From positions 96,001-160,000 of the forward strand of contig CM000436.1 of assembly GCA_000165345.1 (NCBI GenBank): 64,000 bases of DNA, given 5' to 3'. The notes below the pieces were generated by a model. It was given only the letters and a program-made list of their open reading frames with translations. It had not been told where the DNA came from and ran no database searches. The position numbers and the translations under genes are program-made. Below, piece after piece: positions 1-64,000 of this stretch (position 1 is the stretch's first letter; each line of letters starts with the position of its first letter).

Positions 1-294
1 ATAATATTAAATATAATTGCCTTGAATAGTAATATATTTAAATATTTTAGCGGCGAATAAAGGAATACAATTTGACAACAAAAACAAGAATAATTGTTTC
101 TAATAACAATTAAAAGTCCTCATAAATTTACGAGTGGAAGAAATTTTCAAGGTATAAGATTGACAAAGATTTATAAATCTGAGTTAATTTTGAGCCAGTT
201 TTTAATAAGGGAAGAAGTACGTAAATAATATTTAAATTTATATATATACACATAACATCCATCGAGTTTAGTAATTAAATATTGAAAGGAAAAA

Positions 295-867
295 ATGAAG
301 GACATTTTCACTTATGAATCATTCCGTGTAATGGAAGGAACAACAGTTTCTGTTAAGTCTAGAACCGTTACTGTTACTGGAAAGTTTGGTCAAGTTACAA
401 GATCTTTCAACCATTTACCGGTAGATATTAAGTTATGTGGTAATGGTAAGGTTGTTAGAATTGAAGTATGGTTCGGTACTCCACGCCATCAATCAGCTAT
501 TAATACTGTCTGTTCAGCAATCAAGAACATGATGGTTGGTGTCATGAAGAAGTTTGAGTATAAGATGCGTCTTGTATATTCCCACTTTCCAATTAACTCA
601 AATATCTTAAACAATGGCAGTTTGATTGAAATCAGAAACTTCTTGGGAGAGAAGAGGGTCAGAACTGTTAAGATGCTTCCAGGAGTTGTTGTTGAGAAAT
701 CTAACTCTGTTAAGGACGAGTTAATCATTACAGGTACTGATTTAGAGCTTGTATCTCGTTCTGCTGCTTTGATTCACCAATGCGCTCTTGCAAGAAATAA
801 AGATATACGTAAATTCCTTGACGGTATTTATGTTAGTGAAAAGGGTACCGTTGTTAAGGATGAGTAA
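295..867 (+). CDS. RPL9: 60S ribosomal protein L9 (uL6), 190 aa
   Basis: Full-length similarity to eukaryotic RPL9, for example the [23 protein letters not shown] and [18 protein letters not shown] motifs. ATG at 295, TAA stop. Confidence 0.9.
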   Translation: [190 protein letters not shown]

Positions 868-1686
868 ATTAAGGTATTTAGAAGGAGGAAACATTGCACA
901 ATATGGTGATTGTGAGGTTGATTATTACAAATTCATATTAATAACATGAAAGTATCCAAAACTAATAGAATAAAATATTAATAGGAAATATGCTATAAAT
1001 AAGTTTCTTCTTCCTAATGTTTTGCTTTCTTCTTTTGTAAATATTATTTCCTATAGATTACTAACTATTGGAAAAGGGAGGTATGAGTATTGCAGTAAGG
1101 GCATAGAGTTTAGGTTTAATATTCACAGCTACACTTTGATAATGAGCCATATAGTTTAGAGAAGCAATTTGACTAATAAGTACAAGTTATATAAAGGCAA
1201 AGATTTTCAAATATCTTCTCCCTATCATAATTTGCTCAATATTCTGTATAATCCTTGTGTTAATTATAAATTGTTTATTGATCCCTGGCATGAAAAGTTT
1301 TGAATTATTGTAATTAATTAATTTTTCAAAGTAAGAGGAACCTTGCGAGATTCTAATAACTCTAAAAGCAATAATAATACAATTTCAAAGAATATTCAAT
1401 TCATCTATATGTAACTTATTCACAGTACACAAAATTATTATCTTATAATTAAAGGATTTATTTTTTTAAAAGAATGTTTTTTTCTTCCAATCCTCCCCCC
1501 TAAAGTTATTCCTATACCGGCATTAAGTACCGACACATAATGTCAACTAGACTTTGGCGCCATCTATTTTTGAAAAATAAGATTTTTTAATAGAAGAAAA
1601 AAAATATATTAAGAAAAACTTCAGCAAGAATTATTACATTTAAAGTAATATAAAGGGAAACTAGTAACATAACCAATCAATAGAGG

Positions 1687-4404
1687 ATGAGGTTTATGCT
1701 GAATGATTCCCAGTTCCAGAATTTAGGATCGATTATTAAAGATGTTAATAATTCCAGAGGTTTAGATTGTAATACAACATCTATCTGTCAAATTTCAGAC
1801 ATTTTATTTGTAGAATCTGAAGAATCTACTACTCCTAATAAATGCAACTGTAATCCAGAAGTAAATAATAATAATAATAATGATAATGATGATACTGAAG
1901 AATTTTCTTATTGTGAAGAAAAAGCCTTGTTAATTAAAGCTGGTTTCTCTGCCTGTATTAGAGCTTTTACTTTTGAAGGATTTTCTTCCCAAAATACTAT
2001 TGCAAAAGTAATTCGAATCTTTAGAAGGCTATTAAAAGGTGCTTCTATTATTAATATAAATTGCAATATCCATAAAGAAATGTTACAAGGATTAAGTGTG
2101 ATCTTCGGTATGATACCAGATTTCAATATTTTCAAAGTACTTCAAGCTCCTCTTAAAAACTATTTGTTTTGGTGTTATTCACAATCCGAAGATGATTTTG
2201 TTATTAATAATTCTAGAATTCTTCTTTGTGCTATTACTTGGATGAGGGAAGTTTCTTCTGGTAATAATAGTAATAATAATGATAATAACAATAGTAATAT
2301 TAACAATTATAATTCTAATAATAATGGACCAAAATATGGACTCACATTATTAAGTCAAGATTTACTTAACTTTCTAATTTCTGATATAAATATTTCAACA
2401 GAGCAGTTCCAACAAGAATCTAAACTTACTTTGAACAATCCAAATTCTTCTATTTTAGAACTTAAAAAAAGAATTCTTCGAAACCTTGAATTATTCTCTA
2501 ATCTTATCATATATTCTGGATTTTATCTTCCACCAAATTCCAATATATCAATTAACAGCCAGAATCTTTTTAATACCGGTGGGAATTTAGAAAATACATG
2601 CAAAAAAGAGGCGGGGAATTTTGTTACCACGCTGATTACTCCTCAAATTATGCAGGTTTTAAGTAATTTAAGAATAATTATTTTAGAAGAGGTATATAAA
2701 GTAGTTGATGAGTTTGTAAGTATTCATTTGGAAAGAGCTGAATCAGATCTTAATATTAATTCAAATGACAAAGTTAAGGAAAATTCAAAAGTTAAGCCAA
2801 AGTCAAAAGCCATTAATGATTCGGATTTAAGTAATGAATATGATAATAATAAATCAACCCAGTTAATTAAGGTTAAAGTATTGACTTGGATAATTTCTGA
2901 TATATTCGATATAAGGAATAATAGCAATAAGTTAAAGAATAAAGAAAATTCATATTCAACTTTATTCAACATAGGTAATAATAGTATTGAATCCAAACAT
3001 GAGTTATTCAATAAAGTGGAGTATATATTAATGCTTTCAAGTCTTCACCAAGACATCCTTGAAAATATGTTAAAAGTTTCAGGAAAAACCGGTTTGGTTG
3101 TTTATTCCCACATGATCCAAGAATATTTAATCTCAATCTTCTCATTAGAATATGTTCCTTCAACTTATTACAAATTCCAAAATGCTGAGATTTCTCAGTT
3201 TTTATTCAAAAATTATTACTCTAGTATTCTTTTTGGATTTGGTTTAATTCCAGAAACTAGATTCAATGATTTTGATTTCCAGATCTTTTTAACTTTCAAT
3301 GCAAGTATGAAGATATTGGAGTATTTTGAGAAGCTTTTCCAAGAAATATTAACTATTCAGGAATTCTCTATTGAATTAATAAATTTCAATTCGTCTCTAA
3401 ATAATAGCCATGAAAGTTATATACATTTTTCGACCTTAAAAGATATAATTACCATTAAATCACAAAGTCAAAAACTTCTCTCTCTTATAGAAACTTTTTG
3501 TCTTGCTAATAATGTAATTTTGGGTCTTAGATATACCAGAGTTGCTAAAGATTTTAGGCAAAAGAACCCATGCTTATCCTTGGATGGAATAATTAATAAA
3601 TATCATATTTCAAGTTCAAATGTTTTATACAATTTAATTATTAAGAATTGCCAATTATTCAATTTGAATCCTCTTGGAATTCAAAATTTAATAAATTCAG
3701 ATCCTCAAATTAAAAAGATTTTTATTAATTTGACTTATTGTATAGCAAATACTATTTCTGAATACTACCAAGACTCTGAAATAATTGCAAATCTTGCAGT
3801 TTTTAGTAATATTAATCAAATCTTGGACTGTCTATTATTCAATCTGGATTATAATATAAGAGATGAGAGATTTGAACCAATTTTCAAGTTCTTTAGGTCG
3901 AAAATTTATTTAGATTCTTTTTCAAATGATAAAGATAATGATGAAGCATGCTTCAATTCAAAAAATCTCAACAATATTCTTCTTAGTGCATCTTCTTATG
4001 ATTATTCCAAGAAAGAACTGCTTTATTTAGACTATAATGATAAGGACTTTAGTTCTGAGCCAGATAACAAATTAGAATCTGTGGATATAGATTCATTGCC
4101 TCAAGAACAACCAAATTATTTAGAACATCCTATTACTGTTTCTTCATCACCTTCATCTCCATCATCTCAAGTTGAAGAATCCAAAGAATTTGAAATGACT
4201 TCTTCCATGGATTTAGAAGAAGTTATGAAATCCGAATCTGAGACTGAATCTAAATCTGAAACTGACTCTGAATCTGAGTCTGAACCCGAGTCTGAGTTTA
4301 ATAATTTGAAACATGATGAAAACTCTAAAAAAGAGTCGTTGGATATGGATAATATTGATTTTAGTATGAATTTGGAGCCTTCCTCTGGAGAAGATGAAGA
4401 CTAA
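1687..4404 (+). CDS. Hypothetical 905-aa protein with Asn/Ser-rich low-complexity tracts and an acidic C-terminus of Ser-Glu (SESE/SETE) repeats
   Basis: Long uninterrupted ORF from ATG 1687, with coding-like codon usage. An E2F-like box lies about 125 bp upstream at 1554-1563. I recognise no conserved domain. Confidence 0.6.
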   Translation: MRFMLNDSQFQNLGSIIKDVNNSRGLDCNTTSICQISDILFVESEESTTPNKCNCNPEVNNNNNNDNDDTEEFSYCEEKALLIKAGFSACIRAFTFEGFSSQNTIAKVIRIFRRLLKGASIININCNIHKEMLQGLSVIFGMIPDFNIFKVLQAPLKNYLFWCYSQSEDDFVINNSRILLCAITWMREVSSGNNSNNNDNNNSNINNYNSNNNGPKYGLTLLSQDLLNFLISDINISTEQFQQESKLTLNNPNSSILELKKRILRNLELFSNLIIYSGFYLPPNSNISINSQNLFNTGGNLENTCKKEAGNFVTTLITPQIMQVLSNLRIIILEEVYKVVDEFVSIHLERAESDLNINSNDKVKENSKVKPKSKAINDSDLSNEYDNNKSTQLIKVKVLTWIISDIFDIRNNSNKLKNKENSYSTLFNIGNNSIESKHELFNKVEYILMLSSLHQDILENMLKVSGKTGLVVYSHMIQEYLISIFSLEYVPSTYYKFQNAEISQFLFKNYYSSILFGFGLIPETRFNDFDFQIFLTFNASMKILEYFEKLFQEILTIQEFSIELINFNSSLNNSHESYIHFSTLKDIITIKSQSQKLLSLIETFCLANNVILGLRYTRVAKDFRQKNPCLSLDGIINKYHISSSNVLYNLIIKNCQLFNLNPLGIQNLINSDPQIKKIFINLTYCIANTISEYYQDSEIIANLAVFSNINQILDCLLFNLDYNIRDERFEPIFKFFRSKIYLDSFSNDKDNDEACFNSKNLNNILLSASSYDYSKKELLYLDYNDKDFSSEPDNKLESVDIDSLPQEQPNYLEHPITVSSSPSSPSSQVEESKEFEMTSSMDLEEVMKSESETESKSETDSESESEPESEFNNLKHDENSKKESLDMDNIDFSMNLEPSSGEDED

Positions 4405-4537
4405 TTAAGCCAAATTGCAAGTTTCTCTTGAGTAATAGCTGCCTGAATTTAAATTCATATATTTTATAGGTATCCATTTATTTATTTTTTTTTTTAACGA
4501 AATAAATAATCACTAACTTTTTCATTAATCCCCAATT

Positions 4538-7500
4538 TTATGTTGTTATCTTTACGAGATTTTGAACAATTTCATTCCATTCACTTATATTCACTTGCAT
4601 TGTATTGTTCTGACTCTTAACCATCCTTAACACAGAGTCCTGTCCAGCAGATGGAACTTTAAGTAACATCTTTCCAATCTTTTTGTTTATATAAGTATCT
4701 CCTGAGTTATTAGATATATTTTCTTCCGTTAATTTCCCTGTTTCAGATATTAATCCTTGCAAAGAAGTTTTCATTATATGCAATTTATACTTGAGCTTTG
4801 ACTCTTTTTTTGTGTATTCTTCCCACTCCTTTTCGAATGATGAGGTTCCTTCTGATCCTTTGTTATTCATAATTGGCATTGAACACCTGTGAAGCATAAT
4901 TTGTCTCTTTAGCTCTTTAAACTCTTCGAATAAAGTCAATATATCTGTATAGTCGTTCTCATCATCCTTGAGCTCGTCAAAATAATTGCATTTCAAATTA
5001 TCATTTTCTTGGCAATGACTTTCGTTTTGTGGATTTAAATCATAATCCATATTCTCGCCTTTATCCTTTTCTTCTTTATTCTCTTCTTTTGCTTCATCCC
5101 TTTCTTTTTCCTTTTGTTTCTCTTCTCTCTTCCTTTCCCTTTCCAGAATCCTTAATGCGATTTTATCCAATGAATTCTTTGAGCGAATTTGGCCCAACAT
5201 AATCTTTTGTGAATAATTTGACTTCAATATTCTATTTGGATCTTCCTTTGCTATTTTCTCGTTCCACCTATTCATTTCTAACTCATATAACTTATTGCTC
5301 ATTAATCTGATTAACCGTCTTAAATATACTGGTTCCAACACATCCAACTCACTATATGCCTTTATCTTTGGAATATTATGCAAATTCTCCAAATCACGCC
5401 TCAAATGATCAGAATCAATTTTCATTTGCCTCACAGTATCTTCATATTTCTTTACACGTTCTCGACTCATTCTCATCTCAAGCTCCTGCTCTTCTATTCT
5501 ATGCATAAGTAGCTGCTTATGATCATGAAGTTTCTTATATTCATCCTGCATTGCTTCAAATGAAGAATATGCTACCTCTTTTTCGGTTAACTCTTTTTTT
5601 AAAGACTGAATCTTCTCATTCAATAATTTGATTGAATTTTCATATCTTGCCTTCTTTGGACTATCCGAATTAACTGTATTAATCAGCTTTGAATCAGCAA
5701 TCTCTACCATTCCAACTGGCCCTGAATCCATATCGACTAAATCTAGCCCTCGAGCTTCAACTGAATCCTCTGTAACTCCTCTCCCTTCTTTGTTTTGGCC
5801 TATTAATGAGTTAGTTCTATTATTATCATTCGCATCTCCATCCAATTCAATTTGGTCATCCGTGCTCAATATCAATTTTTGTAGCTTGTTTGAAATAATG
5901 ACTTCAGGAAGGGAGTCCATACTAATAGTAGTTTTAGAATTTTCTATTTCCAATTCCATGTGAATAGGGTTCAAAAATTCATCTAAATTTGCATCAATTT
6001 CTTGAATCGATTTAAATAACTTATCCACAGATTCTGTTATATTGACTCCATGATTTTCTCCTGGATTATGTATTGTTTCATAAATTTCATTTTGTTTAAT
6101 TATCATTTCTTCAAAATATGTCTTAAGTGCTCCACTTTTACTTTGGTCTAGTATTCTAATCCAATATAGTCCATTCCATAAATATAGCCTATCATCAATT
6201 GGATAATGGATCCCATTCAAACTCAAGTTTCCACATTTTGAGTAAAATTTTTCTGATATTTCTAGCGACTTTTTATATATTTCATCCAAATTTTTTTCTT
6301 GTACTGATTTTATATTTAATCTTAGCAGAATTGATAGTGAAATATTAATATTCATTATTGCGTCCACACAGCACACTGGCAATAATTCTATACCGGCGTT
6401 TTTATTGTCAATATTTTCATGTGGACATGCATTCACAATTTTTGCATGTAGGAGATTTTTAAATTCTTTAATTTCTTCATAAGTAATATTTTGATTTAAA
6501 TTATCATTCAAGGTATCTTGGGATACATTATCAGTCCATTTCAAAATTGCCTTTATTTCAGGAAGAGATGGGAGTTGAGCAATTTGAGAGTTTTGTAGGC
6601 CGGATTCATCTTTATTTAATGATTCTTTAGATGACTTGTACTTGGAAAAATCTCTTATGCTCATTATGAATGAACCTAAATCTAAGATTAGAAAGCCTAT
6701 TTCAATTGTGAGATTACAAACCCATTGTATAATTCCTGTAATTTCTCCTCCATTTGTCATGTTAGGTATATCATGAATCTGTAAATACCTTAGAGCTTTA
6801 TATTGGAAATACTGTAAAAGTATATTGAACTTGCAGAACAAGTCGTATAAGCCCAAAATTCTGTTAATATAGTCAGAGTAAGCAGAGCATGCATCTGAAG
6901 TTGAAACATTCTTGTTTAGTAGCAAATCATTTAAATAGTTACTATTTATTTCACTTTCTTGTCCTTTTAAGTTAAAAGATAGCTCCAAAAGCTCACATTT
7001 TCTTTGGAGTGATTTTTCTTGGCAGTTACTCCAAATAATACCAAATTCATATTCTAAAGGATTCATAATTTCTTTATTCGAATCGTCATTTAAGCTGCTT
7101 TTTTTATTAATTTGGTTCAATATTCCGTTTTGTCTTCCAATATTGTTGTACAAAAACCTTCCTCTAAAGTTATCCACAATTAAAGCTAAATGGCGAATTA
7201 GTGATTGTTGATTATCTATTTTACTAGTGTAGTTTGATATTTTCTTTTGGGTATTTTCGGAAATTGTTTTCAATGCTGTTATGTACTTTTTGTTATCTTC
7301 TTCTAATTTCCGTATTCTATTGTTTAATTCAACCTCTATTTGCTTTGACTGTTTCAAGAGCTGCTGATCTATCTGAATTAATTCTTCATACGAAATTAGC
7401 TTACTATTATTCTCTCTATTTAAAATTTCTTGCTTCTTTGTCTTTTCAAAGAATTTGTCCATTTCCTCCTTCATATTATCTATTGATTTATTTTTCTTAG

Positions 7501-7810
7501 AAATCTGATCTACTAACAATTTTACATATCCTTTCCACTTTGCATTGCTTTCCAAAACCTTCTCATTTATCTTTTTTATTTCCTCATCCTTAACTTGCAC
7601 CATTTGCATACTGTAATTTATGGCACCATCCATATCATCTATCAACTTTTTAAAATCATCAATCATAGTTTCATCTTTATTCCCTTCTTTTAATTGCTTA
7701 TTTTCTGTTTCTAGCTCTTTAATTCTCGCCAAGAGTTTGTTTTTCTCATCATTCTCATCTTCCAATGTTTTCCCAATATGGGAATTTGGATCCTCTTCAT
7801 TAATACTCAT
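4538..7810 (-). CDS. Hypothetical 1090-aa coiled-coil protein rich in Lys/Glu, with heptad-like stretches at both ends
   Basis: Single long ORF starting at ATG (complement of 7808-7810). A cluster of E2F-like boxes lies 190-250 bp upstream at 7999-8060. Confidence 0.6.
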   Translation of the reverse strand: MSINEEDPNSHIGKTLEDENDEKNKLLARIKELETENKQLKEGNKDETMIDDFKKLIDDMDGAINYSMQMVQVKDEEIKKINEKVLESNAKWKGYVKLLVDQISKKNKSIDNMKEEMDKFFEKTKKQEILNRENNSKLISYEELIQIDQQLLKQSKQIEVELNNRIRKLEEDNKKYITALKTISENTQKKISNYTSKIDNQQSLIRHLALIVDNFRGRFLYNNIGRQNGILNQINKKSSLNDDSNKEIMNPLEYEFGIIWSNCQEKSLQRKCELLELSFNLKGQESEINSNYLNDLLLNKNVSTSDACSAYSDYINRILGLYDLFCKFNILLQYFQYKALRYLQIHDIPNMTNGGEITGIIQWVCNLTIEIGFLILDLGSFIMSIRDFSKYKSSKESLNKDESGLQNSQIAQLPSLPEIKAILKWTDNVSQDTLNDNLNQNITYEEIKEFKNLLHAKIVNACPHENIDNKNAGIELLPVCCVDAIMNINISLSILLRLNIKSVQEKNLDEIYKKSLEISEKFYSKCGNLSLNGIHYPIDDRLYLWNGLYWIRILDQSKSGALKTYFEEMIIKQNEIYETIHNPGENHGVNITESVDKLFKSIQEIDANLDEFLNPIHMELEIENSKTTISMDSLPEVIISNKLQKLILSTDDQIELDGDANDNNRTNSLIGQNKEGRGVTEDSVEARGLDLVDMDSGPVGMVEIADSKLINTVNSDSPKKARYENSIKLLNEKIQSLKKELTEKEVAYSSFEAMQDEYKKLHDHKQLLMHRIEEQELEMRMSRERVKKYEDTVRQMKIDSDHLRRDLENLHNIPKIKAYSELDVLEPVYLRRLIRLMSNKLYELEMNRWNEKIAKEDPNRILKSNYSQKIMLGQIRSKNSLDKIALRILERERKREEKQKEKERDEAKEENKEEKDKGENMDYDLNPQNESHCQENDNLKCNYFDELKDDENDYTDILTLFEEFKELKRQIMLHRCSMPIMNNKGSEGTSSFEKEWEEYTKKESKLKYKLHIMKTSLQGLISETGKLTEENISNNSGDTYINKKIGKMLLKVPSAGQDSVLRMVKSQNNTMQVNISEWNEIVQNLVKITT

Positions 7811-7998
7811 ATCTTTGAACTTTTTTTTAAAATACTCTTTCTATATTTTAGTTAAGCCTATCCATCAACACACGTCTAAATGAGCATTTCTTTCTTTCTA
7901 AATTATTCTCAATAATTGTTATTATCGCAAAATTTACCTTTCTACGTTAATTTAGTTTATTAATTTCCAATTAATCTGTGGGAACCATTTACATGCAC

Positions 7999-8060
7999 AT
8001 GCCCGCCACATATTTGGCGGTAAACATATGAGATGGCCAACTCCGTGATTGGCGCCTATA
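7999..8060. promoter_or_regulatory. Cluster of three E2F-like boxes (GCCCGCCA, TTTGGCGG, TTGGCGCC) in the promoter of the 1090-aa gene
   Basis: Sequence atgcccgccacatatttggcggtaaac...gattggcgcctat. It is an island of GC-rich motifs in AT-rich intergenic DNA, with a TGCATGCA box at 8092-8099. Confidence 0.45.
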
Positions 8061-8384
8061 TGTCGGTACCACGGCAAGCAAGGTTGACGAGTGCATGCAA
8101 TATCAGAGACAATAGTTGCAACAAAAACAACAGAAAAAATGAACAAAGGATAGAAAACTAATAATTAAAGTGAATAATAATAATAATAACAATGACAATT
8201 ATATTATTTAAAAGTTTCAAATGATACATAATGCTATCGCGTAAATTCCAGATAGAGATTTTAATCTTCCTCTTGTTAAGAATAAGTCAGAAAAATACAT
8301 TGACAGCTCTCCGTCTTCATTTTTTTTATCATTCAACCTTGTCAAAATTATTTGTTTTATTATAAAATTTCAGCCCAAATTAAA

Positions 8385-9164
8385 TTAGGCAACAAGACCA
8401 ACCTTCTTTGCCTGTTCCATAGCAAGGATTTTCTCTCTTCTCTTGATAACATGTTGTGCCTTAACACCCATGATTCCACCTCCCCATTTTCTTCTCAATT
8501 CAACATTATCGTTATACTGAGCTCTAAAGTTGTTGCAGAGTAAGTCGAATTCGGCTTGATCTTCCTTTCTAACACCCTCGATTGCTACAACAGCAGCAGT
8601 CTTCTTACCAATTAATTTTCCAAGTCTGGCCTTTCCACCGATGATACAGAAGGCAACATCCTTTCTTCTGCATAAAGCTGGTAGGAAACATACAATTTCA
8701 ATTGGATCAACATCAGAAGCAATTACTACAAGCTTAGCCTTCTTCATTTCAACGAGGTCTGTTACATGGTTTACACCATACTTGAGGAATAATGGCTTCT
8801 TGCTCTCAGTTGTTTCACCAGCTGCTGCCTTCTTAGCTTCCTCCTGGAGTCTAGCCTTCTTCTCAGCACGAGTCTCTGGCTTGTACTTACCCATTAAACG
8901 GAGTAACTGGGATGATTGGTTCTTATCCAAAGTGCAAGTGAATTGGTTCAAAGTTGGTGGAACCTTTAAGCGTCTCATCAAAGTACTCTTTTGACGTTGT
9001 AATAAAATGTAACGTGGATAACGTACATAACGAGTTAAATCAGTCTTTGGACGGATATCACCTCCAAGTCTAAAGTTTCTTGAGGTCTTTTCGATCAAAG
9101 GATGACGAACCTTTTGAGTACTTGTGTTTTTCTTGTTTTGTCCTGATTTGTTTGATGCTACCAT
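8385..9164 (-). CDS. RPL7A: 60S ribosomal protein L7a (eL8), 259 aa
   Basis: Contains the [41 protein letters not shown]-type N-terminus and the central L7Ae fold motifs (VVIASDVDPIEIV...). ATG is the complement of 9162-9164. Confidence 0.9.
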   Translation of the reverse strand: MVASNKSGQNKKNTSTQKVRHPLIEKTSRNFRLGGDIRPKTDLTRYVRYPRYILLQRQKSTLMRRLKVPPTLNQFTCTLDKNQSSQLLRLMGKYKPETRAEKKARLQEEAKKAAAGETTESKKPLFLKYGVNHVTDLVEMKKAKLVVIASDVDPIEIVCFLPALCRRKDVAFCIIGGKARLGKLIGKKTAAVVAIEGVRKEDQAEFDLLCNNFRAQYNDNVELRRKWGGGIMGVKAQHVIKRREKILAMEQAKKVGLVA

Positions 9165-10070
9165 CTTTACTAATTCTTATTTCTCCTAAATATCGTCAAA
9201 TTCCTGATACCTTTCCAGTTAATAAGTTTTTTGAGGATATAAAAAAAATGTTCTCCAGTAAAGCTATTTTTAACTTTTAAAAAAACAGCAACTTCTTGTT
9301 TCTTCTTCTTCGACCTTAATTTAATAACCTTTTACAATTAATATTCAGATTATTACACCGCCTATTTAATTTACTTAGTCCAAGGTATGTTGTTTTGTAT
9401 ATAATTTATATATAAAAGAGACGCCAAATACTAAAAATTAATATATAACTATTTAAAATGTTTTTGAGACGTTTAATAAATTTATGCTTAATTTTAATTT
9501 TTCAATTATAATTATTAAATTAATGTTAACCTAAAAATATAAATATATATTTATTCATTTATTCATTAATTTATATATAAAATATAAATACAATTATTTT
9601 TGACCTTAACCTTTATAATATACCGGCAAAAAAATGTCGTCTCGTCTCCCAATTATATTATACATGTCTCAATTAGAAAAAAAATTATAAATTAACTTAT
9701 GACTACAAGTATAAATACCATTGAGACAGAAGTTTGTTTAAAATATTTATTGACAATATCATTATTAATTAATTTAAGCTTGAATAAATTTTAAAGTATT
9801 TAAGTTTATTTAATAAAATTTAATATACAATATATTTATTAATTACCAATTATAGTATTATTTTTTGGCGGCAAACTGATTAATTACTTAAACAATAATA
9901 ATCAATAAATAGTAATTAAAGATTAAATTTGACAATTATAAGTAACTATTAATAATAAGTTTTCCACAAATAATTAAAAAAAGCAAAAGCTGAAAAAACA
10001 AAAAGATCTTTATTTTGGTTTTTAAGGCAAAAAGCATTAGGCATTTTTATTAGTATCTTATATTAAAAAT
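9165..10070. promoter_or_regulatory. Shared divergent promoter region for RPL7a (-) and RPL5 (+)
   Basis: A 906-bp AT-rich intergenic region between two divergently oriented ribosomal protein genes. It contains an E2F-like box TTTGGCGGCAAA at 9865-9876 and TACCGGCA at 9621-9628. Confidence 0.5.
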
Positions 10071-11006
10071 ATGGCTTTTGTTAAGGTTTTGAAGAATAAG
10101 GCATACTTCAGCCGTTACCAGGTTAAACCACGTAGACGACGTGAAGGTAAGACTGATTATCAAGCTCGTCGTGCTATGATTTCTCAGGACAAGACAAAGT
10201 ACAACTCACCAAAGTACCGTTTTGTTGTAAGATTGACCAATACAAAAGTAATATGCCAAATTATCTATGCCACAATTGAGGGAGACAGAGTGATTTGCTC
10301 AGCAGACTCTACAGAATTACCAAGATATGGCGTCCCAGTTGGTTTAGCAAACTTTTCAGCAGCATATTGCACTGGTCTTTTATGTGCCAGACGTGTATTG
10401 AAACAACTCAATATGGATAAAATCTTCACTGGAGTTGGTGAGATTACTGGAGATGACTACCATGTAGAGGAAGAGGCTGAAGATAGAAGACCATTCAAGT
10501 GCATTTTAGATGTTGGTCTCACTAGAACAACAAGTGGAAACCGTGTCTTTGCTGCCATGAAGGGTGCTACTGATGGTGGAATCTATATACCACATTCCCC
10601 AAACAGATTCCCAGGATTCACCAAAGGTGAGAATGGTGCTGAAGACTCGTTCGATGCTGAAGTACTCAAGGATCGTATTCTTGGAAAGCACATTTCCAAC
10701 TACATGTCTGAGATGCAGGAAGATGATCCAGAGAAATACAAGGCTCACTTCTCTCAGTACATTAAGGCTGGTATCACTGCTGACAAACTCGCTGATATGT
10801 ACAAGAACGCCGTCAAGGCAATTCATGCTGACCCATCTCGTCAGAAGAAGCCAGCAAGAAAGGTAACCAAGACTCGTGTTGGAAACACTATTAAGACCGA
10901 GAAGTCCCAATACGTTAGACATGTTAAGCTAACTAACCAACAGAGAAAGGAAAGAGTCCAGAAGAAGATCGAACTTGTTGCTCAGTTGGCTGCTCAGGAA
11001 GAGTAA
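10071..11006 (+). CDS. RPL5: 60S ribosomal protein L5 (uL18), 311 aa
   Basis: N-terminus MAFVKVLKNKAYFSRYQVKPRRRREGKTDYQARR is diagnostic of eukaryotic RPL5, and there is full-length similarity. Confidence 0.9.
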   Translation: MAFVKVLKNKAYFSRYQVKPRRRREGKTDYQARRAMISQDKTKYNSPKYRFVVRLTNTKVICQIIYATIEGDRVICSADSTELPRYGVPVGLANFSAAYCTGLLCARRVLKQLNMDKIFTGVGEITGDDYHVEEEAEDRRPFKCILDVGLTRTTSGNRVFAAMKGATDGGIYIPHSPNRFPGFTKGENGAEDSFDAEVLKDRILGKHISNYMSEMQEDDPEKYKAHFSQYIKAGITADKLADMYKNAVKAIHADPSRQKKPARKVTKTRVGNTIKTEKSQYVRHVKLTNQQRKERVQKKIELVAQLAAQEE

Positions 11007-11621
11007 ATTTTGTAGAGGTATCATATAATAATGATGTTGCATCTATAGTGATAGTAACCCTTATTTAACACGTAGCTTTCTTCTTTTCAGTACATTCTTC
11101 CTTTTTTTTCATCTTATTGCGCTATTGCTTATGATTGACGTGCATTCTGACCTTATCTACGCTTTTTCCTTGCTTGTATTTAATTCTCACTCGATTTGTT
11201 CATTTTGTTTTATTCTCAGCTCTAATTTTGATTCCCAATTTAATTTAAATAAATGTTGCTAATCAAATTTACTTGTTCTAATTCTTGATTAAGCTATAAT
11301 TCTAACTTTTAACATTTTGTTCCTTTTTAATTAAACAATAATCATCCAAAAACTCTATATTACATGTGGATAAATACCGGCATTACTATTAATTATTTCG
11401 TCCACATTTTTTTAATGCATGTGCATGTTTTACCCGCCTAAATGAAGGTTAAAAATTAAAATACCGGTAGTACGTCAAAATATAGTAAAAAAAATTCAAG
11501 TTTGAAAGGAAAAAAAAAGAAACTAGGGGTAAAATAAGGAGCATCAAAACTTCCTCAGTCAAATAATGGAGCTGAGTGATTACATTTTGTACGTGAGTTA
11601 CAAGAGAGGAAATCAGTGAAG

Positions 11622-12500
11622 ATGGAGGGGAGTGAAGGTGGTGAGAATGGAACTGCCGAGTTTGATCCAAAAAGTTACGAAGAAAAATCCAGAGATCAAA
11701 AGACAAAGAATACTCAAAGCGAAGATGACCTTTTTGATTTGTTTATGAAGGAGGTTAATGAAGCAAACAGTAAAAGCACTAACCAAGGAAAAAACATTGG
11801 CAGAAATAATCATTCAAAAAGGGTCAAAATATCAAAGTTATTAATTGAAGGAAAAATAAAGGAAGCCATTAGTAGCTCATATGGCAATGATGAATTAACT
11901 ATAGGAACCTCAGAAGAAGAAATCCTACGTCTAACTTCACGTGTGTTTGCCAATGCATATGAAGTTATAGGGATACCAGTCGATTCTGATGATTCTGTGA
12001 TTGGTAAAAAGTATAGAAAGCTCTCATTATTGATCCACCCTGATAAGACAAGTCATGAAAAGGCTAGAGAAGCGTTTGAAATACTCAATAAGGCATATGA
12101 GGAGCTACAAAAGGCTGAAAATCGTGTCAAATACAAGGAAGTCTGGAAACGTGCTGAGGAATTAGTTAAGAAAGAAAACAAGAAAAATAAGCTCTTCAAA
12201 AAGGATCAACAAGATCAGGAAACCTATAAAAAGGAGTTTAATAAACAGGTTATAGAAATGTGCGAGAAGCTTTTAAATGATTTACAGGAGCGAAAGGAGT
12301 ACAGTGAAAAGTGTCTCTTAGCAAATCATAGATTTGAACAAGAATTATATAGACAAAAATTGCAGGAAGAAAAAGAAAGGTGTGTTCAAAGACAAAAATG
12401 GAATGAAAAATTTGAGGAAAGAGCTCAAGGTTGGAGATCATATAAACAAAATAACTCTAAATTATTCAACAATAAATCTAGCTTCGATAATGATGATTAG
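11622..12500 (+). CDS. DnaJ (J-domain) protein, about 292 aa
   Basis: J-domain with the HPD tripeptide (KYRKLSLLIHPDKTSHEKAREAFEILNKAYEEL). The ORF track begins at a GTG at 11616; the first ATG is at 11622. The C-terminal half is KE-rich. Confidence 0.7.
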   Translation: MEGSEGGENGTAEFDPKSYEEKSRDQKTKNTQSEDDLFDLFMKEVNEANSKSTNQGKNIGRNNHSKRVKISKLLIEGKIKEAISSSYGNDELTIGTSEEEILRLTSRVFANAYEVIGIPVDSDDSVIGKKYRKLSLLIHPDKTSHEKAREAFEILNKAYEELQKAENRVKYKEVWKRAEELVKKENKKNKLFKKDQQDQETYKKEFNKQVIEMCEKLLNDLQERKEYSEKCLLANHRFEQELYRQKLQEEKERCVQRQKWNEKFEERAQGWRSYKQNNSKLFNNKSSFDNDD

Positions 12501-12548
12501 ATTATTGAAACATATCAATTGTAAGACAGTTTCAGCAAACTATGTGAA

Positions 12549-14891
12549 TTATAGCAACTGGATTGGTAAGGTAGAATCTTCAATATTCTGTATTAAGTTG
12601 CAGATCTTTTCTCTAATTTCTTTATTATCATTAGGTTCTGTTAAAATTATTCTTTCTTTATAAAGTATATTAACTATAACATTTCTTTTGTTATCTCTGG
12701 TATCTTTTACCGAAAAATAAAAGTTTGGAAAGTTGTCTTTTTTACTATATTCATCAATTTCAAGATTCTTATCCTTAATTTGAGCTTCTATTTGAGGATG
12801 AATACCATCTATACATAATCCATAGTTATTTTCTATAGATGATCTTAAAGTATTATATATTTCAATGTCTGCTAGGCTATTTTCATCCTGTTTATTTTCT
12901 GATAGAAAAGCAATATAATCCAGAATCATGAATGAAAGAGTATCTACTACCAAATCACATAATTGTGAAGAATTCCATTGAATTATTAACTCATGATCAC
13001 CAAGATCATGCCCATCCTGTCCAATTTCTTTTATTATATATATTACAATACTATTTTCATATAGATAAATCATTTCATTATTTAATATAACATCATCAAA
13101 AGATTTCTCAATTTCTTTCTCCAATTTGTTTAGATCCATTACAAAATTCTTTGGTAATGGTATTCTCATTGTTTGTTTAATACAAGACTTTTTCACATCA
13201 ATGATTTCTGATACATCTTGTGGTTTCATTAATAATGTTGGTTCAAAAGGGCGCATAATCAATAAAGTTTCCTCAATATCAATTTTAGAACTTTCTCTTC
13301 TTATTTTTTTAATACCATTATTACTATTCATATCAATTTGATTATCTTTCTCTCCTTTAACAAACAATTGCTTCTCATTTTCTTCTTTTTCTGTCAAATT
13401 CTTGATTNCATTNNNAATGCTTCCAATTGCATGTATTGCTTGTTGTGTAGGGAAAGTTAGTCCTACTTTTTGAAGAATTTCAGGAGCAAAAACAGCCAAA
13501 GATGGAGATAATTCTTTTAGCTTATCTTTAAGCTTCTTGCATTCTCCTCTTTCTCCATGAACAAGAATAACATTTGGGACTTTTAAACTGTTTATAAACT
13601 CTTGGGTCTGAGTAAAATCAGAGTGTGCTGAAAACGATATTTGGTCAAATTTAGCTCTCATTGGGATAACTTTTTCTCCAAGTTGAATCATTTCAGGCTC
13701 CTTACGAAGTTCATAAGCTGGTGTGCCTCTAACTGCATATCCTGTCAATATGATTCCATTTCTCTTATCTGGGGCCCAAATTTCAAAAATGTCACGGGAT
13801 GTACCATTTTGAAGCATACCTGGAGCTGCCATTACTACACAAGGACCTGGATTATAGATAATATCTTTAATTTCATTAAGTGAATTGACTGTTTTAATAT
13901 AATTGAATTGAAAAGGATTAATTCCTAAATCTGCTTGTCTTCTAACAGAATCTCCACACTGGTTGATATATGTCTCAAAGACTCTCATACATTTAATTGA
14001 CATAGGGGATGCATATATGATTGGAACATTTTGGATTGATGGAGTTCTCGACCAGTGTTCTTCTAGAATTAAAAGAAGTTCTTGAGCTCTGCCAATAGCA
14101 AATACTGGAAGCAAACATTTTCCTTTTCTTGTGATAATTGACTGAACTCCACCAAGAAACCTTTTTTCTCTATCAATTCGTGGTTCGTGTATTCTTGTCC
14201 CATATGTAGATTCACAAATCAAGACATGCACATCTATTGGAGGTATTTCTGCTCTTGGAACATGACGATCATCTTCTCTACTATAATCACCAGTATAAAG
14301 AATTCGAACTCCTCCAATTTCTACTAGAAACATACAAGCTCCCAATACATGTCCAGCTCCATAGCATGAAAATCTGATTCCATCCAGTTCAACTTGTTGT
14401 CTAAAATCGATAATTTCTGTCATATTAATAGCTTTCTCAATATCTTTTTCCGTATATAAGTTAATACTTGATAATGGTGCTTCCTCTGATTCGATGCTTC
14501 CGGCGGAGAATTTGTTAACTCTTGCATAGTCTTGCCAAACTAGTTTACAAATAGCCTTAGTAGGTTCAGTCATAAATACTTTACCATTAAAGTCTGTCAA
14601 ACTAACAAAGTAAGGAGTTGCCCCAGAATGATCCAAATGAAAATGAGTAATCAAACAAAGATCGATAGTACTCACATCTATTGCATCAAATACCGGAAGA
14701 GATCCAATGCCTGAAAATGCTGGATGTATTCCACAATCAAACATTACTGAACGACCTTTGAAGGATACGACAACGCATGAACGACCTACTTCACATCCTG
14801 CTCCAAGAACTTGAATATAGAGAGTCTCCCCTTCTATATCAATAGTCTGTTCAGTCACTCCTGAGTCCAAAACTACTTCATTGTAACTCAT
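12549..14891 (-). CDS. CPSF3: Cleavage and polyadenylation specificity factor 73-kDa endonuclease (CPSF73/CPSF3), 780 aa
   Basis: N-terminal metallo-beta-lactamase motifs (GAGCEVGRSCVVVSFKGRSVMFDCGIHP, ITHFHLDHSGATPYF), beta-CASP region and C-terminal domain. Ambiguous bases at 13408 and 13413-13415 give X residues. Confidence 0.85.
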   Translation of the reverse strand: MSYNEVVLDSGVTEQTIDIEGETLYIQVLGAGCEVGRSCVVVSFKGRSVMFDCGIHPAFSGIGSLPVFDAIDVSTIDLCLITHFHLDHSGATPYFVSLTDFNGKVFMTEPTKAICKLVWQDYARVNKFSAGSIESEEAPLSSINLYTEKDIEKAINMTEIIDFRQQVELDGIRFSCYGAGHVLGACMFLVEIGGVRILYTGDYSREDDRHVPRAEIPPIDVHVLICESTYGTRIHEPRIDREKRFLGGVQSIITRKGKCLLPVFAIGRAQELLLILEEHWSRTPSIQNVPIIYASPMSIKCMRVFETYINQCGDSVRRQADLGINPFQFNYIKTVNSLNEIKDIIYNPGPCVVMAAPGMLQNGTSRDIFEIWAPDKRNGIILTGYAVRGTPAYELRKEPEMIQLGEKVIPMRAKFDQISFSAHSDFTQTQEFINSLKVPNVILVHGERGECKKLKDKLKELSPSLAVFAPEILQKVGLTFPTQQAIHAIGSIXNXIKNLTEKEENEKQLFVKGEKDNQIDMNSNNGIKKIRRESSKIDIEETLLIMRPFEPTLLMKPQDVSEIIDVKKSCIKQTMRIPLPKNFVMDLNKLEKEIEKSFDDVILNNEMIYLYENSIVIYIIKEIGQDGHDLGDHELIIQWNSSQLCDLVVDTLSFMILDYIAFLSENKQDENSLADIEIYNTLRSSIENNYGLCIDGIHPQIEAQIKDKNLEIDEYSKKDNFPNFYFSVKDTRDNKRNVIVNILYKERIILTEPNDNKEIREKICNLIQNIEDSTLPIQLL
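13408..13415. other. Ambiguous bases (N) inside the CPSF73 CDS
   Basis: n at 13408 and 13413-13415. The frame is preserved, so these are base-call ambiguities rather than a gap. Confidence 0.9.
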
Positions 14892-15090
14892 TTCTAATAT
14901 TCTTTAAATTAGCGCCAATAATCAATTCCTTTACATTTGTGAATCCAAAACCTTTATAGACAATCCAATACTCTTTCAATAAAAATAGCTTTAACTAAGA
15001 AGAAAATTATGATTTAAGTCACTTTTTCTTGAAATTTTTTTTTTCAATAAAAAAAACCCTTTCTTTTGGCATCTTTTTTTATCATAAACC

Positions 15091-15105
15091 TTTGGGCGGG
15101 AAATG
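15091..15105. promoter_or_regulatory. E2F-like box TTTGGGCGGGAAATG, about 200 bp upstream of CPSF73
   Basis: Close match to the canonical E2F site TTTGGCGGGAAA, read directly. Confidence 0.45.
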
Positions 15106-15235
15106 TAGATCACGAGACGATACATTTTAGGGTATCGGTATTAATTACGACAAAGTTTAAAAATTGTAATAAAATTTGGATTTTTAGATGAAAAATATGG
15201 ACACTGCCGGCTTAATTAGAATCGAAAATCTCTTA

Positions 15236-16225
15236 TCAAATTGAAAATGATTTGTAGTTTCCAATAGAAAATTTTGAGACGTTGTTATTAAAATAGTCAA
15301 TAAATGAATTTACAGTTTTTATAAGCTCCAGTTTGATTGTTTTTACAATTATGTAGTCTGGTTGATTATTCTCTTCATCAGGATCAAGACTTAGGTTATA
15401 TTCACCGAATGAAATATGATCTCCAATAAGTTTCGGTAATATTATTAGTAGTCTAAGTAAGTGCTCAATGCCAAATATTTCAGAAAATTTGGTGCTTTTT
15501 GTAATATTCTTCTCGAAGTAGCTAACTTGATTCATTTCTGATGGGTAAATAAGTCTCTTTTTGAGAGATTTATTGAAAATCTTTGTCAACATATTTAAAA
15601 TCAATTTCTGAATCTCTATTTCAGGGGAAGTTTCTTTCTTTTTCTTTATTAGATTACTTTCATAGATGATATATTCTGAAAAGATATCCTCAATGTTTGG
15701 GCTTTTGGGTAATATCACCAATTTTCCGTGACTTATTTGGTTTTTGTCATGTATCAAGACACTGTATATCATCTCAGAAAATTCAAACCATTCAACTTCT
15801 ATTTTATTAAAGTTTAATATTGAAATTTTCATCTCTTGTTGGGAGTGAAGCTTTCCAAGCATATCCTCAACTATTGCTCGATCTTGGTCTTTTAAGGCAT
15901 TTCGAAGCATTTTCTGAGTTTCAGCACTTTTTTTTCTCGTATATCCATCTATTTCAAATATGAGAGCTTCTGACTTCCACTCATTATAATCTTTATTGAA
16001 ATAATAATTCTTACTCCCAGTCTTGTGCTTTGTTACATATCCCACATAGTAAATGGGGTGCCACCCATTTGGATGTATTTTTAATGAAGTATCTAAAATA
16101 ATTGCTTTCCATAGTTGACCTTTCCATAATGAATAAACCAAATCACCGATTTTATGCTTAAATTTTACTTCATCCTTAACATTATGGGAGTGCAGCTCCT
16201 GGACTAATTTCTCCACATTTTTCAT
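15236..16225 (-). CDS. MRG/Eaf3-family chromatin protein (N-terminal chromo-barrel or tudor-knot, C-terminal MRG domain), 329 aa
   Basis: N-terminus (GDLVYSLWKGQLWKAIILD...YYVGYVTKHKTGSKNYYFNKDYNEWKSEALI) resembles the MRG15/Eaf3 chromo barrel (…YFIHYSGWNKNWDEWVPESRV). The C-terminus (KLVILPKSPNIEDIFSEY…GIEHLLRLLIILPKLIG) resembles the MRG domain (QLFYLPAKKNVDSILEDY…GAPHLLRLFVRIGAML). Confidence 0.65.
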   Translation of the reverse strand: MKNVEKLVQELHSHNVKDEVKFKHKIGDLVYSLWKGQLWKAIILDTSLKIHPNGWHPIYYVGYVTKHKTGSKNYYFNKDYNEWKSEALIFEIDGYTRKKSAETQKMLRNALKDQDRAIVEDMLGKLHSQQEMKISILNFNKIEVEWFEFSEMIYSVLIHDKNQISHGKLVILPKSPNIEDIFSEYIIYESNLIKKKKETSPEIEIQKLILNMLTKIFNKSLKKRLIYPSEMNQVSYFEKNITKSTKFSEIFGIEHLLRLLIILPKLIGDHISFGEYNLSLDPDEENNQPDYIIVKTIKLELIKTVNSFIDYFNNNVSKFSIGNYKSFSI

Positions 16226-16801
16226 TGGTTTCTATTTTTATCTAATATTAATAAAGTTGAACCTTGATAAATAACTAAATTACCACAACTTGAGTTTATC
16301 ACTCACATAAATTAGCTTAATCAATAATGATTAAATCAAATGTTAATATTAGCCTTTCTTTATTTTATTTGCTAATTTATTATTTTGTTTCTTTTTTCCC
16401 TTTCAGTTACTACATATTATACATGCCTTTTGTCTTGTCTGTGTTTAATAATATACCAGAAATTCATATAACAGCCTTTTTCCCCAAATTTTACCGCGCA
16501 TTTGACATTTTTATTTTTTAGGCCCATTTAAAATAATTCACACGGGCCCCACGTCTTGTCTCCAAAATAATTAAATATATTATTTAATCTTATTGGTATT
16601 GGCATAATGTCAAATAATTAGCATTAGAATGTGTAATGACTAGACAATAATATTCGAAAATGTATTTGAATAATTGTGATTAGCAAAATAAATAGTCTGA
16701 ATTAATATAATGTAATGAGGAGAATTTGATCATTAACCAAATTTTTTTTGAATTATTATAAATAATCTGAGATAATAAGATAAAAATTTTGAATTTCCAT
16801 A

Positions 16802-16818
16802 TAAATTAATCGGTTGGT
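16802..16818. repeat. (GGTT)4 microsatellite in the MRG–HDAC intergenic region
   Basis: cggttggttggttggtaa read directly. Confidence 0.7.
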
Positions 16819-17069
16819 TGGTTGGTAATTAAAATCTGTTTGTTCTTTAATTCTGGCTAGGTCAGATTCAAATATAATATTAATTGTGGTTTTATGAATC
16901 TTGAAATTTCAAGATCAAGGATTAATCTGAATTTATGACCAATCTTTAATCTCATTTTTTTTTTTTTGTGAAAAAACTCTTGGACTTCTTTTTATTTCCT
17001 ATATATATATTATAAGCGTGTATATAAATATATGCATAAAATATATATATTTAAATAAATAAAGGAAAT

Positions 17070-19991
17070 ATGGACCCGGACAAAAGTCTAAATGATCACC
17101 AATTAAATATTAAACAAGATGAAGTTTCTCTTCAAAGCTTACCAATAGATAATGATTTAAATCTGGACCACTCACAGAATAACTCACAAAATATTGATAT
17201 TTTCACAGTTAATGCTGATACAATTAATGATAGTAAAGATCAAAATAGTACTAATGAGTTAAATATGGAGGTTATTTCTGACCAAAAATCAACAAATCAA
17301 AGTGAAGATTTTGGCTCTAGGTCAAATTTAGATCAATTGATTAAGTATCCATTATTGGATAGTTTCAATCCCAAACCTGGATTCTTCCAGAAGCTGATTC
17401 ATTCTCGTGACTCAAAAACTCTGAAGGAGTACATTTTCAGCCCAATGAGATGTATTATCAACGATAGGGACTCATCAGGGTGTACTGCTCTGCACATTGC
17501 ACTTTTGAATGCTTATCCGGAGATGCTGGAGATCCTCTTAAGCTGCCAGTCAGAAGATTTAAGACCAAATAATAGTACTGAAAATACTTATATTGCTGGT
17601 GATTCTTTATCAAATACTGCGTACCAAAATAATAATATTATTCCAATTGATTTGTCTATTCCATATGCTGGTATACCAATTTCTCATCTAGTACTTTGTA
17701 AGGCAATTTTTCCAGAGAGATATGAGGATTGTATGAATTGTTTATATCTTCTTTTGCCTTTTACATTAACTCATGGTACTTCTCAAAATGTATCATGGCT
17801 GGATATTAACGCTACAGATCAGCTTGGAATTACTGCATTACATTTAGCATGTAGCTTTGGTGATTCAAAAATTGTATCTTTATTACTAGAATATGGTGCA
17901 TTAGCAAATATTTCAGATTTGAATAATGATGAACCAATTCATCATGCCATATCAAGCAGAGATCCTGATACGCTTTCTGTAATGCTTTCAAGTGGAGGTG
18001 CTGACCCATTGAAAGAAACAACTTGCACAGCGAACTTAATAAAATGTTGTATAGATAAATCAGCGTGGAGATGCCTTCATACATTACTGACAGATTCAGA
18101 ATATCAGCAACATCCTATTTCTGAGAGTGAATATGATTTGCTTTCTTTTCATGCACAAAAACTGGGATTAGGATCTGAATTTGAAAGAGTATTTTCTATA
18201 GCTGTTGAAATTGCCACTAATGATGAATCCGAGCAAAGAAGGGTAGGAATAAATGAAAGTCTAATTGCAGATGGCCCTTCAATGGGACTAGCTTCAACTA
18301 GAATATTCACACATGGTTGTTGCATAGACCATATTTCTCTTCCAGAACCAATGGATATGCCAATTAGACGTTCAAAATTAGTGAATAAGATTCCAGAGAA
18401 TCCAACACGTATGGAAGTATTAGTCAAACCAAATGTTGGAATTTTAAAGAGTAATGAGTTTTCATTACTTCAATGGACTGAGTCGTGTAAGCCTGCAATA
18501 TTATCAGATATTCTTAGAGTTCATGATTGGGCATATGTTCGTTTATTACAACATAAGGTTGAAGAAAGCCGATTAATTTGGGATCAAAGACCATTTCTTA
18601 CCGGATCTATAGATGATGATACCCAGTTAACTCCAGGTTCTTGGAAAGCAGCTTTACATGCTAGTGGCTCAGTTATTAATGCCGTTGATTGTGTCTGCAG
18701 AGGCGAGAATCGAAATGCCTTTTGTGCTATAAGGCCTCCTGGACATCATCTTGGAACATGGGGAGCTGCGCAAACAGTTGGTACTGATGAAGGAATTCCA
18801 TCAGGATCACAAGGATTTTGCCTATTAAATAACGTTGCAATAGGTGCGGCTTATTGTAGGTATACATACTCCAATTTAGGTATTTCAAAGATTGCTATTA
18901 TAGATTTTGATGTGCATCATGGTAATGGTACTGAACAAATTGTCCGAAATGCATCTCCAGGAAATAGGAAGATCAAAACATTGTTTAATCCAGTTCCTGG
19001 TATCAACTTGGATTTGGAGCAGGATATATCTTATTATAAGATTTGGAGGGATGAACTTGATGCGGAAAATATATTTTTTTCAAGTGTTCATGCGTATGAT
19101 GGCACATTTTATCCAGGTACAGGGCCAGATCAATGTATTTCTAAGCCTAATATTATTAATATTGGACTCTCAGAAAAGACCACTTCAAAAATCTTCAGGA
19201 ACAAAATTAAGAGATTTTTGTTACCAAAGCTTCTTCAATTTAGGCCTAATATTATTTTCATTTCAGCAGGATTCGATGGCCATGTTATAGATATTGTGGG
19301 AAAAGGATTCACTTCATGCACTGAGGGAGATTATGCATGGCTTACCCAACAGCTGATAAGTATTGCAAATCTTTGTTGTAATGGTAGAATTGTATCAGTT
19401 TTAGAAGGAGGATATAATACAAAAGCTTTAAGCCTTTCACCTCTGGCAAAGTCTGTCGCAGCTCATGTGAGAACTTTACAGTGGACTTCTCCAAACTTAA
19501 TGCCAAATCCACAAGAGTGGGATGATGAGTTATTAACCGAAGATAATGAAGATCTTGAGAATGAAGATAATGATATAACTGATCACAGAGATTCTGGCGT
19601 TTTTGACGGCTATCCCAATAATGATCTAATCGCTTTTGGTAATTCAAATGTTATTAGCTATAATGCTGATAATCTGAACAATTCAAGCAATTCTAATCAT
19701 TATGTTGTTGATACTGGAGGAGAAGCATCTTATTCACCAAGCTTGAAAAGATATAAATCTCAAGAAAAGAGCGAAACAGATGAAAACCCGCCATCTAACA
19801 ATGATTCATCTTCAGCAGTATTTTCTAACTCTCAAATGGGGAGTTATGAAGTTCATAGCAATGCTAGTAATGTTATTAGGCCAAAGCGAGCAGCGGCGAT
19901 TAAAGCTGAAGAAAGTATCCAAAAGAAGATTCAATCTGAATTGGATTCTTCAAAACAAATTAATGGCAATAACTTGAGCGAAAATATTTGA
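17070..19991 (+). CDS. Histone deacetylase with N-terminal ankyrin repeats (class II-like HDAC), 973 aa
   Basis: Ankyrin repeats (GCTALHIALLNAYPEMLEILL; GITALHLACSFGDSKIVSLLLEYGALANISD). HDAC catalytic motifs CAIRPPGHH, FCLLNNVAIGAAY, IIDFDVHHGNGTEQI, SAGFDGH and LEGGYN. Confidence 0.85.
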   Translation: MDPDKSLNDHQLNIKQDEVSLQSLPIDNDLNLDHSQNNSQNIDIFTVNADTINDSKDQNSTNELNMEVISDQKSTNQSEDFGSRSNLDQLIKYPLLDSFNPKPGFFQKLIHSRDSKTLKEYIFSPMRCIINDRDSSGCTALHIALLNAYPEMLEILLSCQSEDLRPNNSTENTYIAGDSLSNTAYQNNNIIPIDLSIPYAGIPISHLVLCKAIFPERYEDCMNCLYLLLPFTLTHGTSQNVSWLDINATDQLGITALHLACSFGDSKIVSLLLEYGALANISDLNNDEPIHHAISSRDPDTLSVMLSSGGADPLKETTCTANLIKCCIDKSAWRCLHTLLTDSEYQQHPISESEYDLLSFHAQKLGLGSEFERVFSIAVEIATNDESEQRRVGINESLIADGPSMGLASTRIFTHGCCIDHISLPEPMDMPIRRSKLVNKIPENPTRMEVLVKPNVGILKSNEFSLLQWTESCKPAILSDILRVHDWAYVRLLQHKVEESRLIWDQRPFLTGSIDDDTQLTPGSWKAALHASGSVINAVDCVCRGENRNAFCAIRPPGHHLGTWGAAQTVGTDEGIPSGSQGFCLLNNVAIGAAYCRYTYSNLGISKIAIIDFDVHHGNGTEQIVRNASPGNRKIKTLFNPVPGINLDLEQDISYYKIWRDELDAENIFFSSVHAYDGTFYPGTGPDQCISKPNIINIGLSEKTTSKIFRNKIKRFLLPKLLQFRPNIIFISAGFDGHVIDIVGKGFTSCTEGDYAWLTQQLISIANLCCNGRIVSVLEGGYNTKALSLSPLAKSVAAHVRTLQWTSPNLMPNPQEWDDELLTEDNEDLENEDNDITDHRDSGVFDGYPNNDLIAFGNSNVISYNADNLNNSSNSNHYVVDTGGEASYSPSLKRYKSQEKSETDENPPSNNDSSSAVFSNSQMGSYEVHSNASNVIRPKRAAAIKAEESIQKKIQSELDSSKQINGNNLSENI

Positions 19992-20723
19992 GCCTTTTTG
20001 TTCATTTTTTCTTTTTAGATAACAATCTCGTTATTGTATATTCATAGCTTTAATTATTATATTTTTTTTTTAAATAGTTTTCTAAAGAAATAATTTTTAA
20101 AAACTTTCTCCTATAAAAATTAGTAAATTACCTATTACGTCATTTTTTACATATAGCTTTTGTACACGTATAATCATCTATATACCGGTATTGCATGCAT
20201 CCACATGAATTTACAAACATCAATAAAAAAAACTTTTGCATGCCTCCCCACATAAGCAATTGCGCGGTACTAGTTAGAGCAAAAAAAAAAAGTGAGTTAA
20301 TTCATTTTAATATTGTAAAAGAGAGGAAATAAAGAGTTTCTAAAAGAGGGTGGAAGGTAGGAATTAATAGCAAATAATTAAGTGACTAAAAAGTAAGGAG
20401 GAGGATAGATGTAAGATTTGGTCTCAGTTGGTGAATTCTTCAAGTTTATTTTGTGTAATTAGAGTTTATTTGCTGAAATACTGTGGATGAGAATCGCGGA
20501 ATAATATTTCTGGTTACTTTTTATATGAAAAGTTTTAATAAATAATTAGGTTTAAGAAAAGAGTGATTTGAATTCTACTGGCTGCTATAAAAAAAGAAAC
20601 CGTAATAAAATTTATAATACTTATACATTGTAACGTTTTTCAAGTAATAGAGCAATAATTACTGATTTTGTGAAATAGAAGAAATTCTGAGTTTTCAAGA
20701 ATCAATGCTAATTTAAGTTTGAT

Positions 20724-23495
20724 ATGCATAATTCAATGAATTTCCATGAAGAAATGGAATTGCGAAATAGCGAAAGTTTAAGAATAGAAAGCGACTTTGA
20801 AACATTTCAAGGACGTAAGAGTAGAACAGGGTATAACAGGTTTTTGAATGATGATGAGGTTGAAAACGTCGTACACATAAAAGATGTACCAATTTATATA
20901 AAATATAATTCAATTTCTTCAACATGTACTAGCACAGCCCCATCCACCCCAAACTCTCGTGAATTTGACCGTCTAGAAAATAATGCAAGACTTAATAACA
21001 ACATTGTAAATAATGAAAGTTTGCCGCTCCGTTCACAAGTTTCTCACTTTGGAAAGGTGGGAGAGGAAGGATTTTGTAATAATACAGGTAATAGTTTTGG
21101 TAGTTCATTATATAATAGAGGAGGAATTTTGGAGAGCTCGAATATGACTATGCAGTTTTTTAACTTCAGGATAGTTAAAAGAAGGCACTATTCAAGTTCC
21201 AGTAACTTATTAAAAAGTTTTAACAGAGTACATATAGAAATGACCAAGCCGAACGATTTTTCTTTCTTATTGAATAGCGATATTAATGATGGAAATGACT
21301 TTCTACACTTGAAATCAGAACAACGACTTTTGGTTGATTTTCAGGAATTTCCGGTGATGCTGGTTGATTTATTGAATAGGTCTAAGGGAAATGGGTTTTC
21401 TGAAAGCTATTTTGATGCAAGAGTGAATAATAAAGGCATAAATATAGAAAAGGAGACAGTATTTCCTGGTATAAATAGGTACGATCCTGGTAATTTACGG
21501 TCCAGCTTTTCTCCATCAGCAAGCGATAATTTGAACTCACTCAAGATTGTTTTGAACTTGAATATTTCAGAAGGAGGGATAGAGCAGTCATATTTAGGGG
21601 GGCTATCTTCAGGAGCAACTTTCAATTCTGCAGTATTAAGTCGGGTTGATTCATCTACATTGCATTTTGTGGAATTAAACCATTACAAGGAAATTGTTCA
21701 CTTATCACTTCCATTTGAGATGGCTAATGAAGCTTTCTTTAGGGACTATATTTTAAGACATTTGAATAATTATTTTGATTTGTCTAATAGACAACAGAAG
21801 ATAATTACTGGCTATGAGGCAGATCTAGAGTCATTAAGGAAGGAAATAGGACTACTTAATGAGAAACTTTCAAAGACTAATTATCTCTCAGCTCAGAATG
21901 AACGTGATATGTCTGAAAAGTTCCAAGCTGAGATTAAGAGAATTTTTGAAAGGTATGAAAACGATTACAATCAGATAAAAATGATTTATGAGGATACACA
22001 TAATAGAGAGTTGGAGCACTGGAACCAAGAAAGATTATCAAATGAAAAGAAAATTAAAGATTTGCAACAACAACTTGACGAACTTGGAAATGCATTTAAT
22101 GAGCTTAGTAAGTCAAAATCTAGCTTGGAAAGGTATATCAAGGATGACAAAGAAACTAATAATGGGCTTAAAGCTAAGCTGGAGGCAATTCAAAGCTCAT
22201 ATGACGTATTATCCAAGATAAAGGATGAGCAGGAACAAGAGTTGAACAACTTAAAGCTGGAGTATAACAGTTCTATTGAGGCCAATAAGACTCTGAGGGA
22301 CGAAATAGATAAAAAGAAAAAAGAAATTAGTGAGTTAGATACCGCATTAGACGATGCATGCAAAGAGATCGAGAAAGGAAATCAAATTATTTCAAGCCTT
22401 CAGACATCTTTGGGAAATGTAGATTCTAAGTATAAGCAACAAATGACAAGTTTTAGTAATCTAAAAAGGAGTTTTCAGCAAATTGAAAGCAAGAATAGGA
22501 ATTTTGAGGAACGGATTAAGGACTATGAACAATCATTGGATGATTCAAATAATCGTCAGGAACAGCTTATAGAGGAAAATGAGAGATTGAGGAAGATTTT
22601 AATCGAAGCTGAGAGACAAATTGAGGTAAATCAAAGCGTCATATCATCATTGAAGAGACAAATATCTATCAATGAATCGAATTTTTATGGCTTTGACCAC
22701 AATTTTAATGCTGGAATGTCCAGGAGTTACTCTAAATCTTATCAGGGTTTATATAATACTATAGGCTCAGGACAAAGTAATTTAGCTTCTCTGAGTGGGA
22801 CCCACTATTCACTCGGAAACTTGCAGCCAGCTATTGCTTCCGTTTCGGCATCTCGAAGTTCGTATCTCGGTACACAATCGATTAACTCTGTCAAACATAG
22901 AAAGAGATCAGAAGCTACATTTGATGCTAATTCCGTTAATAGAAAATATTCTATGTCTGTTCAGCCAAGAAGATCTCAGACTTGGACAATGGAAAGCGTA
23001 AATCATGAACCGAGATACACTAGTGAAGCTTTTGAAGTAAAAAATCAAAAGAGAAGTGCTGAGACATCGAGCTCAAGGGATCGCCAGAGGATTTCAAGCT
23101 CTTTATATTATCGTGATTTAAATGATGGAACCGGACATGGTGGAGGTAGCAATAATAAAAAGGCATTAGAGACTATAGATGAAAGAGCTTCTTCTATTTT
23201 CACTCCACCAAATAACAGGAAAAAATTAGAGGAAGCTGGAAAGAACAGAAATATTAATTCAAAGAATACTACTAAAGCTTATAAGGAAGGAGAGATTCTT
23301 AATATGGAAGGAACTACATCGTTTGATATTACTGATAAAACAGAAGTTGAAAGGAGCGATTACCACGAAATTGACGATATATTATTTCAACTGGAAGGAA
23401 CTGGAGATAGTTTTGAAAGATCAGCCAAAGATTTGACCACTCCAAGACTTAAAACTCCAATTAAGCCGGTAATATCTGACAACAATGGGAGCTAG
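20724..23495 (+). CDS. SAS6: SAS-6-like centriole/basal-body cartwheel protein, 923 aa, with N-terminal low-complexity extension and central coiled coil
   Basis: PISA-like head-domain motif LLVDFQEFPVMLVDLLN (compare SAS-6 LLVDFLAFPQKFIDLL) and NHYKEIVHLSLPF (compare NPFKHLTHLSLKL), followed by about 300 aa of coiled coil. An alternative start is the Met at MTMQFF. A TACCGGTA and GCATGCA promoter sits at 20182-20200. Confidence 0.7.
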   Translation: MHNSMNFHEEMELRNSESLRIESDFETFQGRKSRTGYNRFLNDDEVENVVHIKDVPIYIKYNSISSTCTSTAPSTPNSREFDRLENNARLNNNIVNNESLPLRSQVSHFGKVGEEGFCNNTGNSFGSSLYNRGGILESSNMTMQFFNFRIVKRRHYSSSSNLLKSFNRVHIEMTKPNDFSFLLNSDINDGNDFLHLKSEQRLLVDFQEFPVMLVDLLNRSKGNGFSESYFDARVNNKGINIEKETVFPGINRYDPGNLRSSFSPSASDNLNSLKIVLNLNISEGGIEQSYLGGLSSGATFNSAVLSRVDSSTLHFVELNHYKEIVHLSLPFEMANEAFFRDYILRHLNNYFDLSNRQQKIITGYEADLESLRKEIGLLNEKLSKTNYLSAQNERDMSEKFQAEIKRIFERYENDYNQIKMIYEDTHNRELEHWNQERLSNEKKIKDLQQQLDELGNAFNELSKSKSSLERYIKDDKETNNGLKAKLEAIQSSYDVLSKIKDEQEQELNNLKLEYNSSIEANKTLRDEIDKKKKEISELDTALDDACKEIEKGNQIISSLQTSLGNVDSKYKQQMTSFSNLKRSFQQIESKNRNFEERIKDYEQSLDDSNNRQEQLIEENERLRKILIEAERQIEVNQSVISSLKRQISINESNFYGFDHNFNAGMSRSYSKSYQGLYNTIGSGQSNLASLSGTHYSLGNLQPAIASVSASRSSYLGTQSINSVKHRKRSEATFDANSVNRKYSMSVQPRRSQTWTMESVNHEPRYTSEAFEVKNQKRSAETSSSRDRQRISSSLYYRDLNDGTGHGGGSNNKKALETIDERASSIFTPPNNRKKLEEAGKNRNINSKNTTKAYKEGEILNMEGTTSFDITDKTEVERSDYHEIDDILFQLEGTGDSFERSAKDLTTPRLKTPIKPVISDNNGS

Positions 23496-23943
23496 GAAGA
23501 TCGAGTATTTTCTATTCCATGAAAAATTTACAAGAAATTTTCTCTGTTTCCTTTTGCTGTCTCAATTCAATTTTGTGATGGTTAAAGTTAATTAGTTATT
23601 CATAACTCAAATTGAAAGATAAAAAAGAAGTTATTCAAAAATATATTCTATACATACAGGAAGCCATATTTATGTTAATGAATATCATTACACAGAGTAA
23701 TAACAGTATTATTATCCAAAAACTTCTACAAAACTAGCATATATTTCTTCTCTATGGTAAATGGATATAATTTTGGTACTAATCTATTATCTTGAGATAC
23801 AAATTATTATATAATTTATCATTTTTCCTTACTTTTTTGATTAGGAAAGAGAATCTAGGCAGCTATTAAGGAAATCTTGGATGATAATTACTCCTTTAAA
23901 ATTCAATGGTCTTGGTAAGAGATAATGGTAAAGCTTCCAATAT

Positions 23944-24387
23944 TTAACATTTTTCAGAGTAACGATGGAGTGCTGATAGAAGATCATCAGGGGAAATGGC
24001 ATTATCTCCATCACCATCTAAGTTAGTTAACATAGTTTTTAATTCTTCCTCACTCATTGAAAGACCAAGTCTGGAAGCACATGCTGAAAGATCCTCAAGA
24101 TCTATTGTTCCAGTCTTCTTGATATCAAGGCAACTAAAGATATTTACAGCATCTTCAACAGTGAATTTTTTTATCTCATTTCCACTGTTTACAAGACTTA
24201 CAAATCCTGCAAAATCTAGTTTACCTCCACACTCCTGAGTTAGTGAGTTTAGTCTTCCAATGACTGTGTTATCTAATGGAATATCCATACACGTAGCTGC
24301 AGCTCTTAAGAACCCAACATCTAACCCTGATTTACCATCAAGTAAATCAAAAACATCTCTCAATTCTCTAACTTCAGTACTGTCCAT
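23944..24387 (-). CDS. EF-hand (calmodulin-like or myosin-light-chain-like) protein, 147 aa
   Basis: Four degenerate EF-hand-like loops (DLLDGKSGLDVGFL, DIKKTGTIDLEDL, DGDGDNAISPDDL) and the size and acidic composition typical of calmodulin-family light chains. They are not canonical Ca-binding loops. Confidence 0.6.
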   Translation of the reverse strand: MDSTEVRELRDVFDLLDGKSGLDVGFLRAAATCMDIPLDNTVIGRLNSLTQECGGKLDFAGFVSLVNSGNEIKKFTVEDAVNIFSCLDIKKTGTIDLEDLSACASRLGLSMSEEELKTMLTNLDGDGDNAISPDDLLSALHRYSEKC

Positions 24388-24742
24388 TTTTTTTAAAATA
24401 AAATCAAACTGCCAATATTAGTATTAGTTTTCCTTGGATAAAGCCAAATAAAAGAAAATTAATAAAGCTCTGATATATAATTACTCTTTTTTTTTTTTTT
24501 TAAATCTTTACAAATACAACTTCCTTTATAATCTATTTATTACCTTGGCTTAAACAAATACAACAAATCTCGTCAGAAAATAATAATTCGCTTCCACTAT
24601 ATTCGTATTTTATTATTCTCCCTTCCCCTTTGCTCCTCTTTAATACTAAGCTTATATCTGAGATGCTTATATTTATACTTTCTCTTATTTTCCATGTATT
24701 GCCGTTTACATGTCTAATATTATGCACACTTTAATGATGCAA

Positions 24743-24790
24743 ATGTGGCGGCAAAAATGCCCGCCAGACATGCCATATGGCGGTAATGGT
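24743..24790. promoter_or_regulatory. Bidirectional promoter with three E2F-like boxes (ATGTGGCGGCAAAAA, GCCCGCCAGAC, ATATGGCGGTAATGG)
   Basis: Lies between the divergent EF-hand gene (start 24387, -) and the two-exon gene (start 24858, +). Read directly. Confidence 0.45.
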
Positions 24791-24857
24791 GGGGAATTGT
24801 GTAAAAGATTAAAAGAGCTAATTTAGTAGAGAATATAAAGGATGGAAAAGAGGGATT

Positions 24858-25636
24858 ATGTTAGGTAGAGGAGAGGACAATGTGAATGATAGAGACAGTA
24901 ATAGTTTGGAAGATAGTGTGAACGGTTTAGTGGAGGATGAATTGGCAGAGATGATATTGCTGCAGGAAGTGTATGATTTAAGGTTGGAGAAAAAGAAAAT
25001 TAGAGTTGCTGGAATTGTAAAATCCGTGGACTTGATTGAGCAGGAGATTGCGATATTCTACGAGTCCAGAAGCTTAAGAGTGAGTTTGAGGTATGGATTT
25101 TAACTTATAAAGTGCATGGTTTTGGTGAAGGAAAGTAAATATATAGATAATAATTATTGAAAAAAAAAGAAATTAAAAGAAGGGGAGGAGCCATCGTAGT
25201 CAGGTGTGTAATAAGGATAAAAATAACCAATAACACGAGCAATGCTGGCGCCTTTACACGTCATTTCAATGTTTTTAGGTTTTAAACATTGTTTTACCAA
25301 AATCATGTATCATTTCCATAGAGAAAAAAAACTTTTTTTCTTCGAGTAGAAATGATTACTAGATTAATTATCTAACTTTAATATTAATTTATTTTTAGGA
25401 ACTTGAAAAAACCAAGGATTCAAAGCATAGAAAAAGGAAGTAAGGTGGAAGTTATAGGTTACATAATAAATCAGGAAGATTTCAATACATGCGAACTGAA
25501 AGAAAGCAAAACTAAGGGGAATTTGGTTATGATCGCTCAAGTAATAAGAAATATTGATGAAACTAATTTATATTTCCATCAATTAAGTATTATTTTACGT
25601 AGAAAAATACTAAATTCCGTGAATATTATATATTAA
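24858..25636 (+). CDS. Hypothetical small protein, possibly OB-fold-like; proposed two-exon gene join(24858..25090,25399..25636), about 157 aa
   Basis: Two adjacent small ORFs of 81 and 77 aa in compatible phase. A GTATGG donor at 25091 and a ttatttttAG acceptor at 25397-25398 rebuild an AGG codon across the junction. The polypyrimidine acceptor sits immediately before the second ORF. Beta-strand-rich stretches (KIRVAGIVKSVD, GSKVEVIGYIIN). The splice model is unverified. Confidence 0.4.
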
Positions 25637-25941
25637 AGGGTTATAATTTAATTAATTTTATTTTCTAATTGGTTTTTTTTTGCATAGCTTGTATCATATA
25701 TTAAATTATCAATAATAAATGGGTGTCTGCTAATTGATTCAATCCATTCAATCCATCTAAATAGGTAAAGAAAAAAGAGTTAATTTCAAAGTCAGATTTT
25801 GTTCAATTTTTTTTTTTATTAAATAATTTATGTAATCGTAATTATTATTGAATTACGTGTTTTTTGCATGCATGCAAAAAATAACGGTAATTAAATAAAT
25901 TATTAAAAAAAAAAATTGGTATTAGTGATCCCAAAGTAAAC

Positions 25942-27447
25942 TTACTTGTTATAGTTTTCTTCTGAAATAGTTGAATAGATTTTGGAGTAGATTGAGTTAA
26001 CTTTAAAAGATTCCATTTCTTTAACAAAATGGCAATCCTTAATATGAAATGAGAGAAATTGAATTGCAAAATCAGTTTGATCAGTGGAAATGCTTCTTTT
26101 TGTATTATATGAGTTATAAAAAACTCTATCTAGAAGAAGTCCTTGGCTTGGAGCTAAATGAATGGAAAATTTATCGGGTAAAAAACAAAGTTGAATTCCA
26201 TTGCTTGGAGCTGTTCCTCTAAAAATTTCTATAGCTAATGCTACCATTTTTCTTATTTGGTGCAATAGAAATGACTGGCCTTTAATTATAATCTTAATAA
26301 GGTTAATTTCCCCTTTAATTTCGTTTTGACTAACTTTTACTACTTTAATTTCTTCAATATGCCTCCAAGAAGTGGAATCTTCATAACTTGATTTTGATGT
26401 AAAATTATGAAAACTATGTGTACCAATATATTCATTCAAAATTGATTGAAATCTCTTTAAATCTTCATCTGATAAACTGAATCTCCTTTTTGGGTCTAAA
26501 TAATCCTCAATTTTATAATTTACCAACCTGTAATCATTTCCAAAACCATAGTTGTTGAGTCTATTAGTTTGATGAAATTCAAACTGTTTCATCCTCTCTC
26601 CTTTTTCATCATCCTCATCATCTTCTTCTCTTTCAACTTCTTCTTCGATTTCATTGACTTCAGGGTTATGGTTTAAACTTGTATTGATAGTTTCTCTTTT
26701 TCTTTTTTTACTTGCATTCTTTAATTCATTTAATCCTTTCTCAAATCTAGATAAGCTTGCTTTGTTAAGCTCTTCTTTGAAATCATCATTGTTAATATTT
26801 ACATGTTTAAGAAGAAATTCAGGCATTAAGTATTCGTATTGTCTTCTAGAACAATCTGTTCTGGCATCAAAATTCTTTGTTACTCTAAAAATCTTAAAAA
26901 CCTTAATTTTTGTTGATTCTAAAAGTTCATTGAGTTTAGTTACTATATAATCAAGAATCAATAATTCATCCAAAAATTCATCCAAATTATTTTTTAAAAC
27001 TAATGAAGCTCCTCCTAATAGAGGATTTATACTCTGAATTTTATCTACTCCATTCTTATTTAAAATATCTCTCTCTTCTTTAAGTCTTTTACAGATTTCT
27101 ATTATTTTTTCATCAACATCCTTATTCTTTAAAATAAGTTCTAACTCGTCATTTATTTTAATTTTAGCTCTAAAAGATACTACTTGACAAACTGAATGTA
27201 CCCCTTTATCAGTTCGCCCAACTCTAGACCACTTAATCTTCTTTAATAATCCTCCTTGATCATCATTTTGTTCATTACTTAAAAAAAACATACCAAGCTT
27301 CTCTAAACAATCTTCCATTTCTCCTTCAATAGTTCTCAATTCTTCTACCTTTTTATTATTTCTCATTTGAATCTGCATCCCATGATAATCTGATCCATCA
27401 TATCCAAAGGACATGCAATATGTTTTCATAGGGATTACCTCTTTCAT
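25942..27447 (-). CDS. tRNA pseudouridine synthase (TruA/Pus1-3 family), 501 aa
   Basis: N-terminus YCMSFGYDGSDYHGMQIQ and catalytic-Asp motif GRTDKGVHS, both TruA hallmarks. Acidic low-complexity insert. An alternative start is the Met at 27429. Confidence 0.8.
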   Translation of the reverse strand: MKEVIPMKTYCMSFGYDGSDYHGMQIQMRNNKKVEELRTIEGEMEDCLEKLGMFFLSNEQNDDQGGLLKKIKWSRVGRTDKGVHSVCQVVSFRAKIKINDELELILKNKDVDEKIIEICKRLKEERDILNKNGVDKIQSINPLLGGASLVLKNNLDEFLDELLILDYIVTKLNELLESTKIKVFKIFRVTKNFDARTDCSRRQYEYLMPEFLLKHVNINNDDFKEELNKASLSRFEKGLNELKNASKKRKRETINTSLNHNPEVNEIEEEVEREEDDEDDEKGERMKQFEFHQTNRLNNYGFGNDYRLVNYKIEDYLDPKRRFSLSDEDLKRFQSILNEYIGTHSFHNFTSKSSYEDSTSWRHIEEIKVVKVSQNEIKGEINLIKIIIKGQSFLLHQIRKMVALAIEIFRGTAPSNGIQLCFLPDKFSIHLAPSQGLLLDRVFYNSYNTKRSISTDQTDFAIQFLSFHIKDCHFVKEMESFKVNSIYSKIYSTISEENYNK

Positions 27448-27651
27448 CTTAATTTTTCAATTTTTTTCCTTTTAACTTATAATAAAAAAAACCTATCTAA
27501 TTATCTAAAACATTTATTATATTAGAAATAGTAATCAAATGAAATCAGAAAAACTTTTTTTAATCTTGAAATATCACTTTAAATTCAAAACCTTAGATTA
27601 CTAATATTTTCCTCCATCTAATTATATTTTTTGATACTTAGAAAAGTCTAG

Positions 27652-27671
27652 ACTAGTTACCGGTAACTAGT
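27652..27671. promoter_or_regulatory. Perfect 20-bp palindrome ACTAGTTACCGGTAACTAGT centred on the TTACCGGTAA core, in the Pus promoter region
   Basis: Read directly; the reverse complement is identical. Further ATACCGG and E2F-like (TTACCGCCTAAAC, 27778-27790) and GCATGCA (27803-27814) boxes lie nearby. Confidence 0.45.
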
Positions 27672-27885
27672 TTTTTTTATTAAAAAATTACTTTTAATAT
27701 TCTTCATAACCAAAAATTATTTTATACTTAAATATTTTAAATAATTAATGCCGGTATAGAAAGTAGTTTTTTCTAATTTACCGCCTAAACTGAATTTTTT
27801 TAATGCATGCAAGTACAATAATTAAATTATTAAAAGTGTTGAATTTTCTTTTTAAATTATATTAAGAAACTTTTTGACTTTAGAA

Positions 27886-28989
27886 CTATTCATCGTCATC
27901 ATCAATATTTGAAGCTGAGCTTTGACCATTGTTACCAGCTCTTCCGCCTCTAGTCATTTTCTTTACGATGAATGCTAATTTAGATATATTACTATTGAGT
28001 CTCTTGATTACATCCTTTCTTTTTTTATTTTTTGAAATCAATTTACTAACTTTAGCTTCCAAAGCAGATAATCTGGTCTCAACATCTCCTCCAATTACAT
28101 CTCCAGTACCTGCGCCGCCAGTACCACCAGCACCACCAGCACCACCGGTGTTGTTATATAAGTTAATTAAGGTCAATCTTGGATTTCCATTCTTCCTTGC
28201 TTGTTTAAGTTGTTTTTTAAGCTCTTTTACTTTTTTCTTCGCATCTTTCTTGTTCATACCAGATGAAGTCATCATTTTAATTAATTCTTTTTCATCTTTT
28301 TTGTCTTGTTTCTTTTGTTTCTTTTTCTCTTCTTTCGTTAGTTCTGCTGTAGATGCAGCTCCAGCGGTTACATCAGTAATAGAGTCAGATGCGTCTTGAA
28401 TTCCTGAATTTGAGTCTGTATCAGAATTAGCATTAGCGGCCCCACTACCACTAAAACCTCCAGAATTATTAAATAATTGCATTAGTGTTAATTGAGGATT
28501 ATTCTTTCTTTCAGCCTTAAGTTGTTTCTTTAGCTCTTTTAGCTTCTTACTAACTTCTTTTGAAGGTACATTATCTTTCTTTCCCAAATTTTTAATTTCC
28601 CTTTCATCCTCTTTATCTTTTTTCTTCATTTCCTTAGCTTGAGCTTTTGCTGAGGCCTTTTCTTGTTTCTTCTTTTCTTTTTCTTGTTTCTTCCTTTCCT
28701 TCTCTTCCTTCTTTTTTCTTTTTTTTTCTTCTTTGTTTTTACTTTTAGATTTTTTCTTTTTTGAAAGTTGAACAAGTGAAACATTTTCAAAGACAATACC
28801 AGTTTGTTTTTCTTCTAAAAAGAAGGAAAACCCAGGTTTTCTTTCAAACAATTCTGATCGAAAGAATTCATCTACTAAGAATGAACAGCTTTTTCTTAAA
28901 TGGTGGCTTTCTTCTCCACTAAATAAAACAATAGCACTCAAACTTAATAGTGAGTAACCATAGAAAAGGAGTTTTTTTATTTTACTCAT
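27886..28989 (-). CDS. Secreted Lys/Glu-rich repeat protein with Gly-rich segments, 367 aa from ATG 28989
   Basis: N-terminal signal-peptide-like MSKIKKLLFYGYSLLSLSAIVLFSG. Two internally duplicated modules of about 70 aa (…KKLKELKKQLKAERKNNPQLTLMQLFNNSGG… and …KKVKELKKQLKQARKNGNPRLTLINLYNNTGGAGGAGG…). Acidic DDDDE tail. The ORF track starts at an upstream TTG. Confidence 0.6.
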   Translation of the reverse strand: MSKIKKLLFYGYSLLSLSAIVLFSGEESHHLRKSCSFLVDEFFRSELFERKPGFSFFLEEKQTGIVFENVSLVQLSKKKKSKSKNKEEKKRKKKEEKERKKQEKEKKKQEKASAKAQAKEMKKKDKEDEREIKNLGKKDNVPSKEVSKKLKELKKQLKAERKNNPQLTLMQLFNNSGGFSGSGAANANSDTDSNSGIQDASDSITDVTAGAASTAELTKEEKKKQKKQDKKDEKELIKMMTSSGMNKKDAKKKVKELKKQLKQARKNGNPRLTLINLYNNTGGAGGAGGTGGAGTGDVIGGDVETRLSALEAKVSKLISKNKKRKDVIKRLNSNISKLAFIVKKMTRGGRAGNNGQSSASNIDDDDE

Positions 28990-29157
28990 CCTCCAATTGA
29001 TTTGTTCTCGTCTCTTTCTGAACTTACTCAGCAACTTATACCTTATATATGCATATATTATTTTTGTTTATAAGTATTTTTAAATATATCCAATTATCAA
29101 TAAAATATTCCTCATATTTGCACCTGTGCATGCATTCATAATAATGTGTGACTATTT

Positions 29158-29172
29158 TGATTGGCGCCAACC
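29158..29172. promoter_or_regulatory. E2F-like palindromic box GATTGGCGCCAACCC, about 170 bp upstream of the secreted K/E-rich gene
   Basis: TTGGCGCCAA palindrome read directly. A GCATGCA box sits at 29126-29138. Confidence 0.4.
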
Positions 29173-30066
29173 CATTAGTAATATTAAATTTAAAGATTTT
29201 TAAAGTGAAAAGAAGATATTTTTGAGTTCTAAAGCAATGGAATTTGTTATATAGTTTTACTGAAATGGAAACAGATTGATTGTTTTTTTCTACTTTTTTC
29301 CCCATTCTATCTTTCTTTCATAATAAATTCCAATAAAATACATTGCTAATAGTTAGTTTGTTATATAGAAAAAATTTTTGAATTTATTTGGGGTTTAAAT
29401 TAGAAAAACAAAGATAAATTAAATAATTTTTTGAGTAATCTTTGAAAATTTATTCCAATTCTAATTCTAACTAAATAAAAACTCGTAATTTTTTTTAGAT
29501 TTAAATAAGCTTAAATGTAGAATTAACTTCTAATAGATTTTTGTCATCTAAATTATCAATCAGCTCATATTTCAGTCAAAATTTTTTTTATATTATTGAT
29601 TTATTTTATCCCACATATCATACTTTATTAATAAAAATGATGAAAGATGCACTCACAATTATTTTCAACAATAATGAATATAAAAACCTAGTTAGAAAGT
29701 AAGTGTAATTTCTTCCACTTAATCTTAATCAGTTACGTTTTATTTAATATCTTGTATACCATTAAAATATAAATAACCAAATTAAATAACGTTGGTTTGA
29801 AGTGTTTGCCGCCATTTGTGTGCATTGTATTAAAATAAATAATAAAATAAGATGCGTGTAAAAATATTTGTGGGTTAGAATTGAAATAATTAATATTTGT
29901 GTAGAATTTAAATTAAAATAATACTTTTTGGTATGAGGTGAAGTGGTTTGATAATCATATAATTTATTATTTAGAAACAACCTTAAAAGCCAATTTGATA
30001 TTTAGCCGGAAATATTTTCATTACTTAGTCAAGTCAATTTGACATTAACAAAGTATATTTTCATTG

Positions 30067-30087
30067 ATATATATATATATATATATA
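30067..30087. repeat. (AT)10 microsatellite or TATA-like tract immediately upstream of ATG 30095
   Basis: Read directly. Confidence 0.8.
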
Positions 30088-30515
30088 AAGAAAAATGTCA
30101 GCTGCTGAAGTAAGTTTTGACTACAGGTATACTTGAAGTTTTTTTTTATATTTTTTTTAATTAAAAAAAATATTCAATAGCTCTGTTTCCTTCTTTAGGT
30201 GAGAATAAGAAAGAAACAAAAGCAATAATTCATTTTTTGAATTTTCGAAAATTTATAAATTACTTCAAGTATCCCTTCCTTGCCGTGTTTTCTATTTAAA
30301 CTCAAATACTCATCTTAAACTGCTAGATTGAAAACTGTGCCAACATTCTTGATTGTGAAAAAAAAAATCAATATGATTTAAAACTATCCCATAGAATTCT
30401 AATTTTGGCGGGTGTTTTTGTTAGGTAAGTTTATCGCATGTATTACTTATTAAAGAAGTAAATTAAACAAAATATTTGATTTATAAAATCTAGTGAAGAT
30501 AAAGTACAAGAGTAT

Positions 30516-30944
30516 ATGGAAACCAACTCCAAAACTTCTTTAACCATTGAGGTAAGTCTAATTTCTAAGATTTATGCAATTTCAAAAACGATGTTGTATC
30601 AACCCATAAAGTAAATTATCCAGAAAATTTTTATATTTATTCAACTTTAATACACTCCAATCTTTTTACAGGATTTAAAATCATTTGCGGGAAATGCTAA
30701 GTCAGGTATTCCTACTAAAGATTCTATTAAAAATATGTTTAACCTATTAGATGTTGGTAAATCCGGCCAAGTTGACCTCGAACTACTTAAATATGGACTT
30801 ACATCCATTGGTGCTGACAAATTTAATGGATTTGAAATGGAAGATTTCTACAAATCATTGAATATTAATCTAGAAGAAACAAAAACTGTCACTATTGACC
30901 AAATGGTTGATCATATAATGGAATTACTAACAGCATTCAAATAA
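30516..30944 (+). CDS. Small EF-hand-like protein, spliced; minimal model join(30516..30551,30672..30944), 102 aa, with possible additional 5' exons
   Basis: Terminal exon ORF (…NMFNLLDVGKSGQVDLELLKYGLTSIGADKF…EDFYKSLNINLEETKTVTIDQMVDHIMELL) with EF-hand-like loops. Upstream exon 30494-30551 ends at GAG|GTAAGT and joins in frame to tttttacAG|GAT at 30672. The 120-nt intron contains in-frame stops. E2F-like boxes at 30403-30414 and 29804-29818. Confidence 0.45.
30552..30671 (+). other. Spliceosomal intron (GTAAGT…tctttttacAG), 120 nt, in the EF-hand gene
   Basis: Consensus donor and polypyrimidine-AG acceptor. Exons are in frame only when this is spliced out. Confidence 0.55.
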
Positions 30945-31276
30945 AGTCTAGATTTTACTCCTTATCTGATATCTTAAACTTATTTTAAATCAATTAAATA
31001 TATTACTTTGCCATTTTCATAATTTATTATTTAATGCATATTTATTTCTTTTTTTTAATTTGATTTGCATGATTTTCCCGCCTACATGTAATTATTTTAT
31101 TTAATATTTCATTCTGTCCCATTTTTAAATATTAAATATCAAAATTTAACAAATACCGAAGATTCTGAAAGAACTTGTTCTATAAAAACCTGTTTGCTTA
31201 AGTTAAGAGAAACTTGAGAGTTAAAGAGCTGTTTAACTATTGAAATTGTAAATTATTACATAGGGGAAAATAAAAA

Positions 31277-31425
31277 TATTATATGTATATATAACATATT
31301 ATATGTATATATAACATATTATATGTATATATAACATAATATATATATATATATATAAGTGTATATATATATATATATATATATATGTTATAATATATAT
31401 ATTTATATTTATATATTATTCATTG
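31277..31425. repeat. Tandem repeat (20-bp unit TATTATATGTATATATAACA x3) followed by an (AT)n microsatellite
   Basis: Three near-identical tandem copies at 31277-31336, then long AT dinucleotide runs at 31337-31425, read directly. Confidence 0.85.
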
Positions 31426-31752
31426 ATGTGTGTATAAATCAAATATAATACAGGTAAATTGAATCGAATCAGATAATAAATAAATTAATAATAAAGGTGT
31501 CTGGACAAAGTTCTTTCCCCATTTTTTTTACGCTTATCTGCTTTTCTTTCGACAAAATATCTTTAATATAACTCAAATAATAAATATTACTAAAAAAAAT
31601 AACATTAATAATTCCGATAACTCTTAAATAATTAATTCTGCCAATTTCAATATTCAAAATCACTTAAGATTAGTATTACTATTCTTTTAACTTGATATTA
31701 AAGTATTAATATTCACTTCACACCTCACTATTGATTTATTTTTCATATTAAT

Positions 31753-32469
31753 ATGGCATTATCAATTTCAATATTCCCACCAAGAATTTGGTCAAAAATT
31801 ATTTCTAGAACCAATGGAAGATCTTTGGATATCTTTAAATACTGCTGTTGTTGTACTTCTAGTACTACTAAAGCATTATATAGATTTATCAGCATTTGGA
31901 GTGGGTTCTTACTTATATTCAATATTTTAATACTATTGCTTTGTTTAAGAACATCCAATAAATATCCATTGTTTTTAAAATATTTATTCCCCAAATTATC
32001 AGAAGCTTTATCTGTTGAAATTGGTATTATTTATATACTACTTTATATTATTTCAGCTTCCAATATTATTACAGGATTTGTTGGTGCTATAACAACGTAT
32101 TCTTATAATATTATAGCTCTCAAGATATATATGGTATGCAATTATTTAAACATCATTAAAGATATTATATTCTTTATTGTTATTAATATATTGTTAAATA
32201 AATGGCATATAGCTTTCATTCATGTTGTTACTTTTTTCTTTATGTTGTTCCTTATATTTATACTTATTGGGCTTTTAAGTTCTTTTGTAGCAGAAAATCT
32301 CTTATATATTCTTGAAGAAGAAAGAGATGAGAGTTCTACTGCTCAAAATACTGAAACAGCATCAGATTCAACAAACAGTAGAATTGCCAAGAATGATGAA
32401 AATGGTAATAAAGATCTTGAAGTAGCCAAAGATGATGAAACTAATAATAATTCAGCAATACAAAATTAA
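31753..32469 (+). CDS. Hypothetical multi-pass membrane protein, 238 aa
   Basis: Four or five hydrophobic helices (FLLIFNILILLLCL; IIYILLYIISASNIITGFVGAI; IIFFIVINILL; FFFMLFLIFILIGLLSSFVA) and a C-terminal acidic, Asn-rich tail. No recognisable family. Confidence 0.5.
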   Translation: MALSISIFPPRIWSKIISRTNGRSLDIFKYCCCCTSSTTKALYRFISIWSGFLLIFNILILLLCLRTSNKYPLFLKYLFPKLSEALSVEIGIIYILLYIISASNIITGFVGAITTYSYNIIALKIYMVCNYLNIIKDIIFFIVINILLNKWHIAFIHVVTFFFMLFLIFILIGLLSSFVAENLLYILEEERDESSTAQNTETASDSTNSRIAKNDENGNKDLEVAKDDETNNNSAIQN

Positions 32470-32482
32470 ATATAATTGTAAA

Positions 32483-34960
32483 TTAAGAATGAATTCCAAT
32501 TTTCTTTAAATACTTATCAGTTCCCATTACATATCTTCTACCATTTGGACATACATTAATACAATCAACATTAGTAATAGATTCATCAACTCTGAATTCA
32601 GTTGGAACAGTACATGCACCTCCATTTTTTGGAGATGTAAATTGACGGTAAGCTTCTATAGTAAAAATATTAGTCTTGGAACATTTTATACAATCTTTTG
32701 CATTTTTTGGTAACAAATCAACATGACAAGGTTGTGGTAACAGTACTTTTGTTTGAAGATTACATACCAATTCCTCTGGCTCTTTCAGGGAATTTGAACC
32801 GCGTGCAAATAATCTGAATTGTTCATTATTTAATTTTCCGTCTGGTAATACTAAACCTTCAGCATTACCAATTTTCATAGGCATAAATAACCAATTTGGT
32901 TTTTCATTTCTAGATTGTTCACTAAATATAGATCTCGTAGCTTGAACAGTACTATCTAAAATAATTAATGCTTCTTTGTAATTTTCTATTTCATGATCTT
33001 TTAAATTATGATGACTTTTTAATTGACAAGTCTTGATAGATCCAAAAGATGCTGCAGTTACCTGACATCTTGTGAAATTACTGTCAATATTATTGTTTTG
33101 TTTGTTATTACTATTATTATTATTGCTATTATTATTATTGTTATTATTATAATCATCATTTTTTGATTCGGGTATGCCTGAATTTTTACTAACATCACCA
33201 AATATTATACGATTAAATAACTTTTTAATAATATCAATATAATTACTTTGGTTAACTTTTATAGCCTTTTTAATACTTGTAATAATTTTAGTATTATTTT
33301 CAAACTTTGAATTTTTATCCTTTGCTATATTATGTATTAATTCATTATCATTACTCTTTAAAAAGGTGAATCCATCTGGTAATACAAATCTAATTTCATC
33401 AGCTTCTTGAAATAAATGGAAAAATACCCAAATATTAGTAGTCTTATTTAACTGGGAATCTTCAAGATATACCATACAATCACTGCATGGATTTGTATTA
33501 CATGGTTTATATTCAACAATAGGCTTCTTATTACTAACACATGGGTATTCAAATGAATCTGGATATAACTTCTCACCAATCCATCTTGGTATTCCATTAG
33601 CTACTTGTACAATACTTGTAATATTACCAAATCCGCCACATGGAAATGGACAAAATCCCCATGGATATTCTGAAGCTATAGTTCTTAAATTTTCTCTCTC
33701 AACTCTACATCCAAATTCTTTGTTACAATCCTGTTTCATTTCAAATGGACAATCAGAATATTTAATAACCATACCTAAAGACTTACTCCATCCCATTTGT
33801 TTTTCTTCATTCCATGGGTATAAAGTCTCACAATCTGGACCATTACCAGAATTAGTTAATAATATTTTTCTATACTCAATTCTTTTTCCTTTATTCTTTG
33901 AAGCATTACAAGTAACAGTACATGGTATTAATTCTTCCCATGGACCTAATTGGCAACTTACATTACATGGTGTATCACCACATTCTCTTTTCTGATAAGC
34001 TCCACCACATAATTCTTCATCTTTACCAGAAAGTAGAGTTCTTCTCCATATTTCAACACCAGAATCACAAGTTGAACTGCATCCAGTTTCTCTTCTCCAT
34101 GGACTCCATTGACATTCAGCTTTAAGCAATAAACGCGTATTTTCATGTACTTTAGTAATATAATGACCAGATGAAAAGCGAATTTTTGATAGCCACCAGA
34201 AATTCTTGGGGTCATTTTGAACTTTTCTTGTTTCAACAGGAGTTCTTACCTTTAATTGAAATCGATAGTATCCCGGCGCAGGGAATACAGATTCATCTTG
34301 ATTTTGAATTACAAAGTAGATTGACCCATTTGCAGATACTGTTGTACATTTGATTGATATTGGAATAGATTTCATTACTTCTGGACTAATTTCTTGTAAA
34401 TGTTTAACACATGTACATAATTTCTCACTTTTTGGCAATGTATATGATGGTGGAGTAGAAATAATAAAGTAATCAATGGTATGACCTTCAAAAGTTGAAA
34501 AAGGTAAGGTAAGAGTTGCAAATATATCTATATCTGAATCAACAAAACGATTATTTTCTTCAATTTGAAAAATCATTGTTTTCTGAAAATCTATTTCATT
34601 TTGAGATTTTCTTCCTTTTGTTTGAGTTGAAGTTTCTAGAATTGAATCCTTATTCATACCAATAAGTAAATTATTTAATTCCAAATTGTTAGCAAAAATT
34701 TGATCAATATCAGTTTCACTTGCTTTATTTAATTGAAGTGAATCAATTTCATCATTTTGCATTCTATAAGAGTCATTTATTGACTCCAATTTCGATATTC
34801 CAGTTACTTCATTATCTGTTTGTTGCTCATTACTTCCCCTTGATCTAAGTATACTTTCGTCCATATTTTGTATACTTACAGGAGGAGAATAATCAGTAGA
34901 TTCACCAAACAGTCCCCCCACATAATATATAATTAGTATAAATACAAATTTAATTCCCAT
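32483..34960 (-). CDS. Secreted thrombospondin type-1 (TSP1) repeat protein, 825 aa
   Basis: Signal peptide MGIKFVFILIIYYVGGLFG. TSP1 modules CQWSPWRRETGCSSTCDSGVEIWRR…C and CQLGPWEELIPCTVTC, plus further Cys-rich modules. poly-Asn linker. No C-terminal TM helix. Confidence 0.75.
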   Translation of the reverse strand: MGIKFVFILIIYYVGGLFGESTDYSPPVSIQNMDESILRSRGSNEQQTDNEVTGISKLESINDSYRMQNDEIDSLQLNKASETDIDQIFANNLELNNLLIGMNKDSILETSTQTKGRKSQNEIDFQKTMIFQIEENNRFVDSDIDIFATLTLPFSTFEGHTIDYFIISTPPSYTLPKSEKLCTCVKHLQEISPEVMKSIPISIKCTTVSANGSIYFVIQNQDESVFPAPGYYRFQLKVRTPVETRKVQNDPKNFWWLSKIRFSSGHYITKVHENTRLLLKAECQWSPWRRETGCSSTCDSGVEIWRRTLLSGKDEELCGGAYQKRECGDTPCNVSCQLGPWEELIPCTVTCNASKNKGKRIEYRKILLTNSGNGPDCETLYPWNEEKQMGWSKSLGMVIKYSDCPFEMKQDCNKEFGCRVERENLRTIASEYPWGFCPFPCGGFGNITSIVQVANGIPRWIGEKLYPDSFEYPCVSNKKPIVEYKPCNTNPCSDCMVYLEDSQLNKTTNIWVFFHLFQEADEIRFVLPDGFTFLKSNDNELIHNIAKDKNSKFENNTKIITSIKKAIKVNQSNYIDIIKKLFNRIIFGDVSKNSGIPESKNDDYNNNNNNNSNNNNSNNKQNNNIDSNFTRCQVTAASFGSIKTCQLKSHHNLKDHEIENYKEALIILDSTVQATRSIFSEQSRNEKPNWLFMPMKIGNAEGLVLPDGKLNNEQFRLFARGSNSLKEPEELVCNLQTKVLLPQPCHVDLLPKNAKDCIKCSKTNIFTIEAYRQFTSPKNGGACTVPTEFRVDESITNVDCINVCPNGRRYVMGTDKYLKKIGIHS

Positions 34961-35350
34961 TTCCTTTCCACATGTATATATTGAAAATTATTTTTACCTT
35001 ATATAAACTTTAATTATGATTCACTTATTTCTTAGGCAGATAACTTGTACCAATATCTGAAAAATATATTTATTGTAAGCTTAATTAATTGGTTTATTAT
35101 TATTATTATTATATTTTTTTTTCTGGTTGTTTTGAATAAGTATATTTGAACTTTACTTTTAATGACTTAGCTGTTAGCACTCTAAGTTTTCTTATCTTTC
35201 TATAATGATTAATATTTACACTGTTTTATTCAATGATTTCTTTAAACCAGTATTCATATCACAATTTGTTCTCCATTTCAAGCTCATCCCGTCTAATGTC
35301 GATTTTTATTATTTTTTAAAAATTTTCCTTCAAATGCATTTCCATTTACA

Positions 35351-35365
35351 CACGGCGCCAATTCC
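35351..35365. promoter_or_regulatory. E2F-like box CACGGCGCCAATTCC, about 400 bp upstream of the TSP1 gene
   Basis: GGCGCCAA core read directly. Confidence 0.35.
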
Positions 35366-36872
35366 CCACATGCATTTTAGTGTCATATCCAACCACTAAA
35401 AATTTGACCAAAAAGTTTTTTTTAATAACTTAAATTGTATAAAACAACCTCTAAGTTAACATTTAAGTATTATTAATCTTTGTTTTTATTTATTGTTTTC
35501 AAAATTATTTTATTCCCAATTTTGTCATTGAACTTTAAATAAAGATGGCCTTTCATCTTTTCCCCACATAGTTGCACACGTAATTATAATAATCAGATTA
35601 TAAATATATTTTCTCCTTAAAATTTGGATCTTTTCAAATTGTTTTCTCTATCATTTAAAATTATTCTCATTTTCATTTTCTTATTTCATTCTTATTGTCC
35701 GTTTCTATTGCCATTAATTTAATAATTTTTAAAAACCGTCAAATAATTTCAAAGTATAAATATTAATTTAGTATTTTTTTTCTATAAACTTATTGGTATT
35801 TCAACTTCTTATTATTGTCCACATAATACTGGCATGACAAAAACAAATTATTTTCTTAACTACATACCGGAGTACATGCAATCCTTGCATGTAGTAAAAA
35901 AAAAAAAAGAAAGTTGATATAAGGAAATTTGAAAAAATGAGATAAAATTATGTTGATTAAACTTTCAGAAAATGTACAGAACTTTGTAAATCTTACAACT
36001 ATCGGAAATGAAAGCATTAAATAATTAAAAAATAGAGTAAGAGTTATTGGAATAATAACATTAGTAGATTTAAACCAGAGATAAAAGTAGTTAGTTTAGT
36101 GGTTGCATTAGTACTAGTGGTGCAGTAATAGCAGAAATTATTTTATTCATATTAAGAAAAAATTAATAAGAAAGGAAGTAATAGGTAGTTTTATGTCCAA
36201 CCCGAAATGCAGAATCTAAAACTAAGCTTAAAGTAAAAGAAAATACATTGTCTTTTCAAACATTTGAAGCACAAATAAAAAGCAGTACCAATTAACTGTA
36301 GAGTAAATGCACGACAAATTCAGGGTAAAATTAGAAATTAATTTTTCATCTTAAGTTATTCACTGGAACACTTATTTATATTCAAAAATAAGAGAATTAT
36401 TCAGAGAATTGAAAACTAACACATAAAAAAAAAGATGAAAATTAATAGAAGAGAATTCAATATTAACAAAAAAAAAATTCACAAATTCAAAATACTCTTT
36501 CAATAAAGGGAATAATACGTCAAAGTGACGCAAGTTTTTTTAGGCAGCTCCTCTACTAAATTTAAAAAAAAAATTCATTTATCTCTATTATTATTTAATT
36601 TAAATACAATGCTATATTTCCATTATTAATATTAATTCATAAATATATATTACAGTTCGACCTTTTCTTCAAATTTTATCTATGATTACCGCTAATTCTG
36701 ATAATTTTCATTCTGCTAGTTTTCATATGTAATTTTTAATTAACTACTATTATTTCACAATAAATTCCTATTTATTTTTCATTTATCTATTCTATTAATC
36801 AATCCCTGCCTTATTACCCATTTTTCACTATTACTTTAATCTGACATAAATAGTCGAATAATATATTTTATT

Positions 36873-36940
36873 AGGCGGGAACTCAGAAACAATTTTTGGG
36901 TGCCCCACTTATAGTAATTTGTAGACATTTACCCGCTCAG
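36873..36940. promoter_or_regulatory. Two E2F-like boxes (TTAGGCGGGAACTC; ATTTACCCGCTCAG), 90-150 bp upstream of small ORF 37027
   Basis: Read directly. They imply a transcription start ahead of 37027, either for the 68-aa ORF or for a 5' exon/UTR of the giant downstream gene. Confidence 0.35.
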
Positions 36941-37026
36941 ACAAAGCAAAAGTTTTCTTTAAAGTTAAGATCAGAAAGCTAAATTAATCTATAAAAGGTA
37001 AAAAGACACTAATTCTCTTATAAATT

Positions 37027-37233
37027 TTGTGTTTAAAGAGAATCCAGTGGGGATCTATGGAAAACCATCACAAGCCTGGAACAATCTACTCGAGCTTGCA
37101 GATAAAAGAGGCGATCTTATATGAGCTAAAAAGATTGCCAAAAGACAACAAGGTATTTAGGAGGGATGCTAATTTATTCTTTCTCTCAGACAGAGATTCG
37201 GTTAAGGAACTTTGTGAACAGAAAGAGAACTAG
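37027..37233 (+). CDS. Small 68-aa ORF of uncertain status, downstream of promoter-like E2F boxes
   Basis: ATG in a good context, no low-complexity, and preceded by E2F boxes. It is short, has no recognisable homology, and could be a uORF or exon of the next gene. Confidence 0.25.
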   Translation: MCLKRIQWGSMENHHKPGTIYSSLQIKEAILYELKRLPKDNKVFRRDANLFFLSDRDSVKELCEQKEN

Positions 37234-37456
37234 TATTATTTCTTCATTGGTTGGAATAAAAGACTAATTAAGCTTTAATTAATACTTAAAATTGGAAAAA
37301 TCGATTTGTCTCACTTAAGTTTTAGAAATCTTAATGTTATTTGGCTGATTATTTATGTACATTGGAGTATTATAGTGTACATATCTGAAATCAATACTAA
37401 AACTTTACTTTATGTGTTAAGTCTTCTATCGTTTGATATTTTTTCATTTTGAAACA

Positions 37457-40400
37457 ATGCATAGCAACAAAAGAAAACATAGAAAAAACAAGGAATTTAC
37501 CAATAGTTGGCCTCTAACACTTGACCATAGTTTAATGGAGTCATTGACGAAGAATGTTTCCGCCAGAGAAACCGAATTTTTAGAGGAAGTTAAACTCTAT
37601 AAATCAAGACTAATTAATTCCAATAACTCTTCAACAACTTTAAACTCCATGATCCTTCATTACAGTGACAAATTTCCTGCTGACTCATTCATCTCGAGAT
37701 TGTATGCTAACCCACATTCTATTCTATTTCTATTCAATATTATCCCTCCTTTGCTTTCTTGTTCTAGTACTGGAACTCCTTTTTTAAGCAAAGAAAGATC
37801 AGAAATACTCACTTTTGTTATTCAACTCCTCTTTAAATCATTAATCAAACACTGTCAGATTATCCTCTCTATTGACAAGAGATTAGATAATTCTATTGTG
37901 AATCTGAGTATGAGTTTAACACATCATATTCAAACAGTATTCTCTGGAAATCAAGATCTTGCAATTATGATGAGCTCATGCACAAGTCTATTAATTATCC
38001 TCTCAAATAGTTCAGCTAACTATATTCGAAATATTGTCTCTAACTTTGAAGTCGTTTCTGGTAATTTATCTTACGAATATGATTGTATCCGTAAAATGGC
38101 CTCTAGAGAATCCATTGTCAGCAATAATAAACTCTTTCAAAGACTTCCTTTTCAAAATAACCTTAAAATTGGTAATTTTATCTCATATTTAAGGTATTTA
38201 GAAGGAATTGCTAACCTTTATCTTTTAAATGTTGAAAGACCCAATTTTCTTACTCCTAATAAAAAAGCTACTATTGAAAAAGTTATCCTCTCCATGTCTC
38301 CTGTAGTTCTTGAACAAATGGAGAAACTTATCACTATCTACTTTTCTCAATACAAACCCGAAAATATCTTTGGTGATTATTCTCTCTTTTATGATGGAGA
38401 AGGAGCTAGACTGAAATTTATTGATTTTATTGCACCAATAATTATCCAAACTTCACTCAAATGGGTATCTGCATCTCAAGAAATCAGCCTTAGAAGATTT
38501 AGCAAGTTACATACTAGCTCCTATTTTGATATCTCAAAGTTCCCTAATATCCTTGAAATGGTATTATTACCTATACGAAGGGACCAAATCAGTGATGAAG
38601 TTTCGGATATCATCCTAAACTTTTTAGAAAGTTACTCAGCTCATCTTAGTCTATCAAACAAACACTCTGTACCGATCTCTGTATTATCCAAAAATATTCT
38701 AATCTCATCATTGTTATTGTCAAGCTCAATGAACAAGGATTCTACAATATTCACTTTGAGAGAAGAACTTTCTTTATTAAATACAAACCTAAACTGGCTT
38801 AAGGTTTTAATCAAGTACTTTAAGATCTTTTCTCATTCTTTAGTACCTTTACTAATCATTTTTGATCTAATGGATCTTCCCTTAAACTCTGATCTTGAAA
38901 AGCTAGAGTTTGAGGATCCATCCATTCAAGATTTATATCAAGAATGGATCGATACTTGTTCAACAACTTTTTTGAAAATTGTCTTTGAAACAATTTCCAA
39001 GGCATCTAGAATCTCTAAGGTTAACAGAGCCACATTTTCTGCACCAATCATGATCACATGTGGTGATTATCATCAATCAAAAGATTTGAAGTCATCTGTT
39101 AATGATCAAAGCTTTATCAAGAGTAACTTTGATATTGCTGATATGAGAGTAGGACTTGAGATGGATCTAGATTTAGATCTTGATCATGAAATTCCAAGAA
39201 TTATCGATGATTTTGGTCAAACTTTAGGAATTGATTATAGAAATGATCCAGATTTGGGTTCTGGATTACTTTTTCTGCCAGAAACTCTTAATGTTAATGA
39301 TAATACAAAATTACCATTTAACAAATTATCTCAAAGTAATGTTCATAACAGTACTTCAATGATTCCTAATCCTATTCAGTTTACTGACTTCAAACACCAA
39401 CATATTCATCATTATCAGCACCAACATCAGCAGCATCTTATGGACGTGCCAGATTTTAACATTCAACTAGGCAGTGAAAGTAGCCATATTTTCCAAAAAT
39501 ATCGTCGAGAAGTACATTATTTAATGTGTTGCTTATCCTTAATCACTTTAAGAGGATCATCTGAGTTTATATTACTCTCGATTTCTGGTTGGGGAAGTTT
39601 ATGTAATTCATTGAGAATTTCATCTTCATGTAGTTCATATCTTGAAGATCTTTTAATGATCACCAATCAGACTAAGTTTAAGCCTTTAGAAGAATGCTTT
39701 CAAAAAATTAAAAACCAAAGAGAAAACGTTTCTGACAAATTTGCAGATATTGATGAAATTGGTCTTGTTGGAATACAAAGGTACTTTGTTTGGTCAATTG
39801 TCCAATTAGGAGAATTTCCTGATGAGCTTTATAACTTTGAAGATCATTCAGATTCATATTTCCCAAAATTCTCACAGAAGAAATCGAATCATTTGAAGAT
39901 TAGAGAATCTATCAGAGATGCTGTTAGAAATGCAATATTCTTCCCAGAATCTCCCAATATTGCAAATCCTGGTTTTGATGATAATGATAATAATAATATT
40001 AACAAAATAAATTATCATCTTTCAACAAATTCAAGAGGTATTATTAAATATATATTGCCTTTCTATTCTTTCCAAATGTTCCTTAAAGATACATATCTTC
40101 ATCTAAATGGATTTAATCTTGTTAGTTATATTGGATCTGGACAAATCAAAATTAAAAGATCTATACCAAATACTAATAATATACAAATTAAAAGCTTTAT
40201 TGTACGCTTAGAATCCATTTTACATGCATTTAGTGCAATTATTAAGAAGGGATTAACATCTTTCCCTTTAAGACCTAATACAACCAAAATAACTGAAAAG
40301 ATGGGTAATGATGATCTTAATAGAATGTATAACAATGAAGATGAAATTAGGAGTTTGTTAGAAATGGTCAATGCTTCCTTAAAAATTGATGATGAAGATG

Positions 40401-43400
40401 TAATTAATAGTGAACTTAATAATCGCGAATTAGTTCTTGGTAATGAAAATGACTATTTTGAACAAACTCGAATTCTCTTTGATGCTGTTATGCTTAAAAT
40501 CTTCAAAGTAACTGGCGAATTTGAAGGTCTTATGGACATTTACCTTAGAAATTGTCATCAGAGATTAGCAGACCAAAGAATTATGATTGATGATGGAGTT
40601 AGAGTTTATGAGAGATTATTTAGACAATTATTATGTACTTTAATTACTCTACTTGGAGTTAGCTCAGTTTGGTTTAATGATAAATCCATTCTAGTCACTT
40701 TAAAAGGTCTTAAATATATTTTTAGATCACTACAACTTATTCAAGAAGATCATTTCTTCCCATTGGCTCTAGAACAAGATCATGTTGGAGCCTTAGCCTT
40801 GTTAAAGCTTTCTCAAAACAAGACATGTTTTGAAAATGAAATCTTGGATTATATGGTTGTCAAATGTATGGATTCATTTTCTAGACTATTCTCTGATTCT
40901 AAAAAACAAGTTGAAATTCCCTCAATGACTTTTGAGAGCTATCTAATTCTATTAACTTCACTTGGAATTTGTATTTCACATATCATTTCTGATGTTGATA
41001 AAGATCATCTATCATTCTATTCTTGTACTAATTCACCAAAATCCATTTCAGCAACAACTTCTTCATCAGTTTCAGCTTCAAATGTTGGTAATAACAAAGA
41101 ACATCTTTATCTATTTAAAAAACTACAAAAATGGAAGAAGTATACTGGAATGGTCTTGGAGAAATACTTGTATCTATTAGATAGATTAATTGAGATCTAT
41201 AATGTCAAGATTATGGATCAAGATTCTTTCAAGAATATGGATGGCAATCATGGTAATTGTAGTCATAACAAAAATAAGATACCGGTAACTGATGATGAAA
41301 TTTGTCAAATTTATAATTTATTATTAGTGACTTACATGTTATTTTGTGGACTTGAAGCATTCTTTTCTTCAATATTTCCATGTAAGTATAGGCCGTATAG
41401 TTATGTAATACTTACAATAGGAGCAGAGAAATTTTCTCATTTGAATATTTTGGAATATAGCAAGAAATTATTCGAGTCAGAGAGTAATCTAAAATCTTCT
41501 ATTGCTGCTAAGATTTTAAAGGATGCTTCTAATTACATTTTAGGGTTCTTTTCAAAGGAGTTTTATTCAAGGATAAGAATTATTTTACGTTTATCATGTG
41601 CTATTTCACCAAATTGGTTACAAGTACTTTATCATCCATATACTTGTATAATATCTTGCATACTCCAATTACCATTTTTGAGTACGAATAATATAAATGG
41701 TGAGGGGGGAGGCTCAGACCTTCTTCTTGGGTTGTATAGATATATTGGTTATGATGAGTTCCAATTTCTTTCAATGGACGCTCCTTTTGGCAATCTACGT
41801 GGTTGCGTTGGTGTAATGGGTGGTCATATTATTACTAATAGTAATGGTAATAGTAATAACAGCAACTTGAATATGAGTATTAGCAGCAGTAGTGGTGGTA
41901 GTACCAGTATAAATATTATTAATAATAATAATAATATTAGTAACAATGGTAATAGTAATAATAACAGTAATAATAATCATATTAACAATAACAATAATAA
42001 TATTAATAACAATACTATTAATAATAACAATAATAGCGGAATTGGGATAGGAGGAATGATAGCAGGAATTACTGCTAATAATGGTGTTATGATTCCTAAT
42101 ATCCAGAGAGGTAGAGATTTGGGGAGTAAATGTAATTGTTGTTTTAATGGGGAAAATGAGGGTTTTGGTTCCAATGGGATAATAAAGAAAGGGTTGCATC
42201 CTATAATAACTTTGATCTACAAATTATTACTATTTAATAGGGGGTTAAATGTTGATGCAATTTCTATTACGAAATTGCTACAATCTAACTTTCGGGGTTT
42301 GGGAAACTTTAGTGTTGGTGGAAGTGTGATAACTGGAGGGACAGGAGCGGGAGTAGGAGTGGGAACGGGAATAGAGGTCGGTCTAAGTGGATGGTCACCA
42401 TTATCGTCATCATCCACTTTGGGTTTTGTCAGTAATGGCGGAAATAACCAGAAATATCTTAAGGACGTGTTTAATATGTTGAAAGGGGACTTAATGTTTT
42501 ACAGGGGTGATGGGGGGAATTGTCATAATGGTGACAATCATAATAATGATAATAATAATAATAATGCTTTTTCAAAAGTATGTATTTGCAATTATGTTCC
42601 AAATATTTTTTTACCATTGTCAGTAATGATGTTAAGGGTACCATATTTTACACTAAAAGGGAAGCAGAAATTTTTGGACCCAATATTGTCATTTATTAAC
42701 TCCTTTAAAACATTTAATGTGCATCCAATCATCCAGTTTTTGAGTTATTACTCTGTTAGTGTTTCTACTTTAACTAGCATAAATAGAGATGATTATAAGC
42801 TACAAGATTCGACGGGTTATTTTAGATATTTTAAGAAAGATTCTGGATTACAAGATGTAAATAAACTAAACACCTTTTGTATGTATGTGAATCAGATGAG
42901 TAATTTAGATGGTAATCTCCGAATGAATAATAGCAGAATTGATGATCATTGTTCTTGCTTGGAGTACCATGATGGCGTTTGTTTAACTTTACTATTATTG
43001 TTACAGAATTTGACAAATTTATCAGTAACTAATGATAACTGTTATCCTGGACAAGGGGGAGGTAATACTGGGATGGGAATTTTAGGTGGATGTAATGGAG
43101 CTTATAACGTGAATACAAGCTTCATTAAGATCGTTGGTACTCCGATACGAGCGAATTTGGAAGTATTTATAGAATATGTAATATCAAGATGTATAGTTAC
43201 ATTATTAATATGTATAGGAGCACAAAATTGTAATATAAAGAGAAGAGTAGAAAAGGAGAGGATTATGAATTACTATAATAATAATCCTATAGAGATGAAT
43301 TTAAATGATTATAATAGTTACAATGATGGTTCAAATGGGGCATTATCATCAATTAAATCAATATTCAATGAAAATAACAACAGCAGTAGAAGGATATTTA

Positions 43401-44515
43401 ATCAAGGAGGACCAGTAGTAGATAGAGGAATGATAATTACTACTCCAGGATCCGAAACAATACAAAATATTGGAATAAATGGAGGAGGTATAAGTATGAA
43501 TGGAACAGGATCATATTCTGTGTTATGCGGCAATAATGGTAATAATAGTAATAATAATAATATGAATATGAACAATGTGAATAACAATAATATAAGCTTT
43601 TCAGGGGAAAGTATTTATGATATGGAACCCGATCAGATTAAAGATGAGTTGAAACAAAATGAGATTAATGAAAGGTTTATACCACAAAAACTACTTTCAA
43701 ATCAAAGGTGGGTAGTAATTACAATAAAATATTTACTAGGAACAGAATTTACAAGTAGGATTAATAAACAACAAATTGAGAGATTATTTACAAGCTCAGT
43801 TTGGGGTGTAGAGTTGACAACAACCATTTTATTGGCAATTTTAGAATCATATTGTGATTCTGAATCCTTTTCAATACTTTCCGATATTTTGATTTTAATT
43901 AGACAATTACTTAACAAGAAACGTTTCAGAAATCTTTTAGAAGCTTCGTTCTGCAGACTTCCAATAAGAATGTTGATTCATTCAGCAAATATTTCAACTC
44001 ATTATCCGATGTTACACTTCCCATTAACAAATGGTATAAAAATGAATGATTATTTCTTAAGAAGGGATTTTGAGAAGAATTTAACAAAAAATCATGGAAG
44101 TAATTATCACCAGAAATCAAAGAGTTCTTTGGTTGCTTGTACAGTTCGACAGTTCGTCTATAGACTATTAGAGGAGAATTTCTTTTTAAATTCGAACATG
44201 ATGGATATGGGTTTTCCTCATAATGGGAATAATGGAAATGGTAATATGAATATTTTTGATTTCAATAGTGGTAATTTTGGTAAGAATTTTGTGAATAATG
44301 AAGAGTTTTCCCACATGCACGAGGATATGTCATTTGGCGGGAATGTGAATTATAAACTTCCATATATATTAAAGTCTTCATTTACATCAGATGTGATAAA
44401 GGATTTTATTCAACAGATTGTGAGCGTTTCAGTGTCTCAAACGAACAAGACAAAGTTCAGGCAGATTTTGAAAGAATTTTGCGTAAAATCAGTGTGCAAG
44501 AGAATGGATGAATAA
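37457..44515 (+). CDS. Giant hypothetical protein (about 2352 aa from first ATG) with long Asn/Gly-rich low-complexity inserts
   Basis: Single 7-kb ORF. The track start at 37433 is a TTG; the first ATG is 37457. Non-repetitive alpha-helical-looking segments are interrupted by poly-N and poly-G tracts (for example 41820-42060 and 43500-43580). No domain recognised. Confidence 0.65.
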   Translation: MHSNKRKHRKNKEFTNSWPLTLDHSLMESLTKNVSARETEFLEEVKLYKSRLINSNNSSTTLNSMILHYSDKFPADSFISRLYANPHSILFLFNIIPPLLSCSSTGTPFLSKERSEILTFVIQLLFKSLIKHCQIILSIDKRLDNSIVNLSMSLTHHIQTVFSGNQDLAIMMSSCTSLLIILSNSSANYIRNIVSNFEVVSGNLSYEYDCIRKMASRESIVSNNKLFQRLPFQNNLKIGNFISYLRYLEGIANLYLLNVERPNFLTPNKKATIEKVILSMSPVVLEQMEKLITIYFSQYKPENIFGDYSLFYDGEGARLKFIDFIAPIIIQTSLKWVSASQEISLRRFSKLHTSSYFDISKFPNILEMVLLPIRRDQISDEVSDIILNFLESYSAHLSLSNKHSVPISVLSKNILISSLLLSSSMNKDSTIFTLREELSLLNTNLNWLKVLIKYFKIFSHSLVPLLIIFDLMDLPLNSDLEKLEFEDPSIQDLYQEWIDTCSTTFLKIVFETISKASRISKVNRATFSAPIMITCGDYHQSKDLKSSVNDQSFIKSNFDIADMRVGLEMDLDLDLDHEIPRIIDDFGQTLGIDYRNDPDLGSGLLFLPETLNVNDNTKLPFNKLSQSNVHNSTSMIPNPIQFTDFKHQHIHHYQHQHQQHLMDVPDFNIQLGSESSHIFQKYRREVHYLMCCLSLITLRGSSEFILLSISGWGSLCNSLRISSSCSSYLEDLLMITNQTKFKPLEECFQKIKNQRENVSDKFADIDEIGLVGIQRYFVWSIVQLGEFPDELYNFEDHSDSYFPKFSQKKSNHLKIRESIRDAVRNAIFFPESPNIANPGFDDNDNNNINKINYHLSTNSRGIIKYILPFYSFQMFLKDTYLHLNGFNLVSYIGSGQIKIKRSIPNTNNIQIKSFIVRLESILHAFSAIIKKGLTSFPLRPNTTKITEKMGNDDLNRMYNNEDEIRSLLEMVNASLKIDDEDVINSELNNRELVLGNENDYFEQTRILFDAVMLKIFKVTGEFEGLMDIYLRNCHQRLADQRIMIDDGVRVYERLFRQLLCTLITLLGVSSVWFNDKSILVTLKGLKYIFRSLQLIQEDHFFPLALEQDHVGALALLKLSQNKTCFENEILDYMVVKCMDSFSRLFSDSKKQVEIPSMTFESYLILLTSLGICISHIISDVDKDHLSFYSCTNSPKSISATTSSSVSASNVGNNKEHLYLFKKLQKWKKYTGMVLEKYLYLLDRLIEIYNVKIMDQDSFKNMDGNHGNCSHNKNKIPVTDDEICQIYNLLLVTYMLFCGLEAFFSSIFPCKYRPYSYVILTIGAEKFSHLNILEYSKKLFESESNLKSSIAAKILKDASNYILGFFSKEFYSRIRIILRLSCAISPNWLQVLYHPYTCIISCILQLPFLSTNNINGEGGGSDLLLGLYRYIGYDEFQFLSMDAPFGNLRGCVGVMGGHIITNSNGNSNNSNLNMSISSSSGGSTSINIINNNNNISNNGNSNNNSNNNHINNNNNNINNNTINNNNNSGIGIGGMIAGITANNGVMIPNIQRGRDLGSKCNCCFNGENEGFGSNGIIKKGLHPIITLIYKLLLFNRGLNVDAISITKLLQSNFRGLGNFSVGGSVITGGTGAGVGVGTGIEVGLSGWSPLSSSSTLGFVSNGGNNQKYLKDVFNMLKGDLMFYRGDGGNCHNGDNHNNDNNNNNAFSKVCICNYVPNIFLPLSVMMLRVPYFTLKGKQKFLDPILSFINSFKTFNVHPIIQFLSYYSVSVSTLTSINRDDYKLQDSTGYFRYFKKDSGLQDVNKLNTFCMYVNQMSNLDGNLRMNNSRIDDHCSCLEYHDGVCLTLLLLLQNLTNLSVTNDNCYPGQGGGNTGMGILGGCNGAYNVNTSFIKIVGTPIRANLEVFIEYVISRCIVTLLICIGAQNCNIKRRVEKERIMNYYNNNPIEMNLNDYNSYNDGSNGALSSIKSIFNENNNSSRRIFNQGGPVVDRGMIITTPGSETIQNIGINGGGISMNGTGSYSVLCGNNGNNSNNNNMNMNNVNNNNISFSGESIYDMEPDQIKDELKQNEINERFIPQKLLSNQRWVVITIKYLLGTEFTSRINKQQIERLFTSSVWGVELTTTILLAILESYCDSESFSILSDILILIRQLLNKKRFRNLLEASFCRLPIRMLIHSANISTHYPMLHFPLTNGIKMNDYFLRRDFEKNLTKNHGSNYHQKSKSSLVACTVRQFVYRLLEENFFLNSNMMDMGFPHNGNNGNGNMNIFDFNSGNFGKNFVNNEEFSHMHEDMSFGGNVNYKLPYILKSSFTSDVIKDFIQQIVSVSVSQTNKTKFRQILKEFCVKSVCKRMDE

Positions 44516-46319
44516 ATGTGAGCGTAACCTAAGATAGGTTTGTATGCATGTGGTAATTTTGTATAAGGGCGTACATTAGTGAATGATATTATATATATTT
44601 GTATATATATGTATATGTGCTTATATGTTATAAATATTTATATATAACAATTACAATGTTGTAACCATATTACAAAATGAATACAGATACGCCTGTATGC
44701 AATACTTTATTTTGGGTTTGCCTTTTTTTCCTATTTCAATGTTTTTTTTGCAAGGCAATCTCTTCTTCTTGATTCAATATTGTTTTCTTTTTTTTTGTAA
44801 CATTTTGAATAGTGGGATGCTTTGGAAAGAAAGATAACTTGAAAAAGGGGGAAAGTGTGAACGGTTTTAATATAAAAAATAATATTGAATACAAATCACG
44901 GAGAGATGGTGGGAATATTACAAAGCTAATATGTGTCATTAATTAATTTGATAAAAATTGAAATGGTCTTGTGGGTTTGAGTTTTTGATTACTAATTATT
45001 TAAATGAGGGTTTTTAAAAAAAAAAAAATAATAAAAGAAATGGATTTATTGATAATTTGAGATTAGGTAAAGAAATAATTTTAAAAAATGATTTAAAGAA
45101 ATGATGATTTTGTTTTCTTTAATATTATTACTCTCAATAATAACTAAGTTCGGGCCTTGACACAAATACAGAAAAAATAAGGCGGCAACTCTGGTGCTCA
45201 TAATGCTTCCAGAACTTTAATATAGCCAAGAAGGTCTAACAATTCCAAGCAAGAAAGTCAATGTTTGGTTGGATTATGGGTAATTGGGGTATTTAAAAAA
45301 AGATGTATTTGAAATATGATTTTGGGGGATCCTGGGGACTTTTTTTTTTTTTTTAGATGATACATATTAATGGACAAGGTATTTCTTCACAAGTAAGAGT
45401 TAAAGCTCTTGTGAAAGAAAAAATTTAGGCTAACAATCGAAGGAGAGGGAATTGTTGATCATTACATTCAATATTTATTTTTTAGCTTGCTTAGTATTTA
45501 AATTTGTTGAAAAAAAGAAAAAAAGAAAAAAAAATCATTTGTCATTGGGGTTTATATTGGATTGCTATTAATAAATATTGGAATGCTGGTTTTTCTAACA
45601 TTTCGATATGTATTACCGATGTTCAATGATTATTTGTATTTATTTAAATAATGAATGAATGTTTATGAATACACTCGAATATATCATTTTCAATTTAAGA
45701 TAAGAGGCAATTATGATCATTTTTTCCTCTCGTTTCTTGAGGAAATGATGATTAATATATTGTGGGGGAGGAAAGTAGAGTTGTTCTTCTCGAGTAAAGT
45801 TTTAGATTGTGAATTAGGTGGGCAGATGGCGTGAGAGTTTTGAGATATGGATGAGTTTGAGTGGGTTTTGGATGCAGGATGGTGGCGAGTGCGTTAAAGG
45901 AGGATTAGAGGAGGGGGAGAATAGAGAAATTAGAGTGAAAGGAATTTAAGGAGTTAAACTTAGAGATTAGCAATATGAATATTTGTTAGGATTTATTGCG
46001 GATGTTTTTTGAGAAAATTTAGTTTGGTATGAATGAGTGAAATAGAAACTTGTGCAATCTCACCTGATTTTGTGAAATATCATTTTTCATTGGAATTGAA
46101 AGGTAATCTTGTGATTCGGTTATAACTCTGAAATTTTAGTCAATTTTCTAGAGTTAGTAAGATGTTGTCATAGGAATATGTTGTTTCAAATTGTACATAT
46201 TCTGAATTAAATTTGTTAATTTGTTTGTGTCATGTTGAAACATGCAGTGGCGCCATTAACTAATTTTGTTAATTGTATTAGTAGTATTTAAATTTAAAAA
46301 AAAAAAAAATCAAGAAAAA

Positions 46320-47073
46320 ATGAAGATAACAAAAAAGAGTATATTACTTTATATACCAAATTTGATAGGTAAGTTTTCTTGTAAATCATTTATAAATATG
46401 AGAAAATATTAATAGCCTTGACTTAAATTATAAACTTTATAACAAAGGGTACTTAAGAATATTATTGGGATTGACACCACTAATTATTAGTACCGAGTAT
46501 TACTATATCTCAATACTTTTCTATGGAATAAGTCAGATTTTAGATGCATTTGATGGATATTTTGCGAGATTATTATCTCAAGAAACAAAATTTGGAGCTA
46601 TATTAGATATGATTACTGATAGATGCAGCACAGTAATAATAATAATATTAGCAATCACATTAAATAAGAGCTACACATTTTTGATGATAATATTTTTGAT
46701 AGGAGATATTTCTGGTCATTGGCTATACATGATTTCAAGTATTTCATCAGGAGGAAGTTCACATAAAAGTATTAAAGAAGAAATGTGGCCGATTTTAAAA
46801 TTATATTATTCAAAAAAACCATTATTATTTACATTACATGCATGTAATGAAGCTTTATGGTTAATTTTATATGGCCAGGGATGTATTTACGATAAAGCTA
46901 CAAACCTAAAACAATTAAATCAAATTGATAAAAAATTCATTCTAGTAACATCATACTCTCTCTACATGATTCTGCCACTTGCCTTGATCAAAAATATAAT
47001 AAATTTTGTTCATTTATTTTATGGTTGTAATATTATTTTGGAAACTGATGTTAAAGAAAGAATGAAAAATTAA
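46320..47073 (+). CDS. PIS: CDP-diacylglycerol–inositol 3-phosphatidyltransferase (phosphatidylinositol synthase), join(46320..46368,46448..47073), 224 aa
   Basis: Exon 1 MKITKKSILLYIPNLI + G joins to YLRILLGLTPL…, giving the canonical N-terminal IPNLIGYLRI. CDP-alcohol phosphatidyltransferase motif DAFDGYFARLLSQETKFGAILDMITDRCST. Intron is GTAAGT…acaaAG, 79 nt, phase 1. Confidence 0.7.
46369..46447 (+). other. Spliceosomal intron (79 nt) in the PI synthase gene
   Basis: GTAAGT donor at 46369 and AG acceptor at 46446-46447. Splicing restores the conserved NLIGY motif and the reading frame. Confidence 0.65.
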
Positions 47074-47245
47074 TGCACACAAAAGGCGGGTTGTAGTAAA
47101 ATATCAATTTATTTTTAAATTTTCTAGTATCGCTAATATTTGTTTTTTAGTTACTAATCTTAAAATGCCTACCTTTGCTCTAATATTCTCCCGACTCTTC
47201 TTTTGTATGAATTGAATACATGCATACAACGCATAATATCTACTT

Positions 47246-50200
47246 TTACTTATCACTAGCGCTTGCCCCGCTATTATCAGCCTCTGGATTTCGCTCCAGA
47301 ATTACAATATCCTCAATAGCACTACAAGCTGGAACAAATTCATCAGTTGCTAACTCTGCTCTCTCATTAAACCCAAGAAGAACTGGAGTGTTGTGTGTCT
47401 GGAATCCCGTAATCTTTCTTGGATTCCCTGCTTGCCCTACAGTGTCTACCATCTGCCCCACACGTACCAGAGTTTGTATTGGCGCCAATGACGTGTCGAC
47501 TGTGACAACATGTCTGGGAGTAATAGCAGGAACAATTGAGAGTAAAAGATAATGATAATTGCCAAAAAGAATAGTTCTAGACCTTAGAGCAAGATGGAGA
47601 GTTGTGATAATGGAAACCAGACTTATTGGATTTAAAAGAAGTTTGTTTGCGTGGCAAGGATTCACTGTTACGAGACCTTTACCCATATATAGAAAACCTT
47701 GAGCAATTCTGACTGCATAAAGAGCATGCTTATCTTTTCCATAATACGAGGCCAACTGTCTCAGTAAGTTGGCAGTTCTAGAGTTATTTGTCCCTGCTGA
47801 AATTAATCCAAGAGCAAAAATTGCATTAAGAGCAACATCTGGATCGGAATCGTGGGTTAGTTTGGAAATTGTGTCTATCAACACTGGTTTAGGATTTCCA
47901 ATTGAAAGGGCAGCCAAACTTATTGGAACAGCTCTTCTAATAAAAACTGATGAGTATTGAAGGACATTGTCAAGTGCTCTAAGTGCCATTTCAGTTCCAA
48001 TTTCTTCTCCAAGACTTATTAATGCCATGTTTAATACGCATACTAATACTGAAATATCTGATTCATCATCATCCATTTGATCTTCATCCTCAGGTAGCTT
48101 CTTTCCTCCTTTAGCAAGGGTCTCCTCAACAAGAACTCTCTGCATTTCTTGGATCTTAAGTACATCTCCTGATCCTGTGTATGCACACCCAACCACAGTT
48201 TGTCTGCAGTGAGCTCCTATTGGATGAGTTATCGCAGAAAGAGCTTCCAAAGTTGTCTCACAAGCCTCTCGTTTTCCCAAAAAGAGTAATCCTAGACATA
48301 ATCCATAAAGGATACTTAAAGGATCATCTAAGAAGGAATTACTTTCAAGTTGTGAATCTCCTGTAGATTTCTTTTTATCTTCGCCACTATTAGATAAATC
48401 TCCATCTTCCATACTTGCACTAGTGAGTCCAATTGTCAGAAGAAGGTCCAAAACAGCTTCAATAATACTCTGATTTCCGGATCCTGAGAATATTAGTCCT
48501 AATGATAAAGCAGAAATAGCTGAACATTCTAAGCTTGAGAAAGGATCNATNNNGATTGGAATTAGTAATTCCAAGNTATCTTCTCGGCAGGTACCAATAT
48601 ATGAATAACCAAGGCCTAAAATAGCACCCATTCTAATGGTATAGTTTGGAACAGCCGTTTTGATTATTGAAATCTTATTATCATTTGAGTTATTTGCTGA
48701 TTCACCAACTATTTCCATCTTTACATCATCCCCTCCATCTTTACTACCGCTAGTAGCTACCTCTTGGATTGGTTCGTCTCCAGAATTGATATATTCAGAT
48801 AAAAGAGCAAAAGAAGGATCACAGTCGTTCTTGATTCTGATAGAAATTAATCCAAAAGCTATTAGAGCACCAGCTTTAATAAATGGATCATCACTCCACT
48901 GAAACTTATCAATGTTAGCCAAACCTTCATCAATATTCCAAAGATTAATCACTCCCAAGGAGGCACTTACTGCCATCTTTCCGGAATCCTTATTCTTATA
49001 GAGCCAGGATGAATCATCCTCTCCAATTAGTTTATCCTTACAAAATCCAACATTTACTAAGGCATTCACATATGTGGATGCTAAATTCTGTTTTGCTGTA
49101 TCCAAAACCATCATTGATCTACTAGAATACCTACCATTATTTTCCAGGTGGGTCTTGTAAATTTCCTCTGGAGTTTTTGGCTCAAGAACCTCCAATTCTT
49201 TTGCTAAGAATAAATAAAATTTGCTAAGATATTCATTTGAAAAGATACCTTCAATTATGGATAGCTCAGATTCTCCATAGATCTTACAGAAATCCCTGCT
49301 AACTAAATGAGCTTTAAGCTCCTCTAAGTCTATATTACTTGAGAATTTAGCAAGTTGGAAGAAGATTTGCTTCAAAATACTCAATCCTGAGACTCTGAAA
49401 GTGTTTGATGAGCTTGAGATATTAGAATCATTGGCCTCATCCTTAACTTTGTCCTTCTTTGATTCATATGACATTATATCATCTATTACAGAAAATACTT
49501 TCTCTTTACAATTTTGACCATCCAATTTAAGTGCTATAGAAACAGCCCAAGAGTGCTTTTCAAAGCTTAAAAGTAGCTCAAAGCAAAGTTTCAGATATAA
49601 ATCATGTTCTTCTGCTGATATAGCATATTGAGAAAGTTGTTGTAGGTATAATACGATCCTTTCCATTTGTTCAATATCAATTTTAGCTAAATATTCCAAT
49701 AATGTCTCCATTTGCTCGACTTCACAGAGCAGATCAATAGCTTCCAGTTCACAGTGCTTCTCAATCTGATAAGGTACCATAATCTTAACCAGTTCAAGGA
49801 GATCAGAAACATCTGCTTCTTGATCTGAGACTCCTGATAAGTCTTGGTTTGTTTGTCTTTCTGAATATTCTAATGTAATTTCACCTACAATATTTCTGAC
49901 ATACTCTTGACCCCAGTCTAATATTCCTTTCTTGTTTCCAGAAAGTAATCTATACTTTAAAGCTCTTTTCTCTTTCATATCCCCCAAAGTAGTTGATAAA
50001 ACAGAAATAATCTCACAAGAAAGTTCAGAAAGTTGACCTTTATTGGAAACCTGGGAATCACAAAATTCTTTCAGAGTTTCATAATGTATACCTAAGAACT
50101 TTAAAGCCTTTGGAACAGATGTCATTCCACTAGTAGATGTCTTTATTAAGCTCGAAAGGGATTCCAAGCTGGACTTAGAAACCTCAAACTCGGACTTTCC

Positions 50201-50362
50201 TGATACAACTTTCTCAACCAATTCATCTATTTCCTCTTTCAAAACTTTATCTTCCTCTGTTAAATCCATCATATCTACATTTGGAATTGATTCTACCTCT
50301 TTTAATCCCTCCTTCTTACCAGAATCCTCATTTTTGGACAAATTTTCTTTGTTTGACGTCAT
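47246..50362 (-). CDS. RPN2: 26S proteasome regulatory subunit RPN2 (PSMD1), 1038 aa
   Basis: Full-length similarity to RPN2, including the PC-repeat solenoid (…GALIAFGLI…; LGLGYSYIGT; AILGLGLI…) and an acidic N-terminus. Ambiguous bases at 48548, 48551-48553 and 48576. Confidence 0.85.
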   Translation of the reverse strand: MTSNKENLSKNEDSGKKEGLKEVESIPNVDMMDLTEEDKVLKEEIDELVEKVVSGKSEFEVSKSSLESLSSLIKTSTSGMTSVPKALKFLGIHYETLKEFCDSQVSNKGQLSELSCEIISVLSTTLGDMKEKRALKYRLLSGNKKGILDWGQEYVRNIVGEITLEYSERQTNQDLSGVSDQEADVSDLLELVKIMVPYQIEKHCELEAIDLLCEVEQMETLLEYLAKIDIEQMERIVLYLQQLSQYAISAEEHDLYLKLCFELLLSFEKHSWAVSIALKLDGQNCKEKVFSVIDDIMSYESKKDKVKDEANDSNISSSSNTFRVSGLSILKQIFFQLAKFSSNIDLEELKAHLVSRDFCKIYGESELSIIEGIFSNEYLSKFYLFLAKELEVLEPKTPEEIYKTHLENNGRYSSRSMMVLDTAKQNLASTYVNALVNVGFCKDKLIGEDDSSWLYKNKDSGKMAVSASLGVINLWNIDEGLANIDKFQWSDDPFIKAGALIAFGLISIRIKNDCDPSFALLSEYINSGDEPIQEVATSGSKDGGDDVKMEIVGESANNSNDNKISIIKTAVPNYTIRMGAILGLGYSYIGTCREDXLELLIPIXXDPFSSLECSAISALSLGLIFSGSGNQSIIEAVLDLLLTIGLTSASMEDGDLSNSGEDKKKSTGDSQLESNSFLDDPLSILYGLCLGLLFLGKREACETTLEALSAITHPIGAHCRQTVVGCAYTGSGDVLKIQEMQRVLVEETLAKGGKKLPEDEDQMDDDESDISVLVCVLNMALISLGEEIGTEMALRALDNVLQYSSVFIRRAVPISLAALSIGNPKPVLIDTISKLTHDSDPDVALNAIFALGLISAGTNNSRTANLLRQLASYYGKDKHALYAVRIAQGFLYMGKGLVTVNPCHANKLLLNPISLVSIITTLHLALRSRTILFGNYHYLLLSIVPAITPRHVVTVDTSLAPIQTLVRVGQMVDTVGQAGNPRKITGFQTHNTPVLLGFNERAELATDEFVPACSAIEDIVILERNPEADNSGASASDK
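48548..48576. other. Ambiguous bases (N) inside the RPN2 CDS
   Basis: n at 48548, 48551-48553 and 48576. The frame is preserved. Confidence 0.9.
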
Positions 50363-50754
50363 ATTACTTTGAATTCTCTCTTCCTAACTCTTCTAATTAT
50401 CTTATATTCCAATTCCCTCTCTCAAACCATTTCCTTATTACTTTGTTTTTTATTATTTTATTTTTATGTGAAAAAACGCTTTGCCTCTCAAAGCCTAAGC
50501 CAAGCTATTCACCCGCCCCACAGTTTTTTAATTTATTTTCTTATTTTTACCCTGCAATCTACTTACTCAAAAATTTATGTATTATTAAAATTTTCAGTGT
50601 GTGCGTGCTTATCAACCTCAAACCCTAATATTATTGCTTCCAAATGAATATCTAAACCGATAATATCCTGGTTTTTTTTAATAATATTAGAACTCTTATT
50701 ATCCTTTCCTTTTTTACCTGTATTTATTTTTTACCCTGGCATTATTACAAAAAC

Positions 50755-50792
50755 ATTTGGCGCCGGAATGTGGCGCTGATTTTTAAGCGGGC
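50755..50792. promoter_or_regulatory. Bidirectional promoter element with tandem E2F-like boxes (ATTTGGCGCCGGAATGTGGCGCTGA…AGCGGGC)
   Basis: Lies between divergent RPN2 (start 50362, -) and UEV (start 51081, +). Read directly. Confidence 0.45.
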
Positions 50793-51080
50793 TTGGAGCA
50801 TTTAAAATTATTTAGTTGATAATAATCGAGGAGGAAAATATTGGTAAAAGATAAATTATTATAGTAGGAGTTAAAGAAGGAGAAAGTTATTGTTAAGAAT
50901 TCAAGAAAAAAAAAAGATAAGGCACTGAAGTTTATAATTAGATTTTCTGTGTGTGTGATATAATTAACAAAATTTTTTGTTTTCTTGCAATCTTTCAATA
51001 AGGCAAGAGATACATTGGAAATAGGTTATTATAGTATAGGAATAAATAAATTGATTTATTACATTTTTTGTTGTTACACA

Positions 51081-51560
51081 ATGGATGAAGTTATTGTTCC
51101 AAGAAGTTTTAGATTACTTGATGAATTAGAGAGAGGTCAGAAAGGGCAAGCTACTGATGGAGTATCATGGGGTCTGGACCAACATGATGATATTACATTA
51201 AGTACCTGGGCGTGTACTATTTTTGGTCCTCCAAATGTAAGTTTATATAAACTGTTATTTATTTACTTAATTTCTTGACTATCATTTAATTAGACTACTT
51301 TTGAAAACAGAATATACTCACTAACTGTTTCTTGTGGTCCAAATTATCCTGATGAAGCTCCTATTGTCAAATTCAATACAAAGATTTCTCTTGGATGTGT
51401 GGATGGGCATGGATTTGTCAGCCCAAGTTTTGCTGTACTAAAGCAGTGGCAAAGGAATTTTTATATTGAGAATGTTTTAATAGCGTTAAGACATGAAATG
51501 GCCTCCAATTCTAATCGAAGATTAGCTCAACCTCCTGAAGGTACTTTTTATGATGATTGA
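51081..51560 (+). CDS. MMS2: Ubiquitin-conjugating enzyme E2 variant (UEV1/MMS2), join(51081..51236,51294..51560), 140 aa
   Basis: Exon 1 [22 protein letters not shown]…[12 protein letters not shown] matches Mms2 VPRNFRLLEELEEGQKG…GPPR. Exon 2 [31 protein letters not shown]… matches [22 protein letters not shown]…. The 57-nt intron is GTAAGT…aattAG, phase 0. The upstream part of track ORF 50985 is spurious. Confidence 0.75.
51237..51293 (+). other. Spliceosomal intron (57 nt) in the UEV/MMS2 gene
   Basis: GTAAGT donor directly after the GPPN codon. An AG acceptor at 51292-51293 restores the conserved TxxENRIYSL continuation. Confidence 0.7.
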
Positions 51561-51762
51561 TCTCATGCAGCCAAAGTTACTATATGAAGTGATGAAAGGG
51601 AAAATTAATATCATTTAGGGTATACTAAAAATTTGCTTTCCTAATATTTGTTATACTACGAGCTATAAATAAAAAAAAAAAAAAAAAAAGGTCTTGGAAT
51701 TAAGAATCCTATAATCTTATTATCTTTAATGAACTTTTTTTCTATCAATAACTTAATTCTTT

Positions 51763-52740
51763 CTATTTTTGTTGAATCTCATCTTGAATTATAATAGATT
51801 CTACGGCTAAACCTATTTTAGAATATTCAGATTCTGAGTTAGAATTGAAATATTTAACTATATCACCAACAATATTATGACCCTCCTCTAAGAGCTGATG
51901 TTTACAGTTTTGATAGATGATCGCCCTTGTTTTTGGCATCATCTTTTTTAGCTTTGGAATTAATAAATCAGCAGGAACCATATCATCATACAGACCCAAA
52001 AAAAAGCATACTCCAGTTATTCCTCTTAATGAAATATATTTATCCATAAATACTTTAAGAGCTTGTTCATTTTCCCAGAAATCAAAACCTGTTACCACTC
52101 TACCAAAAGTTGATCGTAATTGTCTACCATAATATCTGTGCCTTAAATACCTCAAATTTACAATTTCTTGATTAATTTTTTCAGGATCATAGTAATCTTC
52201 CAATATATTATCTCTACTCTTTAATAGATATAATGGAAGTGAATTTTCAAAAAATCTAAAAACTCCTGGAAAATTTTTTAAAACAAAACTTTGTATTCCT
52301 GAGAGTGGCCTGCAAAAACAAGCTGGACATAAAGAAGCTACCTTAAGTACTTTCTCTGGATGGGCCCCTGCATAACATAAAGTCATTAAACCTCCCATGG
52401 AAATCCCAACTAAATATAATAACAATTTTTCTAAACCCAAATTTATTAACACTGTATCTACTTGTTTAATAAAATCATCAGTTGTCAATTTTCCAAAATA
52501 GTTCCAAGAAGAAAGTCCATGTCCAGGCATATCTATTCTCAGTACTGCTAAGCCTGACTTTAAACATTCAGTCTCTAACTGCTTGAAAGAAGAAATTGAG
52601 CTTAGTAAACCATGAAAGCATATTACCAAAGGACCTTTATATGCTGCCTTCTCAATATTTGGGAACGATAATGCATAGTTTATTCTTCCATTTGGGCCTT
52701 CTGTGAATTTCCCCTCTTCAAATTTATATTTAGATTCCAT
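51763..52740 (-). CDS. Alpha/beta-hydrolase fold protein (lipase/esterase-like), 325 aa
   Basis: HG oxyanion motif (LVICFHGLLSS), nucleophile elbow GISMGG (GxSxG), and a C-terminal His in NCKHQLLEEGH. Paralogous to the 53620 gene. Confidence 0.7.
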   Translation of the reverse strand: MESKYKFEEGKFTEGPNGRINYALSFPNIEKAAYKGPLVICFHGLLSSISSFKQLETECLKSGLAVLRIDMPGHGLSSWNYFGKLTTDDFIKQVDTVLINLGLEKLLLYLVGISMGGLMTLCYAGAHPEKVLKVASLCPACFCRPLSGIQSFVLKNFPGVFRFFENSLPLYLLKSRDNILEDYYDPEKINQEIVNLRYLRHRYYGRQLRSTFGRVVTGFDFWENEQALKVFMDKYISLRGITGVCFFLGLYDDMVPADLLIPKLKKMMPKTRAIIYQNCKHQLLEEGHNIVGDIVKYFNSNSESEYSKIGLAVESIIIQDEIQQK

Positions 52741-52956
52741 TTCCTTTTTACAAACGTTCTAAATTAATAGTTTATTTAATATAATTCCAAATTCTATTTT
52801 ACAATTGTCTTAAATCTAAATTATATATTGCTAGAATGATTAATTAATCCAGAATATACTGCTATATAAATCTAATTCCACCTAACTATTGCCACGTAAT
52901 TCAACAAAAAAAAAATGGCTAAATGTGAATTTATTTTTATTATTACAAAGAATTGT

Positions 52957-53475
52957 GCATGTGCCCGCCAAATTGACTTATATTTGTCATTTAATTTTTA
53001 TTGGTACTAATAATATAAAAATGTGAAAACAAATTTTTTTTAAATAAAAAAAATTACTTGATTAGTGATCCATTATGAAAAAGAATATGTCTGAATTCTT
53101 TAAAACATATTGCTATCCTATTGTTACATATTTTTATAAAGTTGATTTGCTTTCGACAAACTGATAAGGAAGAAATAAAACAGAATATCCTTATACTACT
53201 TGTTTTTCTACTATTCTCCTTTTTCCTACCTTACAGCCTATTTCAGTTTAAGTAGATATACCGGAGTCTTCACACCAAAAATTGATTTTAAGAAAGTAAA
53301 TAATTACATAACAAGCAATTTAAAATAAAAAAAAAGACTAGACTAAAGTCAAACAATCTCTTCCATCTTATTATTTTATCTTTTTTTAAAGTATTTACCG
53401 TCTTATAATTAATTAAGACTCACCCCACTGTAAGAATCGGGAAAAAAAGAAGTGGCGCCAAAATTTGGGCGCTGG
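52957..53475. promoter_or_regulatory. Divergent promoter region of the hydrolase paralog pair, with E2F-like boxes at 52957-52974 (CATGTGCCCGCCAAATTG) and 53450-53475 (AAGTGGCGCCAAAATTTGGGCGCTGG) and ATACCGGAG at 53258-53266
   Basis: Motifs read directly in the 879-bp intergenic region. Confidence 0.4.
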
Positions 53476-53619
53476 ATCGAATTATAGAGGACAATAAAGG
53501 CAAATAAGAAATATCAAAGGTAAAGTCAAATATAATAAAAAAATTAATACATTTTTAAAAGTTAAATTAATAGAAAAAAAAAGGGGCAAAATAATTTAAT
53601 AACTTTTAGTAATAGCAAT

Positions 53620-54873
53620 ATGTGGTTATTCAAATACATATTTGCAATCATAAGTTTTGCTTATGTAGGTATCTTCAAAGTTTATGGAGAAGAGCAAAAA
53701 GTCATTCCTGACCACTTTTACTTTGAAGAAGGCTCTAAAATCCAATTATCACATGGAATAGTTAATTATCAATTACATAAAGAAAATGATGATGGACCTA
53801 TTTCTGTATGTCTTCATTGTTTTATGGGTACAATTTCAGATTGTTCAAGTATTTCAAAGAATTTAGCTAAGAATGGTTATAGAGCTTTAAGATTTGATTT
53901 TTATGGGCATGGTTTGTCTCAATATAAAAATTTTGGACAATATTCTGTGGATGATTATGTTGACCAAACAATGGAATTACTTGAGAAATTGGGTCTTTAC
54001 AATGTAACTGCTATTTCTGAAGAAGAGTTACATTCAAGTAGTTTTATACCAAAGTTGCATGTAATAGGTACATCTTTGGGTGGATTTGTAGCAATGAGAA
54101 TTGCTCAAAGATTTCCAAAACATATTAGCAAGTTAGTTTTAGATGCTCCTCCTGGTTTATTGAAGAAGAAAGTTGCACCTTATTTACAATATTCAATCAT
54201 TAACTATCCATTACAACTTTTTGCCAATATATACTCACCAGTTTGGGGTTGTTATCAATTTATGGATCCTCCATCTGAGAATCTTTCTTCTCCAAAGCTT
54301 GATTTTAGAGCAAAGCACTATTGTAAACAAATACTTTTAACATCTCTACAACTATTTTTGGGAATTAATTTATGGAATAATCAACAAATTTATCAAGAAT
54401 TTAGTAAAGTCGATGTACCAACTCTTTTTTTCTGGGGAGCTGAAGACAGATTATGCCCACTTTCTTCAGCCATTACTATTCTAAATGAATATGTACCAAA
54501 CACAAAGATTATTGTTTATGAGAATTGTAAGCATAGATGCTCTAAATATTGTAAAGAACAATTTGTTGAAGATGTTATTAAATACTTTAACAATGAATTA
54601 GACCAAGAACTTGTGTCAATGTCACAATATTACAATTCAGTGCATGATATAGTTCATTCTTCAGAAAAGAGATCACTTCCATCAATTAGAGGTACCAAAA
54701 CAGATACTTTATTAGAGCCTAGCTCAATACCTGAAGATACATGTTCAACAAGTACATCTGGTAGTCAAGAAATTGCAGTTCAGTTAGCATCCTCAACTGA
54801 AGAAAATACCGAGACTGGGAGTTCTATGAGTAGTTCAGAAAATTTCGATGATTTTTGTAAAACTAAGAATTAG
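53620..54873 (+). CDS. Alpha/beta-hydrolase fold protein with N-terminal signal/anchor and Ser/Thr-rich C-terminal tail, 417 aa
   Basis: N-terminal hydrophobic MWLFKYIFAIISFAYVGIF. VCLHCFMG oxyanion region, GTSLGG nucleophile elbow and C-terminal NCKHR. Clear paralog of 51763-52740 (NYALS…ICFHGLLSSISSFKQL…GHGLS versus NYQLH…VCLHCFMGTISDCSSIS…GHGLS). Confidence 0.7.
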   Translation: MWLFKYIFAIISFAYVGIFKVYGEEQKVIPDHFYFEEGSKIQLSHGIVNYQLHKENDDGPISVCLHCFMGTISDCSSISKNLAKNGYRALRFDFYGHGLSQYKNFGQYSVDDYVDQTMELLEKLGLYNVTAISEEELHSSSFIPKLHVIGTSLGGFVAMRIAQRFPKHISKLVLDAPPGLLKKKVAPYLQYSIINYPLQLFANIYSPVWGCYQFMDPPSENLSSPKLDFRAKHYCKQILLTSLQLFLGINLWNNQQIYQEFSKVDVPTLFFWGAEDRLCPLSSAITILNEYVPNTKIIVYENCKHRCSKYCKEQFVEDVIKYFNNELDQELVSMSQYYNSVHDIVHSSEKRSLPSIRGTKTDTLLEPSSIPEDTCSTSTSGSQEIAVQLASSTEENTETGSSMSSSENFDDFCKTKN

Positions 54874-55544
54874 ATAAAGATATGAGTTTAGAAAAAAAAA
54901 AAAAAAAAAAAGAAATTACCAATTTCTATCAAAATTTTAATTAGAAAGCTTCTTGCTATGAAAATGGGATATTAATCAATGAATATATTAGAATGAGTGA
55001 GAATTGGATGACACTCCTGGGAGTCCTAAATGTTAGCCTGTAATCAGTTATACTTTAATTGGTGTGCTTCATTAAATAGGATTTCCCAATACTGGAGATA
55101 GAACAATTACAGTTGAAGGAGTTAAATTATAAAATATCTCAGAAACCCAAACTCCTTAACTGCTTCAGTAGGAGATAACGTTCTATTCTTTTATACATTT
55201 TATTCAACCAAATTTTACTAGAATTGAAGTATTTTCTAATTAATATTTATGTTTAACTTAAAAATATATTAATTGAAACTTGATAATATGTGAGCGAAAG
55301 CTTTTACTTCTTAAAAAAACAGAATAAAAGTTCTTATGTTCTCTTGAAAATTTCTATTAATTATATTTTTCCATAAACTCTTCAAGAATTTGGAAATTTC
55401 TGCATGCATGAATACATGCACTAATTTCTGGGAATGCCGCTTTTTCATAAATGACATAATTGTTACGTGTATGTTTAAAAAACAAGAAAAAATTAATTAA
55501 ACATTATTTACAGAATACTAGAGTAGCATATAAATTAAATATTG

Positions 55545-58109
55545 CTATTTAGTTCTTTTCTTAGTTTCTTTAGTTTGTCTTCCTAAAGCTTTGCTTTTTT
55601 TGACTTTAATTAGTGAGCCAAGGTCATTGGACGCTTTAGATTTGCTTTTTGAAGATTTAGAAGAGTCTTCATCTTGGTCAATATCATCGTCATTTTCATC
55701 AAATTCATCCTCGCCTCCATCATCTCGATCTTCACCTCCTTTTCTTGAGAGTTCATCAGAGTCTTCAGATTTGTTATTTTTTTTTGATTGAATAGAAAAT
55801 TTGACTGCATGAGTAGTAGAATTGATCATTCTAGTCATAGTAGTTTTAGTTTTGCTATCAACTTTATCATAGGTTCTGACTTGGTTTTTAAGCATTAAAG
55901 ATGAGATATGTTCAATTAGATGATTTCTATTGAGACAATATTCATCCATGAATGAAATACTCATTTGAATAGCATCTTTTGTATCCATCTTACTATCAAG
56001 TAAAGGAGCTGTGGCCTTAAAATAAATTAAATCAAGATATCCAGAAAGTTTTAGTCCTTTCGATGAAGGACAGTTTCCTTTTCTTCCAACAGTAATAATA
56101 GCCATAAGTTCACTTAAAAGTCTCTTATTTTTATTAGTTGTAGAGTTCTTTCCAAGCCATTTTGGGAATTCAGGTCTAGCTAAAAATGAATTTGTAGAGC
56201 AAAGTCCTGGAGCAACTGCACAATTCACTGCAATTTCAGAAAGTAAGCTCCATTCATTATCAGTTCTGAGTTTGGCATTAAATACATCAGCTTCAACAAA
56301 TAAGTTTGCAGTTTCAAGAACGCTTTCAATCATTTGAGGAGTTACAGTCATTTGCTGATTAGAAGATCCTGATCCAAATCCGCCTCCACTTTTTACAGAT
56401 AATGCTGAAATGTAATTCTCCTCAAGTAAAAGAGGCATTAAATCAAAATCTATAAAAAATATTTCCAGCTTATCATTTATTGAAAGATGTGACGATTCAC
56501 TAGTTGTTAAGAGTTTTTTTGTTGCTGAGAATACATCTAAAGTAACCTGAACATCTTTTAAGTGACCTGAGATTTCTGTTTTAACATCAGAAAAGCGAAC
56601 ATTTATATTTGATAAAGATAATAGCTGTAATTCGTTGAGTATTTGTCTTAAATCATTACCAACTGATTCACAAAGTAGCTCAATTGCATTTGGTTCGATC
56701 TTCATTCCTTCTTTATTTGCAATTTCTTGCATTCTTTTTATGATTTGAACTTTCGATGGACGACTAAATCTTAAATCATAACATTTTGGAGCCAAATTAC
56801 GTACTTTCTCACTCATTCTATCATTACATATACATATTATTGGCCACCTAGTCTTCTGAATTAGCCTTCCAAGAGCTGCTGCTCCTCCTCTATCACTTCC
56901 ACCTAAGCCATCCATCTCATCCATTATCAATAACATATTAGTATTTAGGCCACCTTCTTCACCAAATTGGCTACTAGATGAAGATTTTCTAGCAAAAGTT
57001 GATAGAGAAAACCCACCAACAGCACTTTCCGATAGATTTTCAATTACTTCTTTTGTTCTATCATCACTTGCATTCATTTCTATTGGGATATATCCACACT
57101 TCTTCGCAATTAAAGTAGCTACTGTAGACTTTCCTATGCCAGGAGGACCACTTAATAAAGCCGCTCTAGCATTGATATTTTCAACTTGAGGAAATCGACT
57201 ACCTGGTGAAAATGAGGCTTTAGGAGGGGCTTTCTTCTTACCCTCGATTACTACTGATTTCCAATCAGAAAGCCAAGTTTGTAATTTTTTAATCACTTCT
57301 CCATTACCCAATACTTGGTCAAGTGATTCTGGTTTGTGTCTATCTGTCCATAAAGAACTATTTCCATCAAAATTACTATTATTCATATTTCCTTCATTTA
57401 TTTTATTTCCGCTTTCAAACACTCCATGAGATTTCCGGTTTGGAGATTGACTATCATATTTTGCTTCTTTTTGTTTATAATTTGTATAAATCTCAATAAA
57501 CTCATCCTCACTTAGAATATTGACACCTTTTGATTTGGCATTACGATATTTGCTGCCTTCTTCAATTGATCTTCCATCTTCCAAAGAGTTGCCTGCTATT
57601 AAGTATGAGGTTCTACCACTTACAGCTGAGGTCAACTTTCCTCCTAAAATCTTTACAAAATCTTCTATTTCTTGTCTAGAATTGTTATTAAAAGTACCGG
57701 TAACGACTATACTCATCCCGTTAAAAGGACCTATCAATTCTTCGTCACTTTGAGAATTAGAGCTAATTTTATCTGTTTTTGTATTTAAGTTTGATTTTGA
57801 TGATGATGATTTATTTCTTTTAGGTGAACTTTCTTTTTCAGCTTTGACTTTTACATCCTTTTTTCTTCTACTTACAGGGCTTTTCAAATCTTCTTCTTCA
57901 TCCTCATCACTGCTCATTACTTTGTGTAATCTAGATCTCTTTGAAGTTTTTTTCAACTTTATTTCATTGTCTTTAGTTTCATTATCACTATTTACATTTA
58001 CTTTATTTTTCTCATCTTTGTTTATTTGAGTATTTGAATCCACTTTTTTATTATCTTGCAACTTCTTCTTCTTACAGCTTGAAAAGTAATCGTCCAATGT
58101 TAACTCCAT
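55545..58109 (-). CDS. RFC1: Replication factor C large subunit (RFC1), 854 aa
   Basis: BRCT domain (GMSIVVTGTFNNNSRQEIEDFVKILGGKLTSAVSGRTSYLIAGN). AAA+ Walker A LLSGPPGIGKST, Walker B LIMDEMDG and sensor CICNDR. KE/S-rich termini. Confidence 0.85.
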   Translation of the reverse strand: MELTLDDYFSSCKKKKLQDNKKVDSNTQINKDEKNKVNVNSDNETKDNEIKLKKTSKRSRLHKVMSSDEDEEEDLKSPVSRRKKDVKVKAEKESSPKRNKSSSSKSNLNTKTDKISSNSQSDEELIGPFNGMSIVVTGTFNNNSRQEIEDFVKILGGKLTSAVSGRTSYLIAGNSLEDGRSIEEGSKYRNAKSKGVNILSEDEFIEIYTNYKQKEAKYDSQSPNRKSHGVFESGNKINEGNMNNSNFDGNSSLWTDRHKPESLDQVLGNGEVIKKLQTWLSDWKSVVIEGKKKAPPKASFSPGSRFPQVENINARAALLSGPPGIGKSTVATLIAKKCGYIPIEMNASDDRTKEVIENLSESAVGGFSLSTFARKSSSSSQFGEEGGLNTNMLLIMDEMDGLGGSDRGGAAALGRLIQKTRWPIICICNDRMSEKVRNLAPKCYDLRFSRPSKVQIIKRMQEIANKEGMKIEPNAIELLCESVGNDLRQILNELQLLSLSNINVRFSDVKTEISGHLKDVQVTLDVFSATKKLLTTSESSHLSINDKLEIFFIDFDLMPLLLEENYISALSVKSGGGFGSGSSNQQMTVTPQMIESVLETANLFVEADVFNAKLRTDNEWSLLSEIAVNCAVAPGLCSTNSFLARPEFPKWLGKNSTTNKNKRLLSELMAIITVGRKGNCPSSKGLKLSGYLDLIYFKATAPLLDSKMDTKDAIQMSISFMDEYCLNRNHLIEHISSLMLKNQVRTYDKVDSKTKTTMTRMINSTTHAVKFSIQSKKNNKSEDSDELSRKGGEDRDDGGEDEFDENDDDIDQDEDSSKSSKSKSKASNDLGSLIKVKKSKALGRQTKETKKRTK

Positions 58110-58514
58110 GACTATAGACTCTTCAGCTAGATTTAAAAGAAAAACTTTATTTATTCTTTGCTGAATCCTTTAAATCTTATTTTTCAATCATTATGGTACC
58201 CCACTTTCATGTTTGCCGGCAGTATACCTGTTTTTGATTATTTGTTAAAATATTTGAAATTATTCAAAAATTAATTTTTTTTTTAATTTTATTCCAATTA
58301 AAAACTTTGCGATTACCTAGAATGAATTATTTTCTTTGACTTTATTATAAATCCTTGAAAAATCTTATTGAAAGAAAAAAAAGTCTTGTTCTTCCTTTCT
58401 TGTTAACTATTAAAATAATCTAATCTTGTTATTTATTCTTTTTGCAATTTCTGATTTTCTTATTATTATTGGAAATAGCACTAAATTGATTTTACTCCTT
58501 TATCTAATAATATA

Positions 58515-59297
58515 TTAATAATTAAATATTGAATTATTATTTTCATTTAAAAGTTCCATGATTTCGTATTCAACTTTGTATCCATTTTTTATATTATAAT
58601 CTATATCCTCACTTAAAATCCTCGTTCTATTCTTTTTAACAGTAGTTATATATGGAGAACGGTAATAATTAATTGGATTATATGGATATCCTAAATATCC
58701 ACTTCTAAACATTGGATACTGATTTTGTGGTATTTGATGTATGACTTGTGGAATTACATCAAATTGATGATAACCAACAGGTCTAAAAACTACTTGATCT
58801 CTATGTATTAGTTCATATTCTGCCATTCTTCTTGAATTTAAAGGTTGATATGATACTGTATTGTTGTTGTAATCAGTATTGTTAAAAATATTTTCATAAT
58901 TGAAATTATATTTTGGATTTGGAATAAGTGGAGTTACTAATTGAAAAGTATTATTAAATGTTTTGTTTCCAAGCCCTAATAATCCTATATTTCCAATAGT
59001 ATCAAGGAATTTTTGACTGGAGTTTCTGTAAATATTTGATCCGCCATCCTCTTCTTCTTTAATTAACATTGTTAAATTGTAATTATTCAAATCTCTAATA
59101 TTTTGGTTTTCTTGTAAATATTTAATTCCCATTTTAGCTTCATTATTTCCTATATTTTGAGTAACTAAATCTCCTTTTCCATAACTTTCCATTGACTTGA
59201 AAATAATGAAAAACAAAATGGTTCTAATTCTCCAACTTGATTTTCGAGATAAAATCCCCTTTAAAAACCCCCTGGCCTCAATTTCTGAATACCTCAT
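58515..59297 (-). CDS. Hypothetical secreted or membrane-anchored Tyr/Asn/Pro-rich protein, 260 aa
   Basis: N-terminal hydrophobic segment (WRIRTILFFIIFKSMESYG). Mature region has about 13% Tyr plus Asn-rich composition, with N-glycosylation sequons. Upstream boxes include ATGCATGCATGCAAT (59518-59535) and TTGTTACCGCCATTTC (59553-59568). Confidence 0.5.
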   Translation of the reverse strand: MRYSEIEARGFLKGILSRKSSWRIRTILFFIIFKSMESYGKGDLVTQNIGNNEAKMGIKYLQENQNIRDLNNYNLTMLIKEEEDGGSNIYRNSSQKFLDTIGNIGLLGLGNKTFNNTFQLVTPLIPNPKYNFNYENIFNNTDYNNNTVSYQPLNSRRMAEYELIHRDQVVFRPVGYHQFDVIPQVIHQIPQNQYPMFRSGYLGYPYNPINYYRSPYITTVKKNRTRILSEDIDYNIKNGYKVEYEIMELLNENNNSIFNY

Positions 59298-60222
59298 ACC
59301 TCAACTCTTTGTTTAAAATAATATTTAGAAATATCCTTTAATAATTATAATTTATATAATATATATATTATAAGGATTTATCATTCAAATAATAAAAAAT
59401 TATAATTTTTATTTTGACCTTTCCCCATTTTTTTTGAATTTTTTAAACGTAATTTTTATTGATATTCATTTGATGCAACTTACATCCATAATAATTTGGC
59501 ACATGCTTGTATTGCAAATATGCATGCATGCAATTTTGTTACAAAATGACAAATTGTTACCGCCATTTCTAAATTATTGCATGTGGAAAATTATATGAAA
59601 AAACGAATAATAATGTTATTTAACTAAAATACGAGAATAAGGTAATTAGAGTTGAAGTTTTTTTATAACAACTAATACGAGTATAAGAATTTCTAGTTGT
59701 AATTATTTTTAAACAATATGAAAATAATATAGAGCAATCATTGGGAATTAATAGTAAATGTTTAAAAATAGTTTTTGTTAAATTTATGATTCTTTAAATA
59801 AATTAAAATATTATTTTTCTCTTTTTTTCAGAAAAGAAGTATAATTATAATTTAAAGGTCAATGCAATTGTTAAAAGTGTAATTATTAGAAATTCTAAAT
59901 AAATTAAACTCTGTAACAATAATAGTTCTTTAGAGACTACTCATACTATCTGCGAACTATTCAAATAAACACTTCGTACTATTTACTGATTAAATAATGA
60001 AAAAATCAAGCAATGCATTTTTCACATCCTGGTGTGAAGATTTTTTAAAAAAGGGCAAGTATTTATGTATTTATATTAGTTTTCTAGCCCTTCAAAACTC
60101 TATAAATCTTAAAAGTGAGAGTGGTCAAAATAAATAGTGGTAATTCTATGGAACTTATTTTATTATTATTTCTTTTTTATCATTCTCAGCTATATATAAG
60201 AATTTGACAGTAAATCACTATT

Positions 60223-60287
60223 TTATTGGCGGCAATTTGTCAATTTTCAAGTATAATAAAAATTTTAGAATACTTTGGCGGTAAATG
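60223..60287. promoter_or_regulatory. Two E2F-like boxes (TTATTGGCGGCAATTTG; TTTGGCGGTAAATG) in a long ORF-free region
   Basis: Read directly. They lie about 770-830 bp upstream of the PSMD5-like gene and may drive an unannotated transcript. Confidence 0.35.
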
Positions 60288-61050
60288 TGATTTATATTAA
60301 TCCTAATTATTTAATTATTATATACTGGTAACATTTAATAAAGTAATAATAACAAAAGGCAAAGTGAAAAGTAAATAAATATACAAGTTAAATTTTACGG
60401 AATAAATATATTTATTTATAATTTCTTTATTGAATGACTTATTTTCCCATATCAATATTAAGGGAGTAGAGATTAAAATATCCCTATGTTTGGAATGAAT
60501 TCAAATAATGAATGCATCCTTATTAGATAGTACAATATTTTAATGTGAACGCCTGTATCTAAGACGACATGCTGCAATTACCACTTGTTCGTTAATTCAC
60601 CCTGGCAATATTGATTTGAGTATGGAAATGAATTATTCAATATAATACTGGTCAGAATTTTTTTACTTTTGGCTGGGTAAATAAGTGCTCAAATAGGTGA
60701 ATATTAATTTTTCCCACCATTCGATACAGTGAATATTGTTATGAATAAAGTGGGTAGGTTTAAAGTTCCATAATCTTAGAGATAGAACTACAATAGAATA
60801 TAGGATGTTCTAGTTCATATAAGGATGCCGAAATTGAGGAATTTTGACCACCCGGGATGTACATTGTATTAAGGTGGCCTTGATCGGTTATATTTGTTAT
60901 TCTTATTCGTTTAGGTGATTCTGGCGCACACAAAGATAATATGTCAGTCTCGAAAAAATAAATAAATAAATATTAATATTCCAATTAATTAATTAGGAAA
61001 AGAAAATAAAGAAAATTGAATTGATATAAATTTTGAGATCATTTCCAAAC

Positions 61051-62568
61051 ATGGGCAGTAATTTGGATAATGACTTGAAAAAGAAATTACAGGTTTTTTT
61101 AGCCTCCCCCCTATGTAAAGAGTCTTATAATGAACTTTCTAATGTAATATCAATAATTGGTTTACTAGAATTATTACTTAATTCAAATACTATGGATGAC
61201 ATTACATTGATTACTGAAGTTTTAAAACGTTTGACTATATTAGGAGTATTGGACGATGCTATTTTTGATATTCCAAATTCTATAGAGATGTTAGAGAAAG
61301 GATCAAGATCACAAACGGAATGTATTAGATTACTGGTAGCTTTTATTTTAAATTCACTTTCTATGGATGAGTTAAAATGTAAAAAAGCTTGTGAAAAAGG
61401 ATTTTTTTCAGTATTGGGATTATTATTAAGAGATATAGATATATCAATAGGTGAGTCAGCATCAAAAACACTAAAATCTATTTCAAAAAGTAACCCGGAA
61501 TTTGTATATGATCAAAATTTAATAAATAAGTTATTGGAAAATTTTAAATCATTGAAAGATGAAACTAGATTGAGAATTATTGATACTTATATATCAATAG
61601 GTTCAGTTTCTGAAGATTTATTTAATAAATGTCAAGAAAAAGGTGAATTCTACTCACTAGCTTTAAAAGAATATTTTACAGAAGATATTTTGTTAAAACT
61701 AGTTTCAATGAAATTATTAGAAGATTTAGGTGAATATAATTGGGGAGTAAAGTTTATAATAAACAATTCAACTCCAGAATTATTAATTGATGATCTTAAT
61801 AATCCAATGTTTGATGATGAAATAAAAATTTCAATAGTATATTTATTGTCAAAGATGGTAAATAATAATCCAGAATTGTCACAAAAAATACTTACAATGT
61901 CAGGGAATTCATTTGTTCAAACTTTCAAGGAGTTTATGGGATCTTATAACAGCATAAGTTGTAGTGAAGATTATTTAAAATCGGTCTGTGCAATAAATTG
62001 TTGGGGATTATTTGCTTCTAATTTAATAAGTTTTCAAAATTTAATGAATGTTTGGGAAGATTCTTTTCACCTAATGCTCAAACTTGTCTCTAATTCAAAA
62101 TCAGAGATTTCTCTTTCTAGTTTGAATTCTTGGGTAACTTTCTTTGAGAGTAAGGATATAAATCAAATACTAAATCAAACAAAAACAACTTTTGGATTGA
62201 AACAAAGTATTGAAACCCAACTTTTACCTATAATTATTTCAGATTTAATTTCAAAACCTTTTCCTGAAAATAGAACATTAATTTACAAAATTTTAACATT
62301 AATGATACCTTATTTCTCAAACATAACATCGAATTTAATTTCAAATAGTAAAATTAGAGATATTTTGTTGAACCCAAATAGTGATTCAAATAAAGATATT
62401 CTATATATCAAATATGACCTTGTTAAGCAGATGGTAAAATACGATCAAAACACTATAAATAATATTCCTGATCCTAATTTCAGTTCATCTTTGCAAGAAT
62501 ACGTTAAAGTTGGACCATTTTATAAATCTAGCTCAGCAGAAATGCAAATACAAGACATAACTATGTAG
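61051..62568 (+). CDS. PSMD5/Hsm3-like proteasome assembly chaperone (ARM/HEAT-like), about 505 aa from first ATG
   Basis: Length and segmental similarity to PSMD5 (ETRLRIIDTYISIGSVSEDLF versus RYRVYELIIEISSVSPESL; C-terminal YVKVGPFYK versus YLSEGPYYVKP). The track start at 61033 is a TTG; the first ATG is 61051. Confidence 0.5.
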   Translation: MGSNLDNDLKKKLQVFLASPLCKESYNELSNVISIIGLLELLLNSNTMDDITLITEVLKRLTILGVLDDAIFDIPNSIEMLEKGSRSQTECIRLLVAFILNSLSMDELKCKKACEKGFFSVLGLLLRDIDISIGESASKTLKSISKSNPEFVYDQNLINKLLENFKSLKDETRLRIIDTYISIGSVSEDLFNKCQEKGEFYSLALKEYFTEDILLKLVSMKLLEDLGEYNWGVKFIINNSTPELLIDDLNNPMFDDEIKISIVYLLSKMVNNNPELSQKILTMSGNSFVQTFKEFMGSYNSISCSEDYLKSVCAINCWGLFASNLISFQNLMNVWEDSFHLMLKLVSNSKSEISLSSLNSWVTFFESKDINQILNQTKTTFGLKQSIETQLLPIIISDLISKPFPENRTLIYKILTLMIPYFSNITSNLISNSKIRDILLNPNSDSNKDILYIKYDLVKQMVKYDQNTINNIPDPNFSSSLQEYVKVGPFYKSSSAEMQIQDITM

Positions 62569-63163
62569 ATAATTTTTATTGCATATTTATATTTAATTAT
62601 TTTTTATTTCTTTTTTTTTTATTTATTTTTACCATTTTTTGTTGAAATCATTTTCATAATTCATTTTAATTTTTTTTTATTATAATAAAAATTTTGCATG
62701 TGGACAATATTTTGGTTAGTAAACACCGGTATATGCAATAATTAGAATTACGTGTAATACCGGCAAGTCAATAAAAAAGTAGATAATAATTGCGGAAAAA
62801 AAAAAATCATAATAATTTTCCATGTGTGAGGAACTAAAAAAAAATTTATAAAAAAGAAAAAAAGAATAATAAACAATAAATAAATAATAAAGTTAAAAGG
62901 AGTAGTAAATAAATATTTTATTTTTTACATAATAAATAAATTATTTTCTTCAATAAAAGGAAGGATTATTTGTTTATATTATCAATTTAATAAATTTAAT
63001 ACATAAAGTAATAAATATTAAACAAAAATAAAACAGTATTTAAAATATCACAATTAATCACAACATAATTCAAATATTTATATTATTATAAGTAAATTTA
63101 TGTGAATATACATAATTGTATATATTTATATATATGTACATTATATAACTTTAAATTTATATA

Positions 63164-63187
63164 ATATATATATATATATATATATAT
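63164..63187. repeat. (AT)12 microsatellite in the promoter of the terminal ORF
   Basis: Read directly. Confidence 0.8.
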
Positions 63188-63209
63188 TTCTATAAAGAAA
63201 TGAATAAAA

Positions 63210-64000
63210 ATGGGGAAAAAATTCAAAAGTTTGATTAAACAAGAAGATGTTCAAGAATGGGACTTCCAAAGTAAGTATTCAGAAAGTTCAATAAGACAAG
63301 TATTTTTATCTTATGATAAAAGTGTAGATGACCAATTAAGATTAATTGTTCAAACAAATGAGACATCATCAATAGAGATAATACAATTTTCTGATGAAAA
63401 CAAATTATATAGCAGAACATGGTGTCCACAAGAAAATAAAATAGAGGAAGAATTTGATTTTATGCAGATGTCGTCATGTTTATATACAAAGGATTATGTA
63501 TGTATAGGATTTTCAAATGGAAGTGTGAGATTATATAATTTTCCAAAATCTAAATCATCAAGGAATGAGGAATTAATAGAGAAAGATAGTGAAGATAAAA
63601 TTCATGATCATTATTATAATACAATGTTTGGAGATTCACAAGAGATGGAAGAAGATAATGAAAGTAGTAAATTTTGGTTAGACAATCCATCATTAAAGAA
63701 TTTACCTTCAAGACTGTTGATGAAACATATGGGATATCCAATATGTATTAAAGAAAGGAATGGTATTATTTATGTTCTATATGATGATGGAGCCTTAATG
63801 AGTACTAGTATTGAATCAAATATTGGTTACAATGTAATAAGATATGATAAATCTTTCCAGGGTGCTATAAACTTTTCATTGAATCCAGAAGGAGATAAGA
63901 TTGCAGTTTCAACAAGTAATAGAAAGTTAATAGTTTCAAGTTTGGAAATGAGAGAGCTAAATAAAAAGAATGATGATGGGATAAGAAATTGTAAACACTT
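63210..64000 (+). CDS. 3'-truncated ORF of at least 263 aa running off the window end; beta-propeller-like, possibly Elongator ELP1/IKI3 N-terminus
   Basis: Open frame from ATG 63210 to the window end with no stop, so it is absent from the ORF track. Repeated VxxDxxxxxIxVSTSNG-like strands. Weak similarity to the ELP1 N-terminus (FSNGSVRLYNF, ESSKFW). Product identity is of low confidence. Confidence 0.5.
   Translation, partial: MGKKFKSLIKQEDVQEWDFQSKYSESSIRQVFLSYDKSVDDQLRLIVQTNETSSIEIIQFSDENKLYSRTWCPQENKIEEEFDFMQMSSCLYTKDYVCIGFSNGSVRLYNFPKSKSSRNEELIEKDSEDKIHDHYYNTMFGDSQEMEEDNESSKFWLDNPSLKNLPSRLLMKHMGYPICIKERNGIIYVLYDDGALMSTSIESNIGYNVIRYDKSFQGAINFSLNPEGDKIAVSTSNRKLIVSSLEMRELNKKNDDGIRNCKH

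Follow-up and report, generated by a model that had tools for sequence, protein, structure and literature searches.

Two divergently transcribed alpha/beta-hydrolase genes

The window, a stretch of 64,000 nucleotides, belongs to Cryptosporidium parvum, and the two genes of interest within it, referred to hereafter as A and B, both match C. parvum records by exact sequence (Table 1). They are adjacent and head-to-head, A on the minus and B on the plus strand, as a sequence-only reading of this stretch had described in proposing an inverted local pair; the divergent ORFs of 325 and 417 aa that it listed are exact in coordinates, lengths, orientation and 879-bp spacing. A tblastn search of the window for a third copy returned a single weak match (26686-26970, E=6e-4), which was rejected as a chance match lying inside a 501-aa ORF of a TruA-like pseudouridine synthase. 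At the DNA level no meaningful inverted repeat links A and B, the only matches being AT-rich and of low complexity.

Table 1. Features of the A-B locus in window coordinates
Feature	Position	Strand	Description	Basis or conservation
Gene A	51763..52740	-	325 aa alpha/beta-hydrolase, signal peptide absent; CPATCC_003859 / QOY39809.1, Iowa II EAK87514.1	ORF, Pfam, exact record match
A catalytic His281	51898-51900	-		Invariant across A orthologs
A catalytic Asp252	51985-51987	-		Invariant across A orthologs
A catalytic Ser114	52399..52401	-	GISMG	Invariant across A orthologs, aligned with B triad
A-B spacer	52741..53619	.	879 bp, AT-rich, 24% GC, divergent	
A-side E2F-like box	52965..52972	-	TTTGGCGG, 225 bp upstream of A ATG	
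B-side E2F-like cluster	53453..53472	.	TGGCGCCAAAATTTGGGCGC; palindromic TGGCGCCA plus near-match, ~165 bp upstream of B ATG	
Box within B-side cluster	53453-53462		TGGCGCCA/TTTGGCGC	
Gene B	53620..54873	+	417 aa alpha/beta-hydrolase, predicted signal peptide, acidic Ser/Thr-rich tail; CPATCC_003860 / QOY39810.1, Iowa II EAK87499.1	ORF, Pfam, exact record match
B predicted cleavable signal peptide	53620..53688	+	Residues 1-23, MWLFKYIFAIISFAYVGIFKVYG followed by EE	Heuristic
B oxyanion motif	53809..53820	+	C64-L-H-C67; HG changed to HC, giving CxxC	Invariant in B family (11 orthologs)
B-specific insertion	53998..54051	+	YNVTAISEEELHSSSFIP, before nucleophile strand, with N-x-[ST] sequon at N128	Alignment A1
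B catalytic Ser152	54073..54075	+	GTSLG	Invariant across B orthologs
B catalytic Asp276	54445-54447	+		Invariant across B orthologs
B catalytic His305	54532-54534	+		Invariant across B orthologs
B C-terminal tail	54664..54870	+	Residues 349-417, acidic, Ser/Thr-rich, disordered	pLDDT <50

The spacer is presumed to hold the promoters of both genes. Its length is 370-1013 bp in five other Cryptosporidium species, and an Rfam search of the spacer and its surroundings for a non-coding RNA gave no match at E<=0.1. The E2F-like boxes noted earlier on each side are real: the TTTGGCGG box on the A side also occurs in C. felis, with a partial GCGGGA in C. ubiquitum, and upstream of B, at a distance of 65-300 bp, five of six species keep a GGCGCC or TTTGGCGC box. 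Across the window both patterns show strong enrichment, with 9 occurrences against 0.86 expected for TTTGGCGG and 5 against 0.07 for TGGCGCCA/TTTGGCGC. They do not, however, mark out this locus, since no upstream motif in C. parvum is more abundant than the E2F-like one, which is associated with ~2,379 genes (PMC3734150). We regard the boxes of A and B as putative sites of the motif carried by E2F/DP-regulated C. parvum promoters.

Catalytic domains and likely enzyme class

A and B score 70.6 and 75.5 bits, respectively, against Abhydrolase_1 (PF00561, gathering cutoff 25.8), also pass the Hydrolase_4 and Abhydrolase_6 thresholds, and both carry a Ser-Asp-His triad in canonical order with a G-x-S-x-G nucleophile elbow. 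Several features are peculiar to B. Where A has C-F-H-G at the oxyanion motif, and all close outgroups (the nearest relatives that a search of 1.84 billion proteins gave, from chromerids, Colpodella, Platyproteum, Rhytidocystis and Siedleckia) have C-x-H-G, B has acquired a second cysteine, and Cys67, 75, 279, 307 and 311 are invariant in B only. The sequon at N128 is kept in 9/11 B orthologs. Between C. parvum and C. muris the catalytic core is 55% identical in B and 45% in A, so that the predicted secreted copy is the more conserved of the two.

AF2 models of both proteins were of moderate quality (pLDDT 62.7 for A and 60.6 for B), the beta-sheet core being confident and the lid not. Foldseek matched both models with a probability of 1.00 to ~1,500 PDB alpha/beta-hydrolase chains; the top neighbours of both include ABHD6 and the phospholipase PlaF, with esterases, C-C hydrolases and dehalogenases at similar scores, and an ABHD6-like protein is also among the named relatives. 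Human ABHD6 (PDB 7ots) is the best PDB sequence match of the A profile (E=1.1e-11; 47.6 bits over residues 39-151, with other subfamilies within a few bits), is also matched by B, and has in common with MGLL (3jw8) and our pair the capped alpha/beta fold and the Ser-Asp-His triad. Identity to these enzymes is, however, just 17-19% and the match falls mainly in the N-terminal half, while A has no N-terminal membrane anchor and B carries HC in place of HG. PlaF, a membrane phospholipase A1 of Pseudomonas aeruginosa (PDB 6i8w), is the top Foldseek match of B (E=1.6e-11, TM 0.56 on target) and also matches A by sequence and fold, but it is bacterial, shares 17-18% identity and matches as a generic capped alpha/beta-hydrolase fold. 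The C-C bond hydrolases BphD, HsaD and CumD are the best PDB matches of the B profile (E ~1e-10 to 1e-8) and score in NCBIfam, yet these matches are fragmentary, lie far under the equivalog cutoffs (HsaD 57 vs 400 bits, BphD 47 vs 462) and concern a parasite with no aromatic-degradation context. Across the NCBIfam equivalogs MenH, PcaD, BphD, HsaD, BioH and proline iminopeptidase, the best scores were 45-59 bits against cutoffs of 208-462. From the sequence and model neighbours we infer, as a best guess held at rather less than even confidence, that the activity may be lipid ester hydrolysis of the monoacylglycerol-lipase, lysophospholipase or phospholipase A type.

Termini and predicted location

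A signal-like N-terminus marks every one of the 11 B orthologs, and the 12 A orthologs and eight closest outgroups have none, in agreement with the earlier suggestion that B had gained an N-terminal signal and that A looked cytosolic. The call is heuristic: each of the B orthologs has a 12-residue window with a Kyte-Doolittle value of 2.0-2.7 in the first 25 residues, followed by a site of the VYG/EE type; in C. parvum B the h-region spans 14 residues (Kyte-Doolittle 2.4), with V at -3 and G at -1. GenBank already names B a "secreted alpha/beta hydrolase superfamily protein".

The same hydrophobic segment could instead be an uncleaved signal anchor, making B a type II membrane-bound, ABHD6-like protein and not a soluble secreted one. 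Mammalian ABHD6 is membrane-anchored via an N-terminal transmembrane helix, and this enzyme is a top sequence and fold neighbour; many more distant homologs also have long hydrophobic N-termini, and residues 2-21 of B form one helix in the AF2 model. The hydrophobic core of ~14 residues, from K5 to K20, is however short for a transmembrane span, and small residues at -3 and -1 followed by an acidic stretch (VYG/EE, VLG/EE, VFC/DD) recur in nearly all orthologs, which is the classical pattern of a cleavage site. We therefore consider an anchored B unlikely, if far from implausible, and favour the cleavable signal peptide.

The C-terminal tail of B is Ser/Thr-rich, as had been claimed (S+T 38%, against 11% in the core), and remains so in character across orthologs (S+T 20-38%, D+E 15-23%), while evolving fast: its interspecies identity is 11-47% compared to 55-88% for the core, the near-identical C. 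hominis excepted. Its interpretation as a gain is not supported in the form given, as the outgroups are also tailed: most of the closest ones have low-complexity C-terminal extensions, of 80-274 aa in 6/8. Because of this the tail of B may be ancestral and have been lost in A, leaving the signal peptide as the sole clear gain among the termini of B. At the N-terminus, five of the eight closest outgroups start with MG, in four of them in a myristoylation-like context, and this start is absent from both Cryptosporidium copies. Taken from these termini, we infer that A and B differ in location, with A predicted to be cytosolic and B predicted to be secretory.

The searchable literature yielded no localisation, proteomic or expression data for A or B, and no papers on their function or localisation. 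One paper reports that a "secreted alpha/beta hydrolase", CPATCC_0025460, is upregulated following simulated digestion (PMC11443851); its gene number differs from those of A and B, and it appears to be another gene. The TgASH4 paper mentions Cryptosporidium in passing only.

Sister relationship of A and B

By BLASTP, A and B are 26% identical over 318 aa (112 bits, E=2e-32), and the alignment covers the whole catalytic domain including the lid, with 40 invariant columns, the catalytic triad among them, across 22 sequences of both families. Profiles of either family score at most ~40-48 bits against any solved alpha/beta-hydrolase in the PDB, compared to 101-141 bits between the A and B families, 80-99 bits for other Cryptosporidium paralogs and lower values for nearly all outside proteins. 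A joint A+B profile gave just 19 matches at E<=1e-30 among 1.84 billion representative proteins, and the A and B families together with a small myzozoan clade score far above the other 34,771 matches. On account of the full-domain alignment, the low PDB scores and these 19 matches, the similarity of A and B is far above the generic GxSxG level, and the paralogy proposed from the sequence holds.

The sequence blocks on which that proposal was built (NYxL, C(F/L)H, GHGLS, GxSxGG and NCKH) are indeed present in A and B; they are not specific to the pair, however, as NYxL, CxHG, GHGLS, GxSxGG and CKH also occur in chromerid, colpodellid, Rhytidocystis and Platyproteum homologs. These belong to an orthologous group found among myzozoans and made up of Abhydrolase_1 / S33 "serine aminopeptidase" domain proteins (Vitrella brassicaformis CEM02744.1, Chromera velia Cvel_3489, Rhytidocystis GHVS01107638, and sequences from Colpodella, Platyproteum and Siedleckia), which resemble the pair across the domain (INYxL, VC(L/I)HG, (V/A)LRFDxxGHGLS, GxSMGG, LW(E/D)N in the lid, (C/A)KH) and are the sequences nearest to it among the 1.84 billion representatives, at 130-171 bits to the joint profile. 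Unlike B, they have no signal peptide, and their C-terminal extensions are long, of low complexity and unrelated; unlike them, Cryptosporidium has two adjacent copies, both without the MG start, which have in common the derived states FG..DD[FY], KQ[IL] and G[FI][DN]. Raw identity does not separate the pair from this group (27-31% between A and B, 24-31% between either and the outgroups). Word-indexed homolog searches with single queries found nothing beyond the genus and did not retrieve the partner copy, because A and B share only one 5-mer; the outside relatives were reached by the exhaustive profile search.

Four-cluster likelihood mapping, performed with a home-built BLOSUM62-derived rate matrix on non-independent quartets and thus distinct from a full ML tree, placed A with B against two outgroups as the best arrangement in 248/252 quartets (posterior >0.9 in 210), and A with an outgroup in none. 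After Dayhoff-6 recoding the A+B grouping was still best in 242/252 quartets, and with equally AT-biased outgroups it was found in 36/36 for P0041 and 36/36 for P0049, ruling out composition bias as its source. Neighbour-joining also recovered A+B, though with a weaker bootstrap of 52-68%. Judged from the sequences, A and B are genuine paralogs and each other's sister.

Two other placements have to be weighed against this. Elsewhere in their genomes, Cryptosporidium species carry at least two more paralogs that bear a signal, P0047 (C. xiaoi, C. bovis) and P0048 (C. muris), and B could be nearer to these than to A, in which case a common secreted ancestor would have gained the signal a single time, and the A-B adjacency would record just the first duplication in a series. 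The N-termini of both paralogs are hydrophobic and signal-like, P0047 reaches 99 bits on the B profile, near the lowest A score of 101, and the quartets involving them are poorly resolved (posterior >0.9 in 7/24 and 3/24, with B+P0047 best in 4/24). A+B is nonetheless still favoured, weakly, in 19/24 and 20/24 quartets, cross-scores between A and B exceed those of P0047 and P0048, and P0048 lies far from the A+B clade in the neighbour-joining tree, making this arrangement improbable.

A much older duplication, before apicomplexans or myzozoans arose, would give A and B each their own orthologs outside Cryptosporidium, with the adjacency either retained or coincidental. Candidate A-type sequences are Rhytidocystis P0035, whose 147 bits on the A profile (87 on the B profile) exceed those of every B, and Chromera P0036 (127 vs 90 bits), while Platyproteum P0038 (88 vs 117 bits) is a candidate B-type; C. 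muris A matches P0035 (126 bits) above any B (111 bits), and A+P0035 appears in 9-22% of neighbour-joining bootstraps. Against this, the pairing of A and B with separate outgroups was preferred in 0/108 quartets for P0035, P0036 and P0034, B+P0038 was preferred in just 4/36, with a similar result after recoding, and on the B profile the A family (101-131 bits) scores above P0035. We hold such an early origin to be decidedly improbable; the profile asymmetry fits sister copies of which A appears less diverged from the ancestral sequence than B. That two unrelated alpha/beta-hydrolases came to lie side by side by chance, their likeness being a generic fold signature, has nothing but the low identity in its favour and is next to impossible in the face of the lid-spanning alignment, the cross-profile scores and the distance to the remaining matches.

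Synteny and age of the duplication

The gene order UEV-A(-)-B(+)-RFC1 is identical in six species (C. parvum, C. muris, C. ryanae, C. bovis, C. felis and C. ubiquitum), so that the orthologous locus, whose copy number had been singled out as a check, holds two head-to-head copies in each. Ten or more Cryptosporidium species or lineages have an ortholog of A, and B orthologs reach as far as C. muris and C. serpentis. As the arrangement occurs in C. muris as well as the others, the duplication is ancient and older than the split of the living Cryptosporidium species. Its lower bound in time is loose, because the homolog search, in which the gregarine side consisted of Siedleckia and Selenidium transcripts only, recovered no eugregarine sequences and no named gregarine ortholog.

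Proposed origin and role of the pair

We suggest that, on the stem of Cryptosporidium and ahead of the split of its living species, a local inverted duplication copied an ancestral alpha/beta-hydrolase belonging to a myzozoan family, and that both copies would have stayed active serine hydrolases, each with an intact triad, that were sent to different compartments. The closest relatives in this family have no signal peptide, often a myristoylation-type MG start and usually a low-complexity C-terminal extension. A, with neither signal nor MG start and no tail save a short conserved C-terminal extension, presumably resides in the parasite cytosol. In B, the additions would be a signal peptide that is short and cleavable, further invariant cysteines, a new insertion with a conserved N-glycosylation sequon, and a disordered tail that is acidic and rich in Ser/Thr; this copy presumably enters the secretory pathway. 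Both would be transcribed divergently from the common AT-rich spacer with its generic C. parvum E2F-like boxes, with A working within the parasite and B either at the host interface or in a secretory compartment. This scenario as a whole is probably correct, and the core of the earlier interpretation, an inverted local duplication followed by divergence in localisation, is retained in it, the copies being adjacent, inverted sisters with different predicted locations.

A more specific version would make B a Cryptosporidium-specific secreted lipid hydrolase, an ancestrally N-acylated enzyme of the cytosolic face that was re-routed for delivery to the parasitophorous vacuole or host interface. 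There it might act on host membranes, freeing lysolipids or fatty acids for a parasite unable to make fatty acids de novo, in a redox- or disulfide-dependent manner, as the oxyanion CxxC and the cysteine cluster at the catalytic His could render B active only after secretion. We give this version only an outside chance.

The pair occurs throughout the genus, is annotated already and is rather unremarkable: A and B are alpha/beta-hydrolases in every Cryptosporidium genome record, and their importance beyond annotation is small. What is added here is an inverted duplication in the stem lineage with synteny fixed across the genus, and the predicted gain of a signal peptide on an otherwise cytosolic, probably N-acylated family. 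If B turned out to hydrolyse host lipids as a secreted lipase, studies of nutrient scavenging or drug targets would have a reasonable candidate in it.

Gene pair, annotation and synteny

Both ORFs named in the sequence-only reading, gene A on the minus strand and gene B on the plus strand, are present exactly as that reading gave them, head-to-head across a shared spacer, and both score well over threshold for the Pfam families Abhydrolase_1, Hydrolase_4 and Abhydrolase_6. Exact-sequence matches identify the window as Cryptosporidium parvum. A is QOY39809.1 (CPATCC_003859) and B is QOY39810.1 (CPATCC_003860); the Iowa II counterparts are EAK87514.1, a 331-aa model, and EAK87499.1, the latter recorded as 'secreted alpha/beta hydrolase superfamily protein'. 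The chromosome carrying both genes measures 1.34-1.38 Mb. Orthologs occur genus-wide, with identity falling to 56% for A (C. xiaoi) and to 48% for B (C. muris and C. serpentis). Given these records and orthologs, A, B and the 'secreted' label of B are already in public annotation.

Coordinates of the features discussed (positions in the window)
Feature	Position	Strand	Remarks
Ambiguous bases (n=9 in the window)	13408-13415 and 48548-48576		second site inside RPN1 ORF
RPN1 ORF	47246-50362	minus	X residues in translation
Pyrimidine-rich stretch in RPN1/UEV spacer	50250-50750		GC skew -0.49, AT skew -0.27
TTTGGCGC box	50756-50763		accompanies pyrimidine-rich stretch
UEV gene	50985-51560		between RPN1 and A
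TA(C/T)GAG(C/T)T + A-run, first	51657-51691	plus	~110 nt past UEV stop
Gene A	51763-52740	minus	ORF, 325 aa
A/B spacer	52741-53619		879 bp, 24% GC
TTTGGCGG, A-side E2F-like box	52965-52972	minus	225 bp from A ATG
TGGCGCCAAAATTTGGGCGC, B-side E2F-like sequence	53453-53472		~165 bp from B ATG
Gene B	53620-54873	plus	ORF, 417 aa
C64-L-H-C67 (B)	53809-53820	plus	oxyanion 'HG' to 'HC', invariant CxxC
C303-K-H305-R-C307-S-K-Y-C311 (B)	54526-54552	plus	cysteines around catalytic His; two further ones at i+2, i+6
Conserved tail region (B)	54682-54740		residues ~355-374
TA(C/T)GAG(C/T)T + A-run, second	54881-54912	plus	18 nt past B stop

The C. muris locus consists, in order, of RPN1, UEV (a ubiquitin-conjugating-enzyme variant, UQ_con), a hydrolase of 318 aa on the minus strand, a hydrolase of 415 aa on the plus strand and RFC1, the same gene order and orientation as in C. 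parvum. C. ryanae, C. felis, C. ubiquitum and C. bovis share the arrangement UEV-A(-)-B(+)-RFC1, their spacers measuring 370-1013 bp, so that, with C. muris, five further species hold two copies, A and B head-to-head, at the orthologous locus. The pair is therefore older than the split between gastric and intestinal Cryptosporidium and has been stable since; to judge from these sequences, the duplication is ancient and genus-wide.

The neighbouring UEV gene is split in the window: a 97-aa ORF stops at 51278 and the reading frame picks up near 51297, implying a short intron; the gene models of its orthologs in C. muris, C. ryanae, C. felis, C. ubiquitum and C. bovis encode 140-144 aa. The ambiguous bases inside the RPN1 ORF are a matter of assembly quality, not biology.

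Relationship of A and B

BLASTP aligns A and B over 318 residues (26% identity, 112 bits, E=2e-32). Their likeness is not limited to the GxSxG region, because the aligned stretch starts at the first beta-strands, includes the lid and reaches the helix past the catalytic His, and the proposed paralogy stands. Against any solved alpha/beta-hydrolase, either family profile reaches ~40-48 bits at most, and a joint A+B profile run against 1.84 billion representative proteins gave 34,771 matches at E≤1e-3 and 19 at E≤1e-30. The motif blocks offered by the sequence-only reading as proof of paralogy are present in the pair, but outgroup proteins also carry INYxL, VC(L/I)HG, LRFDxxGHGLS, GxSMGG and even CKH; these blocks therefore define a wider family rather than the A/B pair. 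Nor do raw identities tell the groups apart, at 27-31% between A and B and 24-31% between either copy and the closest outgroups. That A and B are each other's closest relatives is thus less obvious than was assumed.

Outside Cryptosporidium, the closest proteins belong to other Myzozoa: Vitrella (P0034), Rhytidocystis sp. (P0035, identified by its TSA prefix GHVS; PMC7522995), Chromera (P0036 and P0037), Platyproteum (P0038), Selenidium (P0039), Colpodella (P0041), Siedleckia (P0042) and dinoflagellates. With the A profile, Rhytidocystis P0035 (147 bits) scores above every B protein (113-141); with the B profile, the A family ranks top, at 101-131 bits vs 116 for the best outgroups. Neighbor-joining groups A with B at 52-68% bootstrap, the alternative of A with P0035 receiving 9-22%.

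The phylogeny was assessed by four-cluster likelihood mapping (267 trimmed columns, a BLOSUM62-derived reversible rate matrix, four gamma categories). AB|XY, the topology pairing A with B against two outgroups, was best in 248 of 252 quartets, with a posterior >0.9 in 210, these quartets being non-independent, the rate matrix home-made and the sample devoid of eugregarines. The topology joining A to a near and B to a far outgroup was never best among the 252. Both copies come from one AT-rich genome, and their FYMINK content is 30-33% vs 23-26% in the outgroups. After Dayhoff-6 recoding, AB|XY was best in 242/252 quartets; P0041 and P0049, outgroups equally AT-biased, gave it in 36/36 each, and Siedleckia P0042 in 24/24. 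Three derived states, FG..DD[FY], KQ[IL] and G[FI][DN] (MP in outgroups), are seen in A and B only. From the likelihood mapping, the recoding and these shared states we conclude, subject to the caveats on the quartets, that A and B are probably sister paralogs, duplicated in the stem lineage of Cryptosporidium.

Two further Cryptosporidium paralogs, P0047 (C. xiaoi/C. bovis, 410 aa) and P0048 (C. muris, 355 aa), lie on other contigs and are more distant (80-99 bits). Quartets that include them leave the pair unbroken and are weakly resolved (19/24 and 20/24). Both belong to the same broad family and also have signal-like N-termini. A secreted alpha/beta hydrolase with another gene number, CPATCC_0025460, has been reported as upregulated following simulated digestion (PMC11443851). 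The genus therefore has several predicted secreted alpha/beta-hydrolases.

Termini and predicted targeting

All 11 B orthologs start with 1-2 basic residues and a ~14-residue hydrophobic core (Kyte-Doolittle 2.0-2.7), past which lies a cleavage-type site (VYG|EE, VLG|EE or VFC|DD). A signal-type N-terminus was found in 0/12 A orthologs and 0/8 closest outgroups, which makes the predicted signal peptide a gain of B, in agreement with the claim that one copy had acquired it. Five of the eight closest outgroups have an MG start, four of them fitting the N-myristoylation type (MGGKQS, MGGATS, MGGACS, MGKGKS). This MGxxxS/C start, possibly combined with palmitoylation, belongs to P0036, P0038, P0042 and P0049, which include Chromera, Platyproteum and Siedleckia. 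The ancestor of the family probably sat at the cytosolic face of a membrane, and the outgroup starts suggest that it was held there by a lipid anchor; the MG start is lost in both Cryptosporidium copies.

The claim that B also gained its C-terminal tail found no firm support. Low-complexity C-terminal extensions are present in most of the closest outgroups too (80-274 aa in 6/8), so the tail cannot confidently be called a gain, and its loss in A would be equally plausible. Disorder is predicted for the tail (residues 349-417), which is rich in Ser+Thr (20-38%) and Asp+Glu (15-23%) and is fast-evolving, with interspecies identity of 11-47% (near-identical C. hominis aside) vs 55-88% in the core. 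Within it R357-G358 (IRGT...LEP) is invariant in 11/11 B orthologs (P0011-P0020 compared), a VQLASST block is kept among intestinal species, and two cysteines are widely kept; this conserved part of the tail may be a processing or sorting motif.

Adjacency, sisterhood and a predicted signal in B only bear out the proposed local duplication in inverted orientation, after which the two copies diverged in targeting. The pair is a neat, if unremarkable, example of paralogs subfunctionalised by predicted localisation.

Catalytic core and predicted function

The catalytic triad shows no substitution in either family. B alone has an insertion ahead of the nucleophile strand, at most 16 residues long (roughly half as long in gastric species), with an N-x-[ST] sequon in 9/11 orthologs, as well as five extra invariant cysteines. 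A and all close outgroups lack the 'HC'/CxxC and the cysteines flanking the catalytic His. Together, the cysteines, sequon and insertion would fit folding of B in the oxidising secretory pathway, and the CxxC and His-flanking cysteines could place its active site under disulfide or redox control. Core identity between C. parvum and C. muris is 55% for B and 45% for A, and between C. parvum and C. ryanae 70% and 59%; both genes clearly evolve under purifying selection. The predicted secreted B core is thus more conserved than the cytosolic A core, contrary to the usual expectation of faster change in secreted parasite proteins.

For each protein the prediction is an active serine hydrolase of capped alpha/beta fold. 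Their AF2 models are of moderate quality (pLDDT 62.7 and 60.6), confident in the core and not in the lid, and Foldseek matched them to ~1,500 PDB alpha/beta-hydrolase chains. Human ABHD6 monoacylglycerol lipase is the top PDB sequence match for A and second by fold for both models, an ABHD6-like protein is found among the named homologs, and Pseudomonas phospholipase PlaF is the best fold match for B. The scores of carboxylesterases, C-C hydrolases and dehalogenases come close to those of lipid esterases, and neither protein approached any NCBIfam equivalog cutoff. We therefore only tentatively, and with rather less than even confidence, suggest a pair of lipid or short-chain ester hydrolases, of which A would work within the parasite and B either in a secretory compartment or at the interface with the host. 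Within the searchable literature no paper described localisation, expression or activity of A or B.

Intergenic spacer and flanking sequence

The spacer does carry E2F-like boxes on both its sides, as the sequence-only reading had noted, but they are generic in C. parvum. Both patterns are strongly enriched in the window relative to shuffles (9 observed/0.86 expected; 5 observed/0.07 expected). Five of the six species keep a GGCGCC or TTTGGCGC box 65-300 bp upstream of B, and the A-side box is kept in C. felis only and partly in C. ubiquitum. Among the putative regulatory sites of C. parvum, the E2F-like motifs TGGCGCCA and TTTGGCGGGAA are the commonest: 163/200 expression clusters (2,379 genes) show them over-represented in upstream sequence, without a particular expression pattern (PMC3734150). 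All that the boxes indicate is that these are C. parvum promoters of the ordinary kind. Neither an RNA family nor a DNA-level repeat was found within or near the A/B spacer.

The divergent RPN1/UEV spacer holds a pyrimidine-rich stretch with strong strand skew. Two similar plus-strand elements, shortly past the stops of the plus-strand genes UEV and B, consist of TA(C/T)GAG(C/T)T followed by ~20 A; they may be 3'-end/polyadenylation-region signatures or merely AT-rich low complexity.
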